Shown here: positions 1 through 64,000 of the stretch, piece after piece
Layout of the letters: each line of letters starts with the position of its first letter
Numbering within the stretch: position 1 is the first letter of the stretch
NCBI GenBank assembly: GCA_000004695.1
Contig: CM000151.3
Span: 960,001-1,024,000 of the forward strand
Reading direction: 5' to 3'
Origin: Dictyostelium discoideum
Taxonomy: Eukaryota
DNA length: 64,000 bases
Program-made: the position numbers and the translations under genes
Notes under the pieces: model-generated
Told to the model about the DNA's origin: nothing
Databases searched by the model: none
What the model saw: the letters and a program-made list of their open reading frames with translations, nothing else

Positions 1-166
1 AAACAATCATCCAATCTTTTTGGAATCTGATCAAAATTATTTTTTCATTTTTTTTTTTTTTTTTTTTTTAAATTGTTTTTTTAATAATTATTTTTGAAAA
101 CCTATATCCAAAGATATTCAGATTGGTTTTAACTGCTTTTCCTTTAATGACAAACAATACTTCAAA

Positions 167-205
<39 letters not shown>

Positions 206-404
206 TCCTAAAAATAGTACCACCCACTAAAAAATAGTGGTGTAGAATCTAAATAAAAATACTATGATCTCAAGATGTGTGCCACAAATTATATAATTTT
301 TTTTAAAAAAAAAAAAAACTAATAAATTGGAAAAAAAAAAAAAAAAAACCCAATTTAAAAAAACCAAAAATATTAAATAAATAAATAAATAAAAATCCAC
401 AAAA

Positions 405-436
<32 letters not shown>

Positions 437-655
437 AAAAAAAAAGAAAAGAACAAATAAAAAATAAATTCATATTATTTGAATAACTTCCATTTATTGG
501 TTTTGTCTATTTTGGGTAAGCATTGTTTTTTTTTTTTTTTTTTATTTATTTTTTTTTTTTATTTTTATTTTTTTATTATTTTATTTTAAAAATATCAAAA
601 TTCGCAAACTGTGGATTATACTAAAAAAAATTAAAAAAAATATTTAAAAAAAAAA

Positions 656-701
<46 letters not shown>

Positions 702-1116
702 GTGGTTCAAATAACGCACTTTCATATAATTTTTTATGTACATATAATTTTAATAATCCTAAATACAGTAAAATAACAAAAAAAAAAAAAATTAATAATA
801 AATTAATTTTAAAAAAAAAAAATAGTAATAATAAAATAAGACCTCTTATTTTAAATATACTTCACTCTCTCCCAAGTGTATTTTTCAAATAAAAAAAAAT
901 AAAAATAAAAATAAAAATAAAAAACTAGATATAAAAATAAAAAATAAAAAATGGGGTAAATATATTTATACATATCATATATCTTTTGAAAAAAATAAAA
1001 AATAAAAAAAATAAAAATAATTGAATGAATAAAAAAAAAAACCAAATATAGAAAAAATAAAAAAAATAAAATAAAATAAAGTTATACTAATTCAAAAATT
1101 ATTATTATATATATAG

Positions 1117-4100
1117 AGAAGTAAGTTTAATCGGAATTACAGCTATCTTATGCCAAAAAACAGATGGTTTTTGGAAAAATATAGATGATTCTTTATGTAG
1201 ATTAGAAGTTTTAAAAAGTAATATAGATTCAAAATTTAGATTAGTTGCGATTTCAACTGATAATAGGGTATGTTTTTTTTTTTTTTTTTTTTTTTTTTTT
1301 CTTTTTTTCTTTTTTTTGTTTGGTTAAATAATTAAAATAAACTAACTTTACACTTATCCAATCTTACAATAATGATAGTGTATTTTTAATAAATGGGTTA
1401 GAACCAATAGTGAGATCACAAAATGTAGTGATCTATTTTTAGAGATAAAACAAGTATCATCTCAAAGTTCCAATGTAGAATATTTCGGTGTCAATTTCGC
1501 ATATAAACCTGAAGTTGACAAGTTTTATGCATGTTTTTCAAAATGTATTGAAACTTTACAAACACAAAGAAGACAAAGTACTCTAAATATACAAGCTCTT
1601 CAAATAAATAATGGTATGTATGAATTATTATTATTATGTATAATATACCAAAAATAATATTAATTCGCTTTTTTATTTATTTTTAAAGAATTACAACAAC
1701 AACTTCAACAGCAACAACAATTACCACCAATAGATCAATTACCACCACCACCAACATCAACATCAACATCAACAATATCAAATGCAAATATAAGTATATC
1801 AAATTCAATATCATATGATTCATTACATCAAATGGCGAGTGGTATTACATTAGAAGATTTACCACCACCACCACCATCAGCATCATCATTAATATTAAAT
1901 AATAATACACCATTAGATTTAACATCATTACCACCAATTGATTTTTCAAATTTACCACCACCACCAACAGGATTAATGACATCAAGATCATCATTAACAG
2001 AAGCTAATGGATTAGAGATTAAAAATAAATTATCACCATTATTAAATGGTGGTGCAAGTGGTTTATCATCTTCACCACCACCAACAACTGAATCAAAGAA
2101 TCAATTAAATTCAAGTAGTGGTAGTAATAATTCATCATCAGCACCACATTTAACTGATTTATTCTTACCAACAAATAATAATAATAGTAGTGGTAATCAA
2201 TCTGCATCAAATAGTAGTCCAACATCACAATACCATCAATCACAACCAAATTTACAACAATATGGTACTGCACCATTGACAGCAAGTAGTAAACTATTAC
2301 AACAGCAGCAACAACAACAACAACAACAACAACAAAATATAATTATGACAACAACTACAACTACAACAACTACAATTAATATAAAAACAGGATCAAGTTC
2401 TGATAGTTTTTTAAAGACAGCATCTGGTAGAAGATCAATCAGAGTTAGACATTCAACTAATCAAGCAGCAGATCAACAAAAGAAAACTATGGGTAGAAAA
2501 GATGGTTTAGCAGTTTCATTACAAAATGTTGAAGGTTTACAAAATATAGCAGAGAATTTAGAGGATGAAACTTTGAATCTATTGGATTTAGTCAATGAAC
2601 AAGTGGTAACACCAGAGATATCAAACAATGCCCATTTGAATCAATCATTAATGAAAATCTTTGAACATTTACAGGTATTATTTATTTTAACTGGTCAAGC
2701 ATCAACTCATCCAGGTGGTAAATTAATTACTCAAGTTGTAAATAAACTTGGTAGAGGACCACAAGCATCAGAATTCTTCTCTGGTAAATCAGTGGATGGA
2801 GGTTATCAATGGTATAATCTTGATGAGGTTAAAGATTCTGTCATTGGTATTCACAATTTATTAGCATTGAAAAAGAATCTTATCACAGCTATAGCTCATC
2901 TTTCAACTTGTGTAAGAGTGTTGGGTTTACAAGCTAGTCTTGAAATCGATTGGATGTCAAGAAATAAATCATCAGAAACAGAGAAAATAGTGGTACAATT
3001 GGCTTGTTTAACTAGAGAATTAATCAGTTCAATGTCAAGATTATTAGCTGCAACCGTAACCTATTGTTATGTTTGTTCTTCAATTGCTTTCATTAGAAAT
3101 CAACAACATTCTGCATCGGCCGATCATAATCAAGCATCCATTCAAAATAGAATTAGATCACCATCAACCATTGATACAATTAATATTTGGGATGAATTGA
3201 AAACCATTAAAACCATACCAACCGTACCAAAAGATGGTTCAATATTAAAGGTTACATTGAACCAATTGGTGTTAATGTTAACTTCGGAAACTTCATACGA
3301 TAGTAAATTCCTTAAAACTTTTATCACCACCTATCAATCATTCGCTTCACCTGGTGTTCTATTCACAAAGTTGATAGAACGTTTCTACGTACCAGAATGG
3401 TATAGTACTGTACCCACTAAAATTAGCACAATTCAACAAAAGGTAATCGTGGTTTTAAAATATTGGATTGAAAATCAATCATCGGATTTCGATCAAGATG
3501 TTATCGATCAAATTTACTTTTTCATTAATAATTTGGCAAATTCAAATGAAGGCTATTCAGAATTGTCTAGATTATTACGTGGTTTATTGGATAAAATGAT
3601 TCAAGATCGTGAAGTTAAATTTGAACTCCTATTTCAAATGCCACCAAGAATCTCTTTTGAAGAGGATTCAATCTTATCTCCAATTGAATTATTCTCTGAA
3701 TGGAGTGCTCAATCAATTGCTCAACAATTAACTCTAATAGATTTCTCTATCTTTAAAGATTTGGAAGCAAGAGAATTATTAAATCAAAATTTTAATAAAC
3801 CAAAATTAAAGTATAAATCACCAACAATTATGAGAATGATTTCAAAATCAACTCAAGTAAGTAAAAAAAAAAATTATTTAATAATAATAATAATAATTAA
3901 AAAAAAAAAAAAAAAAAAAATTTATTTACTTATATATTATTATTATTTTTTTATAATAGTTTTCATTTTGGGTTGCATATGTTATTTTAATGGAACCAAA
4001 AAAAGAAAAAAGAATTAAAATTTTTGAAAAGTTTTGTGAAGTTGGTAAATATTTATTAAAGATGAATAATTTCAATTCTTTAATGGGTTTAAATGCTGGT

Positions 4101-4640
4101 TTAAATTTAACTTGTGTTCATAGATTAAAGAAAACAAAGAAAAAGTTATCATCATCTGCTATTTCAATTTTAACTGAATTGGAAAGAATTTTCTCTTCAA
4201 AGAAATCTTTTAAAAATTATAGAGATCATTTATCAACTGTACAATTACCATGTATTCCATATTTGTATGTATTTTTTTTTTTTTTAAAAAAAAATATTCA
4301 ATAGAGGTTTATTTATTAATTTAATAATAATAATAATTTTTTTTTTTTTTTTTAATTTTAAATTTTAAATAGAGGATTTAATTTAACAGATATTACATTT
4401 ATTGAAGAAGGTAATACTGATAATATTTCATCAACGGATCCAGCAGCAGCAAATATTGGACCATTAATTAATTTTAAAAAGAGAGAATTACTTTACCAAG
4501 CATGGGCTGATCTTAGTAGATTCCAAGAAACTCCATACACTTTCCAACCTGAAGAACCATTAAATACTTTCTTATTAAATTTCCCAATTTTAGATGATAA
4601 AGAACTTTATGATTTATCAATTGCTCTCGAACCAAAATAA
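1117..4640 (+). CDS. Ras guanine-nucleotide exchange factor (RasGEF N-terminal/REM domain plus CDC25-homology catalytic domain). Exons 1117..1267(?), 1379..1613, 1689..3856, 3960..4264, 4373..4640. The 5' end is probably upstream of the window.
   Basis: The 728-aa ORF 1832..4018 carries the REM motif (TFITTYQSFASPGVLFTKLIERFYVPE...VVLKYWIENQ). The CDC25-domain motifs WSAQSIAQQLTLIDFSIFKDLEARELL and NFNSLMGLNAGLN are present, and CIPYL|GFNLTDITFIEEGN spans a GTATGT...AG intron. Donors are GTATGT/GTAAGT with T-rich AG acceptors; frame continuity was checked across introns 1268-1378, 1614-1688, 3857-3959 and 4265-4372. The exon at 1117 begins in phase 2 with no ATG, so further 5' exon(s) are implied. 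Confidence 0.8.
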
Positions 4641-4687
4641 AAAAAAAAATTAACATCGATATAAATAATAATTCTGAAAATAATAAT

Positions 4688-4820
<133 letters not shown>

Positions 4821-5143
4821 CCTCTTTTTAAAAGAAGAAGATATTTATTTACTCTCTCTATTTATAAAACAAAATATTAAAAAAAAAAAAAAGAAAAAAA
4901 AAAAAAAAAGAAAAAAAAAAAAAAAAGATATAAATAACAAAATATGATAAAATATTTGTAACAATAGTAATTTAAATAAAAGCTTAGCTCCTTTTTGGAT
5001 TCGAGTTTTCCAACAATTTATTTATTTATTTTTTAAAATACAATTTTTTTTTTTTTTTTTAAACAAGTTATTTTAAATTTACATTTAATTATTTTTTTTT
5101 TTTTATTATTATTGGAATAAAAATAATAATAAAAATAATTAAT

Positions 5144-5736
5144 TTATTCTAATTCAACCCCATTTCTAGTTTCTGTATCATAATTTTTCTTATCTTCTTC
5201 TTTGTTTTCTTTCTTTTTACTTAATGATACGAAACCTGGGTGGAATGGAATCCAAATACACATTAATAAAAACATTGGGAGAGTATCCAAACCATAGAAT
5301 AAAGGTTCGTTAATCATAACTGCTGAATGATAACCGCCTAATAATTTATAATATTAATTATTTAATTAATAATTTTACATTAGTTTTAATTAAAATTTCG
5401 AAGAAATAGAGAAAAAAAATAAAAAAAATAAATAAAAAAACTTACCTGCATATTCTGCAACACGATATATACTTCTTAAAATAATTAATATACCACTTGC
5501 AAATAAAGCAATAAATATAATTCTCCATTTTTTATCCTCTTCTTGTACTTTTAATACCTTAATATATAAATATATTATTAAAAAAAAGAATAATGTGAAT
5601 GAACATAAAGCTATACATAATCCTGTTAACATCACACCTTTTGCTGGCTTATCTAAATCAGGATTATCTGCTGATTGAGCTAAAAGTGCGCCACCAGCTA
5701 ATTTTATTTTAAAAAAATATTAAATAATTAATTAAG

Positions 5737-5768
<32 letters not shown>

Positions 5769-6313
5769 AATTACCTCCTTGAATAATAATTGAAAATATA
5801 TCCACTATTAAAAATAAATATTTAACAACGTTTGGTTTAAAAATTGGATGTTGTATTCCAGTTCTTTTCATAATTTTACCAAGTTGGGCAAATAAAAAAA
5901 CAGCTGCTAAAGCAGTTGGTGGTAATAGAATAAGTAATGTAGTTGCAATATATGTTCCAAGGACATGGGTGTCTTGGGCACTCTTAATTCTAATTGCATA
6001 TCCTATGACTGTAACTGTATATATTTATTTAATTAATTTTTTTTTTTTTAAAATAGAAAAGTAATTAGTAATCATTTTAGTAATTTCTTTTTTTTTTCCT
6101 TTATTTTTCTTTTTAATTGCCCCCCTTACCAATTCCTGCACCAGGTGCAACTAAAAAATAAAACTTTTTAAATTTTATTGATAAAATTATTAATACAAGA
6201 GACACTGTTGAAAAGCACACAATAGCTGCTATTGATAATCCTTGACTTGGTTCATATCCATATAAATTTGGATACTTTGGGAGGTCGGCTAAATTTACCG
6301 AAGAAGAATTCAT
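5144..6313 (-). CDS. RTA1-like multi-pass membrane protein (RTA1 / lipid-translocating exporter family). Exons (minus strand) 6130..6313, 5775..6014, 5446..5697, 5144..5337.
   Basis: The N-terminal YGYEPSQGLSIAAIVCFSTVSLV... is followed by seven or so hydrophobic helices, which is the typical RTA1 layout. Introns have GTAAGG/GTAATT/GTAAGT donors and T-rich AG acceptors. Exon lengths fit the reading phases (1/1/1) and a TAA stop at 5144. Confidence 0.75.
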
Positions 6314-7244
6314 TATGTTTAAAAAAAAAAAATTTATTGCAATATTTTATTATTTTATTTATTTATTTATTTATTTTAATTATTTATTTAATTATTATAT
6401 AATAACTATATAATTAATTTTTAATTTAATTTTTTTTTTTTATTTTTTTTTTTTCCCCTTTGGTTTAAAAATAAATATTTTTTAGTAAATATTTTAAGTT
6501 CCCACCTTACAACTCTTATTTTAAATAAAAGAGAAAAAAAAAAAAATTGTTTGTATATTGTAAGCATTAAAAAAAAAAAAAAAAAATTATTTTTAATTAT
6601 TTTAAAAAAAGATTGGTGTTGGGATTATTTCCAAAAATATCAATTCCATGTCGCGATAACTTGAATTAATTCAGAAAACAAATTGTGATATCATTGTTTT
6701 AATTCTATTGTTTTTTATTTTTGTTTTGACTCTATGGAGAATTTTTATTTTGTTGGAGTTGTAACCTTCGCAAACATTAAAACTGACCCCCTAAAAAATA
6801 AAAAGGTTTTTTTTTTTTATTTTAAAATAAAAACGTTTAAATTATTTTAATTTTAATTTTTTTTTTTTTTAAAAAATAAAAAATCGGGTTGGAGTTTGTA
6901 ATATGCTTTGTTGTTTTTTTTTTTTTTTTAAAAACAAAATGTAAAAAATAAAAATCATCAATGTAACTTTCCCAAAATGGTATTTTTTTCTTTTCATTTC
7001 AAAAATGTGACAATAACAACAAATCATTTTTTTACTTTTTTTCTTTTTTTTTTAAATAAGTATTAGAGTTTTAAAATTAAAATATAAAAAAAAAAAAAAA
7101 AAAACAAAAAAACATTTAAAATGTATTTGTGCGGATATTAAAATATTTTAAATGTCTTTTTTTATTTTTTTTTTTTATATATAAATTTTAAAACTCTACC
7201 ACTTATTTTTTTATATTTAATTTTTTTTTATTATTTGTTTTTTA

Positions 7245-7275
<31 letters not shown>

Positions 7276-7333
7276 TTTTCAGAATTTTATTTTTACACAC
7301 GCACAAAAAAAAGAACATGAGGTCTTAAGACTA

Positions 7334-7781
7334 TTAATATTGATATTTTCCCAATTCAAATTTTGTTTCTGAATTTCTTTTTAAGCAATGAAATTGTTTG
7401 AATGACTCTGTGACATAAACTAAGGTTTCACCTGAAACGAAATCATCTGATGGTGCAAATAGGATATCATGCAATGAAATAGCAATAGCATTTTCAGGAA
7501 CTACACCATTTGCCAACTTTTGGCTAAACCCATCACAAAAATAAATATAGCTTACAGAATTTGGAATTGAACCTTTCACAAGTTGATAATCAATATTGAA
7601 AATATAAAGATTTTCAATTGATGGTGGCAATGACTTAAGTGATTGGTTAAATCCATCTGGCAACAATAATCTTATACAAGAGGATGGAAAAATTGGTGGT
7701 AAATTTTGGCCAACTCCAATTGCAATATTTTCAGTTTCAGGAACAATACCTCCATTTTCATAGATTGTAAATTCTACACCA

Positions 7782-7832
<51 letters not shown>

Positions 7833-8109
7833 AATAATAATTAGTACAATTTTAAAATATTCATTTCTTATTATTAGTATATATAATTAAAAAAATATTA
7901 CCAAATATAGTTTTTTTTAAAACTTTATTTTGTGGTACTATGTAAGATAGTTTTTCTTCTTGTTGTTGGGATTTAATATTTAATTGCATTTGAGATTTCA
8001 AAAGATGTTCATAAATTTTTTCTTGTACTAATTGTTCGCGAAATTGGTTATTAAATGATATAACACCCTCTTCTTTTTCAATAGAAATATCATTTTCATC
8101 TGTTTTATT

Positions 8110-8199
<90 letters not shown>

Positions 8200-8964
8200 A
8201 ATGTTTGTTGTATTATTTTTATCATCATCATTTATTGGTTCATCTAAAATTTCAGAAGGATTTTTTGGTATTATAAAATCATCTTGAGATTCACCAATTA
8301 TTTTAAAAGTTTTCTCATATAAAATATCTTTTATTAATTGAATTTGATCAGGTTCAATTGAAAATGTAATATTACGATAATTTGGTAATGGGTCATCCAA
8401 ACTTGATAGTAATTTTTTTGATTGTTCATAATGTTTTAAAACTGCTACATAATTAGATGTTTGAATTTCATTTTCATTATCATATAAATCTGAAAGGTGT
8501 GAAATTGATGATTTAATTGTTTTCAATTTTTGATCAATATGCATATGGATATCATCACATTTTTGACATTCTGTGGAAATTTCACTTAATAAATTATTTA
8601 GAACCAATGTAACATGTCTTATGATTCTATCAGCTTCAGTTTTAACTATATTACCGATTTTTTCAAGTTTGCTTTTTTTTTCTTCATGTTCCATATCTGA
8701 TTTCTTTAAAACTTTTTCTATGGATTTTGAAAAGTTTTTAAAAATTGGAATTGTTTTTTTTAATTTTGAAATCATTGGAGAAACATATTCATCTTTAAGT
8801 AATTTAAATGTATGACTTCTATGTTTATCGCTTGTTATACATATGATACATACTGGTTCTTCACATTCAATACAAACTGATTTAATTATTTCTGATGGAT
8901 GTTCTAAACATTCATTATTACATTGAGGTTGTACAATATTATTTTCTTCCATTTTTTTTTTCAC
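7334..8964 (-). CDS. B-box zinc-finger / coiled-coil protein with C-terminal FNIP repeats (Dictyostelium bbox-FNIP family). Exons 7902..8964 and 7334..7782.
   Basis: A B-box-like C/H cluster (CNNECLEHP...CIECEEPVCIICITSDKHRSHTF) is followed by a long helical segment and a poly-N tract. The 3' exon carries FNIP-type repeats (LPDGFNQSLKSLPPSIENLYIFNIDYQ..., IYFCDGFSQ...). The intron runs GTAATA...TTTTTTTAG with phase 1 verified. Confidence 0.75.
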
Positions 8965-9620
8965 CTTTTTTCAAAATGTGTATTAAAAAAAATAATAATA
9001 ATAAAAAATAAAAATAAAAATAAAAATAATATAAAAATTGAGATTTAGGGTCACCACAAATAATAAAAAAAAAAAAAAAAAAAAAAATAAAAAAATAATA
9101 AAAACAATTGAGATTTAAATCACACACAAAAAATTTGTTGTAACATTTGAATTTTTTGTTGTTACTTTTTTGATATTTACCATAAAACTCCATTTTTTTA
9201 TTGGGTTTGTGGGTGTGATGCGGGGGTGTTTTTTTTTTTTTTTTTTTTTTTGAATATTGACAAACTAAAAATAGAAAGCTTAGAATCTTGAGAAAAAAAA
9301 AAAAAAAAAAAAAAAAAAATTACACAAAAAATTATTTATAAATAAAAAATAAACAGTTTATAATATACTAATTAGTAATTTAATAATAAATTTTTAATAC
9401 ATCCATAACAAAACTTTGGAATTTTCTAAAAATTCCATTTTTCTTTTTATTAAAAAAAGAAATTGAAAATAAGTTGCCACGTTGCATTGTTTCTTTTTTT
9501 TTTTTTTTTTTTTTGTTTTTTTTATTTTTACTTTTTTGATTTTTTTTAAAAAGCAACAAATCAGTCCCTGTTAAATATTTATTTGAAAAAAACAAAAAAA
9601 AAAAAAAAAAATAAAATAAA

Positions 9621-10469
9621 ATGTTTAATTTAGTTTTAAAGTCTAGAATTTTAAAACCATCAGCATCAATAATATTTAAGAGAAACTTCTCTATTATTGG
9701 TGGTAATAAAATGATATTAAGACAAGAAAATAATATACCTATCAATAATAGAAATATTAATAATCAATTTTCATCCAATGTTATTAATAGTAGAACCACT
9801 ACTGCCACAGCTACATATAAACCTGAAATTCTATTAGATATTCAACAACCACAACAATTAGTGCAACAACAACAACCACAACAACTACAATTACCATCAC
9901 CAACATTAATTGGTAAATTAGTAACATTAAGAAAAATGAAAATTGAAGATAGAGATGACATTTTAAAAGCATCAACAGATGGTGAATTATGGAATTTAAA
10001 AGTAACGATTGTACCAGGCCCAACAACAGTTGATAAATATATTGATATAGCAATGGGAGGAGCTTCCAATGGTACTGTTATACCATTTGTAATTATAAAT
10101 AATGAAAATGGAAAAATCATTGGATCAACTAGATTTTGGAAAGTTGATATTGTGAATAGAAAACTTGAGATTGGACATACTTGGTTAAGTAAATCAATTC
10201 AAAGATCAGGAGTAAATACTGAATGTAAATATCTATTATTAAAATTTGCATTTGAAGAAATGAATGCAATTCGTGTTCAATTTACAACTGATGAATTAAA
10301 TGAAGCTTCTCAAAAAGCAATCTTAAGAATTGGTGCCATCAAAGAAGGTATCATTAGACATGAAAGAATTATGCCAGATGGTCGTAAAAGAAATTCAATT
10401 AGATATAGTATAATCGATTCTGAATGGAAACAAGTTAAATTAAAATTATCAAATATGATGAATAAATAA
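9621..10469 (+). CDS. GNAT-family N-acetyltransferase (RimJ/RimL-like, Acetyltransf_3) with an N-terminal mitochondrial-presequence-like segment
   Basis: Single exon with ATG at 9621. The block GKLVTLRKMKIEDRDDILKAS...IGHTWLSKSIQRSGVNTECKYLLLKFAFEEMNAIRVQF matches the GNAT fold pattern. The N-terminus MFNLVLKSRILKPSASIIFKRNFS is amphipathic and basic. Confidence 0.7.
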   Translation: MFNLVLKSRILKPSASIIFKRNFSIIGGNKMILRQENNIPINNRNINNQFSSNVINSRTTTATATYKPEILLDIQQPQQLVQQQQPQQLQLPSPTLIGKLVTLRKMKIEDRDDILKASTDGELWNLKVTIVPGPTTVDKYIDIAMGGASNGTVIPFVIINNENGKIIGSTRFWKVDIVNRKLEIGHTWLSKSIQRSGVNTECKYLLLKFAFEEMNAIRVQFTTDELNEASQKAILRIGAIKEGIIRHERIMPDGRKRNSIRYSIIDSEWKQVKLKLSNMMNK

Positions 10470-10612
10470 AAAATAAAAAATAAAAAAATAAAAAATATTA
10501 TTTTATCATTATTTTATTTATTTATTTTAATTATTTATTTTAATTATTTATTTTAATTATTTATTTTAATTATTATTGTTATTATTATTATTTTATTTTT
10601 TTCATTAATTTT

Positions 10613-13266
10613 TTATTCTTGATAAATATATTTTAAATTTAAACTTGGATTCATTTCTTTCATTTCATCAATGATTTTATCAGATTTAAAATTTGGATCA
10701 GATTTTAAAGAATCGAAATATTTATCAATGATAATTGCCAACATACGATAGCAAGTGTAAATTTCAGTGATTACTAAATTAAAGATTTGAGTTTGAGCAT
10801 ATTGACATTGAGAGAAATGATTGATAGAGTTGTTACGAATTGCAGCTATAGCAGATCTCCAATTTTGTTCGAAAGCATGAAGAATCTTTGTAACATTTGA
10901 AGTGTTGAAAGAAGGATTCTCTTTGAGATCGATTTTAACATTTGATTCAACCAATGGACCCCATTCCCAAGAGAAAGAGATGAAATGTGATAAATATTTT
11001 AGATTTGCGATTTGAGTATCAACATATTTCTTTGCAACTGATTGAAAACTTTTATAGAATGGTTTAATGGTTATATCTTGATCAGGTGGTATAATGTCAC
11101 CATTGGTAGCGGTACCACCAGTGCCATTACTACTAACGACGTATTCTTGGATCGATTGAACCACAATGGCATAGTTATTAGCCAAGAATATGATTTGATC
11201 ATCTTTTGATTCGATTTCTTGTACCAATCTATTGATTAACCCATTACAACTATCCTTCAACTCTGCAACTGCTTTACATAGAATATTTTGACACTCACAT
11301 TGTGTTGGAATGTTTGCAGAAACCGCTTGAATTGTTGTTATGAAATCTGCATACTTTCTAATTACATAATGTGGTGAATTACAAGAGATACCAGCTTTTA
11401 AATCTTTAATCGATGTATTTTTAATATGATCCAAATACAATGAGAATAATTTTACAAATCTATTGGAAATCATTGCAATCAATCTATCGAATGGTTTATC
11501 CAATGCATTTACACCACGTTCATTCATCATTGATCTATAACGATACAACATTGATATCATCAATACCAATCCAACCACATCATAACTATTAGCAAGATAA
11601 TTCTCTGTAACTTCAACCAAATGATTAATTGAACGTGTAAATATTGATAAAATAATATCCTCACCACCTAAAAAGAAATCCTTTACAAATAATGTTTCTG
11701 AACCTAAAATATCCATTAAAAAATAAATCATTGATCTAAATAATTGATCAAATGAATATTTTACTGATGGTAATTCTTTACCTGATTCTTTTGAATTATT
11801 ATTACTATTACTATTGCTATTATTATTATTAGTATTTACAATCGGTATAAATTCTAAAGCTGCTTCTAAAAATGGTATTGAACTTGATGATTGTGGTGGT
11901 TCAATTGGTGGTAATTCTAAAACTTCTTTAACTAATAATTCGCATCTATTACCCATTGAAAATGTTGTATGTAATTGTTGTTGTTGTTGCTGTTGTTGCT
12001 GTTGTCCATTATTATTATTATTACTATTTTTACTTGGTGTTGAATTAAATAAACTTTTAATTTTACCAGTACCAATATTAATGAAATCATTTTTACCAGG
12101 TGCACCATCTTCTAATAATTTTAATAACGCACTAACATATGCTTTATAGAATGATGTGAAATACTTTTCATTATTTTCAACATATGATAAAATTACTTCA
12201 CTTGCAATATATTGTGAATATTTAAATAAGAATTGAAATAGGTAACCCATATTTGCCAATTGTTTTTGTTTTTGTTTCTTTTCTGCTAATTTCTTAAAAT
12301 TTGAATTTAAAGTTGTTGCTAAATATTTTTGAATCTTTTGAATTGATGCCACTGTTAATTTACTTAATTGTGGTTCATTCATTGCACAAATTGTTGGTGA
12401 TATCTTTTTATAATCATCAAATAATGTTATCTTTGTATCTAATTTTGTTAAATTTGAAATATAATAATCATCAATACCATTTTTTGAATTTGTTAAATCA
12501 CTTTTTTAAATAAATAAATAAAAAGTTAGTTTTTTTTTTATTTTTTTTTTTTTTTTCTATTATAATATGTTTATGTGTAATAAATATTACCTATAAAATT
12601 CAGGATCAATAATTACAGCATCTAAAAATTTTGATAATTTTTCATCAAATAATTTTCTATTATTTAATTTATGATTCATTGACATTGATCTTTCTTGAAG
12701 TGAATTCATTTCTGAACCAATACTTTTTAAATCATTATAATAATTATTTAACATTGTTTCTAATGTTTCTAATACTCCATCAACAACTTGAATTTGTGTA
12801 TATAATGTTAAAAAATTATCTCTTTCTTGAAAATCTAATTATAATTAAATTTAAAAATAAGAATAATAATAATAATATGTATTAACATCTTTAATCTATT
12901 ATCTATGTGTTTTCTTATATATACTTACAATCATTAATTGTCATTTTATCCATTTGATTTAAATTATTTTCAACATCTTTTGAATATTGTCTAAGATCAT
13001 ATCCTTTTATTAATGCTTCTTTAATTAATTCTTGATCTGTATATGTGAAAAATAATGATAATCATTAATATTAAATAAATAAATAAATAAATATACATAT
13101 AATAATTACCAGCTGCAGATATTGAATCATCATCAAAATCAGAACCTAAAATAGTTGTAATATCTAATTCACCTAAATCTTCAAGTTCTTCTCTTTCCTT
13201 TCTTAAATCTTCTAATAATAATTTAGATGATTGTTTCATAAAATGTTTACTTGGTGTTGAACTCAT
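10613..13266 (-). CDS. vps52: Vps52 (GARP complex subunit). Exons (minus strand) 13110..13266, 12929..13036, 12591..12834, 10613..12500.
   Basis: From memory, human VPS52 aligns at GELDIT, ELIKEALIKGYDLRQYSK, TINDYFQERDNFLTLYTQI (human IRDYIQESENIHNLHNQI), SPHYVIRKYADFITTIQAVSANIP (human RPHYITRRYAEFSSALVSINQTIP) and DQIIFLANNYAIVVQSI (human EQLVFLINNYDMMLGVL). Introns have GTAATT/GTAAGT/GTAATA donors and AG acceptors; phases 1, 1 and 2 were checked. Confidence 0.85.
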
Positions 13267-13835
13267 CTTTTTTTAATTATCTGTATCGTAATAACATTAA
13301 AAATACACCTTTTTTTTATTATTTTCTATTATTTTTTTTTTTTTTCTTTTTTTTTTTTTTTTTGAAGTGTAGTAGTTATTATATTACACAATAAATAATA
13401 TTTTATTTTTTTTTTTTTTTTCTTTTGTGATTTTTTTTTTTTTTTTTTTTTTTTTTCAAAAAAACTGGTAATTTTTTTTTTTTTTTTTTTTTTTTTTAAA
13501 TAATTTTTTTTTTTTATTTTCGATTTGTTTTCTGGTTAATTCCAAAAAAAATTTTAATTATCTTTAACTTTAAAAGTATTATTTTTTTATTTATTATTTG
13601 AATAAAATTAAAATTAAGATTATTATAGAATAAATAAAAATTTTTAATTTTTATTATATTATTTGATCATTTTCAAATAATTTTTATTTTTATTTTTTTT
13701 TTATTTTTTTTATTTATATTTATAAATAATTTTTTTTTTTTATATTTATTGATAATTATAAAATAAATAGGTATAAAAATAATTTATAAATTTATTATTA
13801 TTATTATTATTAATATTATTATTATTAAACCAAAT

Positions 13836-14831
13836 TTAAATATCAGCTGGTTTTAATAAAATTTTACCTTTTGAAGCACGACCTTCTAAAAGATTATGAG
13901 CATCTGATGCTCTTTCTAAATCGATAATTGTTGGATTTGATAAAACCAATTTACCTTGTTCAACCCAAGAGAAAATTTCTGTCATACGTTGTTCCATTGA
14001 ACCTTTTTCAGCGATATAATGAGCCAAAGTTGGACGAGTTAAAAAGAGTGAACCATTGGTTGACAAGAGTAATGGGTCAATTGGTGGTACAGGACCACTT
14101 GCATTACCAATTAAACATAACATACCCAATGGTTTCAAAGACAATAATGACTGTTTCCAAGTGGATGCACCTACACCATCATAAACCACATCAACACCAT
14201 TACCATCATTCAATTGCTTAACTAATTTGGCCAACTCTTCTAAATTGTTACCTTGATTATAATTGATGATAACATCAGCACCCAACTTTTTGCAAATTTC
14301 TTCTTTCTCTGGTGTCGACACTGTAGTGATGACCTTGGCACCCAATATCTTGGCCATTTGGATTAGAATCTGGCCCAAGCCACCTGCACCTGCTTGAATT
14401 AGGCAAGTGTGTTTTGATTCTAATTTAAATGTGGATCTCACTAAATAGTGGCCAGTCATGCCTTGTAATGGGTAGGCTGCACCACTTTTAAAATCTACAC
14501 TATCTGGTAACTTGAATACCAATTGCTCTGGTACCAATGTATAGTCTGCATATGAATCTGGACTAAAATAACATACTCTATCACCAACTTTAAATTTATT
14601 AGCTGCCACCGATCCCACCTCCTCAACAACACCTGATCCTTCACGTCCTAAAGTAAATGGCAATGGTAATTTATACAATCCTGATCTATGATAGGTATCA
14701 ATGAAATTCACACCAATATAATGATTTCTAATTATCACATCTGTTTCTTTTGTAATTGTTGGTTTTACAATACTCTCATAAATCATTTTTTCAACTCCAC
14801 CTGTACTTGAAACTCTAATTGCTTTCATCAT
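13836..14831 (-). CDS. NADPH:quinone oxidoreductase / zeta-crystallin (MDR superfamily Qor), single exon
   Basis: 331-aa ORF with a GroES-like N-terminal domain and a Rossmann motif AGAGGLGQILIQMAKILGAKVI. The overall pattern is typical of Qor/zeta-crystallin. Confidence 0.9.
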   Translation of the reverse strand: MMKAIRVSSTGGVEKMIYESIVKPTITKETDVIIRNHYIGVNFIDTYHRSGLYKLPLPFTLGREGSGVVEEVGSVAANKFKVGDRVCYFSPDSYADYTLVPEQLVFKLPDSVDFKSGAAYPLQGMTGHYLVRSTFKLESKHTCLIQAGAGGLGQILIQMAKILGAKVITTVSTPEKEEICKKLGADVIINYNQGNNLEELAKLVKQLNDGNGVDVVYDGVGASTWKQSLLSLKPLGMLCLIGNASGPVPPIDPLLLSTNGSLFLTRPTLAHYIAEKGSMEQRMTEIFSWVEQGKLVLSNPTIIDLERASDAHNLLEGRASKGKILLKPADI

Positions 14832-15255
14832 TTTGTTTTTTGTTTTTTTTTTTTTTTTTTTTTTTTTATTTCTTTTTTTTTTTTTTTTTATATAATTCCC
14901 AATTTAGTAAAAATTAAATTATTATTATTATTATTATTACTTTTTTTAAAAATTTTATTATTATAAAGTTAAATATATATAAAAAATAATGTTGAAACAA
15001 ATGAAAAAAAATAAATTGAAAATTAAAAAAATAAAAAATAAAAAAAAATTAAATTTTTTTTATATGACAACAATTTTTACTTTACACTTTTGAACATACA
15101 CCACAAAATTTAAAAAAAAAAAAAAATGAAAAAAAAATGAAAAAAAAAATGAAAAAAAAAAAAAAGATATAATAACTGACGATGATATAAATTATTATAA
15201 TTAATTATGTCAACATAACAATAAATATAATTTAATTAACTGACGAATACTATTT

Positions 15256-15295
<40 letters not shown>

Positions 15296-15325
15296 TTTTA
15301 CAATTATTATATATTTTTTTTATTT

Positions 15326-15358
<33 letters not shown>

Positions 15359-15509
15359 CAGAAAATTAATTTCTTTTTTTTTTATTCTATTCCTTTCTTC
15401 TTTTATTCATTTTTTACATATTAGGTGAACTTGATCCAAATTTTTTTTTACATATAAGGTTAATTTAATTTAATTTAATTTTATTTTTTTTTATAAAAAT
15501 TTAATTTGA

Positions 15510-15542
<33 letters not shown>

Positions 15543-15755
15543 ATAAAAAAAAAAAAATAAAAACAAAATAATTGAAAAAAATTTTTCATTTTAAATAAAA
15601 CTAAATTAATAAATTTTTTTCTATTTAAAAAAAACTAATCTAAAAAAAAAAAAAAACAAAACAAAATAACTAATCTAAAAAAATAAAAAATAAAAAAAAA
15701 TAAAAAAATAAAAAAAAAAAGCACCGGATAAAAGCCTAAAAACCAAAAGTCAAAA

Positions 15756-15803
<48 letters not shown>

Positions 15804-15849
15804 AAAAGAAAAACTAAAAACTAAAAACTAAAAACTAAATAAAAAAATC

Positions 15850-16908
15850 ATGGATCCAGGGGAAAGGAAAAGAGATCTCCTTCCAAGTGATGACGATGGT
15901 GGTGATTTAGAAAATAGAAAATCTAGAAGAGAAGACAATATACGCCATCCTCAACAACAACAACAACAACAAAATTATCAACAACAACAAAATTATCAAC
16001 AACAACAAAATTATCAACAACAACCATATGACCAACAATCACAATCGTCATCACAAGGTGGATACTATCAACCCCCTCCACCTCCTCCAAGTGGATATTA
16101 TCAATCACCACCACCTTATTCACGAGCTGGATATGATCCATATGGTTACTATGCTCCACCACCACAACATCAACCAAATAGTTATTACCCACAACAACCA
16201 AGTTTTGATCCATACTTCCAACAACAATATCAACCACCACCACCACCACCACAACAACAACAACAACAATATCAACCACAATCACAACAACAACAATATC
16301 AGCCTCAACAATCTCATGGATATGATTATCAACAATCATACCAAGGTTATCAAAACCAACAGCAACCTCAACAATCCCAAGAAAACCAATCCCAACAACA
16401 ACAATCCCAACAATCCCCACAACCCCAACGACCCCAACAACAATCCTATCAATCGTATCAACAACAACAACCTCAACAACAACAACAAGATATATTCCAA
16501 GTTCCTCAAGATAGAAATAGAAGTTATAGAGATAGTGGTGGTGATAGAGGAAATGGTTCTTCTGGAAATGACAACTATGGATATCAAAGAGGAAGAGGTA
16601 GAGATAATAATAATAATAATAATGGTGGTGGTGGTAGTGGCAGTGGCGATAGGTATGGTAGTGGCAGTGGTGGCAGTGGTGGGGATAGATATAGTGGTAG
16701 AGGTAGAAGAGATTTTGGAGATAGAGATAACAATAATAACAATAATAATAATAATAATTATAGAAATAGAGGATACAATAATAGAGATAATGGTAGCGGG
16801 AGTAGTGGCGAAAAAGATTACGGTTCATTATCTCCACCATCATTTGGTAATGCACAATCAACAACATCAAGTATTATTCCACCTCCCAGAACAATTAGTG
16901 ACTCACCA

Positions 16909-16973
<65 letters not shown>

Positions 16974-17458
16974 TGATGAAGGCAGTGGATATTATGAAGA
17001 TGAAGTCAATAAATCCTCAAACAACAACAACAACAGCAGCAACAACAATGAAAAAACCACAACAACCACAACAACGGGTAGCACCATACCAAAATCTCCT
17101 TCACATTCACCATCCCCTTCACCATCCCCTTCACCATCCCCTTCACCATCAAATTTATCATCAAATACATCAACCACAAAACCAATATCCTTCACAAAAA
17201 GGGTTAGGGATGATGATGTAGCTGGCATAATAACAAATAAACAAGAAAATGAACAAAAACCAAAATTATCAACACCTGTTAAATTATTAACAAATAGATA
17301 TATTTTAAATACTGATAAATCAATTCAAATTTATCAATATGATGTTGCATTTAATGTAAGTTATTTTTTTATAATATGTATATATATTCTATATTAGATA
17401 ATGAATTATTAATGTTAATATAATTTCAATTTAATAAATATTTTTATCTATACACCTA

Positions 17459-17494
<36 letters not shown>

Positions 17495-19610
17495 GCCACC
17501 ATTATTTAATAGATCAAAAAAATATGATATAATTTCAAGTTTAACAAAACAAATTGGAGTAAATATTTATGATGGATCATCATTAATGTATTGTAATAGT
17601 AATACTATAAAAGAACGTTCATATGAAGTTGAAGATGATATAAAAGTAAAGATAACATTGATTCAATTATTGGATGAATCAGCGGTAATTCAATTTTATA
17701 ATGTTTTCATGAAAAGAGTTATGAGATTATTAGGTTATTCAGTAGTTGGTAGACAATATTATAATAGTCAATTATCAAAGTCGATTGAACGTTCAAGTTT
17801 AAATATTTGGCCAGGTTATTTCACATCAATCAATAAAATATGTGCTGGTGTTTCTTTATTAGTTGATGTCTCTCAAAAAGTAATAAGAAGACAATCAGTT
17901 TTATCAACTATAAAAGGTGGACATAGTGGTTATGGAGGTAGTGAACGTGGTGGTGGTGGTGGTGGTGGTGGTGGTGGATTTAGAAAATCAAGACAAGAAA
18001 TTGAAAATGAATTAACTGGATCAATTGTAATAACATTATATAATAATAAAACCTACCGTATTAACTCGATTGATTGGGATAAATCACCAATGTCAAAGTT
18101 TAGTACAGATAAAGGTGATGTTTCATTCATTGAATATTATAAGATAACTTATGGCCGTGAAATTAGAACTATGGATCAACCATTATTAGTATCACGTTCA
18201 AAGGGTAAGAATAAGGATAATGATGTATTTCTAGTACCAGAATTATGTAACTTAACAGGTATAAGTGATGAAGATCGTAAAAACAATTCAATGATGAAAG
18301 AATTATCTGAACATATCAATGTAGAACCAAAGAGAAGATTTCATACGATTCAATCATTTTTAGATTCGATAGCATCAAGTGATGTAATTAAGGAACAAAC
18401 TTCAAAGTGGGGTCTATCATTTCAATCTCCACTAGAGGTAATTGCAAGTCAATTTCAACCACCAATGAAGGATATACCACGTTATAAAAAGTTGAAAGAT
18501 ATTTGGGCAGTAATTGTATCTGAAGATAATAAGAATTGTATCGATCAGTTTGTACGTCTAATGTTTGAAAAGTTTACAATGGAGAGACCAATTGTAAGAG
18601 TAATTAAACACAATCCAATGGGAAGAGATTACTCTATGGCAATTAAAGATTTGGTAGAAAGAGATAATCCATCATTCATAGTTGTAGTTGTAAACGGTGT
18701 TAAAACTGATTTATACAATTCAATAAAGAGAACTGCAATATTGGAATGCAAGGTCATCACTCAAGTCCTAACGGTTAAAACCATAACCAATCAAAAAATA
18801 AGTTCAATATTTTCAAAGATCACCAATCAAATCAATGCAAAAATTGATATTCCACCATGGACTTTAAAAGAGAATTCAAATTTTGGTATTCCAAATTATA
18901 CAATGGTAGTTGGTATTGATGTTGGTCATAATACCGATAAGGAATCAAGATCGGTTGCAGCTTTTTGTGCTTCAGTAAATCATAGTTTTACAAATTTTTT
19001 TGTTGCATGTAGTATTCAAAAACAAAATACTAAAGAGGTCATTCATTCATTGGGTAACTCTATGAATTGTGCTTTAAGATCTTATTATGCAAAGAATGGT
19101 CGTCTTCCTTCAAATATTATAGTTTATCGTGATGGTGTTAGTGATGGAATGCTCGATCAAATCAATAAACATGAAGTATCATCAATTAGGGAATCATTCA
19201 ATCAATTACCCCAATCAATGGGTCCAAAACCAGCTTTAATCTATATTGTTGTAAAAAAACAAACTCACCTTCGTCTATTCAATATGTCAAGAGATCTTGG
19301 TAATCCTGATCAAGGTGTTGTTGTAAATAAACCAGTTACAAAAGAAAGATGGTATGAATTCTTTTTAGTCTCTCAAAGAACTCATAAAGGTACTACAAAT
19401 CCAACTCATTATCATGTACTTCAAGATGATACAGAAATTGAAATGGAATCTTTACAACAATTAACATTCAATTTATGTTTTCTTTATTTCAATTTTGATC
19501 AAGCAGTTTCTGTACCAATGGTATGCCAATACTCTCATAAAAGTGCACTTTTATGTGGTAAATCTTTAAATGCTACTACTCCAGATGAAATGAGTAATCA
19601 TTTATTCTTT

Positions 19611-19616
<6 letters not shown>
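15850..19616 (+). CDS. Argonaute/Piwi-family protein with a roughly 500-aa Q/P/RGG-rich N-terminal low-complexity region. Exons 15850..17355 and 17496..19616.
   Basis: PAZ-like segment: ITYGREIRTMDQPLLVSRSKGK...VFLVPELCNLTGISDEDR. Piwi motifs: GIDVGHNTDKESRSVAAFCASV, IIVYRDGVSDGM, PTHYHVLQDD, PMVCQYSHKSALLCGKSL. A phase-0 intron runs GTAAGT...(TA)n TTTAG. The N-terminus contains poly-Q, PPPP, RGRGRD, GGSGS and SPSPSPSP repeats. Confidence 0.88.
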
Positions 19617-19642
<26 letters not shown>

Positions 19643-20018
19643 CAAACAAAAAAAAAAAAAAAAAAAAAAAAAAATAATAATTATATCTTTTGTATAATAG
19701 CAATAATTAATAATAGTAATAATATTAATTTTTTTTTTTCAACAAAGATTTATCACAATAAATTGAATCACCAAATCTTGGTGATATACTTTGTAAATAC
19801 TCACTATAAATTTCCAAATCTTTCCAAACCTTTTTTTTTTTTTAGTTAAAAATTGGTTTTCGTCCAAAATTAAAAAATGAAATTTCCTTAAAATTAGTTT
19901 TTTTTTAAAAAAAAATAAAAAAAAATAAAAAAATAACAACAAATGAAAATCAAAAAAAAATGAAAATTTTTTTTTTTTTTTTTTTATTTTATTTTTTTTT
20001 TTTTATTTTATTTTATTT

Positions 20019-20051
<33 letters not shown>

Positions 20052-20069
20052 GAACATTGTAATTGGAAA

Positions 20070-20546
20070 ATGTCAAAAGAATCAAGAATATTTATTGAAA
20101 TTAGTGAAAATATAATTGATTTAAATTATTGGTATAAAATTGTATCAGATGATAGTAGTGGTGCAACCTCATCATTTTTAGGTACAACAAGAAATGAATT
20201 TAAAGGTAAATCAGTTGAAAGATTAGAATATGAAACCTATGAACCAATGGCAATTAAAGAGATTGAAAAAATTTGTAAAACTATATTAAATGGATTTGAA
20301 AATGATATTAAAAAAATTGGTATTGTTCATAGAATTGGTAATGTTCCAGTTGGTGAATCAAGTATATTAATTGTAATTTCTTCTGGTCATAGAAAATCAT
20401 CATTAGAAGCTGTTCATTATGCTATTGACACAATTAAATCAACTGTACCAATTTGGAAAAAAGAATTTTATACTGATGGTTCTGAGAATCAATGGAAAGG
20501 AAATTGTGAATCTTGTCATTTTAATAATAATAATCATCCTCATTAA
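20070..20546 (+). CDS. Molybdopterin synthase catalytic (large) subunit MoaE / MOCS2B
   Basis: The block LEYETYEPMAIKEIEKI...IGIVHRIGNVPVGESSILIVISSGHRKSSLEAVHYAIDTIKSTVPIWKKEFYTDGSENQWKGN matches the MoaE signature (HRxG...SSxHR...PIWKKE). The first ATG is at 20070; the upstream ORF start is a TTG. Confidence 0.85.
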   Translation: MSKESRIFIEISENIIDLNYWYKIVSDDSSGATSSFLGTTRNEFKGKSVERLEYETYEPMAIKEIEKICKTILNGFENDIKKIGIVHRIGNVPVGESSILIVISSGHRKSSLEAVHYAIDTIKSTVPIWKKEFYTDGSENQWKGNCESCHFNNNNHPH

Positions 20547-20878
20547 ATAATTAAATAATAACAATACATGTATATATAAAAAAATAAAAATTAATAAAAA
20601 TGAGATAATTATATTTGTAAATAATTTAATTTTTTTTATTTTTTTTTTTTAAAAAAAAAAAAGATATTTTTATTTTTTTATTCTTAAGGATAAAAACAAA
20701 CCACCACTTGTGTTTAAAATCTTTTTTTTATTTTCATTTTTTTTTTTTTTAATTTTTTTTTTTTTTTTTTTTTTTATTGTTTGAATTTCATTATTTTAAT
20801 TTTTTTTTTTTTTTTTTTTTATTTAATTTTTCTAATCATTTAAATAAAATATTTTGTAATAATAATAATAATAATAAA

Positions 20879-21778
20879 ATGATTAATAGATTATTTTCAA
20901 TTAATAATATTAAAAATGGATCAAAATTTTTTAGTTCATCAACAACAGTTGAAACTAAACAACCATTAGTTTTATTAGAAAAACATTTAGTAAATGGAAA
21001 ATATACAGGTATTCAAATTGTTAAATTAAATAAACCAAAACAATTGAATGCATTAACATTTGAAATGGGAGTTGATTATAAGAAGGTGGTGGATACATTA
21101 GCAGAAGATAAAGATTTGAAATGTGTTGTATTGACAGGTGAAGGTAAGGCATTTTCGGCAGGTGGTGATTTAGATTTCTTAATTGAAAGAACTAAAGACA
21201 CACCAGAAAACAATCAAAGAATTATGGAAAGATTCTATAGAACATTTTTATATATTCGTTCATTACCAGTACCAATCATTTCTGCAATCAATGGTGCAGC
21301 AATTGGTGCAGGTTTCTGTTTAGCTTTAGCAACTGATATTCGTGTCGTTAGTAATAAAGCACCAGTGGGTTTAACATTCACCAAATTAGGTATTCATCCA
21401 GGTATGGGTGTAACTCATTCAATTACAAATATAGTTGGTCAAGATGTTGCATCCTATATGTTATTATCAAGTGATATTATCAAAGGTGATGAAGCTCAAA
21501 GATTAGGTTTAGTTTTAAAATCGGTTGAATCTGATCAAGTTTTACCAACTGCTTTAAATCTCGCTGAAACAATCTCAAAAAATTCAACTATCGCTGTAAA
21601 CTCTACAACAAAAACTTTACGTAATAAATATAATTCAGATTTAGATAAAAGTTTAACTCGTGAAGCTGATGCTCAAAGTCAATGTTGGGCTTCAAAAGAT
21701 ATAGTTGAAGGTATTTTAGCAATTAGAGAAAGTAGAGATCCAAAACATAATTATTTATTATTTGATGATCAAAAATAA
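20879..21778 (+). CDS. Enoyl-CoA hydratase/isomerase (crotonase) family protein, probably mitochondrial
   Basis: Crotonase motifs [18 protein letters not shown] and [27 protein letters not shown]. An N-terminal presequence [26 protein letters not shown] at 20879 within the longer ORF. Confidence 0.85.
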
Positions 21779-21924
21779 AATTAATAAAGTTTGTTTAATT
21801 AAAGTAAACAAAAAAAAAAAAAAAAAAAAAAAGATAAATACAAATTAAAGTTAACTTTGTTTTGTTGTTTGGTTTTTTTTTTTATTTATTTTATTTTTTT
21901 TTTATTTTTTATTTTTTATTTTAT

Positions 21925-23245
21925 TTATTTTCTTTTTATAGTTTTCTTTTTTTGAACTTTATTTGGAGTTGATTTTTTATGAACTTGAATATGATTTAAA
22001 AAAGTTGGTTTTTGTCTTTCTTCTCTTTTATCTAATACAATTTTAGATTTACATCTCCACATACACCAATATGGATCATAGAAATAATCTTTTAGACGAA
22101 CTTGTTCTTCTTTAACTCTAATATCGATGAGTTCTTCTTTATCCAATAAACCAATGGAAGAGATAATAACAGGTGTGTTGGTATCATTAGTATTTGGCAT
22201 TTCAGGTACAACCAAATCATCATTAATACCAGTTGAAGAGGAATCTTCAAATTCTTCTATACCATCTTCAGTTGAATGTAAACCATCGAAATAGAAATAA
22301 AAGTATTGTTCTTCCTCTGGATCGAAATGAAGTATTGGTTTACCCAATTGACATTCTCTACAAATAAAAGGTTGGGTTGAACATTCACGAGTACATGGTA
22401 AGCCAAGACAATGTAAATGAAAAGCTCTTAAACAACTACCTTGACAGACTATCAATGGGACTGGTTGAGTTGACATTGTAATGATATCACCACTTGGAAT
22501 AATGTTACCATTGGCATCCAATGTTGGTGGTGGTGGTGGTTGTTGATATGGAATGGGTGGTTGTTTACACATGTCACATACCAATGCAACAATCTCTGAT
22601 TTATATTGTGCATCGATTTCACATTGATGTAAATGTTGTTGATATTGTTCTTCAAATTCTTTATCGAGTTCCTCAACTGATTCCATTGGATCATTGCTAT
22701 CGTTGGCAGCGATTGCAGCATTTACAATCTCCATTACATTTGAGAAAACCAATTTAATATCTTGATAGATGATTTGATAATCTTTATAGTATTTAGTAGT
22801 TAATCTCTTTTCAATTGTACCTAAATCCATTGGATTCTTTATGTGATCTTTATATTTGGATTGATCGCCAAATGGTTCTCTAATTTGTTTAGTTCTTGTA
22901 TCTTTCATTAATTGTAAAACCATTGATTTCAAATGATCAATCATTAATTCATTCAAAATTGGTTTAGTAGTTTTAACTTTTGGACGATAAACTTGTTTTG
23001 CCCATTTTTGTTGTTGTGCAATATGAGCTTGTTGAATTTGAATTTGAAGTGCTTGTTGTTGTCTAAATATTTGTTCTTCTTGTGTTAATTCACGACCATC
23101 TTCACCAATAATTGGTTGTTGTTGTTGAATTTGTTGTTGTTGAATTTGTTGTTGTTGTGGTTGTTGGTGTTGAATTTGTTGTTGTTGATGCTGTTGTTGT
23201 AATTGTTGTTGTTGGTGTTGTTGTTGTAATTGTTGTTGTAAATAC

Positions 23246-23299
<54 letters not shown>

Positions 23300-24089
23300 A
23301 AATATTGTTGTTGTTGTTGTTGTTGTTGTTGTAAATATTGTTGTTGTTGTTGTTGTTGTTGACGATGTTGCATTAATCCTAATGACTGTTGAGATTGAGG
23401 TGTATTAAAAATATTATTTATTAATTGTTGTGGAGTTGGAGTTTGTTGTTGTGGATGATGATTTTGAACTGGTGTATGATAAATATTATTTATAATTGCA
23501 GATTTAATTGGTGTAATATTACTAATTGGTTGTTGTTTTATTGGTGTTGGGAAATTACTATTACCATTCATCATATTATTTCCATTTGAAAGTGGGGTAC
23601 CATTTTGATTGGTTGTATCATAACCCATATGATCACCCATTGTCATTGGACCACCCATTGGGTTATTTGATCTTTGACGTCTTGAATCTTGTTGTTGTTT
23701 AATATAACATTTTTTACATTTACTTGCACGTGGATAAAATTCTGATAATGGTAGAATAGAATTTGTATTCCACCATTGTTGATGTAATGGGTGTTGACAT
23801 GCTTGATAGTTTATTCCTGGTTGTTTCTCTACTTGTGGTATATCCATTGGTTGTGGTGAATGTTGTGCTTGTGCTGCTGCTGTGGCCGCTGCTGCTGCTG
23901 CACGTATTGGTGTTTGTTTAGATTGTTGTTGTTGTTGTTGTACCTGTTGCTGTTGTTGTTGTTGTTGTTGTTGTTGATATTGATATAATAGTGCTTGTTG
24001 TGCTTGTTGTTGTTGTTGTTGTTGTAAATAGTGTTGTTGCTGTTGTTGTTGGGCTTGTTGTTGCTGTTGTTGGGCTTGTTGATAATATA

Positions 24090-24127
<38 letters not shown>

Positions 24128-25047
24128 GCTGCTGCTTGTTGCTGTTGTTGTAATAATTGTTGTTGTTGTAATTGTTGTAATTGTTGTGGTGTAAACATCA
24201 TTTGTTGAGAATAAGGTGCGACCATTGGTTGTTTAACAGGTGTCATAATTGGTACGCCACCACTAATGGTACCACTTGATACAATTGGACTAATTGCTGA
24301 TAGTTGTGGTGGTGCACTTACACCTTTATTATTATTATTGCTATTACTACTAATTAAAATGGGTGACATTGCATTAATGTTTGCTTCAATTGAACCATCT
24401 GAAGAATGTTGTTGTTGTTGTGCAACGGCAGCAGCTTGTTGTTGTTGTTGTTGTTGTTGTTGTAATAGTTGTTGTTGTGCTTGTTGTTTTTTACTCTCTT
24501 TAACTGGAATTATAGGTGAATGATTAATATGTTTAACTCTAGTTGGATCAACTGGATCACCATCTTGTTCATGTCTTGAAATGTGACGACTAAAGTTGGC
24601 TTGTAATGATTTATTACAATTTAAAAAGAAACATGTATAGAAACCCTCTTCATTTTTATGAAATAAATTTGAACCATACTTTTCCCTTTGATAATTCATT
24701 AAACCTGGACCATCGGTTTTCATCAATGTATTGGGTGTTGGTGGTGCACTACCAATTGGTGGTGTTGTAACAATGGTTGAATTTGTCATTGTTGGTGTAA
24801 TAGCTGATGCTTGAATTGGTGATGTCACTAATTGTTGTTGTTGTTGTTGAGCTTGTTGTTGCACTTGTTGTTGTTGTTGTTGAGCTTGTTGTTGTTGTTG
24901 TGTTTGTTGTAACAATGGATTTATTAATCCAACCAATGGTGAATGTAATTGTTGTGAATGTAACATACCTGTTGTATCTGTACCTGGTAATGGTAATGGT
25001 AATGATGTTTGACCATACAATCCATTATATAAACCATATGGATTCAT
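21925..25047 (-). CDS. Bromodomain-containing poly-Q nuclear protein with a PHD-like Cys cluster and a C2H2-like finger
   Basis: Bromodomain-like IREPFGDQSKYKDHIKNPMDLGTIEKRLTTKYYKDYQIIYQDIKLVFSNVMEI. PHD-like C..C...C..C.HLHC...C..C cluster (CDMCKQ...CQGSCLRAFHLHCLGLPCTRECSTQPFICRECQ). C2H2-like YTCFFLNCNKSLQANFSRHISRH. Very long CAA/CAG poly-Q runs. Confidence 0.7.
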
Positions 25048-25725
25048 TTTTTTTCTTTTTTTTTTTTTTTTTTTTATTTATTTATTATTTATTTAATTAG
25101 TTTAGATTGAAACTTTTTTTTTTTTTTTTTTTTTATTAATGTAATCTTTTTTTTTTTTTCTTTATTTTTTTTTTTTAAAAATTGTTTATTTGATTGATGT
25201 ATGAATATTAAGAATATTATTAAATACTAATAAATATGATATTAAAAAATAGTTTGTTTTATTTTATTATATTTTTACAAATAAATAAATAAAAAAAAAA
25301 AAAAAAAAAAGTGTTTAATTTAATTCCAAAAAATTTTAAAAAATGCAAAATGAAAAATAAAAATAAAAATAAAAAAAAAAAAAAGAGGGATCGATTTCAA
25401 TTCCCAAATGTTTTTAGTTTTTTTGTTTTTTTTTTTTTTGTCTTTATTTATGTGTACACACAACAAAAAAAAAAAAAAAAAATTTTTAAAAAAAAAAAAA
25501 AAAAAATTGAAAATTTTGAAAAATTAAAAAATTAAAAAAAAATAAAAATAAAAAAAATAAATATTTTTAAAGGAAATTAACGGTCATAAGAAATTGAGGC
25601 GACATTTAAATTTTCCATTTTTTTTTTTTTAAAGTGCCATTAAAATATCCAAATAAAGGTTTTGGAATTAAACAAAAGAAGATATTTTTTTTTTTTTTAG
25701 AATTTATAATTTTTAACTTTAATTA

Positions 25726-25769
<44 letters not shown>

Positions 25770-25803
25770 TATAAATTTCCTAATTTTATTTATAATACTA
25801 TTA

Positions 25804-26106
25804 TTAATCAATTAAAATAAATTCAATTAAAAATAAATCTAATAAACCTGGATAAATTTCGGAAATAACATTTTTTAATTGATCTAAAGTCATATTCTCT
25901 TGAATTGCATGTGTTTCATTTAAATGGTCAAAATTAATTTGCGAAACTGATAAAATTTTAATATTACAAAAATATATATTATCTTCATATCTTGAAACTC
26001 TAACTATATCACCCTCTTTAAGATCACCTTCTCTTCTAATTGTAATTGTTTTCTTCTTTTCTAATATGTCTTTTTCAAAACGTTTGTAAAATGTTATTTC
26101 TTTCAT
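25804..26106 (-). CDS. ASCH-domain protein resembling bacterial YqfB (N4-acetylcytidine amidohydrolase), about 100 aa
   Basis: MKEITFYKRFEKDILEKKKTITIRREGDLKEGDIVRVSRYEDNIYFCNIKILSVSQINFDHLNETHAIQENMTLDQLKNVISEIYPGLLDLFLIEF aligns almost block for block with my recollection of E. coli YqfB ([23 protein letters not shown]...[20 protein letters not shown]...[22 protein letters not shown]...VIEF). The upstream part of the 133-aa ORF is poly-K/F junk. Confidence 0.75.
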   Translation of the reverse strand: MKEITFYKRFEKDILEKKKTITIRREGDLKEGDIVRVSRYEDNIYFCNIKILSVSQINFDHLNETHAIQENMTLDQLKNVISEIYPGLLDLFLIEFILID

Positions 26107-26306
26107 TCTAACTTTTTTATTAATCTTTCTAAAATAATAAAAAAAAAAAAAAAAATGAAAAAAAAAAACAAAATCTATTTTTAATTTTTTTTTTTTTTTT
26201 TTCATTTTTTTTTTTTTTTTTGTGCAAAATTGTCTATTTAATTTATTTATAAATTTAATTTATATTCAAATAATTTTTTTTAAAAATTAATTTAATTTTT
26301 ATTTTT

Positions 26307-27112
26307 TTAAAGATCAGTTGAAATACTAATTTCATTCCATTGATTAATATCATCTAATAATGAATTGAAATGAAGTTTTGAATCTTGAATAGCATCATAA
26401 CCAAAGAAAATATTAGTTGGTAATGGTTTATCTTGTTGATAAAGTTCAAAAATTTTTACGATTGCATTTGCAAATTTATCATGTGAACCTCTAGTAGTTT
26501 CAGCTAATTTAAGGAAATCTTTCAATGAATTATCAATGCTTGATAATGGATGATATTCGTCGATTGGATTTTCAATGACTTTGAATTTCTCTTTATTTGT
26601 AATATCAGGTCTGAAACCACCTGGAGATAATAATAGTACTTTGACATTAAACGGTGCCAACTCTTTGTTGAGTGACAATGTCAAGCCGGTGACAGCGTAT
26701 TTGCTGGCTGAATAGGACGATGTCTTACCTCTAGGTCTGTGTCCTAAAATACTAGAAACGTTTAATATCAAACCTGATCTTTGTTTTCTTAAATGTGGTA
26801 TTGTCGATCTAACGATATTCAACACTGCGAAGTAATTAACGTCGAAAATTGCTCTTGCCTCTTTATCACTCGTCTCTTCAACATTACCCAATTGTGAATA
26901 GCCTGCATTATTAATCACAACATCAATATGGCCAAATGTTTTAATGGTCTCTTTAACACCCTCTTCTACACTCTCTTCATTTGTAATATCAACTTGAACA
27001 ACTAATAATGATTTAAATAAATCAATCTTATTCTCTGTTTCATAATATTTTTTAATTTCATTTTCAACTGTTGATTTTGATCTTGTAAATGCTGAAACTT
27101 TAAATTCTAAAA

Positions 27113-27151
<39 letters not shown>

Positions 27152-27317
27152 AAGTTAGAAAAATAAAATAAAATAAAATAATAATAAAATAATAATAATA
27201 CTTACTATTGTCTAATAATTTCTTAACAATTGATAAACCTAATCCAGTTGATGTACCTGAAACGAGGAATACTTTATCAGTGTTTTCTTTTTGATTAGCA
27301 ATAATTGTTGGTTCCAT
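26307..27317 (-). CDS. Short-chain dehydrogenase/reductase (SDR). Exons 27206..27317 and 26307..27106.
   Basis: N-terminal Rossmann motif VFLVSGTSTGLGLSIVKKL in exon 1, the NNAG motif (VVINNAGYS) and catalytic YSASKYAV (YxxxK). Intron GTAAGT...TTTTAG with phase 1 checked. Confidence 0.85.
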
Positions 27318-27798
27318 ATTTTAAAAGTTTTTTTTTTTTAATTAATAATATTTATTTATTTGATTGATTGATAGATTGTTGATTATATTTTTTATTTAAT
27401 ATTTTATATTTTATATTTTATTATTTTTTTTTTTATTTAAATAGTTTTTTTTTTTTTTTAAAAAAAAAAAAAATTTTAAAATAATAATAATCATCACTTG
27501 TCAGAAGATTTAGAAATAATAATATTCTATTTGACCCGTTACCAAAATTAAAGACAACAAATTCTTTTTTTTCTTTTTTTTTTTTTTTACATGATCTGAA
27601 AGAAAGTTGTTCTATTCTATTTTTTAAATATTTTGTGCATGTTCCCAAAAACCAAATTTCAAATAAAAGAAGAAAAAAAAATAAAAAAAAAAAAAAATAA
27701 AAATTAAAATTTTTAATATATTTGCCAACCAATACAAAAATTAATAGCTCTTTATTATTATTTTTTTTTTTAATTTAAAATATATTATTATTTTTTTT

Positions 27799-27829
<31 letters not shown>

Positions 27830-28478
27830 CTAAAAAAAAAAACACAACACATAAAATGATAGAAAATAATGATATAATTATAAATAATAAAAATAAATGT
27901 ACACTTCATCTTAAAATTAAACCTTTTATGTTTAAATTGTAAATTAATTCCATGTTGTATTATATGTACATATAGTAAAGGTCATAAAACTGATCCGTTG
28001 GAATCTGTAACAACATCAAATATTCTTTAAATTAATTTTTTTTATTTATTTTTTTATTGTTTGTTTGTTTGGTCAAAAAAAAAACATAAAAAAAAATAAA
28101 AAAAAATAAAAAAAAAAAATTTTTATAGAGTTGACATAATTTGCTAAAAGCCAATAATTAAAATAATATACTAGTTTTGTAAATATTAATTTTATATTAA
28201 TTGTTGAAAAACTATTTTTTATAAATAATTTATTATAATAATTATTGTGACGAAAGACTACTGTTTTCGTTAAAATTTTCATCCACACCTTGTTAATAAA
28301 AAGATAATTATCAAATATTAGTGATCCTGCAAATTTAAGGTCAGTAATTTTTTTTTTTTACTGCGCTACTGTAGTGAAATTAAATAATAAAATTCACTAC
28401 GCTGGACAGTGAAATTTTATTGAAGATTCCCTATTATTTTAATATTTTTTATTTCAAATGTTTCAAGTGAAAGTTTAG

Positions 28479-29780
28479 AAGATTTGGGATATGAAAACTT
28501 AGAACTTTCAACATTTATTAATGATTGTAACTATGATACCCAAAGATGTAATATTACAGTTTATCAAAATTCAATTTTATATAATTCATTCTCAGAACCA
28601 ATATTATTTGGCAGATATACATTTTTAAGAGAATTTATAAATGATAAAAAACCAATTTATTTTTTAGGTTTGGATGATGCAGGTGTATGTAATTTATTAT
28701 TAGAAAAATTAAAAAACATAATAATAATAATTTAATTGACATAAAAATAATAATAAGATTATAGTGTATAGATCTAACGAGTTAAAAGAAATACTTGATG
28801 GTTTAGATGTAATTATACGAAATCAAAAAGGAAACCAAATCTCTTATTTAAGTTTTTCAGAATTAAATAGAGAATCTGCAGGATATGATATTGATCAAAA
28901 ATATACAACAACAATACCAGGTCCGTACTTATATCATTGTAGAAGATCAGAATTAGAATTTGGATGGAAAATATTTGAAAATTGCCTTGCAATTGGTGAT
29001 AATAATGAATTTAATGTGATAACTTACTATGTTCACAATATGAATCCTATAGTTTTAAATTTTTCACAAATCTATGAAAATTATACAATTAAAACAAATG
29101 AAACTTTAATAAGTAATACATTTACTGCAAAAGATATATTCTCATCATTTTATTATTATTGTACAAGTGATATAAATAATCAAGTATATGTAGGTTTAAT
29201 ATTTAGTAATGTCTCATATCAGTTTACATCAAATTCAACATGTTTAGTTAAACATATTAATGAACCATCATGAAATTATTCCAATATAATCGGTATAGTA
29301 GGATATAAAGATTCAATATTAATATGTGGTAATCATCAATCAAATAATAGTTTAATTGTATATTCATATAATTTTACAAATGAAAAACAGTCATTTGTAT
29401 ACTCTGATAAAGCTAATATCACTCATGTAATTCAACTTCAATTTTCATCACCAAGATATTGTCTATTCTTTTCTGATAAAACAAATTCTTCAATATTATT
29501 CGATATTTACCAAAACAAAGTAATAATAAATCATAATCACCTTAATTTAAATATTTCACGTCATTTACATGAAAATAGTACAAGATCAATAAGTTATTTT
29601 ATGAATCCCAAAGAATTCACCAAAAATGTTAGAAATTATACAGAACCAACAAATGCACCATTAGAAAACGATATTCTACCTAATAACTATGTTAGTGATG
29701 AAAATAATTCTCCAACACTCACTGTATCATTTTCAACATTAACCATTTCCTTATTACTTTCTTTTATTAATATCCTTTAA
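28479..29780 (+). CDS. Hypothetical N-glycosylation-rich protein with a hydrophobic C-terminus (GPI-anchor-like). Internal exon about 28479..28682, then 28765..29780, with an in-frame TGA at 29271-29273.
   Basis: ORF 28484..28735 is preceded by a TTTAG acceptor and a stop, and no ATG, so it is an internal exon. GTGTAT...ATAG joins it to ORF 28764..29273. The same frame stays open for 169 more codons after the TGA, ending in the hydrophobic tail TLTISLLLSFINIL*. There are many NxS/T sites. Confidence 0.45.
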
Positions 29781-29906
29781 ATAAACTACTTTTTATTTTA
29801 AACAAACATTTTATTTTTTAAACATTTAAACAATTTCTATCATTCTATTTTTTTTTTTTTTTTAATTTTTTTTTTTTTTTATCTTGTTAGCAATTAAACC
29901 AATATT

Positions 29907-29960
<54 letters not shown>

Positions 29961-30413
29961 TTATAATCAAAGATAAATCTTTTATTGAATGGAATTTTTA
30001 TTTTAATTTTATTTGTATACATTTTTTTTAATAACTCAATTTGTTAGGCTATTTTTTTTTTCAATCTGTTTATACTCATTTTAATACAAAAAAAAAAAAA
30101 AAAATAGAAATAATAAAAAAACCAAAAATTATATAATCATATCAGCAGTGAAATTAAATAAGTTTGTAACAAGATTGCGAATTTTAAATTTTTTTGATCT
30201 GTAATGAATTAAATTGTTTTAATATTAATAAGTTTTTAATAATCATAATATTAAAAATAGTAATAATAATAATGATTGACAATTAAACAATAATCAAAAA
30301 AATAATTAATTTGTTTAGTTTTATATATTTTGGAGTTTTCTTTCAAAACTTCTCAGTCAAAAATATAACAGTTAGCTAAGCCCCCTATTCCAGAAAAATA
30401 CGATTTTCATCCT

Positions 30414-30561
30414 CCTTGTTAATTAAAAGATGATTATCCAATATTGGTAATCCTACAAATTTTGAGAAAAATTATCTGGATAAGTCCAAACACAATTTTT
30501 AATTTATTTATTTTTATTTTTTTTATTTTTAACATTCCTTTGTGAATTGTAATTATAAATA

Positions 30562-30600
<39 letters not shown>

Positions 30601-30790
30601 GAATAACTTTACCCTCAGAACAATTCAAATATAAATGGATGTGTTAGGAGTTTAAAATTTTATAATATATTTTTATGTTATATGAAGGTGTATGTAATTT
30701 ATAATTAGAAAAATAAAAAAACAAAATAATAATTCAATTGACATAAAAATAATAATTAGATTGTAGTGAAGTAGGCTATTGCCAATGAAA
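30414..30790 (+). pseudogene. Degenerate partial duplicate of the 5' region (upstream flank, exon and intron) of the 28.5-kb gene, truncated at the TRE3 poly(A) end
   Basis: 30414-30480 (cttgttaattaaaagatgattatccaatattggtaatcctacaaatttt) parallels 28290-28350. 30682-30770 (gaaggtgtatgtaatttataattagaaaaataaaaaaacaaaataataattcaattgacataaaaataataattagattgtagtg) parallels 28678-28768. Confidence 0.5.
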
Positions 30791-30822
30791 TAAGACTCTA
30801 AAAATTTTTTAATAAAAAAAAT

Positions 30823-30853
<31 letters not shown>

Positions 30854-30963
30854 GATATAAATAAACTATTGTAGTATACAATTAGTATGTTATTTTTATT
30901 TATTTATTTTAGGTTTTTTAGTTTTTGTGAATTTAATATGGTATGTTATTTTAGATTAGGTAA

Positions 30964-33900
30964 TTAATAATTAATTGGTGGTGTAATTGTTGGAATTGGT
31001 TCATTTGTGTTAATGCTCCATTCTTTTTTAAATTTTTTGATGGTTTCGGACCATTGGGTTTCTTTTTGAGTTTTTGTGAGGTTGTTTTTAATTGAGTATT
31101 GGTTAAAGTTTGATAAAGTTCTTGAATATTCCAATCTTATTAGCTTGTGCCATTTTGATTTTAATATATCATAATCTAGTGTTGTGTTGTTTATTTGGTT
31201 GTTCCAATTATCAATTGATTGAGTTATATTGATGTCAAATAATGATTTGCATAACCATATCCATATTTGGTGAATAACTAATGAGATTATGTTCCAATAT
31301 GCATGTGTTCTGACTAGATCAAGATTTGTGTTTATATAATTCCAGTTGAACCTGTATTTTTTATATTTTGCGTTTTCTGCAAAATGAAAATTAATATTGA
31401 TAGTTGGATCTGGTTTAAATGCTTTGTTGTTTGTTTGTGGTTTATAGATGAGTGTGTATAATTTTGTTGTTTGGTTTTTTGTTAGTGACCAGTTTTTGTT
31501 TCCATTGCAATTTTTATATATAAAATATTTTAATTTGTCGTGGTTAATGAAGTTGATTGTGTGCTGACAATTGAAAAACAAATGACCATAGGGATCATTA
31601 TTCATTTCATTGTTGCAAATGGGGCAAACTTTGTTGTGTAGATGATTAATCGGAAGACATCTAGCATGGAATCTTTGCATTGTATCTCGGCCTTTTGGAT
31701 CTTTTAATTTTTGAATTTTGACAAAAAGTTGGTCGTATGTGTATTTCCATAATAGTTGTATTGATTGTTGGTGCGAAGTAAGAAGTAGATCTGAATATTT
31801 CTTGCCAATATAGTCTTTTGATTTGCATTGGTGATTGTTTAGTATTGTCGAGTAGATTTCTTTGAGTGTTGGTGGTAGTGAAATATTATTTGTGTTTAAT
31901 GTTTGAGAGGGTTGGTTTTTTGTTAATATTGGTTGTAGGATTTGAACTTTATCTTTTAGATGTCCAATTTGAGTTGCATAGTTTTCCCATTCTTTTTTGA
32001 TTTTTATAAGGTATGGAGAAGAGATTGATTTGTTGATGATTTGATCCATCCAACTTATCATGTATATTGAATTGTTTGCAGATTTATGCATTTGTAAAAA
32101 TCTGTTGTATATCCAAATCTTTTGAGCAACTTGTCGTAATTGTATATTCCACATACCCCAACCACCTTCTTTTAATGGTTTTAATGATCTATCATAACAC
32201 ATCAAAGGTATTTTTGCACGTGAATGGATGGTTGATGTGTTGTTTTCAATGGAATTGGTATTGAGAGTTGGTGATTCAGAATTTGCGGGAGAATTCATAA
32301 ACCATGAGATTAATTTATTAATTTGAATTTCTTCATCTTTTGTAAATTCTTCAAGGTATGATAAATATGTTATTGGTGATAGTGAGTAGGTGTTTATGAT
32401 GGTTGTTTTTGTTTTTAATGTTGTGCCACTAGTTTTCCATAGCACTAATGATTTAATCAGTGTTTTCATTGTTTCTGGTAATTTCCTATGTAAACCATTA
32501 TGATTAAAGAAATAGCCAAGAACTCTTTCTGATTGATCTTTTTTGGTTATTGGTATTCTTTTTGATTGTGGAATGTTGTTTATTATGTGTTTATCAGTGA
32601 TTTTGTGGGGGTTGATTTCTATTATTGCACTTTTGTCAAAATTTAATGATGATGATGTTGAAGCGCAGAAATTATCGAAATGTTTGATTGATTGTTGTTG
32701 TTGTTCGTAGTTGATGTTGTATGTTGTAGAGTCGTCTGCAAATTGGGTAAATTTGATTTTAATTTGTGGATTGGGTGAAATTGGTAATCCAATTATTGAA
32801 TTGTCTGCATTTATTGTTCTTGCTAATATTTCAATTACAATTACAAATAAAGTGGCTGAGATTGGGTCACCTTGTTTTACACCTCTTTTAATATCGAATT
32901 TTCTGGTCGTTTTACCATTAATTGAAATTTTTGCTTGTGAGTCAGATAATAGCTTGTGGATTAAATTTATTAATTTTATTGGTATACCAATATGAATTAA
33001 TGTTCTTTTAATGCTATCGTGAGAGATAGAATCAAATGCTTTAAAGAAGTCAAATAGTGTGATGATACCAGGGAGGTTTTTAGATTTGAGGTAGTTGATT
33101 AATTCATTGATGTTGATGATGTTGTCTATGATGAATCTGTGGGGTACGAAACCAGTTTGGTTGTTGTTGATGATGAAAGGAAGTATTCTCAGAAGACGTG
33201 CATTGATTACTTTTGAGAGGATCTTGTAATCAGTGTTTAGAAGTGTAATGGGACGACGATTTGATATGAGTAAGGGGTTGCCTTTCTTGTATATTGTGTG
33301 TATAAGACCTTCTGTGAATTCTGTTGTGATGTGGTGAGGATTTTCTAGTATATCGTTGAATAATGTAGTGAGAATTGGTTTAACTTGGTTTAAATGATTA
33401 ATGTAGAATGCATTTGTAACGCCATCTGGACCGGGTGATTTGTTGGGGTTACAGGTTTTAATTGCAGCTTCAACTTCATCTTGTATAAATGGTGAGTCTA
33501 AACCATTCCAATATTCATTTTTTATGATGGGCCATGTGTTTAGCATGAGCTGGTGAGTAATTGGACAACATATTTGTAAGCTATATAGATTTGTGTAGAA
33601 TTCAACAAACGCATTTTCAATTTGGTCGGGGTCGGATGTAATGATGTTACCATATTGGATTGATTCAATTTTTGCATCTTTTGATCTTTTGTTTAGTATT
33701 GCTGATAGATACTTGCTAGGTATTTCTCCATTTATATGTTTTTTTAATATGTTTGTGTGGTTTTGATGTAATTTGTTTTTGTTACATATAATATTGTATT
33801 CAGCGATGCATTGTTCTTCAAGATGTTTGAATTTTGCTGCTTTTTCTAATAGTATTTGTTTTGCACGTTGAGTTTGTTTGTCTTTGTTATATTGATAGTT

Positions 33901-34779
33901 TTTTAGAGTTTTAATAATTTTTGATTTTACTTTTGACCAGTTTGTAAATTGATTGATTGATGTGTTATTGTGATTAGTTATTAAATGATTGATAATATTG
34001 ATTGCTTCATGGTCATTTGCAGTACCAGGTGATAATATCCATCTTTTCTTATGTTTATTTATTTGAAAAGGTGAAGAAATTGTTGTTGATATTGGATTAT
34101 GATCTGATAATGAAGATGGAATTTGGTGGACTTGTGTATATATATTTTCAGGGTCTATTCTATTGTATTGAGTATATATTCTATCTAATCTGTTGCCATG
34201 TGTATGAGTTGGAGTGTTTTTAAATTCACCTTGATCAATTAGATGGTGTTGGTATGTGTAGGATTGGATAATATCATCTAATAGTGAATTGTCGTTGTGG
34301 ATACAGTTGAAATCTCCTGCGATAATAGATACATGTTGGGATTGGTTTGGTATTGGGTTTGTTGAGTGGTTGTGGAGAAGTGTTTGTAGTGAAGTTGCAT
34401 ATGAATTCTTTTTGATGGTATTATTTGATGCTGGTGCGTAAATTCCAAGAATACCAATTGGTAATTGATTTGGAAATATAACGTCTGCTAAAATAGCTCT
34501 ACCATCAATTGTTGATATGTGTTTGAGTTTGAGTGTGTTTGGGTTATGGTTAATGATGATTACACCATTTCCTCGTTTGGTGACAGAGATGATGTGATCG
34601 GGAAAATCATGTTTAAGTTGTAATGGTGATGAATTGAGTTCAGTGAGTATTGAGATTGTTGGACGAGGTGGAAGTTTTGAAATAAAGAGTTGTAGTGTGT
34701 CAACAGCTTTTTGGTAGGAATTGTGTTGATTGTTTGGGTTTTCAGTGAATCCTCTACAATTCCATGTTATAAAGTTGAT
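30964..34779 (-). CDS. TRE3 ORF2 (AP-endonuclease, reverse transcriptase and C-terminal domain). It is open for about 1270 codons without an initiating ATG until 33546.
   Basis: Manual translation from 34779 downward gives GISSKINFITWNCRGFTENP...IIAGDFNCIHNDNSLLDDII with no stops. The six-frame track lists only the ATG-initiated part 30964..33546 (860 aa), which contains the RT domain. Confidence 0.7.
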   Translation of the reverse strand: MNFITWNCRGFTENPNNQHNSYQKAVDTLQLFISKLPPRPTISILTELNSSPLQLKHDFPDHIISVTKRGNGVIIINHNPNTLKLKHISTIDGRAILADVIFPNQLPIGILGIYAPASNNTIKKNSYATSLQTLLHNHSTNPIPNQSQHVSIIAGDFNCIHNDNSLLDDIIQSYTYQHHLIDQGEFKNTPTHTHGNRLDRIYTQYNRIDPENIYTQVHQIPSSLSDHNPISTTISSPFQINKHKKRWILSPGTANDHEAINIINHLITNHNNTSINQFTNWSKVKSKIIKTLKNYQYNKDKQTQRAKQILLEKAAKFKHLEEQCIAEYNIICNKNKLHQNHTNILKKHINGEIPSKYLSAILNKRSKDAKIESIQYGNIITSDPDQIENAFVEFYTNLYSLQICCPITHQLMLNTWPIIKNEYWNGLDSPFIQDEVEAAIKTCNPNKSPGPDGVTNAFYINHLNQVKPILTTLFNDILENPHHITTEFTEGLIHTIYKKGNPLLISNRRPITLLNTDYKILSKVINARLLRILPFIINNNQTGFVPHRFIIDNIININELINYLKSKNLPGIITLFDFFKAFDSISHDSIKRTLIHIGIPIKLINLIHKLLSDSQAKISINGKTTRKFDIKRGVKQGDPISATLFVIVIEILARTINADNSIIGLPISPNPQIKIKFTQFADDSTTYNINYEQQQQSIKHFDNFCASTSSSLNFDKSAIIEINPHKITDKHIINNIPQSKRIPITKKDQSERVLGYFFNHNGLHRKLPETMKTLIKSLVLWKTSGTTLKTKTTIINTYSLSPITYLSYLEEFTKDEEIQINKLISWFMNSPANSESPTLNTNSIENNTSTIHSRAKIPLMCYDRSLKPLKEGGWGMWNIQLRQVAQKIWIYNRFLQMHKSANNSIYMISWMDQIINKSISSPYLIKIKKEWENYATQIGHLKDKVQILQPILTKNQPSQTLNTNNISLPPTLKEIYSTILNNHQCKSKDYIGKKYSDLLLTSHQQSIQLLWKYTYDQLFVKIQKLKDPKGRDTMQRFHARCLPINHLHNKVCPICNNEMNNDPYGHLFFNCQHTINFINHDKLKYFIYKNCNGNKNWSLTKNQTTKLYTLIYKPQTNNKAFKPDPTININFHFAENAKYKKYRFNWNYINTNLDLVRTHAYWNIISLVIHQIWIWLCKSLFDINITQSIDNWNNQINNTTLDYDILKSKWHKLIRLEYSRTLSNFNQYSIKNNLTKTQKETQWSETIKKFKKEWSINTNEPIPTITPPINY

Positions 34780-34787
34780 TTTTGAGC

Positions 34788-35996
34788 TTATACCTTACTA
34801 GGTTTGGCAGCACCAGTATTGACTGGTTGTGTAGTCAGGGAATTGCTGCTTCTTCTTGTATTTATTGTATTTGGAGTTGGTGCACTTGGTTTGTTTGGTT
34901 GAGATTGTAGAGGTTTTTGTGGTACAATTGTTGGATCGGTTGGATTGCTCATTGATAATGAGTTTTTCCCGTTATTATTATTTGAAGAATCACTTTTGTG
35001 TGAAATTTCATTATTGTTTTGGGATTGATTGTTAATATCAAGTGATTCATTTAGTATAGCTTTTGAACCACTATTTTGAAGTGAGTTATTATAGCGATTG
35101 GAATTTGCAATTTCGTTGATTGGTGGGGTGTTAATGTTGTTTTTTGGTGGTTGATTGTTTTTGTTCATGTTTGGGTTTGTGATGGCATTTTTTATAGTTG
35201 TTGCCATATCTGCATTTTTTGCATGTTGAATTTTGTGTTTAGTGACACTACGTGTTGCAGCTTTGATATATCTTGTGATACCAGATGGTTGTTCGATCTT
35301 TTGATCAACAATGTTGTGTGTGTGATCAATTAGATGATATGTTATAATGTAGCTTTTAAACGCAACAGCATATGAGTATGTGACAGTAAATGATTCAATT
35401 GATGTACAACTGGTGAATTTAGTGAGGTTGTTTGTAATTGCATCGTTTGCATGTTTGGGTGAGTATGTTTTAATGAATGTTTTAATGATTGCATAATCAT
35501 TTGATGATATATCGAATCTATAGTTGAGTTTGTCGATATTTAGTGCAAGTTGGTTTTGAAGGTTGATTATTGAAGTTAATTTATCAACGTTGCAATTTAC
35601 GAAGGCAGTTGCACCAATTATTTTGAATGCTGATGGCGACAGTATATCTTCGAAGAGTTTGTGAATGTTTTTGTGAATTTGTTGAATTCTTGTGTCATCT
35701 TTTGAGGTTAATTCTTCACGGATGTGTGGTTGATTAAAGTAACACTTAATGTTGATGGTGTTATTGTTTTTTTCTAAGAAAGAGAGTGGTCTTGTGATTG
35801 ATGGAGGTGCAATGATATCTAATTGATTATCAAGTCCTTTGTTTAGTGAGAGTTGGTTTGTTGGGGTTTGTTTTTTAGGTGTGTCGATTTTTGCACTTTT
35901 GTTTTTTGTTGTTGAGGTTGTGGAGGTATTATTTGTATTGGTTGTGTTGTTATCTGTATGATTTAACTGTAATTCAGTTGAGTGATGATCAGCCAT
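34788..35996 (-). CDS. TRE3 ORF1 (402 aa, nucleic-acid-binding/Gag-like protein of the retroelement)
   Basis: Intact ORF with ATG at 35996 and N/T/S/Q-rich termini. Confidence 0.7.
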   Translation of the reverse strand: MADHHSTELQLNHTDNNTTNTNNTSTTSTTKNKSAKIDTPKKQTPTNQLSLNKGLDNQLDIIAPPSITRPLSFLEKNNNTINIKCYFNQPHIREELTSKDDTRIQQIHKNIHKLFEDILSPSAFKIIGATAFVNCNVDKLTSIINLQNQLALNIDKLNYRFDISSNDYAIIKTFIKTYSPKHANDAITNNLTKFTSCTSIESFTVTYSYAVAFKSYIITYHLIDHTHNIVDQKIEQPSGITRYIKAATRSVTKHKIQHAKNADMATTIKNAITNPNMNKNNQPPKNNINTPPINEIANSNRYNNSLQNSGSKAILNESLDINNQSQNNNEISHKSDSSNNNNGKNSLSMSNPTDPTIVPQKPLQSQPNKPSAPTPNTINTRRSSNSLTTQPVNTGAAKPSKV

Positions 35997-36136
35997 TGTT
36001 GAAAAGTATATAGGACGATAGCCCTTGCTTTAATGAGCAAAAAAAGGGTAAAATTAAGAGGAATGAATGTGGCGGTGAAGATATAACAGTGATTTATTTA
36101 TTATATGTATAAATTCTCGTTTATTTCTTTTAATCA

Positions 36137-36160
36137 AAGGAATCGAACCTGCGATCTGAT
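36137..36160 (-). promoter_or_regulatory. Extra B box (ex-B box) downstream of tRNA-Gly
   Basis: GGATCAGATCGCAGGTTCGATTCC (minus strand) lies about 25 bp 3' of the tRNA. It matches the B-box consensus GGTTCGAnTCC, and no A box or acceptor stem is present. Ex-B boxes are a known feature of Dictyostelium tRNA genes. Confidence 0.7.
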
Positions 36161-36179
36161 CCAAGAAAATTTTAATTTT

Positions 36180-36250
36180 TGCGTATGCTGGGAATCGAAC
36201 CCAGTTCGCATCCGTGGCAGGGATGCATCATACCACTAGACCACATACGC
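36180..36250 (-). tRNA. tRNA-Gly (anticodon GCC)
   Basis: Minus-strand read GCGTATG TG GTCTAGTGGTATGAT GCATC CCTGCCAC GGATGC GAAC TGGGTTCGATTCCCAG CATACGC A. It has a 7-bp acceptor stem, A box TAGTGGTA, anticodon loop CTGCCAC, and B box GGTTCGATTCC. Confidence 0.9.
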
Positions 36251-36562
36251 TTATTTATGAAAATTGAAAATATTTATACTAATTCCACTCAATTTTGGAG
36301 ATCGAAAAAAACAAACAACAACAACAATCTCTTTTTTTGATTATTTCATTTTTCATATAAAAAAGACTTAAAAAACAAATAAATAAATAAATAAACTATT
36401 TTAAAAAGCCATCTTTTTACTTTATTGTAATTTATTATTTGTTTCGTTTTGAGAATTTTGCGTAGCAAAATTTTCAAAAAAAAAGCAAAAAATAATCAGA
36501 TCGAAAAAAACAAACAACAACAATCTCTTTTTTTGATTATTTCATTTTTCATATAAAAAAGA

Positions 36563-36596
<34 letters not shown>

Positions 36597-36674
36597 TGGG
36601 AACCCAAGTTAATCAGAAAATTTCCAGATTTTTAACTTTTTAAAGAAAAATAAAAAAAATAGAAAGAAAATAAG

Positions 36675-38009
36675 ATGAAAATCACAAACAACACCACAAA
36701 TATTAAGCAACACAAATGCCTACAAAAAATAAGCGAAATTGTGGATAAAACTCAATTAAAAAAAAAACAATTCAAATACGTCATAAACATCAATCACGAA
36801 CCAGACGATAAAATAAAAAAAGATTTAGAAAAAAGTTTGGACAAAAAAGATGTTTTAATCAAAAGTAATAATACATTCAAAATTCTCACAGACAGTATTA
36901 GTACAGTAATCTATTTTGTAAATATGTTTGATGCAGAATTAAAAGGACAATTTATAACCACTATAAGACCAAAAAATATGTATACAGATTTTGATTGGTA
37001 TAAATCACTCACAGAAATAGAATGGGTAATAGAAAATGAAGGATGTAAACTAATTAAATTAGAAATTAAAGGCGAAACTCTAATTATCAAAACAGTGAAA
37101 AGAGTCGTAGAAGAATTTGACACTATCATTGAACTAGACAATCTAACATTAATTGGACACTCCAACAAAGGATGGAGAGATCAAACCTCATTACCAGAAA
37201 ATCAAGAAGAAAACAAAAATAAAAAACAATCAGATGAACAACAACCACAATCTACATCAGAACAAATACCAAAACAAGGAAAAAGAACAATCATTATCCC
37301 ACCAATCACATCCTCATCTAATGATAAAACATTTATGGCCCTAGATGATCCAGCTCAAAAGGTAATAGAAGCATCACTAGAAAACGTAGATGAACTAACA
37401 AGAATAGAGAATGAGATCAATACACAATCGATAAACAATCAAGAAATTAAAACAAAATCAGAAAAACCTATTGAACCACCATCTCCATACAATACACCAA
37501 TAAAACAACACGGCGAAACAAAGAGACTAACAACGGAAGAAAAACTTATAGAGGCAAATGATATCTTCGACTTCACCAGCCCAAACACTGATGCAATAAG
37601 AAAAATAGAATTCCCACTTTCAATCCCTTCAAATCAATGGTTCTTCTCCTCTCCAATAAAACATATCATGAGTTTCAGCCCAACCTATGGTACACCATCG
37701 AAAATTATCGATTCACCAAGTAAATTGTTAAACACACCAAAAAAGAAACAACAAGACAAAACAAACAAGACCAACAAAACACCAGTCAAACCAAAATTGG
37801 GTGAATATGGACAAAAAAGCATAAAAACAAAAATGGATGAAGATATAGACAACTTCAACAAGGAAATTCTAAAACAAATCAATAAATCAAAAAACCCCAC
37901 AAACACACAAGACCAACAACACAACGAACAAAGTAAAGATCAGTTAGAAGACAAAATAAACCAGAAACTTCAAAAGGTAGATAAAAATCTACCCCAAATA
38001 AAACTATAA
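36675..38009 (+). CDS. Retroelement ORF1 (444 aa), assigned to TRE5-A from context and memory
   Basis: Intact ORF. It is followed immediately by the start of an ORF2 frame (38010-38290) that is cut off by poly(A) at 38300. Confidence 0.55.
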   Translation: MKITNNTTNIKQHKCLQKISEIVDKTQLKKKQFKYVININHEPDDKIKKDLEKSLDKKDVLIKSNNTFKILTDSISTVIYFVNMFDAELKGQFITTIRPKNMYTDFDWYKSLTEIEWVIENEGCKLIKLEIKGETLIIKTVKRVVEEFDTIIELDNLTLIGHSNKGWRDQTSLPENQEENKNKKQSDEQQPQSTSEQIPKQGKRTIIIPPITSSSNDKTFMALDDPAQKVIEASLENVDELTRIENEINTQSINNQEIKTKSEKPIEPPSPYNTPIKQHGETKRLTTEEKLIEANDIFDFTSPNTDAIRKIEFPLSIPSNQWFFSSPIKHIMSFSPTYGTPSKIIDSPSKLLNTPKKKQQDKTNKTNKTPVKPKLGEYGQKSIKTKMDEDIDNFNKEILKQINKSKNPTNTQDQQHNEQSKDQLEDKINQKLQKVDKNLPQIKL

Positions 38010-38305
38010 AGAAAAACACAATAAGAATAGGTGTTTGGAACGTCCAAGGATCCAACACCATCCAATCTGCCAGCATAATAAACACCGTTTTAGACAACAA
38101 CAAGCTGGACGCAGCACTTCTAACTGAAACAAATATAAAAACAAATAAAATTTACTCAATAAATCAACAATATAAAAACAAAATAACACACCACGCACCA
38201 ATTGATAAAACAGGACAAGGGGTGTCACAAATCATCATCAACACCCGCAATAGAACTTCCTAAACATCTCAAAAAATACAATAATTCACTCAGTACTTTC
38301 TATAA

Positions 38306-38363
<58 letters not shown>

Positions 38364-38364
<1 letters not shown>

Positions 38365-58192: not shown

Positions 58193-59142
58193 ATGTTTAA
58201 GAAGTAATATTTATTTACAATGAAATATCAACATTTATTATTTATTTATACACAATTATTAATATTAAATTAATTATATTAATTTATTATTATTCTTATT
58301 ATAATTATTATTAAATTTTAATATTTAGATTATCATTAAAAGGTTCATCCAATACAAATAATCAAATTAAATCATCATTACAAAGAAATATAAAGAATTC
58401 AATTTTAGCACAATATCCAAAATTAAAAGATATAGAAGAGGATGTATTCCCAAAAAAAGTTCCAATTGTTCAAGTTAAATGTCAAAATCATATAAATTTA
58501 GTTTTAATTAACAATGAAGTTTTATTTTTTAATGAAAGAGAAGGACCATATTATCCAACTTTAAGATTCTTACATAAATGTAAGTTTTATTATTTTATTA
58601 TTATTATAGTAATTATTCTACTATAGTAGAATAAGGAAGAGGAAGAGGAGGAGGAGGAGGAGGAGGAAAGGATTTGTCATTTTACTTACTATTATTATTA
58701 TTGTTGTTGCTGTAATTATTATTATTATTATTATTATTAGATCCAAATATTTTACCACATGTTCAAGTTGATAAAGGTGCAATTAAATTCGTATTACAAG
58801 GCGCAAATATTATGTGTAGAGGTTTAACATCACCAGGTGCAAAGATGGAAGTTGATTTACCAGTTGATGCTATTGTTGCTGTTATGGCTGAAGGTAAAGA
58901 TCATGCTTCTGCAATTGGTGTAATGAAAATGTCAACAAATGATATGTATGTGTATTTTTTATTATATTGTTATTATTATTATTATTAGTATTACTATTAT
59001 TAAAGAATAAACTATTAACAATACCTCTCTCTCTTTCTTTCTTTCATTATTATTATATAGTCGTACAATCAATAATGACATTGGTATCAATAATATTCAT
59101 TATTTAGGTGATAGTTTATATATGTCACCAAACCTTGAATAA
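58193..59142 (+). CDS. mcts1: MCTS1 (malignant T-cell amplified sequence 1; PUA-domain translation re-initiation factor) homolog. Exons 58193..58203, 58329..58579, 58741..58945, 59061..59142.
   Basis: Spliced product MFKKLSLKGS...[77 protein letters not shown]...[46 protein letters not shown]. Compare human MCTS1 MFKKF...[50 protein letters not shown]...[21 protein letters not shown]...GIGIENIHYLNDGLW. All four exon phases check; 182 aa. Confidence 0.9.
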
Positions 59143-59380
59143 ACTTTAATAAAAATATAAATATTAGAAAAGAAAAAAAAAAAAAAAAGAGGGATAACCA
59201 AATTATTTCATTGAGTTTTTTTTTAAATTTTATTTTATTTTATCACCATAATTTAACAGATTTTCTTTGTTTTTTTTTTTTGTTTTTTTATTTCTTTTTT
59301 TATTTTTTGTTTTTGTAAAAATAAAATTTCTTAAATAATTAATTGAATACACGTATATATAAGAAGCGCAAAATAAAATC

Positions 59381-60461
<1,081 letters not shown>

Positions 60462-60909
60462 ATGATCCCATTTCTATTAAATATTTTATGTTCTTTTAAT
60501 TTTTATATATATTTTTATTGTTGTTGTTGTTGTTTATTTAATTTTTGATATGTTTGTGTGGTGTAGTTTAAAAAAATAAATGTTAAAAAAAAGAAAAAAA
60601 AACAATATTATTTTTATTTTTAAATTGTTTTTTAATATTATTATTATTTATTTTTTTTGTTCTGAATAACTGTTAAAAATAGTTTTTTTTTTTTTTTTTG
60701 AAATAAAAAAAAAAAAAAGAAAATTGTATTTATTTTTTATTTTTTTAAAACCAATTAAAAAACCAAAAAAAAAAAAAAAATAAAAAAAATTAAAATAAAA
60801 AAAAAAAATAAAAAAAAAAAAGGTTTTGTTCTATAAATAAATATATGTAAATATTATTTTTTATTATTATTTTTTTTTTTTAAAGTTATTTGATATAAAT
60901 TTATATGCG

Positions 60910-63896
<2,987 letters not shown>

Positions 63897-64000
63897 CTTT
63901 GAAATTTTTTTTTTTTAATTTTTTTTTATTTTATTTATTGATATTATTATTTAAAATTATTTGTTTATTTTAATTATTTTGTTTTATTTATTTTATTTTA

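What the first reader, a model, noticed from the sequence alone, without database searches (positions are those of the whole stretch)
25804..26106. Bacterial-type YqfB/ASCH protein in an amoeba genome (horizontal transfer candidate)
The 100-aa product is colinear with E. coli YqfB (N4-acetylcytidine amidohydrolase) across nearly every conserved block. It is intronless and its N-terminal extension is junk. Dictyostelium is known to carry bacterial-derived genes acquired by HGT, and an ac4C amidohydrolase would be a compact nucleoside-salvage or modification-removal enzyme.
Basis: partly seen in the sequence, partly recalled or inferred. Interest (0 to 1): 0.5.

Follow-up and report, generated by a model that had tools for sequence, protein, structure and literature searches.

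The report
Bacterial ac4C amidohydrolase gene in Dictyostelium
A 100-codon, intron-free gene in this social-amoeba chromosome encodes a bacterial-type enzyme that removes the acetyl group from the modified RNA building block N4-acetylcytidine; the amoeba lineage most likely took it from enterobacteria of the kind it eats, and the gene itself is already annotated.

Summary
Window 25804-26106 (minus strand) is an intact 100-codon ORF, identical to the annotated D. discoideum AX4 protein XP_002649189.1 / C7FZY0 ('UCP029143 family protein').

- **Family:** it passes NCBI's equivalog model for N4-acetylcytidine amidohydrolase (131.8 bits, cut-off 93). It matches E. coli YqfB at E = 4e-28. Its model superposes on the YqfB crystal structure (TM 0.85, 1.5 Å). 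It keeps Lys, Thr, Arg, His, Glu and Tyr of the active site.
- **Distribution:** the only close eukaryotic relatives found are orthologs in D. citrinum, D. dimigraforme and D. firmibasis (83-90% identity, same chromosomal position). The next best hits are Enterobacterales (Rahnella, Pragia; 63-65%).
- **Phylogeny:** neighbour-joining trees put the amoeba clade (100% bootstrap) beside the Rahnella/Pragia group in 57-67% of replicates.
- **Host features:** third-codon-position GC content (GC3) is 0.11, as in neighbouring genes. dN/dS is 0.16-0.25. The neighbours are ordinary amoeba genes.
- **Outgroups:** the syntenic D. purpureum locus lacks the gene, which is also missing from the published list of 16 Dictyostelium transfer candidates.

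Verdict: a real, functional, fairly young bacterium-to-amoeba gene transfer of a known enzyme. It is a modest addition and not a new kind of system. No enzyme assay or expression data were available.

The parts
25804..26106 (-). Coding sequence (100 codons plus stop) of a YqfB-type N4-acetylcytidine amidohydrolase, single exon. Active-site residues by alignment to E. coli YqfB: K19 (K21), T22 (T24), R24 (R26), H66 (H70), E70 (E74), Y85 (Y89).
   Evidence: Structure model has pLDDT 87 and TM 0.85 to 9kyf/9kyh. GC3 is 0.11 and dN/dS is 0.16-0.25 among four species.
26107..26205 (-). Spurious upstream extension of the mechanical ORF. It is A/T-homopolymer-rich 5' flank and not part of the protein.
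   Evidence: The translation is low complexity. The annotated protein and the orthologs start at the ATG at 26106.
26206..26306 (.). Remaining A/T-rich spacer between the amidohydrolase gene and the stop codon of the upstream SDR gene. Together with 26107-26205 it forms the presumed short promoter and 5' UTR region (inferred).
   Evidence: Sequence. GC is about 0.13 for 25001-26000. No bacterial-like ORFs lie in the flanks.
25048..25803 (.). A/T-rich 3' flank between the amidohydrolase gene and the start of the downstream bromodomain-PHD gene (21925-25047, minus strand). This is typical Dictyostelium intergenic DNA.
   Evidence: The flank aligns with D. citrinum as part of a 4.6 kb block at 79% identity (window 27723-23227).

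Best explanation
The gene encodes a small (about 11.8 kDa) single-domain ASCH beta-barrel enzyme of the YqfB family. It most likely hydrolyses the N4-acetyl group of free N4-acetylcytidine, and of related N4-acylcytosines and cytidines, to give cytidine plus acetate. Lys19 would act as the base, Thr22 as the nucleophile, Glu70 as the acid and Arg24 as the oxyanion hole, as in E. coli YqfB.

The likely physiological role is pyrimidine salvage. Cytidine deaminase cannot act on ac4C until the acetyl group is removed. An amoeba that digests bacteria and turns over its own rRNA and tRNA releases ac4C, so the enzyme would open that pool to salvage.

The gene entered the nuclear genome of an ancestor of the D. 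discoideum species complex by horizontal transfer from an enterobacterium close to today's Rahnella/Pragia (Yersiniaceae/Budviciaceae) lineages. It has since been fully adapted to host base composition and kept under purifying selection.

Shown here: family membership, fold, residue conservation, chromosomal integration, orthology and synteny in four species, purifying selection, and bacterial affinity. Inferred: enzymatic activity, physiological role, exact donor, and timing relative to D. purpureum.
For: **Family**
- NF003443 equivalog scores 131.8 bits against a cut-off of 93. The three orthologs score 128-131 bits.
- E = 4e-28 to E. coli YqfB.
- The AlphaFold model (pLDDT 87) matches the YqfB crystal structures best: 9kyf/9kyh at TM 0.85-0.86, rmsd 1.5-1.7 Å. 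Other ASCH proteins are far weaker.

**Active site**
- The mutationally essential K21, T24 and R26, and the important E74, H70 and Y89 (PMC6972931), are all conserved.

**Function in bacteria and the need for deacetylation before deamination**
- PMC6972931 and bioRxiv 10.64898/2026.08.01.741249.

**Real host gene**
- Exact protein in AX4 and other isolates.
- Orthologs at 83-90% identity in D. citrinum, D. dimigraforme and D. firmibasis, always directly upstream of the bromodomain-PHD gene, followed by ECH, MoaE and Piwi.
- GC3 of 0.11 against 0.11-0.16 in neighbouring genes.
- dN/dS of 0.16-0.25.

**Bacterial origin**
- The nearest non-Dictyostelium proteins are Rahnella inusitata, Rahnella spp. 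and Pragia fontium at 63-65% identity.
- In neighbour-joining trees the Dictyostelium clade has 100% bootstrap, and its sister lies within the Rahnella/Pragia/Rouxiella group in 57-67% of 500 replicates.
- A profile of that bacterial clade scores 147-151 bits. Profiles of Enterobacteriaceae, Pasteurellaceae and Vibrionaceae score 117-131 bits.
- The family is narrow: 94 clusters at 50% identity in 1.8 billion representative proteins. Every named bacterial member is gammaproteobacterial.

**Outgroups**
- The D. purpureum locus, with orthologous bromodomain and ECH genes, and the P. violaceum ECH locus have no tblastn hit even at E = 10.
Against: - No enzyme assay or expression data were available, so activity is inferred from homology.
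- Asp27, reported as 100% conserved in the 2020 alignment, is Arg25 here. A 2-residue deletion follows it, and Gly19 of the GK[T/S]R octapeptide is Lys or His. However, Pragia has Glu at the Asp position, and several bacterial members lack the Gly.
- Support for the exact sister group is only moderate. The alignment has 100 sites, and the trees are neighbour-joining with a simple distance correction, not maximum likelihood.
- Absence from D. purpureum and other dictyostelids was tested only at one syntenic locus, which is a synteny breakpoint, and in the protein hits shown. Whole genomes were not searched.
- A tRNA-eraser role, as claimed for YqfB-type proteins in vitro, cannot be separated from nucleoside salvage with these tools.
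Confidence: 0.82

Rival explanations
1. The protein acts mainly on RNA, as an ac4C 'eraser' for tRNA or rRNA, rather than on the free nucleoside. The transfer would then have given the amoeba a regulator of RNA acetylation and not a salvage enzyme.
For: A 2026 preprint reports that YqfB-type amidohydrolases lower tRNA ac4C when overexpressed in E. coli. It also reports that they remove ac4C12 from eukaryotic (wheat germ) tRNA in vitro.
Against: E. coli yqfB deletion does not change tRNA ac4C levels. An earlier study found no nucleic-acid binding by YqfB-like proteins and assigned them to pyrimidine salvage. kcat/Km for the free nucleoside is about 2e6 per M per s. The Dictyostelium protein has gained no RNA-binding extension.
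Confidence: 0.12
2. The gene is an ancient eukaryotic or amoebozoan gene inherited vertically and lost almost everywhere else, or it was passed from amoebae to bacteria.
For: A second eukaryotic lineage, a marine protist, also carries a YqfB-type domain. The 2026 preprint says the GK[T/S]R type occurs in 'some eukaryotes'.
Against: - The Dictyostelium clade sits beside one derived enterobacterial group, not at the base of the family.
- The marine eukaryote groups with Vibrionaceae instead: 138 bits against 109-118, and it is the sole sister of Dictyostelium in only 3.4% of replicates.
- No homolog appears among the displayed hits from any other amoebozoan.
- The D. purpureum syntenic site is empty.
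- Bacterial members span Enterobacterales, Pasteurellales, Vibrionales and Alteromonadales, which rules out an amoeba-to-bacteria direction.
Confidence: 0.03
3. The ORF is bacterial contamination of the assembly or a decaying, non-functional insertion.
For: It is short and intron-free, and it was absent from the first published list of transfer candidates.
Against: - GC3 is 0.11 and overall GC is 0.215, against 0.41-0.46 in the Photobacterium homologs and host-like values in the neighbouring genes.
- It is embedded in A/T-rich intergenic DNA between intron-containing amoeba genes.
- It occupies the same position in independent assemblies of four species and several isolates.
- The ORF is intact in all of them, with dN/dS of 0.16-0.25 and all catalytic residues kept.
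Confidence: 0.01

Closest known systems
E. coli YqfB, N4-acetylcytidine amidohydrolase (PDB 1te7, 9kyf/9kyg/9kyh; NCBIfam NF003443; PIRSF029143/UPF0267)
   Same: Same length class (100 against 103 aa). Single ASCH beta-barrel domain. About 53% identity and colinear. Conserved Lys/Thr/Glu triad plus Arg, His and Tyr. Modelled fold superposes at 1.5 Å.
   Different: Encoded in a eukaryotic nuclear genome with host codon usage. Has a 2-residue deletion after the catalytic Arg. Asp27 is replaced by Arg, and Gly19 by Lys or His. Activity is untested.
YqfB of Rahnella inusitata / Rahnella spp. / Pragia fontium (Yersiniaceae/Budviciaceae)
   Same: These are the closest sequences outside Dictyostelium, at 63-65% identity. 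They share the motifs VRVSRYED, FFCNI, VISEIYPGL and LF.IEF. They are the sister group in neighbour-joining trees and give the best clade-profile score.
   Different: 101 aa, with the two extra loop residues. Genomic GC is roughly 45-53% (from general knowledge, not measured here).
The 16 classical Dictyostelium horizontal-transfer candidates (ThyA, IptA, Ppk1, PscA, ColA Cna_B, TerD/CapA-B, OsmC and others)
   Same: Bacterial-type domain absent from plants, animals and fungi, embedded in a bacterial clade, and now a normal nuclear gene.
   Different: The ASCH/YqfB gene is not on that list. All 16 have D. purpureum orthologs. This gene was found only in the D. discoideum species complex and is missing from the syntenic D. 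purpureum site, so it appears younger.
Human EOLA1/EOLA2 and TRIP4 (TRIP4-like clade of ASCH domains)
   Same: ASCH fold. EOLA1 is reported to deacetylate free ac4C for nucleotide salvage, which is the same proposed physiological job.
   Different: A different clade of the superfamily, with Glu instead of Thr at the nucleophile position. There is only remote structural similarity to the Dictyostelium model (TM 0.55 or less, E above 0.04).

Membership tests
YqfB-type N4-acetylcytidine amidohydrolase (NCBIfam NF003443 equivalog) | Whole-protein score above the curated equivalog cut-off | tested here: met
   131.8 bits against a cut-off of 93, covering profile positions 4-103 of 104. The orthologs score 128-131 bits.
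YqfB-type N4-acetylcytidine amidohydrolase | Single ASCH (PUA-like) beta-barrel domain of about 100 residues | tested here: met
   Pfam ASCH at 2.6e-17 over residues 4-98. Model pLDDT is 87, with TM 0.85-0.86 and rmsd 1.5-1.7 Å to 9kyf/9kyh.
YqfB-type N4-acetylcytidine amidohydrolase | Catalytic Lys21 / Thr24 (or Ser) / Glu74 triad and Arg26 oxyanion hole | tested here: met
   K19, T22, E70 and R24 align to these positions and are invariant in a 56-sequence alignment. Residue roles are taken from PMC6972931.
YqfB-type N4-acetylcytidine amidohydrolase | Supporting residues His70 and Tyr89 | tested here: met
   H66 and Y85 are conserved.
YqfB-type N4-acetylcytidine amidohydrolase | Asp27 and the leading Gly of the GK[T/S]R octapeptide, reported as conserved in close YqfB relatives | tested here: not met
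   The residues are Arg25 and Lys17 (His in D. firmibasis). Neither position is invariant in the wider family: Pragia has Glu, and several bacterial members lack the Gly. I treat this as variation within the family, not exclusion from it.
YqfB-type N4-acetylcytidine amidohydrolase | Hydrolysis of ac4C / N4-acylcytosines to cytidine/cytosine | not testable with these tools
   Needs a recombinant enzyme assay.
Bacterium-to-eukaryote horizontally transferred gene | Eukaryotic sequences nested inside a bacterial clade | tested here: met
   The Dictyostelium clade has 100% bootstrap. Its sister lies within the Rahnella/Pragia/Rouxiella group in 57-67% of 500 neighbour-joining replicates. Clade-profile scores favour that group by 18-28 bits. 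Support is moderate, and no maximum-likelihood test was run.
Bacterium-to-eukaryote horizontally transferred gene | Stable integration in the host chromosome, not contamination | tested here: met
   Host-like GC3, eukaryotic neighbours, and conserved synteny in four species.
Bacterium-to-eukaryote horizontally transferred gene | Absence from sister eukaryotic lineages | tested here: inconclusive
   No other dictyostelid or amoebozoan appears among the displayed protein hits. The D. purpureum and P. violaceum loci fetched have no hit at E = 10. Whole genomes could not be searched, and only 120 of the 668 profile hits were displayed.
TRIP4/EOLA1-like eukaryotic ASCH clade | Glu at the position two residues upstream of the catalytic Arg (GKER motif), and closest similarity to eukaryotic ASCH domains | tested here: not met
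   Thr22 occupies that position. TRIP4 and EOLA1 structures match only weakly (TM 0.43-0.55).

The most novel reading that the evidence does not exclude
This may be a recent, lineage-restricted capture of a prey-bacterium enzyme: after the split from D. purpureum, from a soil or water enterobacterium. It would give the D. discoideum complex a way to use ac4C released from digested bacterial tRNA and from its own RNA. A marine protist independently captured the Vibrionaceae version. Together they would be a case of repeated 'you are what you eat' acquisition of the same modified-nucleoside salvage step, which animals cover with the unrelated-clade enzyme EOLA1. A bolder variant is that the amoeba protein has been co-opted as a eukaryotic tRNA or rRNA ac4C eraser.
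Probability: 0.3. Interest if true: 0.55.

Novelty: new member of a known kind. Interest (0 to 1): 0.38.

Why it matters
The enzyme family and bacterium-to-Dictyostelium transfer are both established, so this is an addition, not a discovery of a new kind. Three things give it some value.

- It is not on the standard list of Dictyostelium transfer candidates, and it appears younger than all of them. It therefore offers a datable example of how a bacterial gene is taken into an extremely A/T-rich eukaryotic genome: GC3 has fallen to 0.11 while 63-65% protein identity to the donor group remains.
- The likely donors are Enterobacterales, the same kind of bacteria these amoebae are grown on and eat. 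That fits feeding-driven transfer.
- How eukaryotes recycle ac4C has only just been addressed, through human EOLA1 in 2026. A genetically tractable amoeba that uses the bacterial solution gives a simple test system.

Tried and rejected
- **Bacterial genome scan:** Donor taxonomy had to come from named protein hits instead.
- **Plasmids and phages as vectors:** the 'plasmid' hits are mostly mislabelled chromosomes or megareplicons carrying chromosomal yqfB. The phage hits are weak (37%) or are a Salmonella contig. No mobile carrier is indicated.
- **First tree:** the first neighbour-joining tree, which included very divergent family members, gave unstable placement by long-branch attraction. 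It was redone on a core set.
- **Link to the nearby deaminase gene:** rejected as a cluster. In D. discoideum the dCMP/cytidine-deaminase-type gene lies about 14 kb away behind a retroelement and tRNA block, and three genes separate it from the amidohydrolase gene in D. citrinum.
- **Literature:** searches for C7FZY0, UCP029143 and XP_002649189 found nothing. The Eichinger 2005 genome paper is not held, so the updated list in Sucgang 2011 was used.
- **Promoter/terminator scans:** not run, because the tool's bacterial consensus does not apply to a eukaryotic gene.

Full report
**1. The observation**

Window 25804-26106 on the minus strand is an ATG-to-stop ORF of 100 codons. The mechanical ORF list extends it to an ATG at 26205. 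The extra 33 residues ([33 protein letters not shown]) are read from A/T homopolymers. The database protein, the three orthologs and the bacterial homologs all begin at or next to MKEITFY.

The window is extremely A/T-rich: GC is 0.13-0.38 per kilobase. It carries poly-glutamine proteins. The 100-aa protein is identical to D. discoideum AX4 XP_002649189.1 / UniProt C7FZY0, 'UCP029143 family protein', on an 8.48 Mb contig. It also occurs in several other D. discoideum isolates. The gene is therefore already annotated, under an uninformative name.

**2. What the protein is**

- Pfam finds an ASCH domain over residues 4-98 (2.6e-17).
- NCBI's equivalog model for N4-acetylcytidine amidohydrolase (NF003443) scores 131.8 bits against a cut-off of 93, over nearly the whole profile.
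- Against solved structures, the only sequence hits are E. coli YqfB: 1te7 at 4.4e-28 and 9kyf at 6e-27. The alignment is colinear with a single 2-residue gap.
- An AlphaFold model built on 56 homologs has mean pLDDT 87. It superposes best on the YqfB crystal structures 9kyf/9kyh (TM 0.85-0.86, rmsd 1.5-1.7 Å).
- Other bacterial and archaeal ASCH proteins match at E of about 1e-5 to 1e-2. The eukaryotic TRIP4 and EOLA1 domains match only remotely.

Mutagenesis of E. coli YqfB showed that Lys21, Thr24 and Arg26 are essential. Glu74 contributes about 1000-fold, His70 about 10-fold and Tyr89 about 3-fold (PMC6972931). All six are present here as K19, T22, R24, E70, H66 and Y85, and they are invariant in my alignments.

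Three differences exist, and the first is shared by all four Dictyostelium sequences:
- a 2-residue deletion directly after the catalytic Arg;
- Arg in place of Asp27;
- Lys or His in place of the first Gly of the GK[T/S]R octapeptide.

Neither substituted position is invariant across the wider family. Pragia has Glu at the Asp position, and several bacteria lack the Gly.

**3. It is a genuine, functional amoeba gene**

The neighbours are ordinary Dictyostelium genes:
- a 1040-aa poly-Q bromodomain-PHD protein directly downstream (21925-25047);
- an intron-containing short-chain dehydrogenase (SDR) directly upstream (26307-27317);
- enoyl-CoA hydratase (ECH), MoaE and a Piwi/PAZ gene further on.

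Orthologs with 90, 86 and 83% identity exist in D. citrinum, D. dimigraforme and D. firmibasis. In each species the gene lies directly upstream of the bromodomain-PHD gene, followed by ECH, MoaE and Piwi. A 4.6 kb block around the gene, including non-coding flanks, aligns between D. discoideum and D. citrinum at 79% identity.

Codon third-position GC is 0.11, the same as the neighbouring ECH (0.11) and bromodomain (0.125) genes. It is far below the 0.41-0.46 of the Photobacterium homologs fetched. Pairwise dN/dS among the four species is 0.16-0.25, with dS of 0.31-0.47. Contamination and pseudogene explanations are excluded.

**4. Where it came from**

An exhaustive HMMER scan of 1.84 billion representative proteins found only 94 clusters with E of 0.001 or less, so the family is narrow. 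A profile search of the 5.8-billion-cluster collection returned 668 proteins with E of 1e-10 or less. Every named one among the 120 listed is gammaproteobacterial: Enterobacterales, Pasteurellaceae or Vibrionaceae. Shewanella and Endozoicomonas members were named.

The closest sequences to the amoeba protein are:
- Rahnella inusitata (cluster P0206, 64-65%);
- Rahnella spp. (P0134, 62-64%);
- Pragia fontium (63%);
- unnamed 101-aa relatives.

They share the motifs VRVSRYED, FFCNI, VISEIYPGL and LF.IEF.

In a neighbour-joining analysis of 75 non-redundant core sequences, the four Dictyostelium proteins form a clade in 100% of 500 bootstrap replicates. Their sister group is exactly the Rahnella/Pragia/Rouxiella group in 38% of replicates and a subset of that group in 57%. 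Core members of that group appear in the sister group in 67%.

As a tree-free check, I built HMM profiles from four bacterial clades. The amoeba sequences score as follows:

| Clade profile | Score (bits) |
|---|---|
| Rahnella/Pragia-like | 147-151 |
| Enterobacteriaceae | 123-131 |
| Pasteurellaceae | 117-123 |
| Vibrionaceae | 121-124 |

The only other eukaryotic occurrence found is a marine protist: a Tara/MERC transcript and a 708-aa EukProt model joining DUF726 to the YqfB domain. It is 48% identical to the amoeba protein. It groups with Vibrionaceae in the tree and scores best against the Vibrionaceae profile (138 bits against 109-118). It is the lone sister of Dictyostelium in only 3.4% of replicates. 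That points to two independent acquisitions from different donors, not to a shared eukaryotic ancestor.

**5. Timing**

The ECH ortholog served as an anchor to fetch the D. purpureum and Polysphondylium violaceum loci. In D. purpureum the bromodomain-PHD ortholog (40% identity over 361 residues) still sits next to ECH. Upstream of it lie 2.7 kb with no called gene and then a ComC-type gene. tblastn with the amoeba or the Pragia protein finds nothing anywhere in the locus, even at E = 10.

No D. purpureum or other dictyostelid protein appeared among the displayed homologs. This supports acquisition after the split from D. purpureum and before the radiation of the D. discoideum complex. It is not proof: the site is a synteny breakpoint, whole genomes could not be searched, and only 120 of the 668 profile hits were displayed.

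**6. Is the transfer already known?**

The updated list of 16 Dictyostelium transfer candidates (Sucgang et al. 2011, PMC3188802, Table 2) does not contain an ASCH/YqfB gene, and all 16 have D. purpureum orthologs. A 2026 D. giganteum genome preprint repeats the same domains. Papers on YqfB do not mention Dictyostelium. [quoted passage not shown] Searches for the accession numbers found nothing. Within the library available, the transfer inference is unreported. It would, however, be evident to anyone who ran BLAST on the annotated protein.

**7. Mechanism and role**

By homology, the enzyme hydrolyses N4-acetylcytidine and related N4-acyl cytosines to cytidine or cytosine plus the acid, through the Thr/Lys/Glu triad with Arg as the oxyanion hole. 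In E. coli it allows N4-acetylated pyrimidines to feed uracil auxotrophs.

Cytidine deaminase cannot act on ac4C until it is deacetylated, and humans use the distantly related ASCH protein EOLA1 for this step. A phagotroph that digests bacterial tRNA and its own acetylated rRNA and tRNA would profit from the same step, so salvage is the most likely role. A tRNA-eraser role, reported for YqfB-type enzymes in vitro and on overexpression, remains a minority alternative. E. coli yqfB deletion does not change tRNA ac4C, and an earlier study detected no nucleic-acid binding by YqfB-like proteins.

**8. Verdict**

This is a new eukaryotic member of a known enzyme family, acquired by a known process, and the gene model is already in the databases. 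Interest is moderate to low. Its main merit is as a comparatively young example of bacterium-to-amoeba transfer that has fully taken on host base composition, with a plausible prey-derived donor, and as a tractable system for studying ac4C recycling.

Noticed in passing
window 30964-33546 (-) and 36180-36250 (-): An 860-aa reverse-transcriptase ORF (Pfam RVT_1, 2.9e-31) lies about 2.6 kb from a tRNA-Gly(GCC) gene. This looks like one of the tRNA-targeted non-LTR retroelements typical of Dictyostelium. The tRNA region is 97.6% identical to a segment of the D. citrinum locus (L007 7994-8075).
   Followed up: partly
window ~40392-41198 (-); L007 3720-4494; L002 1488-2248; L001 1674-2433: A 224-225-aa deaminase gene of the dCMP_cyt_deam_1 / MafB19-deam type is conserved near the amidohydrolase gene in all four species. 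It is about 5.5 kb away in D. citrinum but about 14 kb away in D. discoideum, because of the retroelement/tRNA block. I judged it probably coincidental rather than a salvage cluster. Its substrate was not examined.
   Followed up: partly
P0109 (EukProt g14249.t1, 708 aa), P0113 (MERC ERR1711871), P0111: A marine eukaryote carries a YqfB-type domain (136 bits on NF003443). In one gene model it is joined to a DUF726 domain. It groups with Vibrionaceae, which suggests a second, independent bacterium-to-eukaryote transfer. The species is unknown, and the fusion could be a gene-model merger.
   Followed up: partly
window 26307-27317 (-); L007 8838-9853; L002 4180-5172: The intron-containing short-chain dehydrogenase lies next to the amidohydrolase gene in D. 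discoideum and D. citrinum, and one gene away in D. dimigraforme. It gives no tblastn hit in the D. firmibasis (L001) or D. purpureum (L005) loci, so its position, and perhaps its presence, varies between species. Its own origin was not examined.
   Followed up: no
P0014, P0016, P0032 (metagenome proteins, 270-331 aa): Three of the four closest representatives in the 50%-identity library start with a complete YqfB domain (60% identity for P0014 and P0016, 47% for P0032). They then run on into long Lys/Asn/Ile-rich tails. This may be read-through or gene-calling artefacts on short A/T-rich contigs. The source organism is unknown.
   Followed up: no
P0031 (264 aa), P0070 (230 aa): These are bacterial domain fusions of the YqfB-type ASCH domain: PqiA-like membrane domain + ASCH, and ASCH + two SH3 domains.
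   Followed up: no
window 15850-19616 (+), 20049-20546 (+), 20777-21778 (+), 21925-25047 (-): The gene context is a Piwi/PAZ (Argonaute-type) gene with a poly-Q, low-complexity N-terminus, then MoaE, an enoyl-CoA hydratase, and a 1040-aa poly-Q bromodomain-PHD protein. The order is conserved in D. citrinum, D. dimigraforme and D. firmibasis. In D. purpureum only the bromodomain-ECH adjacency is kept, with ECH inverted.
   Followed up: partly

Follow-up and report, generated by a model that had tools for sequence, protein, structure and literature searches.

An in-frame TGA in a probable recently inactivated gene of a dictyostelid-specific protein family in Dictyostelium discoideum

The window analysed here is a stretch of 64 000 nucleotides from Dictyostelium discoideum (contig CM000151.3, positions 960 001–1 024 000, forward strand), and all coordinates given below are window positions. 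The window is nuclear DNA of about 76% AT, with long homopolymer tracts and short AT-rich GT..AG introns, and it encodes proteins that have relatives in dictyostelids only. The gene under study lies on the forward strand. A remnant of its first exon was located at 28424–28684 (+) using tblastn with the family proteins described below; it comprises a truncated signal peptide and a conserved N-terminal region, reads ...STFINDCNYDTQRCN...PIYFLGLDDAG and ends at the donor GGT/GTATGT, the exon/intron boundary at 28684 being taken from an intact paralogue (P0003, locus L006). The genuine intron of the family follows at 28685–28757 (+); it is 73 nt long (GTATGT...AAG), is 90% AT and is found with the same position and sequence in the intact paralogues. 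Exon 2, delimited by the alignment of homologues, occupies 28758–29780 (+) and has 341 codons including the final TAA. It is broken by a TGA at 29271–29273 (+), which, by comparison with orthologues and paralogues, arose when T was replaced by G at 29272 of a TTA (Leu) codon. The exon closes with a hydrophobic tail resembling a GPI signal (VSFSTLTISLLLSFINIL; 29724–29777, +), which holds the top-scoring 15-residue Kyte–Doolittle windows.

Upstream of the gene, a block at 27761–28036 (+) is 87% identical to the corresponding sequence of D. cf. discoideum (assembly GCA_054859205.1, locus L004), rising to 95% over 27952–28036. The block is less AT-rich than its surroundings and has no match in Rfam. 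It is conserved both inside and outside a mini-ORF of 28 codons (MIENNDIIINNKNKCTLHLKIKPFMFK; 27856–27938, +), which lacks a signal peptide and serves as the start exon in automated gene models. The approximately 400 bp between the block and the gene cannot be aligned between the window and the L004 lineage. Downstream, the segment 30141–36137 is an insertion of about 6 kb relative to the two orthologous loci, L004 and L011. It carries a retroelement on the reverse strand with a reverse-transcriptase domain (RVT_1), an ORF at 30964–33546 and a longer open frame; the corresponding product in a second D. discoideum assembly (L007) has 1563 residues. The insertion stops some 43 bp short of the 3' end of a tRNA-Gly(GCC) gene (36180–36250, −), and we take the element to resemble the tRNA-gene-targeted TRE elements of D. 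discoideum.

Translation of 28764–29783 gave 169 sense codons, the TGA at 29271–29273, a further 168 sense codons and a TAA at 29778–29780, with the C-terminus reading ...TLTISLLLSFINIL before this last stop. An earlier reading of this DNA made without database searches (the sequence-only reading) had reported the TGA together with 169 further open codons; the open run is there, although the count of 169 includes the terminal TAA. Given the base composition of the window, the probability that a random codon is a stop is 0.09, and that of 168 consecutive open codons is 1.3 × 10−7. None of 200 000 mononucleotide shuffles of the 504 nt 3' of the TGA was free of stops. The gene frame of 28758–29780 contains two stops, compared with 23–47 in each of the five other frames. 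The exon is about 76% AT, and the wider region 28001–30000 about 79.5%. Translation, stop statistics and shuffles thus all bear out an in-frame TGA with a long open frame beyond it. The ORF had been placed at 28764..29273; its stop is correct, but the GTG at 28764 is a start only for an ORF finder, the exon beginning at 28758.

Among 5.8 billion proteins searched, ten relatives were found, every one from Dictyostelium, and a filter-free profile search of 1.84 billion representatives returned nine family members only. The family ranges over the D. discoideum complex, D. dimigraforme, D. purpureum and Tieghemostelium lacteum (DLAC_10299); no protein of the family from AX4 or in UniProt was found in these protein searches. 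Full-length members have 426–439 residues and are 67–76% identical to the window copy. Nine relatives align over the TGA position without a gap, and the best-conserved block of the family (DSILICGNH.SNNSL.VY.Y...THVIQ.QF) lies 3' of the TGA; the two open stretches are therefore one coding sequence, as the sequence-only reading had held, and the downstream frame is conserved among relatives. Neither the window protein nor any of ten family members matched a Pfam entry at E ≤ 1, and the matches of a profile search against PDB sequences were at the level of noise (E ≥ 0.19). The AlphaFold2 model, calculated from a ten-sequence alignment, is of unusable quality and has a mean pLDDT of 43.5, with only residues ~270–360, which are all-β, predicted with moderate confidence. 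A literature search on the gene and the family found nothing specific. The family is a small dictyostelid-specific uncharacterised orphan.

The product that would be made if the TGA were read through has 16 N-x-S/T sequons, and its strongly hydrophobic segments are confined to the N-terminus and the extreme C-terminus. By inspection, the N-terminus of the intact relatives consists of a short polar stretch, a hydrophobic stretch and then ...SNVSS or SNISS. The last 15–18 residues form the most hydrophobic segment on the Kyte–Doolittle scale (top hydropathy windows in ...DENNSPTLTVSFSTLTISLLLSFINIL, at the extreme C-terminus); they follow small residues (NNS), have no cytoplasmic extension beyond them and are conserved as a hydrophobic tail in all full-length relatives. 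The GPI-like tail that had been noted is accordingly present as a hydrophobic C-terminus, while GPI anchoring itself is plausible from inspection. The ancestral product was probably a secreted, heavily N-glycosylated, GPI-anchored protein of about 430 residues encoded by two exons, judging from these sequence features. Contact site A (gp80) and the prespore antigen PsA are examples of GPI-anchored surface glycoproteins of Dictyostelium. The intact relatives resemble such proteins in overall architecture, with an N-terminus that looks like a cleavable signal peptide, numerous N-x-S/T sequons and a hydrophobic tail (~17 residues) that follows small residues and has no cytoplasmic tail behind it; they differ in having no detectable sequence similarity to any described family.

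Syntenic orthologues were identified in two assemblies, GCA_054859355.1 (L011; flanks ~91% identical to the window) and the D. cf. discoideum assembly of L004 (flanks 91% identical). In both, the upstream neighbours are ASCH and adh_short genes and the downstream neighbours are the tRNA-Gly gene and a dCMP deaminase gene. At the site of the TGA, the window reads CCA TCA TGA AAT, L011 reads CCA TCA TTA AAT, L004 reads CCA TTA TTA AAC and the intact paralogue L006 reads CCA TTA TTA AAT. Leucine occupies this position in all aligned relatives, and with L011, L004 and L006 as outgroups the change from TTA to TGA falls on the window branch; the stop is derived. The orthologues have decayed independently. 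L011 has a CAA-to-TAA change in exon 1, a TTA-to-TAA change in exon 2 and a deletion of ~460 bp, none of them common to the window, and L004 has an 8 bp deletion and a mutated acceptor at the start of exon 2. Among the paralogues, L008 and L009 (GCA_054859385.1; subtelomeric, near PIF1-helicase genes) contain several internal stops, and the reading frame of L005 is shifted within a T-run, possibly through an assembly error. The intact copies come from D. cf. discoideum, a cryptic species: L006 (GCA_054859235.1, 4413–13550) holds four of them in tandem, encoding 439–441 residues. None of the examined loci of D. discoideum sensu stricto (the window locus and two subtelomeric loci) has an intact copy; all carry stops. 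This difference, with none seen in D. discoideum sensu stricto versus four tandem copies in a sister cryptic species, may be of interest for studies of lineage-specific gene loss.

Selective constraint on the window copy looks weak. Between the window and L004, exon 2 has a Ka/Ks of 0.83, with 1.53 for the part 5' of the TGA and 0.37 for the part 3' of it, all from small counts, and the gene is less well conserved than its flanks (87% versus 91%). The residual constraint after the TGA is compatible with a very recent inactivation. The window branch itself carries about ten nonsynonymous changes and one nonsense change compared with seven synonymous changes (ω roughly 0.4, again from small counts), which suggests that inactivation came late on that branch; late inactivation would explain why the downstream frame is still open.

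The start of the gene is damaged as well. Both orthologues open with an ATG and a stretch that looks like a typical signal peptide (MKNFYFFIILIFFISNVSS in L011 and MNNYYFFIILIFFISNVSS in L004). The start region of L011 is AATGAAGAATTTTTATTTTTTTATTA (translated MKNFYFFIILIFFISNVSS) and that of L004 is AATGAATAATTATTATTTTTTTATTA; aligned with these, the window reads ATTGAAGA, a gap of eight positions and TTCCCTATTA, and the Logan contigs L001 and L002 as well as L007 agree with the window. This alignment places a TTG at 28420–28422 (+) where the ancestral ATG stood and an 8 bp deletion between 28426 and 28427 (+). In the exon 1 frame, three-frame translation shows a further TGA at 28421–28423 (+; ...KFY, stop, RFPIILIFFISNVSS), which is created by the deletion. 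Exon 1 contains no in-frame ATG anywhere. Because the start codon has been lost and the signal-peptide region has suffered a deletion, no product bearing a signal peptide is possible.

The reality of the lesions was assessed in independent sequences. A 20 kb stretch of the window is 99.45% identical to JBTAPE010000001.1 of the D. discoideum assembly GCA_054883475.1 (L007), in which the gene is identical to the window copy, TGA included. The TGA is also present in the Logan contigs L001–L003 (runs SRR26869267, SRR28564541 and SRR28564542), which are colinear with the genome, intron included. Their sole difference lies at 29390, where the contigs have an A and the window a G; the change is synonymous and A is the ancestral base. 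Since the contigs differ from the window at this site and still have the TGA, at least two haplotypes carry it. The runs may, however, all derive from close relatives. The TTG at the start and the 8 bp deletion recur in the Logan contigs and in L007. The lesions are therefore real, and the comparison with other strains that the sequence-only reading had proposed finds the TGA shared with GCA_054883475.1 and with Logan contigs of at least three runs.

Two protein records from the Logan contigs give a different impression. The protein P0001, 99% identical to the window product, has a tryptophan at the position of the stop, and P0013, the exon 1 protein from the same source, likewise shows a tryptophan for a TGA; the underlying DNA is TGA. 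We therefore rejected the tryptophan of P0001 as evidence of a TGG in other samples. Most likely, AT-rich eukaryotic contigs were translated with the prokaryotic code in which TGA is Trp. The records (L001–L003, corresponding to window positions 28374–29875) also show GTG as a methionine start. They belong to a large metagenome-derived collection, and such translations could falsely imply a TGG codon or recoding.

A second in-frame TGA occurs elsewhere in the window, at 49299–49301 (+), in the open frame 48378–53813 of a large YEATS-domain gene. It lies within an Arg-Asp repeat (..RDRDRD, stop, DRDRER..) and is flanked by 307 open codons before and 1503 after. In GCA_054883475.1 the codon is AGA (Arg; L010, at about position 4473) and the product annotated there has 2333 residues. 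This TGA is therefore specific to the source of the window, and is either a private A-to-T mutation or a sequencing error. The same discrepancy means that a comparison across assemblies is able to expose such differences.

Three explanations had been put forward for the TGA at 29271–29273, namely a recent nonsense mutation leaving a pseudogene, a sequencing or assembly error, and a selenocysteine or read-through codon; the evidence upholds the first and speaks against the others. Were the TGA an error, the true base at 29272 would be T, the codon TTA (Leu) and the gene intact. The relatives do have TTA at this codon, and the TGA at 49299–49301, which was not reproduced elsewhere, indicates that the source of the window is not free of errors or variants. 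Against this, the TGA at 29271–29273 recurs unchanged in the independent assembly GCA_054883475.1 and in independent contigs built from short reads of at least three runs, among them a haplotype with a different base at 29390; the start lesion and the 8 bp deletion are reproduced in the same data, and the gene is broken even without the TGA. We regard an error as extremely improbable. Rescue of the gene by splicing is the course taken by the GenBank model KAM9951615.1 (P0015, 421 residues), which was rebuilt exactly as 27856–27938 + 28469–28684 + 28758–29241 + 29299–29780. Here a new 5' exon (27856–27938) and a short intron (29242–29298, +) would supply the rescue (`intronization'). The proposed intron has GT..AG boundaries and its length of 57 nt is divisible by three; the model yields an uninterrupted ORF of 421 residues, and the block that holds the new 5' exon is conserved between the window and L004. 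That conservation, however, is equal outside the mini-ORF. The 57 nt are 75% AT, like the exon (76%) and in contrast to the true intron (90%), and the donor GTTTAG is far from the GTAAGT/GTATGT form of the family's real intron. Splicing would moreover remove 19 codons with conserved family residues (STCLVK.I.EPLLNY..IIGI.G; in the window, CLVKHINEPS, stop, NYSNIIGIV), and the resulting product, with N-glycosylation sites and an anchor signal at its C-terminus but no signal peptide, would make no biological sense. The base composition, the form of the donor and the conserved residues that would be lost led us to reject a hidden intron around the TGA, and the 57 nt intron of KAM9951615.1 is judged to be an annotation artefact, a work-around of the gene predictor; a real intron with a real upstream start is highly improbable. 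Equally slight is the chance that the locus is alive in the broader sense of a transcript that starts at 27856–27938, is spliced to exon 1 and has its TGA either removed with the 57 nt intron or read through. The product would in that case be a rewired family protein, signal-peptide-less or signal-anchored, and a nonsense allele would have been rescued by intronization or read-through.

Recoding of the stop fares no better. D. discoideum uses selenocysteine; it has the selenocysteine machinery and five selenoproteins with distinctive SECIS elements, and a dedicated search found no further selenoproteins in this species (PMC2375036). Decoding of the UGA as selenocysteine would depend on such an element in the 3' UTR, and a single TGTAATGA motif, with the Dictyostelium-type UGUA plus AUGA core, was found at 30200, 420 nt past the TAA. 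The motif nevertheless lies beyond long poly-T tracts and inside the ~6 kb insertion that is absent from the orthologous loci, and the 121 nt around it fold no better than shuffles (z = −0.27); it was rejected as a SECIS element on its position in a strain-specific insertion and its lack of a stable fold. No SECIS family match was found around the gene (28300–30900) even at E ≤ 10, and the Rfam scan detected no SECIS or other element near the gene, the tRNA-Gly being the only match in the whole window. The known selenoprotein genes (SPS2, SelK, Sep15, MSP and the deiodinase-like gene; PMC2375036) likewise have an in-frame UGA with a long open frame after it, but the window gene differs from them in having neither a SECIS element nor a start codon, in a UGA that is not conserved and in Leu at the site. 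No relative has Cys or Sec at the homologous residue, which is always Leu; a redox motif is missing, and the start codon of the window copy is destroyed. The likelihood of selenocysteine is accordingly close to nil. Programmed or leaky read-through, giving a full-length protein from a gene that still functions, agrees with the open downstream frame and its residual constraint (Ka/Ks 0.37). Against it, the stop is not conserved and is a lineage-specific replacement of a conserved Leu for which the relatives have a sense TTA, and the 120 nt that start at the stop are less stably folded than their shuffled versions (z = +0.78), leaving no downstream structure. The context is UGA-AAU, that is UGA-A, where termination is efficient according to work on mammals and yeast, in contrast to UGA-C. 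A usable start codon and a signal peptide are also lacking, and we consider read-through very unlikely.

With high probability, the locus at 28420–29780 (+) is a recently inactivated gene, a non-processed pseudogene and not a recoded stop. It is homologous to a family with intact members, it carries disabling lesions and these lesions are real. On the window lineage a T-to-G transversion turned the conserved Leu codon TTA into the TGA at 29271–29273; the copy also lost its initiation codon (ATG to TTG), and 8 bp were deleted from the region of the signal peptide. That the 168 codons 3' of the TGA are still open would be due only to an inactivation that is recent relative to the substitution rate. 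Function has presumably been lost, and no full-length product would be expected to be translated. This pseudogene status is of an ordinary, lineage-specific kind. In the annotation of KAM9951615.1 the nonsense codon is concealed and an unrelated ORF further upstream is used as the start; the locus merits a pseudogene flag.

Such a history has a parallel in the tgr surface-protein family of D. discoideum, which shows birth-and-death dynamics with strain-variable pseudogenes (bioRxiv 10.1101/2025.10.22.684067). Like the present family, tgr is multi-copy, fast-evolving and secreted or membrane-anchored; its genes are likewise born by tandem duplication and die through internal stops, frameshifts and deletions, and the pseudogene state varies between strains and cryptic species (bioRxiv 10.1101/2025.10.22.684067). 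The two families have no sequence relationship, and the family described here has no IPT/Ig domains or Pfam match and is much smaller (nine representatives in 1.84 billion proteins). In biological terms the locus is a minor finding, a further instance of how lineage-specific surface-protein families of social amoebae turn over by gene birth and death.

Inside the downstream insertion, at 30619–30778 (+), lies a relic of ~160 bp related to the gene. Its first part (30619–30686) resembles the region upstream of the L004 start (78% identity), and 30670–30768 is 86% identical to the family gene across the end of exon 1, the intron and the start of exon 2 (28661–28766). Going by these alignments, the relic is possibly the remnant of a second tandem copy that has been almost wholly deleted.

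Follow-up and report, generated by a model that had tools for sequence, protein, structure and literature searches.

Downstream of a tRNA-Gly gene, the 64,000-nucleotide stretch of Dictyostelium discoideum DNA analysed here (the window) carries a TRE3-type non-LTR retrotransposon whose two reading frames are both open. An earlier note, made from the sequence alone, described it as apparently intact and as a candidate for an active element. Does this copy retain what it would need to give rise to new copies? Our analysis makes it likely that it does not, and that the locus holds a full-length copy of the L1-clade element TRE3, most likely TRE3-B, that is translationally impaired, slowly decaying and no source of new copies.

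Extent and parts of the element

A full-length two-ORF element with UTRs and an oligo(A) tail is present downstream of tRNA-Gly as the earlier note had it, with small corrections (Table 1). In a blastn comparison with copies L001-L004 the window element aligns gap-free at 99.5% identity, and the alignment ends inside the A-run. Comparison of the junctions shows that homology with six other copies starts exactly at AAAGAAATAAACGAG, which moves the 5' end from position 36105, where it had been placed, to 36130. The oligo(A) run, read before as 26 nt, is in fact 28 nt long (30853 to 30826); tails of other copies have 13-28 A. The 5' end of L002 is at the same base as that of the window element, which is without the A-rich leader of 26-36 nt (GAAAAAACGAAAAAAAAACCGAAAAAAC) found in four of the six other copies.

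Table 1. Features of the element and of the neighbouring tRNA gene (positions in the window)
Feature	Position	Strand	Description	Basis
Whole TRE3 element	30826..36130	(-)	5,305 bp with A-tail, 5,277 bp without tail	blastn vs copies L001-L004
5' UTR	35997..36130	(-)	134 nt, first bases AAAGAAATAAACGAG	junction comparison
ORF1 ('gag')	34788..35996	(-)	402 aa + TAA stop, uninterrupted	
ORF2 ('pol') open frame	30964..34794	(-)	1,276 sense codons + stop at 30966-30964	
Canonical ORF2 start codon site	34789..34791	(-)	ATA here, ATG in six other copies	
APE-type endonuclease	34099..34770	(-)	ORF2 residues 9-232	Pfam Exo_endo_phos PF03372, E = 2e-12
Reverse transcriptase	32596..33288	(-)	ORF2 residues 503-733	Pfam RVT_1 PF00078, E = 3.7e-31
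C-terminal CCHC knuckle CPICNNEMNNDPYGHLFFNC	31567..31626	(-)	ORF2 residues 1057-1076	translation
3' UTR	30854..30963	(-)	110 nt	
Oligo(A) tail	30826..30853	(-)	28 A	
External B box (ex-B) GGTTCGATTCC	36139..36149	(-)	same as internal B box	sequence + motif scan
tRNA-Gly(GCC)	36180..36250	(-)	presumed integration landmark	ARAGORN; Rfam RF00005, 63.6 bits
Internal B box GGTTCGATTCC of tRNA-Gly(GCC)	36201-36191	(-)		sequence read

Target-site duplications had been suggested at about 30826 and 36105, and none that is convincing was found. A search of the two junctions of the window element returned no duplication of at least 8 nt; the best junction repeat is the 7-mer ATTAAAA with an offset of 12 nt, and repeats of 7-8 nt occur at chance level in AT-rich DNA. 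The AATTTAT near 36105 (~36115-36109) was ruled out as a target-site duplication by the junction comparison, being element sequence common to all copies. Sister copies have clean target-site duplications of 10-12 bp. An unoccupied site in another strain was not recovered, and the single other assembly with the flanking genes also has the insertion. Within the 64-kb window we found no further copies; the other composition-skewed regions of the window are simple repeats and genes.

The ORF listing bears out an uninterrupted ORF1 of the length given in the earlier note. Its exact sequence is that of the deposited AX4 protein DDB_G0271954, it is identical to GenBank gag AAD43056 at 399 of 402 positions, and its private changes are D4H, N302Y and A386S. 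A Pfam search of ORF1 found no domains, and a single-sequence AlphaFold model was unusable (pLDDT 34).

With respect to ORF1, ORF2 is read in frame -1; it is open from 34794 for 1,276 sense codons, where the earlier note had given about 1270. The protein is identical to GenBank pol AAD43057 at 1272 of 1275 residues (99.8%), with private changes at the start codon (M to I) and at two further positions (L37F and Q1143K). Endonuclease residues N12, E52, D161, N163, D204, D231 and H232 and the FADD box of the reverse transcriptase (A686, D687, D688) are all kept and fall in invariant columns of a 15-sequence alignment (A1), the consensus of which also conserves the C..C..H..C pattern of the knuckle; the private amino-acid changes fall outside the invariant columns. 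The catalytic residues of both enzymes and ORF1 are thus intact in the window copy. The catalytic residues also match those of human LINE-1 ORF2p (PDB 8uw3, 8sxt, 8c8j), and a profile made from A1, which includes the window ORF2, spans the whole of this protein in 8uw3 and 8sxt, endonuclease and C-terminal domain included (E ~1e-220). With the endonuclease alone, a phmmer search of the PDB gave no match and a profile was needed. The first ATG in the ORF2 frame is codon 417, past the endonuclease, so that an ATG-based ORF listing gives an 860-aa ORF only. The exact ORF2 translations (860, 1,275 and 1,276 aa) were absent from the protein collection searched.

Family and subfamily

TRE3-B was reportedly described by Szafranski et al. 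in 1999 and by Glöckner et al. in 2001. It is a tRNA gene-targeted retroelement of the 3' type (Spaller et al. 2016, PMC5006619), and the same source defines TRE3 elements by features that the window element has: two ORFs, an ORF2 with the order APE, reverse transcriptase and zinc knuckle, short UTRs and an oligo(A) tail, at a distance of tens of bp past a tRNA gene whose orientation they share. Architecture, position and length support the earlier assignment to the TRE3 type and its description as full length by comparison with the published consensus. From 36130 to 30854 the element measures 5,277 bp, and the full-length consensus is 5,279 bp for TRE3-B and 5,229 bp for TRE3-A (PMC5006619 Table 1). 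At the protein level it shares 99% identity with the deposited gag and pol. It differs from TRE3-B in having ATA for the ORF2 ATG and five private substitutions, in being without the A-rich 5' leader that some copies have, and in having no recognisable target-site duplication.

A second TRE3 family, often found in tandem with that of the window (L002, L004, L006), is ~5,222-5,229 bp long (~5,225 bp) and, judged by its length and its ORF overlap, is probably TRE3-A. The architecture and the tRNA-downstream targeting of TRE3-A (Tdd-3) are the same as those of the window element. However, the ORF2 of the second family is 29-38% identical to that of the window's family, its ORF1 has 416 aa and no detectable similarity to the window ORF1, and its ORFs overlap by 85 nt in the -1 frame, with a TAATG junction. 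The window element is 48 bp longer than TRE3-A and has an ORF overlap of 7 nt without a slippery site.

Gene names point in the same direction as length. DDB_G0291686, named 'TRE3-B ORF2' (PMC12405889 Table 2), has an ID that adjoins that of DDB_G0291688, a member of the window's family, and it was not returned by homology searches using the second family. By length and by this adjacent gene ID, the window element is most likely TRE3-B.

The converse assignment, with the window element as TRE3-A (Tdd-3) and not TRE3-B, appears rather unlikely to us. It would agree with the gene-model counts, the window's family having the most annotated gene models found (clusters of 13 and 29 members), and with AAD43056/AAD43057 possibly opening the series of submissions made in 1999. 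TRE3-A is also the most abundant TRE3 (PMC5006619). But the lengths run the other way, with 5,277 bp set against 5,229 bp and the other abundant family at 5,222-5,229 bp; moreover, the 85-nt -1 overlap of that family fits the published description of TRE3-A, and the gene named for TRE3-B (PMC12405889) has an ID next to that of a gene in the window's family. The element is of a known kind, a catalogued full-length TRE3 copy, and such copies are less rare than the earlier note implied: 13 of 67 TRE3-A and 9 of 43 TRE3-B copies are full length (PMC5006619).

Position relative to the tRNA gene

The element lies 49 bp 3' of tRNA-Gly(GCC), with tRNA and element both on the (-) strand. The ex-B box begins 30 nt past the 3' end of the tRNA gene and stops 8 nt short of the first base of the element. 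In D. discoideum, 66% of tRNA genes are followed by a box of this kind (GTTCRAnYC) at a distance of ~41 bp (PMC3159450). The published insertion window for TRE3 is 40-150 bp downstream of tRNA genes (review PMC5911963), with insertion distances of 34-188 bp for TRE3-B and 14-228 bp for TRE3-A (PMC5006619 Table 1); at 49 bp and in the same orientation as the tRNA gene, the window element falls inside these published ranges (14-228 bp overall). Four sister copies follow tRNA-Thr and tRNA-Leu genes at distances of 30-45 bp.

The earlier note had matched position and orientation relative to the tRNA gene and the ex-B box to a known TFIIIC-directed targeting of TRE3. The position is indeed within the published window, but the targeting mechanism is a hypothesis as far as TRE3 is concerned. 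Targeting has been tested experimentally for TRE5-A only (PMC5006619), and it is for TRE5-A that experiments have shown Pol III factors to guide integration (PMC3159450, PMC5391098), the demonstrated interaction with TFIIIB being that of TRE5-A and not of TRE3. TRE5-A (DRE) is likewise an L1-clade, tRNA-targeting element with two ORFs and the same order of ORF2 domains, but its insertions lie ~50 bp upstream of tRNA genes and are oppositely oriented, its UTRs are built of A/B/C modules, and its ORF1 is unrelated. We infer that TRE3 may recognise a B-box-bound complex of Pol III factors, which would account for the insertion position. The copy probably arose by target-primed reverse transcription, in which the ORF2 endonuclease would nick the DNA, the oligo(A) end of the RNA would then be reverse-transcribed and the 5' end joined, and the Pol III factor complex on the B box would guide the element to its site 49 bp past tRNA-Gly.

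The ORF1/ORF2 junction and the ORF2 start codon

The element is intact in so far as both frames are open, but its ORF2 start codon is not. In six of six other copies the junction reads ATGA, with the ORF2 ATG overlapping the ORF1 stop (context GGTATGAGC), and in the window copy it reads ATAA (GGTATAAGC) as the result of a private G>A substitution at 34789. GenBank pol and DDB_G0291958 both start MSSKINF, and the canonical ATG is M1 of GenBank pol; ORF2 of the window copy is therefore incomplete at its initiation codon (ATG>ATA, 34791-34789). The same A is found at the orthologous locus (L007) of the independent assembly GCA_054883475.1. Directly upstream of the ORF2 open frame are the ORF2-frame stops TAG TAA (34800-34795), and the 7-nt overlap of the two ORFs leaves a frameshift window of two codons (AAG GTA) that contains no slippery heptamer. 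The second TRE3 family has a stop-start overlap too, TAATG in three of three copies.

Stop-start overlaps of the UAAUG and AUGA kinds couple translation in Bombyx SART1 and in several RNA viruses. The TRE3 junctions resemble these in that the stop of ORF1 and the AUG of ORF2 share bases, within AUGA in the family of the window element and within UAAUG in the second family; they differ from human L1, which has a spacer between ORF1 and ORF2 and does not target tRNA genes. We tentatively suggest that TRE3 ORF2 may be translated by coupled termination-reinitiation at the AUG overlapping the ORF1 stop and not by a -1 frameshift, and in the window's family ORF2 is probably made in this way at AUGA. 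For TREs such coupling is a proposal, whereas the literature describes a -1 frameshift, by which the ORF2 of TRE3-A would be reached (review PMC5911963).

Divergence and probable decay of the window copy

The private changes of the window copy comprise six non-synonymous, four synonymous and one UTR change, whereas in the L001-L004 lineage most of the differences are synonymous. The diagnostic bases are 35987C, 35093T, 34841T, 34789A, 34686T and 31368A. Four copies elsewhere, in another assembly, are mutually 100% identical, so the TRE3 family of the window looks recently mobile; the recently amplified lineage is a haplotype other than that of the window copy, which is 0.47% diverged from it. 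None of ~35 other gene models in two genomes has the private residues of the window copy. The orthologous copy in GCA_054883475.1 shares not only ATA but also D4H, N302Y, L37F and Q1143K, and its ORF2 is frameshifted by a deletion of 2 bp, which suggests that there is no selection on this locus.

These observations tell against the earlier view of the copy as a candidate active element: with an ATA start and five further private changes, it is most likely impaired in translation and gives rise to no new copies. The insertion is an old one, common to two assemblies; its ORF2 ATG became ATA through the G>A substitution at 34789, and a further five amino-acid changes, likewise private, have accumulated.

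Could the ATA be harmless and the copy still be retrotransposition-competent? AUA is a near-cognate start, and AUG-independent translation of ORF2 in human L1 was reportedly observed by Alisch et al. in 2006; a degree of ORF2 synthesis may therefore persist, by reinitiation at AUA or by an L1-like mechanism. The -1 frameshift described for the ORF2 of TRE3-A (PMC5911963) would, if valid for the window's family, make the ATG irrelevant. Open frames, complete catalytic residues, a divergence of just 0.47% from a recently amplified haplotype and a 5' end coinciding with that of L002, a demonstrably recent insertion, would all agree with competence. Nevertheless we consider it unlikely: the two-codon window offers a frameshift no slippery heptamer, the ATG is kept in all six other copies and the stop-start overlap recurs in a family with an ORF2 only 29-38% identical, the private changes are mostly non-synonymous and appear in none of the other gene models, and the orthologous allele is frameshifted. 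It is far less probable again that ATG>ATA and the remaining private differences arose through errors of sequencing or assembly in a copy that is truly the consensus, for although repeats are error-prone in assemblies and the two assemblies differ within this copy by 11 substitutions and one 2-bp indel, the orthologous locus of the independent assembly also reads ATA and shares the four amino-acid changes named above, and ORF1 with these changes is the deposited AX4 protein. An impaired, decaying copy thus remains the reading that we prefer.

Implications

TRE3 elements, their tRNA targeting and the numbers of full-length copies have been published, and the locus has little importance beyond annotation, for which the corrected boundaries (5' end at 36130, tail of 28 A) are useful. 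It does illustrate that open reading frames do not amount to an intact element, a single G>A having removed the ORF2 start codon. If the reinitiation model is true, the window copy would be a natural AUG knockout, present in two strains, that shows the fate of an element after loss of coupling. The AUGA and UAAUG overlaps in two distantly related TRE3 families offer, for the expression of TRE ORF2, an alternative to the frameshift model that can be tested.

The TRE3 element and its tRNA gene

The window copy lies in DNA of ~22% G+C and is 5,305 bp long, of which 5,277 bp precede the tail, its two open reading frames being bordered by a 5′ UTR of 134 nt and a 3′ UTR of 110 nt. The closest protein matches are all from Dictyostelium discoideum: ORF1 is identical to the deposited AX4 protein DDB_G0271954 and agrees with GenBank 'gag' (AAD43056) at 399/402 positions, and ORF2 agrees with 'pol' (AAD43057) at 1272/1275. 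In a 15-sequence alignment, window ORF2 retains every invariant endonuclease residue (N12, E52, D161, N163, D204, D231 and H232) and the RT motifs, including FADD; its C-terminus bears a CX2CX10HX4C knuckle. Human LINE-1 ORF2p matches the profile from this alignment end to end (E about 1e-220). A Pfam search of ORF1 gave no match, and its single-sequence AlphaFold model (pLDDT 34) was unusable. The description in the earlier note, a TRE3-type element with two open ORFs, an oligo(A) tail and a tRNA-Gly gene, is thus correct in substance, as are its family assignment and the position given relative to the tRNA gene. The copy is single, no second TRE3 copy being found inside the 64-kb window.

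Features of the TRE3 element, its tRNA gene and the comparison copies
Feature	Position	Strand	Remarks
TRE3 element	36130..30826	-	
tRNA-Gly(GCC)	36250..36180	-	ARAGORN + Rfam; sole tRNA gene either tool found on minus strand
Internal B box of tRNA-Gly(GCC)	36201-36191	-	GGTTCGATTCC
External B box (ex-B)	36149-36139	-	same sequence as internal B box; begins 30 nt past tRNA end
ORF1	35996..34788	-	402 aa
ORF2 open frame	34794 to stop 30966-30964	-	1,276 codons
Exo_endo_phos	ORF2 residues 9-232		Pfam, E = 2e-12
RVT_1	ORF2 residues 503-733		Pfam, E = 3.7e-31
Oligo(A)	30853..30826	-	28 A
L001-L004 element copies	2867-8143 of each		GCA_054883475.1
Stop-start overlap sites	L002 9645-9649; L006 about 6976 and about 9851; window 34791-34788		

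The element sits 49 bp downstream of tRNA-Gly(GCC), and sister copies sit 30-45 bp downstream of tRNA-Thr or tRNA-Leu genes with the tRNA orientation kept. Such spacing agrees with what has been reported for TRE3, which inserts in the same orientation 40-150 bp downstream of a tRNA gene (review PMC5911963), TRE3-A ranging over 14-228 bp and TRE3-B over 34-188 bp (PMC5006619 Table 1). Of D. discoideum tRNA genes, 66% have an ex-B box ~41 bp downstream (PMC3159450), and the insertion point is within about 10 nt of this box in the window, L001 and L002. This proximity makes TFIIIC-directed targeting a reasonable hypothesis for TRE3; the earlier note called it known, but tRNA-gene targeting has been studied experimentally for TRE5-A only (PMC5006619). 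At L003 ~2690-2790, upstream of the element, ARAGORN found no tRNA; tRNA-like halves occur there in an unusual order (GTTCGAGCC... then GGGTTTCCATATTAGCTCAGCGGTAGAGCG) and may represent a tRNA gene that is rearranged or contains an intron.

Elsewhere in the window, a hexanucleotide (AAAGAG) array at 48939-49559 (about 103 units, 83% matching) makes the 49-50 kb region extremely purine-skewed, and a relatively G+C-rich stretch at 55076-55622 holds a tandem repeat of 33/66/99 nt (TCAAATTCTGGATCTCAAAGATCATCTGGTTCA...) in about 17 copies, which probably encodes a Ser/Gly-rich repeat.

Boundaries and target-site duplications

Aligned by blastn with four copies from a second D. discoideum assembly, GCA_054883475.1 (L001-L004), the window copy is 99.5% identical with zero gaps. 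Because homology starts at window 36130 (AAAGAAATAAACGAG...) in all four, ending inside the A-run, the 5′ end is placed there, 25 bp beyond the 36105 first proposed. An additional A-rich leader of 26-36 nt (GAAAAAACGAAAAAAAAACCGAAAAAAC) is found on 3/4 of these copies and on the tandem copy L004b, and the first base of L002 is that of the window copy; with the leader varying among copies, the 5′ end of the family is heterogeneous. The leader, absent from the window copy and L002, consists of CGAAAAAA-like units (L001, L003 and L004 ~2831-2866; L004 ~8190-8221). In a second, distantly related TRE3 family one copy carries a 36-nt stretch duplicated at the 5′ end, and 5′-end heterogeneity also occurs at L006 ~5520-5581.

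Sister copies have clean target-site duplications of 10-12 bp (GATTCTAGATAG, TAAATCGGGTC, CGAAGCTCGG and TTTTTACGAA); the ends of the window copy show just chance-level 7-8-mers. AATTTAT near 36115-36109 was rejected as a duplication, being element sequence.

Loss of the ORF2 start codon

The junction at 34789 reads GGTATGAGC in all six other copies (L001-L004, L004b and L005b), the ORF2 ATG being overlapped by the ORF1 stop TGA as ATGA, and GenBank pol and DDB_G0291958 begin at that same methionine (MSSKINF). The window junction reads GGTATAAGC, so that the ORF1 stop is TAA and the ORF2 codon ATA. The change is real, since the orthologous locus in GCA_054883475.1 (same flanking genes, 99.4% identity over 23 kb) has ATA too. 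That locus was located with a 1,040-aa single-exon ORF at window 21925-25047 (-), which has long GTT/TTG trinucleotide runs (Asn/Gln-type on the coding strand) and whose protein is identical in both assemblies. In the ORF2 frame of the window copy TAG TAA stands directly upstream, and the next ATG is codon 417, beyond the endonuclease.

For TRE3-A, ORF2 has been ascribed to a -1 frameshift (review PMC5911963). Only two ORF1 codons, AAG GTA, separate the upstream ORF2-frame stops from the ORF1 stop in the window copy, and this overlap holds no slippery heptamer, which makes such a frameshift an unattractive mechanism in this element. The second TRE3 family, with an ORF2 29-38% identical to that of the window, has a TAATG stop/start overlap in 3/3 copies. 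An ATG over the ORF1 stop in both families suggests, on sequence grounds, termination-reinitiation rather than the -1 frameshift of the reviews. ORF2 would then be made by coupled termination-reinitiation at the overlapping ATG, and loss of the AUG would lower its synthesis.

Subfamily

The window element is probably TRE3-B, a call based on element length. Its family measures 5,277 bp, and consensus lengths are 5,279 bp for TRE3-B, 5,229 bp for TRE3-A and 4,734 bp for TRE3-C (PMC5006619 Table 1). The second family, found in tandem with it at L002, L004, L006 and L008, measures ~5,222-5,229 bp and has a 416-aa ORF1 without detectable similarity to window ORF1; its ORF1 and ORF2 overlap by 85 nt in the -1 frame, as has been described for TRE3-A. 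PMC12405889 (Table 2) gives DDB_G0291686 the name 'TRE3-B ORF2', and the adjacent gene ID, DDB_G0291688, belongs to the window's family. The lengths, the TRE3-A-like overlap of the second family and this adjacency favor TRE3-B over the alternative that the window element is TRE3-A.

Head-to-tail TRE3 arrays of the same or different subfamilies, including copies with internal deletions and 5′ truncation, occur downstream of one tRNA gene (L002 8225-11033; L004 1-1364 and 8222-11033; L005 1-2990; L006 5554-14449).

Divergence and activity

L001-L004, at four different tRNA loci, are mutually 100% identical over 5,277 nt, which together with their clean 10-12 bp duplications points to very recent amplification of this TRE3 family in that strain. 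Compared with these four, the window copy has 25 variant sites. Its private changes comprise D4H, N302Y and A386S in ORF1, the start codon, L37F and Q1143K in ORF2, four synonymous changes and one in a UTR, a non-synonymous/synonymous ratio that is close to neutral; the L001-L004 lineage is set apart chiefly by synonymous changes, a pattern to be expected where function has acted as a filter. Among ~35 other gene models (AX4 and second assembly) the private residues are absent except from the orthologous copy and the deposited ORF1, and hence no progeny is visible. The orthologous copy differs by 11 substitutions, and its ORF2 is thrown out of frame by the loss of 2 bp (AT) from an (AT)n run at window 34145-34144; these differences are consistent with an unconstrained locus and may reflect either genuine divergence between strains or errors in long-read assembly. 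Full-length copies are not unusual, accounting for 13/67 TRE3-A and 9/43 TRE3-B (PMC5006619).

The earlier description of the element as intact holds for its open frames and catalytic residues but not for the ORF2 ATG, and its candidacy as an active element is weakened by the ATA codon, the private changes, the lack of visible progeny and the frameshift in the ortholog. AUA is a near-cognate start, and AUG-independent translation of ORF2 is reportedly known in human L1; we nonetheless consider residual activity of the window copy unlikely. The window copy is a known element of the reference genome, and is less intact than it appears.

Follow-up and report, generated by a model that had tools for sequence, protein, structure and literature searches.

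A tRNA-Gly(GCC) gene of Dictyostelium discoideum with a full-length TRE3 downstream and three stacked TRE5-type elements upstream

The window considered here, i.e., the whole stretch of 64 kb that was analyzed, contains one tRNA gene, which ARAGORN reports with the anticodon gcc and which Rfam recognizes as a full-length match to RF00005, with a score of 63.6 bits against a gathering threshold of 29, and as the sole Rfam match in the 64-kb window. With 960000 added, its coordinates become chr2:996180-996250, namely those listed for GlyGCC-3 (S2 Table, PMC5391098), which is an active Pol III gene on chromosome 2 of D. discoideum AX4, and the window accordingly corresponds to chr2:960001-1024000. 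The internal B box of this gene, GGTTCGATTCC, recurs as an exact downstream copy, the ex-B box, which is separated by 30 nt from the 3′ end of the tRNA; these two are the only exact copies of the motif in the 64 kb, and the chance expectation, even with one mismatch tolerated, is ~0.5 matches. A run of four T residues between the tRNA and the ex-B box is likely the Pol III terminator, as judged from its sequence. The preliminary description of this DNA had placed a tRNA-Gly(GCC) gene with an ex-B box at 36137-36250, and both features are real according to ARAGORN, Rfam, and the motif count. All the features discussed in the text are collected in Table 1.

Table 1. Features of the GlyGCC-3 locus, in the coordinates of the window
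Feature	Position	Strand	Basis or remark
685-bp piece beyond TRE3 tail	30141-30825	.	no counterpart in empty-site genome L011
TRE3 poly(A) tail, A28 (T28 on plus strand)	30826-30853	-	sequence read directly
TRE3, non-LTR retrotransposon, full-length, 5278 bp	30854-36131	-	ORFs, domains, alignment with other copies
TRE3 ORF2, open frame, 1276 codons without stop, APE + RT	30967-34794	-	
TRE3 ORF1, 402 aa, intact	34788-35996	-	
TRE3 5′ UTR	35997-36131	-	
ex-B box, exact copy of internal B box	36139-36149	-	motif search
T4 run between tRNA and ex-B box	36166-36169		read from sequence
tRNA-Gly(GCC), GlyGCC-3	36180-36250	-	ARAGORN, Rfam
internal B box GGTTCGATTCC	36191-36201	-	motif search
target copy 1, CCACTCAATTTTGG	36285-36298	+	35-48 nt upstream of tRNA
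TRE5-A.2, non-autonomous deletion derivative of TRE5-A	36299-38688	+	colinear blastn with full-length copies
TRE5-A.2: ~1.5 A-modules	36299-36565	+	
TRE5-A.2: first internal A-run, then 5′ B-module with ORF1 start	A-run 36566-36595	+	
TRE5-A.2: ORF1, 444 aa, 51.4 kDa	36675-38009	+	
TRE5-A.2: first ~240 bp of ORF2, deletion junction, ORF2 3′ end	junction at 38246	+	
TRE5-A.2: second internal A-run	38308-38362	+	
TRE5-A.2: 3′ B-module	38363-38595	+	
TRE5-A.2: last ~81 nt of C-module, then A12 tail	38596-38676	+	
blastn block vs L004/L006: A-module repeats, internal A-run, B-module, ORF1, first ~240 bp of ORF2	36299-38246		98%
blastn block vs L004/L006: ORF2 end, second internal A-run, 3′ B-module	38246-38595		90-91%
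blastn block vs L004/L006: last part of C-module	38596-38688		94%
target copy 2, CCACTCAATTTTGG	38689-38702	+	
TRE5-C-like element (provisional), 5′-truncated, degenerate	38703-39666	+	C-module variant, ORF2 tail
TRE5-C-like: GC-rich 5′ part, unmatched	38703-~39096	+	
TRE5-C-like: degenerate ORF2 end, two in-frame stops; then A-run, C-module-like 3′ end, A9 tail	ORF2 end 39139-39519	+	
target copy 3, CCACTCAATTTT	39667-39678	+	
B/C-module remnant of TRE5, 271 bp, A8 tail	39679-39949	+	78% to 3′ B+C modules of TRE5-A
target copy 4, degenerate, CAATCAGATTTT	39950-39961	+	by eye; shared unique flank starts here

Downstream of the gene lies a full-length TRE3, whose 5′ end was set at 36130/36131 by alignment with a copy found downstream of tRNA-Lys(UUU) in the assembly GCA_054883475.1, to which it is 99.2% identical, and whose 3′ end reads ...TTATATC followed by the A-run, as it also does in the L001 copy. 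According to frame analysis, ORF2 is shifted to the -1 frame with respect to ORF1 (junction ...AAGGTATAAGCT...), and Pfam finds in it the domains Exo_endo_phos (2e-12) and RVT_1 (3.7e-31). In addition, a CPICNNEMNNDPYGHLFFNC motif of the form CX2CX10HX4C was read in the translation near the C-terminus of ORF2, where Pfam gave no zinc-finger family match, and the Pfam search returned no match in ORF1 of TRE3 or in ORF1 of the TRE5-A.2 element described below. Judged by its reading frames, the element is apparently coding-competent. Its ORF2 is 100% identical to DDB_G0291958, and the corresponding protein cluster includes AAD43057.1, called “pol”, which is the only older name found there.

The TRE3 starts 48 bp past the 3′ end of the tRNA (36180); counted from the internal B box the distance is 59 bp, and from the ex-B box it is 7 bp. 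It has the same orientation as the tRNA gene, both being on the minus strand. The published rule for TRE3 is insertion 40-150 bp downstream of a tRNA gene and in the same orientation, with ORF2 in the -1 frame (PMC5911963); the distance, the shared strand, and the presence of APE and RT in ORF2 bear out the earlier claim of a TRE3 downstream of the tRNA in canonical orientation. Other copies of the same family lie downstream of tRNA-Lys and of tRNA-Val(AAC) (L004), again in this orientation. Comparison of the 5′ and 3′ flanks for a target-site duplication gave only low-complexity matches, none of them convincing.

The names of the TRE3 and TRE5 families used here are set by published descriptors and by position rather than by alignment to type sequences. 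The window TRE3 shares with the TRE3 family (TRE3-A to -D) an ORF1 and an ORF2 with APE/RT and, as read in the translation, CX2CX10HX4C, the -1 frame, the poly(A) tail, and a start 48 bp past the tRNA with matching orientation. Regarding the subfamily, it is most likely TRE3-B, an assignment drawn from length and relative abundance rather than from comparison to a named sequence, because its 5278 bp stand against 5279 bp for the published TRE3-B consensus (43 copies), whereas a second and more abundant type present in the fetched loci, with a length of 5221 bp, is nearer to the TRE3-A consensus (5229 bp, 67 copies). This second type has an unrelated ORF1 of 416 aa and an ORF2 that is 40% identical, and its protein cluster counts 79 members versus 13 + 29 for the window TRE3. 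TRE3-A, the commonest type, was also considered as the identity of the window element and is less likely on length and abundance.

On the other side of the gene, the element closest to it was compared with full-length TRE5-A loci from GCA_054883475.1, which were recognized by their features, namely a 444-aa ORF1 and an ORF2 with RT, and not by a named type sequence. Most of the fetched full-length TRE5-A loci have a divergently oriented tRNA gene upstream, and in two of them (L004 and L006) the element starts 44-49 bp from the tRNA. The window element is colinear with these two copies in three blastn blocks separated by two gaps, namely a 3.13-kb (3133 bp) deletion in ORF2 and a BC deletion of ~69 bp. 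The published layout of TRE5-A.2 is A-B-ORF1-(ORF2)-B-C, from which a large stretch of ORF2 and ~72 bp of the BC region are deleted (PMC3159450). Because it is colinear with the full-length copies and its two gaps match the published deletions, the segment 36299-38688 is a single TRE5-A.2. A division of this segment into three poly(A)-ended elements (36300-36595, 36596-38362, and 38363-38689) was rejected, as colinearity shows one TRE5-A.2 in which these A-runs are internal.

Several other properties of the element are those of TRE5-A (formerly DRE) in its variant TRE5-A.2. Its ORF1 matches DDB_G0271952 of D. discoideum AX4 exactly and has Ile at residue 10; the published TRE5-A ORF1 product is ~51 kDa and carries Ile-10 (PMC3159450, PMC5911963). 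The same ORF1 cluster includes DDB_G0269058, which adjoins DDB_G0269056, a gene with the dictyBase name “TRE5-A ORF2”. Mutations of the C-module have been described at T15, C26, A35, and C38 (PMC3159450), and at these sites, counted from the 3′ end, 4/4 bases match in the window copy; they fall in two predicted stems, with an MFE of -11.3 kcal/mol and a z-score of -3.14. The element's 5′ end (36299) faces the tRNA's 5′ end (36250) on the opposite strand, with 48 bp between them, and the published rule for TRE5 is 44-54 bp upstream of a tRNA gene in opposite orientation (PMC5911963). The A12 tail and a perfect 14-bp duplication (36285-36298 and 38689-38702) are hallmarks of target-primed reverse transcription. 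The likeness to TRE5-A.2 extends over the distance of 48 bp upstream, the orientation (5′ end toward the gene), the layout, the 444-aa/51-kDa ORF1, and the ~70-bp BC deletion, as well as the retained terminal part of the C-module, the C-module hairpins, the oligo(A) tail, and the 14-bp target-site duplication. The window copy has ~1.5 A-modules versus ~3.5 in the fetched reference copies, and otherwise nothing of substance differs from TRE5-A.2.

Farther from the gene, two more TRE5-type units follow. The first, at 38703-39666, lies between target copies 2 and 3 in the position and orientation of a TRE5. Against the final 125 residues of TRE5-A ORF2, the tail of its own ORF2 shows 41% amino-acid identity (E = 6e-23), and its C-module is 76% identical to that of TRE5-A over ~138 nt. 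The C-module at the end of TRE5-C has ~78% identity to its TRE5-A counterpart, and TRE5-B is without one (PMC3159450); the unit is called TRE5-C-like because it is TRE5-C, and not TRE5-B, that ends in such a C-module. Its membership in TRE5-C is provisional and follows from shared sequence features, i.e., the 76% C-module (published ~78%) and the ORF2 tail related to TRE5-A, along with position, orientation, and target-site duplication. The published partial consensus of TRE5-C is 879 bp versus 955 bp for the window unit without its tail, and the GC-rich 5′ 400 bp of the latter are unmatched. No match for its body (38703-39540) was present in loci L001-L009, Pfam returned for its ORFs only chance-level matches below the curated cut-offs, and the segment 38600-39300 gave nothing in Rfam at E <= 1, nor in the plasmid collection. 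Exact-sequence look-ups returned nothing for the 444-aa ORF, for a 285-aa flanking ORF, or for the 96-aa ORF of the TRE5-C-like element.

The second unit, a remnant of the B- and C-modules, is 76% identical as a whole to sequence in L001, and for its C-module part there is matching sequence, at 87-88% identity, in L002, L003, and L009; the counterparts in L001 and L009 are located ~60-65 nt upstream of a tRNA gene. It is the outermost and presumably the oldest of the insertions. The preliminary description had spoken of a TRE5-A array upstream of the tRNA. The elements are indeed of TRE5 type, in canonical orientation and at the canonical distance, but blastn colinearity leaves only one TRE5-A.2 among them, the rest being the TRE5-C-like fragment and the B/C remnant.

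The occupancy of the same site in other genomes was determined at orthologous loci, which were reached via the flanking gene DDB_G0271950. The D. discoideum assembly GCA_054883475.1 is colinear with window positions 32181-53667 at 99.45% and has the same array, with differences from AX4 within the array mainly in homopolymer lengths, including those of the internal A-runs of TRE5-A.2; because this assembly is independent, the array is not an assembly artefact. Three more divergent genomes were also compared, namely GCA_054859355.1 (L011), which is labelled D. discoideum but whose flanks are only ~80-95% identical, and which is a divergent lineage rather than a close strain, and the genomes of D. 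cf. discoideum and D. dimigraforme (L012 and L013). The tRNA-Gly(GCC) gene is present at the syntenic site in all three, with a sequence identical to that of AX4 in L011 and L012, and it is therefore a host gene rather than one borne by an element. The ex-B box motif is found at the same position in two of these element-free genomes, as GGTTCGATCCC in L011 and GGTTCAATTCC in L012, so that the box reported earlier is not only an exact second B box but also a conserved one. The idea that the ex-B box is part of the TRE3 5′ end was rejected, as the box is kept in genomes without the element and is missing from other TRE3 5′ ends.

No TRE sequence was found in the orthologous intergenic region of L011, L012, or L013. 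In L011 the junctions can be mapped by blastn synteny: homology passes from window position 39973 almost directly to 36296, continues through the tRNA and the ex-B box to 36138, and picks up again only at 30140. The target sequence is single-copy in this genome, and by eye a single ...GAAAATGGATTATTTTTAAAAAAAATTTGAGCGGGATGAG... stands where AX4 has GAAAATGGATTATCGGTAAAATCTGATTG, then the array, and then CCAAAATTGAGTGGAATTAG. The AX4-specific block consists of 30141-36131 and 36299-39949, on either side of a conserved 167-bp core (36132-36298) that contains the tRNA and the ex-B box. An accessory region of 30.4-40.0 kb had been proposed inside an otherwise gene-dense segment; its accessory nature is confirmed by the absence of the elements from L011, with mapped junctions, and from L012 and L013, but its left edge moves to 30141, which makes the block 30141-39949, and the remainder of the window is gene-dense, as had been said.

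Since the three more divergent genomes keep the tRNA gene and are without any element, the elements are lineage-specific insertions. The opposite polarity, in which AX4 gained nothing and the elements were instead deleted from the related genomes, is extremely improbable. The comparison genomes are divergent, and their AT-rich intergenic DNA contains many indels, which would give deletion some scope; however, precise absence together with a single target copy is the signature of an unoccupied site, every element is missing from 3/3 genomes, and TRE5-A.2 and TRE3, being 98-99% identical to other copies, are young. The comparison of strains and relatives that had been proposed for this locus gives presence of the same array in the second D. 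discoideum assembly and unoccupied sites in the more distant genomes, in keeping with lineage-specific insertion.

How the upstream insertions came to lie in a row can be read from the target copies. Exact CCACTCAATTTT occurs three times in the window, each time at an element junction (36285, 38689, and 39667), and in copies 1 and 2 it extends, as CCACTCAATTTT(GG), to the perfect 14-mer CCACTCAATTTTGG. Because four target copies, the outermost being degenerate, bracket three poly(A)-ended units, the units represent three sequential integrations at the same position. We infer an order, from the tRNA outward, of a young TRE5-A.2, an older TRE5-C-like fragment, and the oldest B/C remnant. TRE-TRE tandems that are stacked without nesting are typical (PMC5391098).

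A different history, in which the upstream array arose in one composite event, either by recombination or gene conversion or by insertion of an already nested element, would draw on the homologous B and C modules of adjoining elements, which could support recombination, and on the internal A-runs, which resemble element boundaries. Yet each of the three units has its own C-module and A-tail, and on both sides of every one stands a copy of one 12-14 bp target, which the empty-site genome has only once. Moreover, the units are of different TRE5 types and of unlike divergence (98% vs 76-78%), and the published rule of tandem stacking without nesting (PMC5391098) also speaks against a composite origin, which we consider very improbable. 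Three separate upstream integrations, delimited by the four target copies, together with the one TRE3 make up the “at least four independent insertions” counted in the preliminary description. We are highly confident that the best overall explanation of the locus is GlyGCC-3 with one TRE3 downstream and three stacked TRE5-type elements upstream.

The mechanism by which such an arrangement would be built is taken from the literature. In the model developed for TRE5-A, TFIIIC occupies the B box and thereby sets TFIIIB in place upstream of the tRNA gene, the ORF1 protein binds subunits of TFIIIB, and insertion occurs ~48 bp upstream (PMC3159450, PMC5911963), and the anatomy of the locus fits this model fully. 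Applied to GlyGCC-3, TFIIIC on the B box would place TFIIIB upstream of the gene, the TRE5 elements would recognize that complex via binding of their ORF1 protein to TFIIIB, and target-primed reverse transcription would insert them, 5′ end toward the tRNA, ~48 bp upstream. Such integration happened three times at one nucleotide position, each new copy landing between the tRNA and the older copies and duplicating the same 12-14 bp target. The TRE3, most likely a TRE3-B, integrated 48 bp past the tRNA, with matching orientation.

How TRE3 is targeted is not established experimentally (PMC5006619), and either B box can serve as its reference point (PMC5911963). That the window TRE3 was positioned by the ex-B box instead of the internal one, which is the literal meaning of an ex-B box acting as a landing pad, is doubtful, although it retains some modest probability, as the ex-B box is a perfect B box that is kept in related genomes. 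Only 7 bp separate the 5′ end of TRE3 from the ex-B box, versus 59 bp from the internal B box and 48 bp from the end of the tRNA, so that the internal box is more in keeping with the published spacing of ~100 bp (40-150) relative to the tRNA gene. Furthermore, in L004 an element of the same family begins 31 nt past tRNA-Val, and nothing resembling an ex-B box lies in those 31 nt. As the 7-bp gap is too short to make the ex-B box an obvious reference, the earlier emphasis on this box is unproven, and the internal B box would be the likelier reference point. Reading of the fetched loci also showed ex-B-like motifs past three other tRNA genes, at distances of 27-48 nt downstream, along with a weaker one at +52.

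A parallel exists in yeast, where Ty3 (and Ty1) likewise exploit TFIIIB/TFIIIC at tRNA genes to integrate safely into a compact genome. In contrast to the TREs, Ty3 and Ty1 are LTR elements with an integrase, and Ty3 inserts at the transcription start and not ~48 bp upstream (PMC5911963); yeast also has no element class that inserts downstream of tRNA genes (PMC5911963).

GlyGCC-3 is an experimentally documented target of TRE5-A integration according to published tables, as de novo integrations of a tagged TRE5-A (TRE5-Absr) at this gene were counted 0/12/13 times in three libraries (PMC5391098). The locus is already known, and its arrangement is an ordinary and well-described use of tRNA genes as safe sites by TREs. 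At least one TRE is present at 61% of D. discoideum tRNA genes, and both TRE5 and TRE3 are present at 13% of them (PMC5006619). The preliminary description had called the locus a “textbook but striking” hub; in light of these frequencies it is ordinary. Its value is that of a clean and fully resolved case of the Dictyostelium TRE safe-haven strategy, in which elements were stacked one after another at a single nucleotide position, each time with preservation of the duplicated target, and for which relatives have an empty site. It matters little beyond annotation and opens no new question; possible uses are as a teaching case and as a control locus in assays of TRE activity or polymorphism.

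Two pieces of the AX4-specific block stand apart from the recognizable element sequence, namely 30141-30825 and the 5′ part of the TRE5-C-like unit (38703-39096). That these are something other than plain TRE debris, i.e., a short element not yet described or a 5′ chimera resulting from template switching of the TRE RT onto another cellular RNA, is improbable. The distal flank of TRE3, 30141-30825, is without counterpart in the empty-site genome L011. This 685-bp piece gave no match to any fetched TRE copy and is possibly an old remnant of TRE3 type; it contains a run of 33 T residues at 30565-30597.

At the junction between ORF1 and ORF2 of the TRE3 element (window 34788-34797), two stop codons (TAG TAA) are present and the ORF2 frame opens directly after them; the two frames share roughly one codon. 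The junction shows neither an obvious slippery heptamer nor an evident classical -1 frameshift site, and for this reason reinitiation may be a candidate route to ORF2.

The stretch of DNA just beyond the TRE3 tail (see the table) contains a T33 run (30565-30597) and, at about 30340-30480, a slightly GC-richer patch. A counterpart was sought at the corresponding position of the empty-site genome, L011, which lacks TREs here, and none was found; likewise, comparison with all the fetched TRE copies gave no match. Some 65-130 nt of the stretch, roughly 30602-30733, resemble sequence located elsewhere in L011 and in L012, the D. cf. discoideum locus. Relative to AX4, the empty-site genome also has extra sequence of its own, placed just past the tRNA-distal flank.

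Location of features in the window and in the fetched loci
Feature	Location	Genome	Remark
685-bp stretch	window 30141-30825	AX4	between TRE3 tail and DNA common to window and empty-site genome
~1 kb extra sequence	L011:14195-15221	GCA_054859355.1	versus AX4 (window 29935-29874)
TRE5-A-type repeat units	L007 and L008, CM142511.1, about 3.02-3.04 Mb	GCA_054883475.1	444-aa ORF1
Two tRNA-Thr(AGU) genes	L014:9481-9552 and 9957-10028		mutually inverted, about 400 bp between
tRNA-Gly(GCC) ortholog	L013:13708-13778	D. dimigraforme GCA_054859025.1	orientation opposite relative to flanking genes

In the TRE5-C-like element, the 5' portion (window 38703-39096) has a GC content unusually high for Dictyostelium, e.g., ggcacaaacggccgacaggacacccggcacggcacaagcg, and open frames of 91-103 aa on both strands. 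Searches of this part gave no significant match in Pfam, and zero matches in Rfam, a plasmid collection, and the fetched loci.

Regarding TRE arrangements at other loci, L007 and L008 of the second D. discoideum assembly carry at least three to four TRE5-A-type ORF1+ORF2 units in head-to-tail order. The units recur about every 4.89 kb, whereas the consensus measures 5647 bp, and no tRNA gene occurs inside 15 kb; these units look like a tandem array, not single tRNA-targeted insertions. At L014, the tRNA-Thr(AGU) pair adjoins a tandem pair of the other TRE3 element type, which is probably TRE3-A.

The D. dimigraforme tRNA-Gly(GCC) ortholog is found in the same intergenic region as in the window. 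Its flipped orientation implies that, between species, the tRNA gene underwent either a small inversion or a re-insertion.

Between the two D. discoideum assemblies, the internal A-run of TRE5-A.2 (38308-38362), 55 nt in the window, is 19 nt shorter in L010, the corresponding locus of the second assembly. Further differences are concentrated in the interval 46.0-46.7 kb, which has 28 mismatches along with numerous small indels. Finally, window 15850-17397 and 54827-55930 have long ORFs overlapping in several frames on both strands, with GC raised to 0.37-0.38, a pattern like that of the simple codon-repeat tracts of Dictyostelium coding sequence, for which such multi-frame, both-strand overlap is typical.
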